Source: a virus
Taxonomy: Duplodnaviria; Heunggongvirae; Uroviricota; Caudoviricetes
DNA length: 5,144 bases
Reading direction: 5' to 3' (one strand)
Virus record (IMG/VR): IMGVR_UViG_2690316344_000011
This document shows, piece after piece, positions 1 through 5,144 of the stretch (positions are counted from its first letter, which is position 1; the number at the start of each line of letters is the position of its first letter). Made by a program: the position numbers and the translations under genes. The notes under the pieces were generated by a model that had not been told where the DNA came from, did no database searches, and saw nothing but the letters and a program-made list of their open reading frames with translations.

Positions 1-373
1 CCCGAATCGTCGCCTCCACGTGAGACTTCATAAAATCTTCAGCGGCAGAATCCGTGGGCTGAAAAAGCAGACTGTTTCGGGATTTATGCTCAATAAAATA
101 CCCGACCACCCCCAGCAACATCTTTGTATAGCCAACACGGGCAGATTTAATCAGGTTAACCGTGCGAACCTGGTCGTTACCCATACAGTTCATAATGGCG
201 ATCTGGAATGGCAGCGTTTTCCATTCGCCCTCACCATATGAAGATTCTTTAGGCAGATAATAATTTTGATCAGCCCATTCAACTGCCGTCATTGGTACAA
301 CCCTGACCAGAGGCTGCAGCGCAACCGAAACGGCAGCCATCATATTATTCAGTTGTTGCTCTGATATATTCAT
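1..373 (-). CDS. A: Terminase large subunit (lambda gpA-like), 5' portion only; the gene continues past the window start
   Basis: Minus-strand frame is open from ATG at 373..371 to the window edge. Translation begins MNISEQQLNNMMAAVSVALQPLVRVVPMTAVEWADQNYYLPKESSYGEGEWKTLPFQIAIMNCMGNDQVRTVNLIKSARVGYTKMLLGVVGYFIEHK, matching the lambda gpA N-terminus as I recall it (MNIS, TAVEWADANYYLPKES, KSARVGYSKMLLGV, YFIEHK). The start overlaps the 3' end of the small-subunit gene by 29 nt in another frame, as Nu1/A do in lambda. Absent from the ORF track because it has no stop inside the window. Confidence 0.9.
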   Translation of the reverse strand, partial: MNISEQQLNNMMAAVSVALQPLVRVVPMTAVEWADQNYYLPKESSYGEGEWKTLPFQIAIMNCMGNDQVRTVNLIKSARVGYTKMLLGVVGYFIEHKSRNSLLFQPTDSAAEDFMKSHVEATIR

Positions 374-854
374 CGAGTAAATCCGGTAATTTATCCCCTG
401 CCCGCGCACACTGATTTGCCCCCTTAGCAATAAGGGTTTTCAGATGGTCAAGATGGCGCGGTGTTAAATCAGGAAACTGTCGCTGCATGGATAAAGGGAT
501 GGAATCAAGCGTACTGGATAACGCCATTGCCAGCTTACTGAGGGCAAAAATACAGAACCCGGTGTCAATAAGTTTTCCTTTTGACACCTCATTTTTTAAC
601 TGCTGTGTAACAGCCTGTTCTGCTGTCAGTTCCCATCTGGCAATAAGCAATTTCTCCTCATAGTCGTCTTCGCTATCGCCATCAGGCACATCGTTTTTAC
701 TTCTCCTCAGATACGATATGTAAAAATCGCGCCAGGCATCCAGATCCAGTTGCCCTCGCTTATTCGATATCGGGGCACCCGGCAATTTCTGCAATCTGCG
801 AAGCTGGCGATCGGTCAGACTTAAATGCCTGGCAACTTCAGTCTGCGTAGCCAC
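345..854 (-). CDS. nu1: Terminase small subunit (lambda Nu1-like DNA-recognition subunit)
   Basis: 169-aa ORF with GTG start at 854..852 preceded by GAGGTGAGGA. C-terminal half (FCIFALSKLAMALSSTLDSIPLSMQRQFPDLTPRHLDHLK...LLDEYI) parallels lambda Nu1 as recalled (FCTFVLSRIAGEIASILDGLPLSVQRRFPELENRHVDFLK...LLSEYI). Lies immediately downstream of the cos site and is followed by the overlapping large-subunit gene. Confidence 0.9.
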   Translation of the reverse strand: MATQTEVARHLSLTDRQLRRLQKLPGAPISNKRGQLDLDAWRDFYISYLRRSKNDVPDGDSEDDYEEKLLIARWELTAEQAVTQQLKNEVSKGKLIDTGFCIFALSKLAMALSSTLDSIPLSMQRQFPDLTPRHLDHLKTLIAKGANQCARAGDKLPDLLDEYIRATTE

Positions 855-901
855 TCCTCACCTCGCAAAAACTCTCACCTCACAATCACAACAAAACCGG
901 T

Positions 902-912
902 CATGTCCGGTT
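902..912 (+). repeat. 11-bp repeat CATGTCCGGTT, copy 1 (candidate small-subunit binding element, R1-like)
   Basis: Exact 11-mer; direct repeat of the copy at 932..942, 30 bp apart. Confidence 0.6.
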
Positions 913-931
913 TACATGTCTGTTTTTTGTT

Positions 932-942
932 CATGTCCGGTT
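932..942 (+). repeat. 11-bp repeat CATGTCCGGTT, copy 2 (R2-like)
   Basis: Exact 11-mer, same orientation as copy 1. A partial copy CATGTC lies at 915..920. Confidence 0.6.
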
Positions 943-989
943 CACAGAAGACCTGTTTTTATATTTTTCATATAGTTAACTTGAAGAGA

Positions 990-1000
990 AACCGGACATG
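990..1000 (-). repeat. 11-bp repeat CATGTCCGGTT, copy 3 in inverted orientation (R3-like, nearest cosN)
   Basis: Plus strand reads AACCGGACATG, the exact reverse complement of the other two copies. It is separated from copy 2 by a 47-bp A+T-rich spacer (943..989). Confidence 0.6.
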
Positions 1001-1037
1001 GATCCCGGAAAATTTTCATAAATAGCGAAAACCCGCG

Positions 1038-1049
1038 AGGTCGCCGCCC
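1038..1049 (-). other. cosN: 12-nt cohesive-end sequence identical to lambda (GGGCGGCGACCT on the minus strand)
   Basis: Plus strand 1038..1049 is AGGTCGCCGCCC, the reverse complement of the lambda cohesive end. The adjoining bases on both sides also match the lambda left end (CGCGGGTTTTCGCTATTTATGAAAATTTTCCGG) and right end (CGACAGGTTACG) as recalled. Confidence 0.85.
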
Positions 1050-1256
1050 CGTAACCTGTCGGATCGCCGGAAAGGACCCACGAAAATGATAATAATTATC
1101 ATCTACATGAGGTTTATCACGACATGTGTGTACGCCATCAAACCACGAGAAATAATCAATTATTACGCAGGTATCGTATTAATTGATCTGCATCAAATTA
1201 GCGTAAAAGCAACTTCAGATAATACAAATCAGCAACACTGAATACGGGGCAACATT
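1050..1256 (-). other. Segment resembling the lambda genome right end, including a cosQ-like GGGTCCT at 1073..1079 (minus-strand reading)
   Basis: Reverse complement of this segment reads close to my recollection of the last ~200 bp of lambda (TGTTGCCCCGTATTCAGTG...GATGCAGATCAATTAATACGATACCTGCGT...GGGTCCTTTCCGG.GATCCGACAGGTTACG). The cosQ position is assigned by that analogy only. Confidence 0.55.
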
Positions 1257-1481
1257 ATGTCATCAAAGAACAGAACCCGCAGAACAACAACCCGCAACAT
1301 CCGATTTCCAAACCAGATAATTGAACAAATTAACATCGCTCTTGACCTGAAAGGTTCAGGTAATTTTTCAGCGTGGGTTATTGAAGCCTGCAGAAGAAGA
1401 TTAATTAATGAAAAACATGCTCAATTTGTACCCAACAAAGACAAACACGACCAGAGCACCTGTTCAGACAGGTTTACTTAA
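1257..1481 (+). CDS. Small conserved phage protein, homolog of the ORF at the lambda right end; probably the YlcI/YnfO-type (DUF3950) family
   Basis: 74-aa ORF with ATG at 1257. MSSKNRTRRTTTRNIRFPNQIIEQINIALDLKGSGNFSAWVIEACRRRL is near-identical to the lambda right-end ORF as I recall it (MSTKNRTRRTTTRNIRFPNQMIEQINIALEQKGSGNFSAWVIEACRRRL). Same position next to cos, followed by a terminator. The family name is from memory. Confidence 0.7.
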   Translation: MSSKNRTRRTTTRNIRFPNQIIEQINIALDLKGSGNFSAWVIEACRRRLINEKHAQFVPNKDKHDQSTCSDRFT

Positions 1482-1500
1482 ACGACTTATATATGACACA

Positions 1501-1526
1501 AAAAGCGACCACTAAAGTCGCTTTTT
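1501..1526. terminator. Bidirectional rho-independent terminator between convergent genes
   Basis: Stem AGCGAC (1504..1509) pairs with GTCGCT (1517..1522) around a 7-nt loop. Flanked by AAAA on the 5' side and TTTTT on the 3' side, so either strand gives hairpin plus U-run. Lies 22 nt after the plus-strand stop at 1481 and 40 nt after the minus-strand stop at 1563. Confidence 0.7.
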
Positions 1527-1562
1527 CTTATGGTAACAGGCAATAACTCTCTCAGATATTTT

Positions 1563-1877
1563 TTAGCATTTTTTTGACCGCGCGTTTCCGGACGTATTCT
1601 GTTCTCCTGTCCCTTTATATCGTCGGAATACCCGCCGCTCTTCAAATCCCATTCCCAACTCAGAATGTAGTCTGTTGACCGCTTGTTTTATTTCGGTCAG
1701 GTTCACCGGTGAAACCGGAGTCCGGCGCGCCTTACGCAAACACTCTGCTCGTTTCTGTGCCGCCACTTTTCTTTTCTGGTCATCACTTAGCTGTACCATC
1801 ACTTTTGCCCATCGTTCAGCTGCTCTCCGGTACAGTCCTTTTTTCTCCAGACATTCTGCCACGTGATCATGTAGCAT
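1563..1877 (-). CDS. PerC-family (Pch-like) transcriptional regulator; accessory gene
   Basis: 104-aa ORF with strong RBS (GGAGG, 6-nt spacer, ATG at 1877). The N-terminal motif ECLEKKGLYRRAAERWAKVM resembles the conserved PerC/Pch motif (LE.KG.WRRAA.RW) as I recall it. Has its own terminator and an A+T-rich upstream region, and sits between Rz and cos where lambdoid phages carry accessory genes. Family assignment unverified. Confidence 0.65.
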   Translation of the reverse strand: MLHDHVAECLEKKGLYRRAAERWAKVMVQLSDDQKRKVAAQKRAECLRKARRTPVSPVNLTEIKQAVNRLHSELGMGFEERRVFRRYKGTGEQNTSGNARSKKC

Positions 1878-2342
1878 AAGTGACCTCCGATTATCTACAG
1901 ACTGCCATCCTGAATTTACCTTCCCTTAATGAAATAACAATAAAAAACAAACCACGCAAAAACAATAAAACAACACACAAAAAAAACTAAATAATAAACA
2001 AAAATAATCACCTTATTTTATTATTTTTTGAGGGAGCAATTACTGAACAAAAAACGCTGACTATATACTCAAAACCAAACAACTATTCTGCCAATCAGGT
2101 ATCATGGCAACACACGGAATTACCGTGTTTTTGCCTTCTCTGCCCATACAATACGGGCATATACTTCATTCTCTATTGTAATATTTCTATCCATGTGCCC
2201 CACTCCATTTACCTGTAAATAATATTCAAAATATTTATCACAGAAATCGTTTTTGGCCATGAACTGAGCACACTATAAAGTCCGGAACTGACTCTTTGTT
2301 AAATTACCTTAACGTTACCAGTAACACCTTCATAACAAAACA
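1878..2342 (-). promoter_or_regulatory. A+T-rich non-coding region between Rz and the PerC-like gene; probable promoter and leader region
   Basis: About 465 bp with no ORF of 60 aa or more on either strand and visibly A+T-rich. Includes a stretch (1942..1987) made almost only of A and C, and an 8-A run at 1979..1986. A candidate sigma70-like promoter on the minus strand has -35 TTGCCA (2105..2110), a 17-bp spacer and -10 AATAGT (2082..2087). The promoter call is weak. Confidence 0.4.
2112..2132 (+). terminator. Candidate plus-strand intrinsic terminator hairpin
   Basis: ACACGG (2112..2117) pairs with CCGTGT (2123..2128) around loop AATTA, followed by TTTT (2129..2132). Hairpin plus T-run only on the plus strand. 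Short 6-bp stem, so weak. Confidence 0.3.
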
Positions 2343-2810
2343 TCACGGTATACACTGGGTACGGATATATTCCTGTGCTCCTTCCAGTTGCTTCTGCATT
2401 GCCATCAGCCGTTCTCTGAGGATGAAATAATCCCGTTCAGCGGTGTCTGCCAGTCGGGGGCCGGTTGCATTATCCACGCCGGAGGTGCCGGTGGCTTCAC
2501 GCACGGTACCGGAGCAGGTGGCGTTGATCCGCAGGCGCTTACGACCAGCGGCAACATCAGCACGCAGAGTTTCATTTTCAGCTCTCGCATCGGCTAATTC
2601 CCTCGAGTATCTGGCATCAAGTGCAGCGACATCACGCTGGCGTACCTGCATATCAGTAATTGTCACGTTCGCCAGCTTCAGCTCACTGGCTTTTTTATCG
2701 CGTTGCGCTTTGTAGGTAATGGCGTTATCGCGGTAATGATTCAGCCCCAGACTAAGCACACCACAGGCTACCAGCAGGACAATAATCACCACACACAGAA
2801 CACGGTTCAT
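2343..2810 (-). CDS. Rz: Rz i-spanin (inner-membrane spanin subunit)
   Basis: 155-aa [73 protein letters not shown] and [22 protein letters not shown] closely match lambda Rz as recalled. N-terminal TM segment present. ATG at 2810 is preceded by GAGGGGGAT. Confidence 0.92.
2405..2590 (-). CDS. Rz1: Rz1 o-spanin (outer-membrane lipoprotein), embedded in the +1 frame of Rz
   Basis: 61-aa ORF wholly inside Rz in a different frame. [15 protein letters not shown] lipoprotein signal followed by the proline-rich [27 protein letters not shown], matching lambda Rz1 as recalled ([27 protein letters not shown]). Confidence 0.88.
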
Positions 2811-2817
2811 ATCCCCC

Positions 2818-2949
2818 TCACCCCACCAGCCATGACAAAGTTAAGACGCGCCAGGCAGTGGAAAAGCAAATAGCAACCAGCATTAGTGAAAATGAAATGC
2901 CGACGATTACACAGAGGATCTTCGCCAGCGTTATGAGCTTGTCTGACAT
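2818..2949 (-). CDS. Hypothetical 43-aa single-pass membrane peptide immediately upstream of Rz
   Basis: Found by manual translation; below the ORF-track size cut-off. ATG at 2949..2947 preceded by GAGGA with a 6-nt spacer. Product [43 protein letters not shown] has one long hydrophobic segment. Stop TGA (2820..2818) lies inside the G-rich RBS of Rz, 7 nt before the Rz ATG. No homolog recognised. Confidence 0.45.
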
Positions 2950-2961
2950 GCTTAATCCTCT

Positions 2962-3144
2962 TCACGATTTCAACGCAATGACCAGTTTTGCCAGCCCATA
3001 CAGCATCGGAGACACAGCAATACCGACCGCCACCCACTTAATAGCAAAAGCCAGCGCTCTGCTGACGTCATCAGTTACAGGCGCTTTCAGTTCAAGGCCG
3101 TTTTTCATAGTCAATCTCAACAGAATTCGTTTATACTTTCCCAT
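2962..3144 (-). CDS. Hypothetical 60-aa protein with basic N-terminus and hydrophobic C-terminal segment
   Basis: Internal ATG (3144..3142) of the 86-aa track ORF 2962..3222, preceded by AAGGGAG. The 26 codons upstream are encoded by the terminator hairpin and are taken as a spurious extension. Product MGKYKRILLRLTMKNGLELKAPVTDDVSRALAFAIKWVAVGIAVSPMLYGLAKLVIALKS. E. coli-like codons. Followed 12 nt later by the 43-aa ORF. No homolog recognised. Confidence 0.5.
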   Translation of the reverse strand: MGKYKRILLRLTMKNGLELKAPVTDDVSRALAFAIKWVAVGIAVSPMLYGLAKLVIALKS

Positions 3145-3177
3145 GTTCTCCCTTGCCTTACTCAAGGTCAGAAACAC

Positions 3178-3216
3178 AAAACCCCGTTTGCGGCCAACAA
3201 ACGGGGTTTTACTTTT
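3178..3216. terminator. Strong bidirectional intrinsic terminator hairpin between the endolysin gene and the small-ORF module
   Basis: Perfect 13-bp stem AAAACCCCGTTTG (3178..3190) with CAAACGGGGTTTT (3198..3210) around a 7-nt loop CGGCCAA. T-rich sequence follows on both strands (TTTTACTTTT on plus, TTTTGTGTTTC on minus). Confidence 0.65.
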
Positions 3217-3299
3217 ATTCACTTAGTTTTTGCCAGTTCGCAGGATTTCGTGTTATCCGCCAGTGTGAGCAAACCGCATTTTTCAGCAAAATATTCTGC

Positions 3300-3833
3300 T
3301 TATCTGTCAATTCCCCAGCACGCCAGCGCGCTCTCCTGGTCACGCCGTGAAACCTGACCGTAGCAGTTGTTTGAGCGAATACGGCAGTCTCTGCCACCGT
3401 CCTTAATCCACCAGCGAATCGCCTCACACGCTCCCCTGCGATCACCTGCATTAATTCGTCTGTAAAACGTCGACGGGAAACACTTACCGGGACCAATGTT
3501 GTACGGACAGAATGACGCGATCCCCGCTTTCTGGGGTTCGGTCAGCGGTACTTTAATATTGCGCTCCACCCACTCCAGCGCCTTATCACGTTCAATGGCG
3601 TTAACCTGGTCGCATTTTTCCTTCGACAACTTCATGCCCGGAACGACAGGTTTACCATCCACCAGGATGGCACCGCGGCAGATGGTCCAGATACCCGCAC
3701 CATCACGGTATGCCGTGGTGTGGTTACCTTCTTTTTCGTCAAGAAACTGGTCGAGGATTTCAGGCGCAGACGCCCCTGCACCAATCAGCGCCAGAACGGC
3801 AGCCGACAGGCCGTATCTGATTTTTGCGTTCAT
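3300..3833 (-). CDS. R: SAR endolysin, T4-lysozyme-like muramidase (glycoside hydrolase family 24)
   Basis: 177-aa ORF. N-terminal Gly/Ala-rich weakly hydrophobic segment (YGLSAAVLALIGAGASA) typical of a signal-anchor-release domain, followed by the catalytic E-x8-D-x5-T arrangement (EGNHTTAYRDGAGIWT). Matches the pairing with a pinholin upstream. No obvious Shine-Dalgarno before ATG 3833. Confidence 0.9.
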   Translation of the reverse strand: MNAKIRYGLSAAVLALIGAGASAPEILDQFLDEKEGNHTTAYRDGAGIWTICRGAILVDGKPVVPGMKLSKEKCDQVNAIERDKALEWVERNIKVPLTEPQKAGIASFCPYNIGPGKCFPSTFYRRINAGDRRGACEAIRWWIKDGGRDCRIRSNNCYGQVSRRDQESALACWGIDR

Positions 3834-3883
3834 GGATATTTATCAGGGTTTATCGATTTCAAATCCCTGGATATGTTAAGTCT

Positions 3884-4228
3884 TCAGGCCAGCGGTGGAG
3901 TCTTCAGAGAACCAGTAATTATTCCCGGTAGTTTTCCTCTGTAGGTTATCAACACATCCTGCGCCTCTAAAATTACGGGGCGCTTTTCCGGCAACGGACC
4001 ATCCCCTTCACATAACCCGGCAGCAACATCCATGAAAAACTGCTTCGCCTGCTTTTTCGCCTCAGCTTCGTAAAACTCCAGCGTGGCACCTTCAGTACGG
4101 TCAAGACTAATCGCCACATCTGGCAACAACAGTGACGGATACCCACCAATTTCCAGTGCCACAGTAACAGTAATCTTATCCGGGTAATTATTTATCCCTT
4201 TAACACCCAGTTCGTATTTTTTCTTCAT
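3884..4228 (-). CDS. Hypothetical protein between holin and endolysin; position matches the YdfR-like (DUF1327) gene of Qin-type lysis cassettes
   Basis: 114-aa ORF. ATG at 4228 preceded by GGGGAG with an 8-nt spacer that overlaps the holin stop codon. The family assignment rests on gene order recalled from E. coli Qin (essQ-ydfR-rrrQ), not on recognised sequence motifs. Confidence 0.7.
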   Translation of the reverse strand: MKKKYELGVKGINNYPDKITVTVALEIGGYPSLLLPDVAISLDRTEGATLEFYEAEAKKQAKQFFMDVAAGLCEGDGPLPEKRPVILEAQDVLITYRGKLPGIITGSLKTPPLA

Positions 4229-4232
4229 CGCT

Positions 4233-4439
4233 TTACTCCCCCCGCGCCGCCTTACGACGGTCCTCTCTGATTTTGAAATACAGGTTAGTCAGATACGTCA
4301 GCAGGCCAAACAGCAGACTCCCCAGCACACCGATTGCCACCCACTGGGACGGAGAGACTTTGTCCAGCAGCTGCAGTAACCAGTATCCCGTCCCCACCGC
4401 TGACGTGGTGTATGACACACCTGTTGTGATTTTTTCCAT
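4233..4439 (-). CDS. S: Class II pinholin, phage 21 S-type
   Basis: 68-aa [71 protein letters not shown] is near-identical to the S21 pinholin as recalled (...[40 protein letters not shown]). Two TM segments and a charged C-terminus. Confidence 0.92.
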
Positions 4440-4482
4440 CTGATGTATGTCTCCGTCACCGCCGACAGAAAATGAAAGTAAA

Positions 4483-4519
4483 GGAAAACAAAAAGCCGCC
4501 AGTGTCGCCCACTGACGGC
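4483..4519 (-). terminator. Rho-independent terminator about 45 nt upstream of the holin start codon
   Basis: On the minus strand GCCGUCAGUG pairs with CACUGGCGGC (10 bp including one G-U) around loop GGCGA, followed by UUUUUGUUUUCC. Plus-strand coordinates of the hairpin are 4495..4519. Confidence 0.6.
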
Positions 4520-4583
4520 CAACGCCGGGAGCCGTGATTATGGCATTCAGGCTCTGCTAAAAATGCCAGATAACATTCCGGCT

Positions 4584-4591
4584 CCCCCCCC
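4584..4591. repeat. Homopolymeric tract C8 (G8 on the late-gene strand) in the intergenic leader
   Basis: Eight consecutive C residues counted directly at 4584..4591. Confidence 0.9.
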
Positions 4592-4696
4592 TGATTCAGG
4601 TTATAAATGACACAATATCTTGACAACACCCATCACTGTCTGTCAGAAAATGTACTGCCAGATATAAGTATCATGTGAAACCCAACTATCCTTCTT

Positions 4697-4739
4697 AGCC
4701 AGTACTTCTCCGACGAAAGTCAGTACTGGCTGTTTTTTT
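4697..4739 (+). terminator. Plus-strand (antisense-facing) intrinsic terminator-like hairpin abutting the stop codon of the 107-aa ORF
   Basis: Perfect 10-bp stem AGCCAGTACT (4697..4706) with AGTACTGGCT (4722..4731) around a 15-nt loop, followed by G and seven T (4733..4739). On the minus strand it reads A-run then hairpin, which is not a terminator configuration. Confidence 0.45.
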
Positions 4740-4740
4740 A

Positions 4741-5064
4741 TTATGCTGCCGGTGCATTTATCTCCAGCATCAGACTTTCTATCTCAACGCCATACGCTGC
4801 ATTTTTTGTAACATCCGTCAGCGTCAGCGCATTCAGTCCCAGTGTCAGACTGTCTTTTATAACCTGGAATGCCGGGCCAGCCACTCCATTCAGTTTCGGA
4901 GTAACCGTGGCACTGCCGGCGGTGAACACCAGCTCCAGCGTCTGCCAGTCGTTACCGTAATCGCCGAACTCCCCCAGCTTCGTGTTTCCGGCTTTCCTGT
5001 GATGCATCAGATTCACCCTGCCGTCAGTGGTCTGAGTGAAGTACGACATCAGGAACGGGAGCAT
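4741..5064 (-). CDS. Hypothetical protein (107 aa), accessory gene directly upstream of the lysis cassette; possibly the 3' remnant of a larger frameshifted gene
   Basis: ORF with E. coli-like codon usage (CTG-rich). In-frame stop at 5106..5104 limits N-terminal extension. A second minus-strand frame is open from the window edge (5144) to about 5027 and overlaps its 5' end. No family recognised. Confidence 0.5.
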   Translation of the reverse strand: MLPFLMSYFTQTTDGRVNLMHHRKAGNTKLGEFGDYGNDWQTLELVFTAGSATVTPKLNGVAGPAFQVIKDSLTLGLNALTLTDVTKNAAYGVEIESLMLEINAPAA

Positions 5065-5144
5065 CCGTATACAGATAAATCCCCAGCCCGAACTGATTGT
5101 TGGTCAGTGCGCCTGACAGGCGGAACTTACAGGTCAGTCTGCCG

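Follow-up and report, generated by a model that had tools for sequence, protein, structure and literature searches.

Here we present a packaging site from an E. coli prophage which, on the sequence comparisons described below, is very probably a complete lambda-like cos with a packaging specificity of its own, read by a small terminase subunit (TerS) of the MATQ type (MATQxEVAxHL...); its cosQ-to-R1 module recurs on islands, which it may serve as a packaging site. The site was identified in a 5,144-nt stretch of DNA, referred to throughout as the window, and is organized around an 11-bp box, CATGTCCGGTT, exact copies of which lie between a cosN-I2 segment identical to that of lambda (1005-1049) and the TerS gene (854-345, minus strand).

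The window is part of an E. coli lambdoid prophage, is 99.9% identical to E. coli strain D1, is also matched in O145 and O157 genomes, and is inverted with respect to the lambda map. Read along the minus strand, the lysis genes are followed by a gene of the PerC family, a YlcI/YnfO gene on the plus strand, cos, TerS and the start of TerL (Table 1). A plus-strand ORF of 66 aa at 825-1025, whose counterpart in phage PhiR12_1 is annotated as hypothetical, was rejected as a gene because of its position across cosB. The stretch at 1920-2040 is A-rich and of low complexity, and the best genome matches differ there by about 37 nt.

Table 1. Coordinates of the features discussed; positions are those of the window unless an accession is given, and bp numbers are counted from bp 1 (window position 1049), the first base of the cohesive end
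Feature	Position	Strand	Remarks
TerS gene (small terminase, Nu1-like)	345-854	-	169 aa, GTG start; from the ORF list; RefSeq 'terminase small subunit'
Coding region of the TerS DNA-binding domain (aa 1-56)	687-854	-	Short strand, helix 4-10, helix 15-22, wing, helix 38-54
TerS codon 20	795-797		Covaries with box position 4 (905, 935, 997)
Whole cos site (cosQ, cosN, I2, R3, I1, R2, R1)	895-1079	-	From sequence and comparison
Fourth, imperfect box CATGACCGGTT	895-905	-	One mismatch; overlaps R1; forms palindrome 894-913
R1-equivalent box CATGTCCGGTT	902-912	+	Exact; orientation of R2, start 30 bp from R2
R2-equivalent box CATGTCCGGTT	932-942	+	Exact; inverted relative to R3, starts 58 bp after R3, 100% complementary
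Candidate IHF site (I1 equivalent) TTTCATATAGTTA	966-978	+	Inside spacer 943-989; bp 72-84
R3-equivalent box CATGTCCGGTT	990-1000	-	Exact; bp 50-60 from the cohesive end
Conserved cosN-cosB segment	1005-1037	-	Identical to lambda; includes I2-like TATGAAAATTTTC (1008-1020)
cosN cohesive end GGGCGGCGACCT	1038-1049	-	Reverse complement identical to lambda and 21
cosQ GGGTCCT	1073-1079	-	24-30 bp upstream of the cohesive end, distance as in lambda
YlcI/YnfO-family gene	1257-1481	+	Between cos and the lysis cassette
PerC-family regulator gene	1563-1877	-	Between cos and the lysis cassette
Lysis cassette	2343-4439	-	Also holds two small ORFs
Rz (lysis cassette)	2343-2810	-	With embedded Rz1-like ORF 2405-2590
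Lysozyme (lysis cassette)	3300-3833	-	177 aa, hydrophobic N-terminus
YdfR (lysis cassette)	3884-4228	-	
Class II holin (lysis cassette)	4233-4439	-	
SASA-family esterase gene	4741-5144	-	Upstream of the lysis cassette in the direction of phage transcription
CFT073 simple cos	L489 = NC_004431.1 1360001-1390000, cosQ 27528	+	AGGTGACACCACCACCAC at bp 48-65, no repeats
CFT073 second cos	NC_004431.1 ~1388338-1388150 (L489 28338-28150)	-	Full window module

A first-pass annotation of this DNA, made from the sequence alone, had described a mosaic: cohesive ends and flanks of lambda with the terminase-binding region replaced. The left-end side bears out the first half of this description, since the match runs for 45 nt with zero mismatches (1049 down to 1005) and is then lost as abruptly as had been stated, the next 100 nt being 26% identical, which is the level of chance. 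On the right-end side cosQ is present as claimed and 29 of the 30 bases of the cosQ-to-cosN stretch match lambda; the flank out to 1260, at about 89% identity, is similar rather than identical. By homology with lambda, nicks would be expected at 1049|1050 and 1037|1038. The 45-nt block consists of cosN and I2, which are near-universal in lambda-like cos sites, and is therefore by itself no evidence of a recent lambda recombinant; the 1005-1037 segment is kept in all members of the family described here as well as in lambda, 21, phi80 and Gifsy-1, and cosQ in every related locus, distant ones included. Alignment to lambda, 21 and related cos regions yields a shared cosN-I2 with separate box types. 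The boxes do differ from those of lambda, as the mosaic reading required; that they are a foreign replacement did not stand, because CATGTCCGGTT can be aligned with the lambda and 21 boxes, given a 3-bp shift and one inserted base, and is better regarded as their diverged homologue. The shift places the start of CATGTCCGGTT 3 bp nearer to cosN than its aligned counterparts in lambda and 21, and since a 3-bp change in the spacing of cosN and box is deleterious in lambda (PMC9026076), the geometry of the protein must differ here.

Three exact copies of CATGTCCGGTT are found in the window against an expectation of 0.01, and that number was reached in 0 of 200 shuffles; all three lie where the first-pass annotation had put them. 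Between R3 and R2 is the A+T-rich spacer that it had proposed to be bent by IHF, 47 bp long and 72% A+T compared with 53% for the whole window. The candidate IHF site within it matches the consensus WATCAANNNNTTR at 11 of 13 positions, with two mismatches, the same number as lambda I1 (AAACATTAAGTTA; same strand, bp 74-86, 11/13); I1 of phage 21 is on the same strand, also at bp 74-86, and scores 12/13. R3 of lambda and of 21 is located at bp 50-65 (PMC9026076; for 21 also by the annotation of M81255). The box positions, the position of the candidate I1 and the inversion of R2 relative to R3 therefore support the proposed lambda-like R3-I1-R2-R1 layout with different recognition sequences. The parallel breaks down at R1, which is oriented opposite to that of lambda and 21: in lambda, phi80, 21 and Gifsy-1 alike, R1 has the orientation of R3 (PMC9026076), and the exact R1 of the window does not. 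The only copy in the R1 region with the orientation of R3 is the imperfect one that overlaps it. This fourth box is probably not essential, being less conserved among close haplotypes, altered in one member of the wider set (L023) and absent from the island modules described below. A further copy at 915-925 (CATGTCTGTTT, two mismatches) was considered as a fifth box and rejected, as it is unconserved in PhiR12_1 and other relatives.

To follow the boxes across relatives, loci were gathered by protein rather than by repeat, using exact-protein look-ups and scans seeded with more distant homologues. The first scans, of viral and metagenome sequences, gave only near-identical copies, and a scan of genome contigs gave six distant loci. 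Comparison of 66 distinct close haplotypes by MAFFT alignment revealed zero variation at all 11 positions of R3, an invariant R1 core (CCGGACAT) and rare R2 variants, set among heavily polymorphic spacers. The wider set, aligned without gaps and anchored on R3, comprised 14 N-terminal subtypes of TerS at 60-99% amino acid identity from E. coli, Klebsiella, Salmonella, Citrobacter and Enterobacter. Conservation of the repeats in phages with the same type of small subunit, on which the first-pass annotation had made its reading depend, held in 14 of 14 subtypes: the offset from R3 to the inverted R2 is 58 bp in every one of them, and the core TCCGGTT is invariant, within an R3 pattern of [CGA]A[TC][GT]TCCGGTT. 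Five blocks are kept across the subtypes, namely cosN, TTATGAAAATTT, R3, the IHF consensus and R2, and a perfect IHF consensus occupies the same place in L011, L013, L017 and L022. That the repeats are a chance occurrence or a neutral local duplication without function, a reading that has only the small size of the element in its favor, is effectively excluded by the shuffles together with this strict conservation across five genera and unrelated flanks.

R1 does not share in this constancy, since in relatives its position and orientation vary or it is absent. Its reversed orientation in the window and its lack of conservation across the family mean that the three-site model may reduce to R3 and R2. 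The cohesive-end sequence itself varies in seven loci (L013, L014, L023, L015, L017, L021 and L022; for example GGGGGACGGCAGAC, GGGGGTCGTAGGAC and GGGGCGACGCGC), with cosQ, I2 and the R boxes conserved in L013 and the others, and L013 and L023 share a different cosN-I2 segment, CGCGCAAAAACGCGC.

Distant members of the family, at 33-49% identity, have a simpler arrangement, in which one box or two overlapping tandem boxes (TTCCGGTTCCGGTT) are found directly upstream of the start codon. These simple-cosB members are Aeromonas phage phiARM81ld, Pseudomonas LPPA33 and metagenomic contigs. The record of phiARM81ld starts with a lambda-like GGGC... end and has the box CATTTCCGGTT at bp 52-62. By locus, the boxes are at bp 52-68 (L491), at 139-155 (L490) or about 26 nt before the start codon (L309-L332), and there is no inverted R2.

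The protein expected to read these boxes is TerS. Its N-terminus, MATQTEVARHLSLTDRQLRRLQK, is a predicted divergent winged-HTH DNA-binding domain, and its C-terminal two thirds are Nu1-like. The Pfam family PF07471 (Phage_Nu1, E=1e-18) covers residues 49-150 only, and the tblastn alignments of TerS to lambda, 21, N15, phi80 and Gifsy-1 begin only at about residue 59-73; both confirm the earlier statement that the N-terminal domain is divergent. A search of PDB sequences with TerS returned nothing useful. The structural model of residues 1-56 is confident (pLDDT 84.6), has the order strand, helix, helix, wing, helix, and superposes on lambda TerS and on RppC. The confident winged-HTH model, together with the lack of any N-terminal BLAST alignment, indicates a domain with the fold of lambda TerS and a different sequence. 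The predicted recognition helix consists of residues 15-22 (DRQLRRLQ), and MAFFT aligns DRQLRRLQK with IRTIQNWQE of lambda and PRTIERWQS of 21. Lambda TerS binds DNA weakly in vitro, which has made its biochemistry hard (PMC6739421).

Within this helix, residue 20 covaries with a single base of the box. In all nine of the Arg20 N-terminal types, box position 4 is G (xxxG-TCCGGTT); where residue 20 is Asn, Asp, Ser, Thr or Lys and a box was found, it is T in all 26 types (xxxT-TCCGGTT). Two further phages fit the same pairing. The loci compared (L005-L332) represent few independent lineages, and one Arg20/G case, L193, is inside the distant clade, which gives the pairing at least two origins. 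The aligned pairs elsewhere are Asn21 with T at bp 56 in lambda, Arg21 with G in 21, and Ala or Gly with A in the Gifsy-1 type. Genetic work has implicated residues 20 and 24 of lambda and 21 TerS, and bp 56 and 59 (PMC4669245); the covarying residue 20 described here aligns with lambda residue 21, not with the published 20 or 24. We hypothesize, from these alignments, a rule common to lambda-like TerS families whereby the residue aligned to lambda Asn21 would read the base aligned to bp 56, Arg going with G, Asn or Asp with T, and Ala or Gly with A. In any case, the covariation makes site recognition by a small winged-HTH terminase domain directly accessible to study.

The covariation also bears on whether the boxes are bound by some factor other than TerS, such as an Rpp-like protein or a transcription factor, or form hairpins governing terminase expression. 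Terminator-like hairpins are indeed predicted on the minus strand, where the palindrome at 894-913, followed by TTTTGTTGTG, and a short hairpin at 992-1008 over R3 score as terminator-like on the transcribed strand, and the module adjoins rppA in the pathogenicity island EcCICFT073. Between 800 and 1300, three terminator-like sites directed toward the terminase genes were found against 0.4 expected; the palindrome is unconserved in relatives. We consider this explanation highly improbable, given that there is no sigma-70-like promoter within 800-1300, that the palindrome is not kept, and that box position 4 follows a residue of the TerS helix. Furthermore, the boxes are fixed relative to cosN and not to the start codon: the distance from box to cosN is constant and that from R3 to the TerS start codon ranges from 98 to 148 nt. 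Finally, the prophage site has no rpp gene, and RppA acts on cos1, not cos2 (PMC6739421).

A census independent of the repeats was made by scanning IMG/VR for the conserved I2 segment only, a search blind to cosB, which returned 106 lambda-like cos-like sites. Wherever a downstream TerS was readable, box type and TerS helix type corresponded one to one, with no exception. Thus the lambda-type box CGTTTCCGTTCT goes with helix RTIQNWQ, the 21-type box CRTGTCGGTAC with RTIERWQ, the Gifsy-1-type box CAGATCCGTTCT (L366, L401 and L408) with RTITAWQS or RTITGWQS, and a rare form with no named equivalent, CATGTCAGTTCT (L434), with RTIDRWQT. The window-type box, ATGTCCGGTT, was found at 23 sites and is paired with a MATQ-type TerS in 14 of the 14 loci that have such a gene. 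The further pairings indicate that there may be more specificity classes than the literature searched lists. In one locus, L423, the window-type cos has downstream of it, in place of TerS, an ORF which we take to resemble the N-terminus of the lambda gpC protease; this locus looks like a prophage remnant from which the terminase-to-portal region has been deleted.

Five census loci with the window box have no downstream TerS (L367, L374, L410, L413 and L450). Encoded on these terminase-less island loci are capsid E-like and D-like proteins, SSB, a primase/replicative ATPase and a protein of 137 aa that is related to the C-terminus of the protease; for EcCICFT073, c1499 has been reported as a capsid protein and c1500 as a head decoration protein (ISME J paper). 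L367 and L413 also encode a 144-aa protein identical to the product downstream of the simple cos of CFT073, and it carries the RppC DNA-contact residues R21, T22, T23, R25, W27, K29 and K41 (listed in PMC9026076 and PMC6739421). The YlcI/YnfO and PerC genes are present on the CFT073 island as well.

In the CFT073 island, two convergent cos sites flank rpp/rppA. The simple cos is directly upstream of rpp, whose start is near bp 102, and fits the Rpp-dependent site of Murialdo and Feiss. The second site has cosQ, cosN, I2, R3 as CATGTCCGGTT, I1, R2 and the R1 core, without the imperfect fourth box; it differs from the window in that it belongs to a terminase-less island, adjoins rppA and converges with the Rpp-dependent simple cos. 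Phage and islands (the five loci and CFT073) are homologous only from cosQ to just past R1, and this confinement delimits a functional unit and is a strong argument for counting the boxes as part of the packaging signal.

By sequence, the second CFT073 cos is probably the cos2 of Fillol-Salom 2018/2019, an assignment of cos1 and cos2 that follows the description by Murialdo and Feiss of a cos directly upstream of rpp, without repeats and with the rpp start near bp 102. According to the published accounts, no phage cosB was identifiable at either island cos, and cos2 is dispensable for transfer by lambda or phi80 (PMC6092414, PMC6739421). RppA acts on cos1 and not cos2 (Fillol-Salom 2019, PMC6739421), and the helpers tested for the island were lambda, phi80 and a 21-type prophage only (Fillol-Salom 2018/2019). 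Prophage 4 of CFT073 is of the 21 type. We infer that the second island cos serves MATQ-type helpers, and its sequence suggests that EcCICFT073 may use MATQ-type phages directly. Under this proposal, cos1 would be used through redirection of lambda-, phi80- and 21-type TerS by Rpp, and the second cos, copied directly from the native site of a MATQ phage, would allow the island to be packaged without redirection. The second cos, which is given no role in the published accounts (PMC6092414, PMC6739421), would in this way receive a candidate explanation. We advance the idea of two island cos sites for two helper classes tentatively, and together with the Asn21/bp-56 reading rule of lambda we rate it at slightly under an even chance.

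In the mechanism that we propose for the window cos, the TerS winged HTH would read CATGTCCGGTT by means of helix 15-22, with Arg20 contacting the G at box position 4. IHF would bend the A+T-rich spacer at the candidate site, bringing the inverted R3 and R2 opposite one another, where a dimer of the TerS DNA-binding domain would bridge them. R3 would then set the register for nicking of cosN by TerL, as in the lambda model, and R1 would be an accessory site that adds affinity. Since box and helix both differ from those of lambda/phi80, 21, Gifsy-1 and N15, such a phage should package its own DNA and not theirs, despite the shared cosN and cosQ. The presence of the cosQ-R1 module on terminase-less EcCICFT073-like islands would, in turn, open these to packaging by the MATQ-type class of phages.

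This type of cos is common. Of 5426 complete E. coli genomes, 1185 have the cosB segment (1911 places), which is unannotated among the matches listed, and 1165 have the segment coding for the TerS DNA-binding domain (1840 places). About 21% of complete E. coli genomes, O157, O145 and O111 included, have the window cos type, and among lambdoid prophages it is the dominant type in enterohaemorrhagic strains; 53 genomes contain the island-type rpp-cos segment. Phages PhiR12_1 to _5, for which the records list laboratory strains of E. coli as host, have the same cosB and TerS (99.4% aa). The only literature matches to the box sequences were unrelated primers and motifs, and literature searches on cosB with O157 or prophage, and on PhiR12, returned no description of a site of the window type. 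In the literature searched, the known lambda-like specificities are lambda/phi80, 21, N15/Monarch and Gifsy-1, to which the CATGTCCGGTT type would add one. Packaging specificity decides which DNA enters the capsid, and so decides which prophages, cosmids and pathogenicity islands a helper mobilises.

Among the known systems, phage 21 (M81255) is one of the closest points of comparison. It has identical cosQ and cosN, R3 at bp 50-65, I1 at bp 74-86 and an inverted R2 about 58 bp off, and its TerS likewise combines an N-terminal winged HTH with a Nu1-like C-terminus and pairs Arg at the aligned position with G. Its R1 and R2 boxes (TTTCATGTCGGGCCTT) have CATGTC..GG in common with CATGTCCGGTT. 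These shared letters, with the equal R3-R2 spacing and the like position of the candidate I1, are what could be said for regarding the window site as merely a drifted 21-type cosB, still used by a 21-type terminase and without separate specificity. We judge this very unlikely in the face of the differences. Where 21 has CRTGTCGGTAC/CATGTCGGnCCTT, and a specificity of C(A/G)TGTCGGnaCTT with RTIERWQS, the window has CATGTCCGGTT, with an inserted C, a different 3' half (CCGGTT vs GGnCCTT) and a position 3 bp nearer to cosN. Its R1 is of opposite orientation, 30 bp from R2; its TerS has 169 aa vs 182, cannot be aligned by BLAST with 21 gp1 over residues 1-55, and has DRQLRRLQK vs PRTIERWQS. Moreover, the two box types are distinct classes in the census, where each has a TerS type of its own and mixed pairs number zero, and lambda and 21, with no more than three differences between their boxes, are mutually exclusive (PMC4669245).

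Compared with lambda and phi80, the window has the same overall layout cosQ-cosN-I2-R3-I1-R2-R1, with I1 as a candidate, and the same first 45 nt; the C-terminus of TerS is about 46% identical, and the model of an IHF bend and a dimer of DNA-binding domains would apply to the window cos. Lambda and phi80 have the boxes CGTTTCCtTTCT with helix RTIQNWQE (the specificity being CGTTTCCtTTCT with RTIQNWQ(E/D)), and lambda R1 is oriented as R3; the window has neither that box nor that helix and no similarity past bp 45. Nor does it have the N15/Monarch or Gifsy-1 boxes (GAGGTTGTTGTT and CAGATCCGTTCT) with their cognate helices, GAGGTTGTTGTT being R3 of N15, whose TerS helix is unrelated to that of the window. 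With three repeats and a TerS gene, it also differs from the Rpp-dependent cos1 type of PICIs. The N15/Monarch pair is nevertheless like the MATQ family in one respect, in that a single TerS/box specificity occurs with both simple and complex cosB: enteric MATQ members have R3-I1-R2(-R1), and phiARM81ld, LPPA33 and L309-L332 are simple. The window has the cohesive end, cosQ, R3 position, inverted R2 and adjacent TerS gene of a lambda-like cos, and sequence comparison supports placing the CATGTCCGGTT cosB as a further specificity class of this known system.

Follow-up and report, generated by a model that had tools for sequence, protein, structure and literature searches.

A group-1-type pch gene carried in an accessory cassette of a lambdoid prophage late region

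The window analyzed in this study is a 5,144-nucleotide stretch of viral DNA (Caudoviricetes; IMG/VR record IMGVR_UViG_2690316344_000011), and it represents the late region of a lambdoid prophage (Table 1). On the minus strand, the genes are arranged in the order SASA/DUF6645 esterase, class II holin, YdfR/DUF1327 gene, endolysin, two small ORFs and Rz/Rz1, followed by the pch gene, the cosN site, the Nu1-like gene for the small terminase subunit and the start of the gene for the large terminase subunit, with three CATGTCCGGTT repeats between cosN and Nu1. The position between Rz and cos that had originally been proposed for the ORF of interest was therefore correct, as Rz/Rz1 and cosN were both recognized on either side of it. 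The pch gene is oriented like the late lysis and packaging genes, and a gene of the YlcI/YnfO family, convergent with pch, borders or belongs to the variable cassette described below. No tRNA was found in the window, and a search against Rfam gave no match at the gathering threshold in the window and none at E-values up to 1 for positions 850-2400.

Table 1. Coordinates of the pch gene, its accompanying elements and the neighboring genes in the window
Feature	Position	Strand	Basis
Terminase small subunit (Nu1-like)	345..854	-	Pfam Phage_Nu1, E 1e-18; RefSeq
cosN 12-mer GGGCGGCGACCT	1038..1049	-	Exact single match, 0 expected by chance; same 12-mer as lambda
Swappable segment, larger variant	1102..2360	.	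blastn break points vs PhiR12_1
YlcI/YnfO-family (DUF3950) gene	1257..1481	+	Pfam DUF3950, E 1.3e-17; NCBIfam YlcI_YnfO_N; RefSeq
Swappable segment, minimal (pch cassette)	1392..2352	.	blastn break points vs Stx1_EH1995
Bidirectional intrinsic terminator (A5-GCGAC, 7-nt loop, GTCGC-T5)	1500..1526	.	Common to pch (-) and YlcI/YnfO gene (+)
pch (assigned as group-1 PerC homologue; product = PchA)	1563..1877	-	104 aa plus stop; Pfam PerC, PchA identity, RefSeq
A+T-rich region upstream of pch	1878..2342	-	Composition; presumed promoter/leader
Shine-Dalgarno GGAGGT	1883..1888	-	Direct sequence reading
46-aa ORF in upstream region	2120..2260	-	phrog_2157, E 2.7e-37, full length
Rz spanin gene	2343..2810	-	Pfam Phage_lysis, E 6.1e-49; end of lysis cassette
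Rz1, embedded in Rz	2405..2590	-	phrog_3198 'Rz-like spanin'
Endolysin	3300..3833	-	
Class II holin	4233..4439	-	

The 104-aa ORF, which starts with an ATG at 1877 in the ORF list, had been singled out because of a PerC-like motif at its N-terminus. A Pfam search revealed that the resemblance extends over the entire domain: the protein matched PerC (PF06069) with an E-value of 3.8e-44 and 149.3 bits (cut-off, 22.6), and residues 1-89 were aligned with profile positions 1-89 of 90, i.e., with the whole model. The PerC signature (A7, L10, E11, G14, R17, R18, A19, A20, R22, W23 and C46) is complete in the window protein; R17, A19 and W23 do not vary among 48 diverse PerC-family representatives, in which the remaining signature residues are at least 90% conserved. 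An alignment with the characterized members, as the original prediction had suggested, showed all 104 residues to be identical to those of PchA encoded in prophage Sp4 of O157:H7 Sakai (ECs_1091, annotated there as 'transcriptional regulator PchA'), which also sets the protein apart from PchD and PchE, while PerC from the EPEC plasmid pMAR2 is 47.1% (tblastn) or 48% (MAFFT alignment) identical. The similarity is not restricted to the coding sequence, as 864 of the 866 nucleotides comprising the upstream region, the gene and the terminator are identical to the Sakai pchA locus.

Two other readings of the ORF were rejected: a spurious ORF, in view of the Pfam PerC match and the identity to PchA, and a Pch of group 2 or 3 without LEE activity, in view of the full identity to PchA. 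In the nearest public genome, E. coli D1, the identical locus is labeled 'PerC family transcriptional regulator' by RefSeq (WP_001303878.1), and at least 1000 contigs encode exactly this protein, designated there as 'PerC family transcriptional regulator' or 'PchABC family transcriptional regulator'. The naming as pchA, pchB or pchC is a question of locus, which the sequence does not decide. The length of 104 aa, the identity to PchA, the lambdoid prophage and the location downstream of the lysis genes are all those of a group-1 Pch. Judged from these sequence comparisons, the ORF is a group-1 pch gene (pchA/B/C type) as found in attaching-and-effacing E. coli and more than merely 'PerC-like'; it is an already known, experimentally characterized pchA-type regulator in its usual prophage setting.

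The anatomy of the gene was largely as anticipated. A GGAGGT Shine-Dalgarno sequence, which agrees with the consensus-like ribosome-binding site of the original prediction, is separated from the ATG by a spacer of 5 nt, and it is kept in the copy of pch carried by strain A25 (91.5% identical). Downstream, a perfect inverted repeat of 10 nt (AAAAAGCGAC/GTCGCTTTTT; 1500-1509 and 1517-1526, with a loop of 7 nt) begins 37 nt after the stop codon of pch. The resulting hairpin (-14.7 kcal/mol, z = -5.3) was more stable than all of its shuffled counterparts (0/200 as stable), and it is unchanged in Sakai and A25. A simple terminator scan missed this hairpin, probably because its stem absorbs the A-T pairs. 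The element has a symmetric structure (A-run, stem, T-run) and thereby serves the convergent plus-strand gene as well; thus, the terminator expected for pch is present, but it is shared and not exclusively its own.

The upstream region, from the Rz stop codon to the pch ATG, is 465 bp in length and has a G + C content of 33.3% (47.1% for the window), dropping to 27% in 1900-2060. It differs from the region upstream of Sakai pchA at one position (99.8% identical), and, in A25, conservation is higher in its distal portion (approximately 2045-2345) than in the A/T tract (1890-2045). A long A+T-rich upstream region had thus been described correctly in terms of length and composition, but it also contains a 46-codon ORF matching phrog_2157. 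This ORF is not annotated by RefSeq in D1 or Sakai, is intact in A25 (one non-synonymous and one synonymous change) and was present in only one phage record, a fragmentary one; it travels with the pch cassette and may not be a real gene. The A+T-rich region is likely the promoter or leader of pch and a target of H-NS-type silencing. A promoter scan upstream of pch yielded nothing convincing, with site counts below or not above those of shuffled sequence, and one weak sigma-70-like match (9/12) was located at 2110-2082. A plus-strand hairpin at 2112-2128 was also noted, and A25 shows no compensatory change that preserves it.

Comparison with related phages revealed the boundaries of a variable segment around the gene. 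Phage PhiR12_1 is 91-94% identical to the window at positions 3-1101, which hold terminase and cos, and at 2361-3898, which hold Rz and endolysin, while the segment between them is replaced by approximately 330 bp of unrelated DNA. Similarly, the Stx1a phage Stx1_EH1995 has 1257-1391 and the sequence from 2353 onward, with the intervening positions replaced; that is, the 5' part of the YlcI/YnfO gene is present in an Stx1a phage without pch. In strain A25, a YlcI-pch-Rz block (91.5% identical) adjoins a different small terminase gene and an HNH endonuclease gene. As related phages replace exactly the pch segment, the latter is a swappable accessory cassette, and these alignments indicate that a segment of approximately 1 kb moves as a unit among lambdoid backbones. 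The presence or absence of this block among related phages, together with the different packaging module in A25, is what would be expected of the self-contained accessory gene originally proposed. Independent expression, which had been proposed as well, is plausible, but a promoter was not found by the scan and read-through from the late operon is equally possible. In the collection of 50,697 deposited phage records, group-1 pch occurred in only two, both fragmentary, and it was found in none of the complete isolated phage genomes.

Among complete E. coli records, 662 contain positions 1500-2340 of the window (841 bp) with at least 99% identity, including O157:H7, O145, O103, O111, O26 and O121 strains. 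The median is three copies per genome, which agrees with the number of group-1 pch genes in O157 (three); EDL933 and other O157:H7 genomes carry the locus in three places at 99.8% identity. Among 5426 complete genomes, the pch locus was detected in 673 and escN-escV, representing the LEE, in 697, the two being counted separately. The genome of E. coli D1, isolated from a dog, is 99.9% identical to the window, with six substitutions and one 38-bp indel. Its prophage adjoins potC and carries paa, hokD/sok, dicB and the DicF sRNA gene. The adjacent gene for the large terminase subunit is frameshifted in D1, and the prophage may therefore be defective. In Sakai, pch is still expressed from defective prophages.

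The genome of D1 was also inspected for the LEE, the presence of which in the host had been named as a check of the original prediction. A complete island was found between dicD, just past dsbD, and yjdJ, in the order espF-escF-espB/D/A-sepL-escD-eae-cesT-tir ... escN-escV ... grlA/grlR ... escRSTU, and it ends with a gene of the H-NS family at the ler position. An insertion of the LEE at selC was rejected for this strain, as a P4-like element occupies selC. A literature search on strain D1 returned nothing relevant. From this closest match, we infer that the LEE target of Pch would also be present in the window's own host.

The activity of the gene product can be considered in light of the literature on the identical protein, from which the following statements on LEE1 activation, H-NS displacement and upstream control would carry over to the window by analogy. 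[quoted passage not shown] The ChIP and in-vitro data published on Pch were obtained with cell extracts and not with purified protein (PMC4764244). Expression of ler and espA and adherence have been described as requiring group-1 pch (Iyoda and Watanabe 2004, as cited in PMC6265319 and PMC4456613), and PchABC as interchangeable with PerC at LEE1 (Porter 2005, as cited in PMC5293775).

The pch genes themselves receive several inputs, including LrhA (PMC4456613), butyrate/Lrp/LeuO (PMC13012123) and NtrC/sigma-S (PMC10714755), and these reports on LrhA, NtrC and butyrate imply a regulated pchA promoter. A further input is the DicF sRNA, which is reported to open an anti-Shine-Dalgarno structure in the coding region of the pchA mRNA (PMC7769764, PMC7873438). 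In our calculations, the pch leader and early coding sequence folded no better than shuffled sequences (z -0.9), and the partition function paired the Shine-Dalgarno sequence with coding positions +93 to +100 (p ~0.6) or +156 to +163 (p ~0.3). DicF from the D1 prophage had only 7-nt perfect complements in the pch mRNA, as did 70% of the shuffled DicF sequences.

Taken together, these observations and reports make it very probable that the window carries a group-1 pch copy as an accessory cassette in a lambdoid late region, which activates the LEE via H-NS antisilencing. According to the published experiments, PchA associates with DNA that is A+T-rich and covered by H-NS, both at the LEE1 (ler) promoter and at further loci of horizontal origin, and it loosens the H-NS/StpA/Hha silencing complex, enabling RNA polymerase to transcribe ler; Ler subsequently turns on the remainder of the LEE type III secretion island as well as non-LEE effector genes. 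In the lysogen, pch would be read from a promoter somewhere in the A+T-rich upstream region. Upon prophage induction, read-through from the late operon would probably add to this, as pch shares its orientation with the lysis and packaging genes; this co-orientation and the rise of group-1 pch transcripts upon SOS induction (PMC6265319) make read-through a likely second route of expression. The suggestion that the prophage may influence virulence gene expression of its host thus gains substance from the PchA identity and from the published activation of LEE1/ler by the identical protein.

An alternative hypothesis is that late read-through is the only route, i.e., that pch is a silent passenger in a decaying prophage, transcribed at induction and without a role in the lysogen. 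The co-orientation with the lysis and terminase genes, the promoter scan without a convincing site, the increase of group-1 pch transcripts in the SOS response (PMC6265319), the frameshifted large terminase gene of D1 and the complete isolated phage genomes of the collection, none of which has a group-1 pch, could all be read in this way. However, deletion of pchA/B in uninduced O157 lysogens lowers LEE expression and adherence (PMC6265319), and LrhA, NtrC and butyrate all influence the transcription of pchA (PMC4456613, PMC10714755, PMC13012123). The effects in uninduced lysogens require a promoter that is active in the lysogen and that would lie in the upstream region, which is 99.8% identical here; we therefore regard the passenger hypothesis as very improbable.

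A different question is whether the LEE is the main target. Group-1 pch might act primarily on acid resistance, fimbriae, curli/biofilm and anaerobic respiration, as a general anti-silencing or niche-adaptation regulator, and it does bind many non-LEE sites, such as acid-resistance and nucleoid-protein genes (Abe 2008, as cited in PMC4456613); moreover, PerC of EPEC has effects on nitrate/nitrite respiration and on fim phase (PMC5293775), and group-1 pch acts through ler to reduce csgA expression and biofilm (PMC6265319). Such a role as the principal one is nevertheless quite unlikely, since the closest genome, D1, harbors a full LEE, pch-positive genomes are almost as numerous as LEE-positive ones (673 and 697), and the strongest and best-documented effect of the identical protein is that on LEE1 (PMC4764244). 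Thus, activation of the LEE remains the preferred explanation.

A search of the PDB with the sequence of the window protein returned no homologue. An AlphaFold model based on the 48-sequence alignment was all-helical (mean pLDDT 83.5), with very confident helices at residues 5-13, 16-29 and 33-50, two more helices (60-73 and 80-86) and a tail that is basic and of low confidence. When this model was compared with the PDB using Foldseek, nothing was found below an E-value of 1.4, and the matches were exclusively TPR/MIT-like helical structures, with no helix-turn-helix among them; neither search thus pointed to a recognizable DNA-binding fold. Matches to the profile of another family were also noted: the NCBIfam model ANR_neg_reg (NF033650) matched 45 of the 48 PerC-family representatives, all below the cut-off of 32 bits (best E 5e-07), and short PerC-like proteins of 56-69 aa scored 25-31.6 bits over nearly the whole model. 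The ANR signature residues A10, E14, A22, W26, R47 and C51 (PMC4983702) align with A7, E11, A19, W23, R42/43 and C46 of PerC, and hhalign, applied to the PerC alignment and a narrow Rnr-group alignment, gave P = 0.0039 over 45 columns. Furthermore, binding of Rnr to H-NS and to Ler was seen in a two-hybrid assay, and the binding partners of ANR proteins include H-NS, Ler and AraC-type regulators (PMC10148876).

These features raise the possibility that Pch works via protein-protein contacts, like the ANR proteins Aar and Rnr, and not as a sequence-recognizing DNA-binding activator. The sub-threshold profile matches, the aligned signature residues and hhalign P-value, the helical model without a helix-turn-helix-like match and the two-hybrid binding of Rnr are all consistent with it, yet PchA itself scored only 13.6 bits against the ANR model (E 0.046, residues 7-47), the hhalign probability was only 8.6%, and in the reciprocal test the Rnr-group ANR proteins gave no match to Pfam PerC at E-values up to 1. 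As the reciprocal test was negative and produced weak TPR matches, the shared pattern may be a generic TPR-like helical hairpin. In addition, H-NS was not co-precipitated with PchA and the effects of Pch are confined to specific loci (PMC4764244), and virulence genes are repressed by ANRs but activated by Pch. Proteins of the ANR family are also smaller than 10 kDa and have three helices only, whereas the window protein has 104 aa, two extra helices and a basic tail. Three papers on ANR proteins, PMC4983702 and PMC10148876 among them, contain no mention of PerC or Pch.

We consider an ANR-like mode of action unlikely on balance, and the homology of the first ~50 residues of PerC/Pch (three helices) to the ANR family a doubtful proposition, to be treated as a lead and not as a finding. 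If it were true, Pch and PerC would relieve the silencing of ler at least partly by protein-protein contacts and not by classical DNA binding, and the activators (PerC/Pch) and anti-activators (ANR) would be two branches of one small-protein superfamily.

As for the significance of the locus, group-1 pch is a main link between prophage content and LEE expression in EHEC and atypical EPEC, and the number of pch copies has an influence on adherence and on the output of virulence genes. Given its pch copy, the prophage of the window would be a virulence-modulating element. The protein, the regulatory region and the genomic setting were all known before and receive their annotation automatically from RefSeq; they do not represent new biology. 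The unproven relationship between PerC and ANR is the only part that could go beyond this annotation, and it would suggest a testable mode of action.

Among the known systems, the closest is PchA of Sakai Sp4, which has the paralogues PchB and PchC in O157:H7 Sakai/EDL933, with the same protein, 864/866 identical nucleotides and the same order of Rz/Rz1 followed by pch on a lambdoid prophage. However, the prophage backbone and the insertion site differ (the D1 prophage adjoins potC), and IS629/ISEc8 flank the lysis-pchA block of Sp4, whose strand is opposite to that of the other late genes. PerC of typical EPEC belongs to the same Pfam family, is 47-48% identical over residues 2-88 and shares the N-terminal motif A..LE.KG.YRRAA.RWA..M..LS.D..RK.AA.KRA.C with the window protein; in contrast to the latter, it is borne on a plasmid (pMAR2, the EAF plasmid) as the third gene of the perABC operon under the control of PerA, and its 89 aa lack the 15-residue basic C-terminal tail of Pch. 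PchD and PchE of O157 (groups 2 and 3) are, like PchA, PerC-family proteins encoded on prophage-like elements, but they reportedly have little effect on the LEE, with PchE repressing curli and flagella instead (PMC6265319).

The ANR family, including Aar of EAEC and Rnr of EPEC and C. rodentium, resembles Pch in being small, all-helical, borne on mobile DNA and connected to the H-NS/Ler/AraC virulence circuitry. In contrast, ANR proteins are shorter than 80 aa and act as anti-activators, whereas PchA, an activator of 104 aa, scores below the ANR cut-off. The genomic arrangement, finally, is reminiscent of the 'morons' in the Rz-cos interval of lambdoid phages, which are likewise accessory, host-affecting genes between the lysis cassette and cos, with a terminator, an atypical flanking composition and a presence/absence pattern among related phages. 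The bor gene of lambda is such a moron in the Rz-cos interval, with an orientation opposite to that of the late operon; pch differs from it in being co-oriented with the late operon and in having a promoter that is presumed only.

The A+T-rich region upstream of the pch gene contains an unannotated 46-aa ORF, which matched phrog_2157 end to end (E 2.7e-37) and moves together with the pch cassette. The ORF is unbroken in the divergent copy of the block in strain A25 (91.5% identity), and in the alignment of the window with that copy, the distal upstream part that includes it (approximately 2045-2345) was more conserved than the pch coding sequence itself. The most divergent part was the A/T tract directly 5' of the Shine-Dalgarno sequence (1890-2045), where small indels were also found. 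A palindrome at 2112-2128, called a plus-strand terminator by the scan, overlaps the stop codon of the ORF.

Features located in the window and in the prophage of E. coli D1 (sequence L006)
Feature	Position	Strand	Remarks
Three CATGTCCGGTT copies, two direct and one inverted	902-913, 932-942, 989-1000		Between Nu1 start and cosN
46-aa ORF, MAKNDFCDKYFEYYLQVNGVGHMDRNITIENEVYARIVWAEKAKTR	2120-2260	minus	Unannotated; within pch upstream region; phrog_2157
43-aa ORF	2818-2949	minus	phrog_4906; between endolysin and Rz genes
60-aa ORF	2962-3144	minus	phrog_1115; between endolysin and Rz genes
SASA/NanS-like carbohydrate esterase gene, ORF	4741-5064	minus	12-nt direct repeat site at 5047-5058
DicF sRNA gene	L006:11170-11221 (E. 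coli D1)		Rfam RF00039, 76.7 bits

Among the 50,697 records of the phage collection, no complete phage genome harbored group-1 pch or its upstream ORF (queries 1563-1877 and 2120-2260), and the only two records that did were short fragments from induced O157, whereas the pch locus was present in 673 of the 5426 complete E. coli genomes, mainly on the chromosome (1866 of 1881 places). This difference suggests that pch-carrying prophages are seldom recovered as viable phages. In prophage Sp4 of E. coli O157:H7 Sakai, the holin-endolysin-Rz-pchA block (L002:22131-27400) is encoded on the other strand from the late genes on either side of it and is enclosed by copies of IS629 and ISEc8; thus, the pchA-bearing segment looks like the product of an IS-mediated inversion or rearrangement.

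DicF is reported to be a translational activator of pchA (PMC7769764, PMC7873438). In E. coli D1, whose prophage is the 99.9% match to the window, the pch gene lies approximately 18 kb from a DicF gene within one prophage, with dicB directly downstream of the latter; therefore, a single element can carry both pchA and its reported activator. The same prophage also harbors the paa adhesin gene and hokD/sok. Both small ORFs of the lysis cassette are annotated in D1 as hypothetical proteins, and the 43-aa product looks hydrophobic.

In the window, the 38 bp between two copies of the 12-nt direct repeat are missing from the esterase gene, while they are present in D1 and all of the other best matches. 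This loss should frameshift the gene and leave no more than a 107-aa ORF for its C-terminal part, which matches DUF6645.

The first three helices of the PerC family (PchA residues 1-50) repeatedly gave sub-threshold matches to NF033650, the model of the ANR family of anti-regulators (Aar/Rnr). In a profile search, this model matched 45 of 48 PerC-family representatives (top E 5e-07), with a top score among short PerC-like proteins of 31.6 bits (cut-off 32). The reciprocal test of Rnr-group ANR proteins against the Pfam PerC model gave no match at E up to 1, the hhalign comparison of the PerC and Rnr-group alignments was weak (P 0.0039), and PerC/Pch are unnamed in the ANR-family publications examined.

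Finally, the CATGTCCGGTT repeats look like cosB terminase-binding (R) sites, with a sequence that is presumably unlike that of the lambda cosB R sites.

Follow-up and report, generated by a model that had tools for sequence, protein, structure and literature searches.

A putative PasA/PasC-family sRNA gene and an opposing terminator between the esterase and holin genes of a lambdoid Escherichia coli prophage

Introduction

What is encoded in the 301 bp that separate an esterase gene from the holin gene in the late region of a lambdoid prophage, where hairpins followed by T runs occur on both strands and two promoter-like hexamers overlap? The original prediction offered two readings of this region: a pR'/tR'-like late promoter and terminator that produce a short leader RNA and depend on Q-type antitermination to reach the holin, or the terminator of an accessory gene combined with a small regulatory RNA. 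In lambdoid phages, pR'/tR' immediately follows the Q gene, so that the position of the region relative to Q bears on the first of these readings. The analysis was based on a 5,144-nt viral sequence (IMG/VR record IMGVR_UViG_2690316344_000011), referred to as the window, and on comparisons with related prophages and published prophage sRNAs.

Results

Organization and Distribution of the Locus

The window comes from a lambdoid E. coli prophage that resembles Stx phages; it represents the late region, with the late genes on the minus strand. The region of interest and its two neighbors are:

4741..5144, minus strand: 3' end of a SASA-family sialate O-acetylesterase gene (nanS-p-like), the upstream neighbor
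4440..4740: esterase–holin intergenic region, 301 bp
4233..4439, minus strand: class II (phage 21 type) holin gene (PHROG 9876 and PHROG 20, holin), the downstream neighbor

The stop codon of the esterase gene occupies positions 4741..4743 and its reading frame is interrupted near 5047..5058; the ATG of the holin gene is located at 4439..4437 (both on the minus strand). Downstream of the holin gene the late genes continue with a YdfR-family gene, a SAR-type lysozyme gene, two small ORFs and Rz/Rz1, followed by a PerC/Pch-family regulator gene and the gene for the small terminase subunit. A tRNA scan of the window identified no tRNA, and a search of the window for HnrS (EcOnc10-12) gave no match. 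An ORF on the minus strand of the intergenic region (4456..4629) was ruled out as a coding sequence because the indels within its G tract are not multiples of three.

The window is matched at 99% identity by a prophage of E. coli O103:H2 12009. Copies with 100% identity to the intergenic region itself were found in at least 25 complete E. coli genomes. Related copies, at a median of 5 per genome, occur in 699 out of 5426 complete genomes. Matches to the region within the phage collection include Stx1a phages, H-19B, YYZ-2008, 2B8, and the classical phage 434. A blastn search of positions 4440..4660 against 50,697 phage records returned 28 records, all with at least 95% identity, and none of these 50,697 records offered a divergent homologue with which covariation in the sense terminator or the conserved spacer could be examined. 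A check of the window sequence located every feature that had been named in the original prediction at its predicted position.

A Plus-Strand Element Related to PasA and PasC

Northern blot and RIL-seq data validated the sRNAs PasA and PasC in 2021 (Pearl Mizrahi et al., PMC8550237). PasA of the EPEC strain E2348/69 is an 85-nt RNA encoded on the minus strand of NC_011601 (743499 to 743415; PMC8550237, table S6), for which a minor 236-nt read-through form and the Northern probe GCCAGCACTGACTTTCGGTGGAGAG have been described (PMC8550237). The gene lies between the esterase gene E2348C_0688 and the holin gene E2348C_0689 in a '> < >' arrangement and is antisense to both (PMC8550237). A survey from 2026 describes the arrangement as esterase-PasA/PasC-holin-lysozyme (Zhu, Shabalina and Storz, bioRxiv 10.64898/2026.05.13.724894). 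The PasA and PasC loci of E2348/69 were retrieved and aligned with the window, and the comparison suggests the following plus-strand features:

about 4655..4739, plus strand: PasA/PasC-family sRNA gene of ~85 nt, placed by alignment with E2348/69 PasA and convergent with the esterase gene
4697..4739, plus strand: intrinsic terminator of the sRNA, consisting of a 10-bp stem, an inner GAC-GAAA-GTC mini-hairpin, one G, and U7
4620..4625, plus strand: probable -35 hexamer TTGACA, from the comparison with related loci
4641..4651, plus strand: candidate -10 region TGtCAGAAAAT, inferred from a motif shared by paralogous modules

The window is colinear with the PasA and PasC loci including the upstream DNA, and the stretch between the holin start and the published 5' end of PasA is almost identical in the window and the PasA locus. 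The published PasA 5' end aligns to position 4655 and the target of the PasA Northern probe aligns to the hairpin at 4697..4732. The corresponding window RNA (4655..4739, plus strand) shows 82% identity to PasA (15 out of 85 positions differ), 88% to EcOnc51 of Sakai Sp12, and 72% to PasC, and it is predicted to fold into a terminator hairpin at the 3' end while the 5' part stays mostly open (z = -2.65). A search against all Rfam families (E ≤ 1) identified no PasA/PasC model. The only match was the Bacillus RNA ncr982, which was rejected as its score of 28.5 bits compares with a gathering score of 50 and is driven by the generic shape of a terminator.

The terminator stem AGCCAGTACT/AGTACTGGCT is perfectly paired over 10 bp (4697..4706 with 4722..4731) and is followed by a single G and a T7 run (4733..4739), which a single base separates from the stop codon of the esterase gene. 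The hairpin (4697..4739) is equally stable on both strands but the U tail is present on the plus strand only, which sets the sRNA gene antisense to the minus-strand late genes. A bidirectional role of the hairpin as a terminator for the esterase mRNA was rejected because the tail on the minus strand reads AAGAAGGAUAG. Among 13 variants of the family, 93% of the cells in the helix are paired and three pairs display compensatory changes; the covariation score of the helix was reached by none of 500 shuffles. The claim that this hairpin and its T7 run terminate plus-strand RNA at the 3' end of the upstream ORF is supported by the plus-only U tail and by the compensatory pairs. Since the sRNA gene is convergent with the late operon, its RNA would be perfectly complementary to the 3'UTR of the esterase mRNA.

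The 5' arm of the terminator is the counterpart of the published PasA seed. The predicted seed of the window variant (GCCAGUACUU) matches that of PasA (GCCAGCACCU) at 8 out of 10 positions, and one of the two changes is compensated in the stem, where the window variant carries a C-G to U-A replacement. Due to the two altered positions, the targets of the two RNAs may differ.

Sequence, synteny, orientation, structure and covariation all place the predicted plus-strand element within the PasA/PasC (EcOnc51/52) family. The family has already been described, and the region is not a new late-promoter unit. Hfq-dependent accumulation of an RNA of ~80–85 nt in lysogens has been demonstrated only for PasA and PasC of E2348/69, and the window variant is presumably expressed. 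With respect to the second reading of the original prediction, the small RNA stands, as a member of this family, but the strands had been misassigned and the parts wrongly assembled: TTGACA on the plus strand is the probable -35 element, and the hairpin with T7 that had been described as an opposing terminator is the small RNA's own terminator.

The closest sequenced relative is EcOnc51 of Sakai Sp12 (Tree et al. 2014, PMC4104026). EcOnc51 and EcOnc52 were both crosslinked to Hfq in EHEC O157:H7 Sakai (Tree et al. 2014, PMC4104026). EcOnc52 (Sakai Sp4; PMC4104026) overlaps the esterase stop codon in antisense orientation as the window element does, but it represents a divergent second module (58% identity). 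Two modules are arranged in tandem in Sakai Sp12, whereas the window contains one. Like PasA and PasC, the window element would be an RNA of ~85 nt that ends in a hairpin and U7, encoded in antisense orientation at an esterase–class II holin locus downstream of a near-identical region that bears TTGACA. Its single module adjoining the esterase stop codon corresponds to the PasC layout, and the hairpin sequence is of the PasA type. The layout is also shared with the convergent prophage 'anti-sRNAs' AsxR and AgvB (Tree et al. 2014), short Hfq-binding RNAs of the lambdoid late region that are directed against the late operon, end in an intrinsic terminator, and combine a conserved 3' part with a variable 5' part. 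However, AsxR and AgvB are shorter (51–60 nt) and are encoded elsewhere, upstream of the esterase gene, at moron sites that follow pR' and lie 3' to stx or moron genes. Phage 933W carries an analogous antisense hairpin with a T7 run adjoining nanS-p.

The Putative Promoter of the sRNA

The positions of TTGACA (4620..4625, plus strand), of the overlapping TTGTCA on the minus strand, and of a TATAAC 15 bp away from the latter were confirmed. None of these hexamers is informative by itself. TTGACA alone occurs at chance level (four in the window, 3.6 expected) and a scan for sigma-70 consensus promoters found four sites in the window against 6.9 expected, none of them in the intergenic region; neither hexamer pair passes and the candidate -10 region is not detected. 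The hexamers are therefore meaningful only through the comparison with related loci.

In this comparison, 29–30 nt separate the end of TTGACA from the published 5' end of PasA, and the hexamer is invariant in all 46 unique IMG/VR copies of the region. A TTGACA at an equal distance, again with the CTGTCTGT...GAAAA(A/T) motif behind it, is carried by the divergent second module (EcOnc52 type; E2348/69 PP2, Sakai Sp4 and Sp12). Sakai Sp4 has this module by itself; in E2348/69 PP2, Sakai Sp12 and phage 434 it is part of a tandem. The motif is kept between the paralogous modules as CTGTCTGT(C)AGAAAAT / CTGTCTGTGAAAAAT, and it offers two options for a -10 element: an extended TG with CAGAAA at a spacer of 18 bp, or GAAAAT at a spacer of 20 bp. 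Identity between copies is 98–99% for the promoter and the spacers and 84–89% for the RNA body. TTGACA was taken as the -35 element because it is invariant, because it is repeated in the paralogous module, and because the promoter is more conserved than the RNA body. It is thus the probable -35 hexamer of the sRNA promoter, paired with a putative non-canonical, A-rich -10 element. The poor quality of this -10 element is a point against the promoter assignment. In addition, a preprint from 2026 reports that the mature 5' end of PasA is made by cleavage of a longer transcript (bioRxiv 10.64898/2026.05.13.724894); if the 5' end is such a cleavage product, TTGACA would not serve as its promoter.

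A Minus-Strand Terminator in Front of the Holin Gene

Three hairpins are predicted for the RNA that is transcribed toward the holin gene:

4483..4520, minus strand: sense-strand intrinsic terminator, the top-ranked site of the terminator scan
4565..4582, minus strand: weak second hairpin (-7.5 kcal/mol) followed by AUUUUUAGCA, directly after the G tract
4450..4471, minus strand: hairpin that sequesters the Shine–Dalgarno sequence of the holin gene (GGAG, 4454..4451) in the predicted fold

The terminator scan identified 11 terminator-like sites in the window compared with 5.1 ± 2.3 in shuffled sequences. Its best site consists of the hairpin GGCCGTCAGTGGGCGACACTGGCGGCT (4520..4494) followed by TTTTTGTTTT, with 11 pairs (7 G-C), a folding energy of -20.0 kcal/mol and the tail UUUUUGUUUU, and its U tract stops 43 nt upstream of the holin ATG. 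On the plus strand the same hairpin reaches only -13.4 kcal/mol because two G.U pairs become A.C, and the U tail is present on the minus strand only. A common variant (4495 G to A, 10 out of 46 unique IMG/VR copies) keeps the pair as G.U on the minus strand only; overall, the changes within the terminator among the 46 copies are too few for covariation and consist of strand-consistent G.U variants only. The counterpart in phage 434 is annotated as 'terminator' (record OL657226). The minus-strand intrinsic terminator that had been proposed upstream of the holin gene is corroborated by its rank in the scan, its strand-specific U tail and this annotation, and it is an ordinary intrinsic terminator that was already annotated in a reference phage.

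The minus-strand RNA of the whole intergenic region folds far better than shuffled sequences (z = -5.5). The stretch 4565..4582 lies within a longer helix in the minimum free energy fold of the whole sense RNA. The hairpin at 4450..4471 is more stable on the minus strand (-9.5 kcal/mol) than on the plus strand (-3.6 kcal/mol) and is near-invariant (99.4% identity across copies).

The most likely role of the minus-strand terminator (4483..4520) would be to insulate the holin gene from Q-independent transcription. RNA-seq data of EPEC are indirectly in line with this role: the baseMean values are 102 (esterase), 3.5 (holin), 3.2 (lysozyme) and 1.0 (Rz), a drop from the esterase to the lysis genes of about 3- to 24-fold per nucleotide at very low counts. 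A sense-strand fragment captured on Hfq in EPEC (window positions 4660..4642) indicates that sense transcripts do enter the region in lysogens. A search for a sense terminator upstream of the S gene in phage 933W found none, and such a terminator is therefore not a general requirement.

A Length-Variable Homopolymer

The last element lies between the sRNA gene and the sense terminator:

4584..4591: homopolymer, C8 on the plus strand and G8 on the minus strand, a length-variable hot spot

The 8-nt homopolymer was confirmed as one of four homopolymers of at least 7 bases in the window, located 29–36 bp upstream of the -35 hexamer of the sRNA. The comparison of tract lengths that had been proposed was carried out across 124 copies from IMG/VR and reference loci, and runs from C4 to C9 as well as interrupted forms were found. 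The most frequent forms are CCTCCCC (72 copies), CCAACCCC (11), CCACCCCC (7) and CTC8 (6); CTC6 (3), CTC9 (2), CTC7 (1) and others are rarer. The long run is not conserved, given that 72 out of 124 copies are interrupted; within the lineage of the window type, the C run ranges from C6 to C9. The tract is the least conserved non-coding segment (80% pairwise identity) and lies outside any conserved ORF and outside the promoter spacer. It is a slippage-prone hot spot between the sRNA and the sense terminator.

Alternative Explanations for the Region

The terminator just upstream of the holin gene resembles tR', which lies ahead of the late genes in both lambda and phage 21, and a Q-modified polymerase has to pass it. 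Both points would agree with a pR'/tR'-like promoter–terminator unit located directly upstream of the holin gene, from which the lysis genes are reached only with the help of Q. The synteny of the locus argues strongly against such a unit. In the O103:H2 12009 prophage, the Q-like antiterminator gene is located 4.8 kb upstream of the holin gene, and a helix-turn-helix gene, two tRNAs, the TerB and DUF3927 genes, an STnc100/PasD-type sRNA and the esterase gene lie between the two. Phage 434 (OL657226.1) contains the same intergenic region (95.9% identity), in a two-module form with the sense terminator and both antisense terminators annotated and no sRNA genes named, and its Q82-like gene with the associated terminator is about 3.7 kb upstream. 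The adjoining pR'/tR' site is thus to be expected 3.7–4.8 kb upstream of the holin gene. Lambda 6S RNA and StxS also involve a terminator before the late genes that Q-modified polymerase must pass, and the short terminated pR'-tR' transcript can itself bind Hfq as an sRNA (Sy et al. 2020, PMC7547250), but these RNAs arise from a pR'-tR' directly downstream of Q, in contrast to the window with its distant Q and no adequate sense promoter. Within 4520..4740 no minus-strand sigma-70 site passes the consensus scan; the best candidate is TTGTCA (4626..4621) and TATAAC (4605..4600) with a spacer of 15 bp, and the plus-strand sRNA explains the conserved TTGACA. Because of the distance to Q, the late-promoter reading of the original prediction is not supported; it is largely refuted by synteny and is regarded as extremely improbable.

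The same TTGTCA/TATAAC pair, proposed in the original prediction as a minus-strand promoter, could alternatively form a divergent promoter pair with the sRNA promoter and produce a sense leader of ~110 nt that starts next to the G tract (from about 4592 to 4483) and acts as an sRNA or a 6S-like RNA. The minus-strand RNA of 4478..4600 is well folded (z = -3.85), the segment is 98–99% conserved, and a strong terminator is present. This conservation is explained equally well by the adjacent sRNA promoter and a recent spread, and the 15-bp spacer and a -10 element without the T at position -7 make for a poor sigma-70 promoter, consistent with the failure of the scan to detect it. In the RIL-seq data of EPEC, sense RNA of the intergenic region is associated with Hfq: a fragment corresponding to window positions 4660..4642 was captured ligated to PasB, with 19 fragments under the activating and 798 under the non-activating condition, whereas PasA is represented by 4983 and 116 fragments, respectively. 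However, the fragment is located upstream of the proposed start and therefore derives from transcription that reads in from the esterase side, it is found almost always as RNA1 (target-like) and in 0–3% as RNA2 and thus does not behave as an sRNA, and no sense sRNA is listed for this locus by Pearl Mizrahi et al. (PMC8550237). A divergent promoter is accordingly unlikely.

The homopolymer, too, could in principle be functional, as a contingency tract whose length alters reiterative transcription, the folding of the sense RNA, or, through the spacing of upstream sequences, the strength of the sRNA promoter. Its polymorphism from C4 to C9 in otherwise near-identical copies, its position relative to the -35 hexamer, and the predicted pairing of its 3' Gs with CUCCC in the sense RNA would fit such a role. 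Yet the interrupted CCTCCCC is the form of most copies, at least 25 complete genomes share an exact C8, known contingency tracts act within a promoter spacer or an ORF and this tract lies in neither, and sequencing errors may account for part of the length variation among draft assemblies. A contingency function is therefore considered very unlikely. The length variation anticipated by the original prediction is real, while reiterative transcription is unsupported because it depends on the unsupported minus-strand promoter and because the tract reads GGGGAGG in most copies.

Discussion

The region is probably best explained by two separate elements, a plus-strand sRNA gene of the PasA/PasC family and a minus-strand terminator that guards the holin gene. 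According to this explanation, the perfect -35 hexamer TTGACA (4620..4625) together with a non-canonical A-rich -10 element would start an RNA of ~85 nt near position 4655, which would terminate at the hairpin and U7 (4697..4739) directly against the esterase stop codon. Like other members of the PasA/PasC family, this RNA may act as an Hfq-dependent, trans-acting base-pairing RNA that is expressed in lysogens. On the opposite strand, the terminator at 4483..4520 would stop Q-independent transcription from the esterase/moron side and leave the holin gene silent in the lysogen. After induction, RNA polymerase that was modified by Q at pR', several kb upstream, presumably reads through this terminator.

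A more elaborate relationship between the two strands can be imagined in which the opposed RNAs form a two-layer lock on the holin gene. The promoter of the PasA-family sRNA would fire against incoming sense transcription, the antisense RNA would be fully complementary to the esterase 3'UTR and the holin leader, and the sense leader that ends at the terminator would be bound by Hfq and the prophage sRNA PasB. Such a lock is quite unlikely as a whole; the reciprocal RIL-seq counts of PasA and the sense RNA hint at a condition-dependent occupancy. If it were true, the balance between the antisense sRNA, the pairing with PasB and the variable G tract would set the level of leaky holin expression in lysogens, from which spontaneous lysis or toxin release would follow.

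The preferred explanation of two separate elements corrects the reading of the region as a second late promoter with a Q-dependent leader and assigns it to a published prophage sRNA family that is enriched in EPEC and EHEC. The promoter of the sRNA, its cis-antisense relation to the late transcript and the terminator between the expressed moron genes and the lethal holin gene become ordinary, testable questions on how silent lysis genes are maintained beside expressed accessory genes. The altered seed and the compensated stem of the window variant may, in turn, bear on the idea of non-redundant targets among the PasA variants.

Tandem sRNA Modules and the Esterase Gene

Tandem pairs of sRNA modules occur in many copies of the esterase–holin intergenic region: a PasA-type module is joined by one of the divergent EcOnc52 type, and both have a separate TTGACA and a separate terminator. 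Modules were located in the following prophages:

2760..2935 of L002, prophage PP2 of E2348/69
2499..2610 of L004, Sakai prophage Sp4
L127, Sakai prophage Sp12

The second, EcOnc52-type module is sRNA-like in RIL-seq data (100% RNA2, U7). A 2026 survey reported that pasA copies never occur in tandem (Zhu, Shabalina & Storz, bioRxiv 10.64898/2026.05.13.724894).

A full-length match to STnc100 (RF02076, 100.8 bits), a relative of PasD, was identified on the minus strand at 11288..11460 of the O103:H2 12009 prophage (L001), where it lies on the sense strand immediately 5' of the esterase gene; the esterase therefore has sRNA genes on either side. A comparison with the intact E2348/69 protein places an interruption of the esterase frame at 5047..5058 (minus strand) of the window. 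The gene is probably a pseudogene in the window, since the residues GVAMTGTGN are lost and the frame is shifted. The O103:H2 12009 copy likewise carries a frameshift annotation.

Other Features of the Window

The remaining features of the window are as follows:

4450..4471, minus strand, 9-bp hairpin enclosing the holin Shine–Dalgarno sequence (fold prediction)
3178..3210, hairpin with a 13-bp stem and a T-rich tail on each strand (scan for terminator-like sites)
2962..3222 and 2818..2949, two small ORFs of unknown function (PHROG 1115 and 4906)
1563..1877, minus strand, gene for a PerC/Pch-family transcriptional activator
1501..1530, plus strand, terminator-like hairpin AAAAAGCGACCACTAAAGTCGCTTTTTCTT

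The holin Shine–Dalgarno sequence GGAG (4454..4451, minus strand) is buried within the first of these predicted hairpins, which has an energy of -9.5 kcal/mol on the minus strand versus -3.6 kcal/mol on the plus strand and a sequence that is almost unchanged across copies; it recalls the sdi structures found 5' of lambdoid S genes. The 13-bp hairpin is located between the lysozyme stop codon (3300) and the two small ORFs, which form an insertion within the lysis cassette ahead of Rz. An unusual low-complexity A/C-rich stretch (~1916..2040) precedes the PerC/Pch-family gene (whole interval 1563..2040). The plus-strand hairpin follows a YlcI/YnfO-family ORF (1257..1481); its identification as the recently described HnrS (EcOnc10-12) was rejected, as the Sakai Sp12 sequence at the HnrS coordinates matches nothing in the window.

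A Convergent Hairpin in Phage 933W

In phage 933W, an antisense hairpin (CCGCCAGCG...CGCTGGCGG) followed by T7 adjoins the stop codon of nanS-p (L0105; L128 2136..2245, downstream of the gene), analogous to the hairpin and T7 next to the esterase stop codon in the window. The strand carrying this hairpin also has a TTGACA ~95 nt upstream of it. Together, these sequence elements suggest that Stx2 phages too have a convergent sRNA gene, an unannotated candidate.
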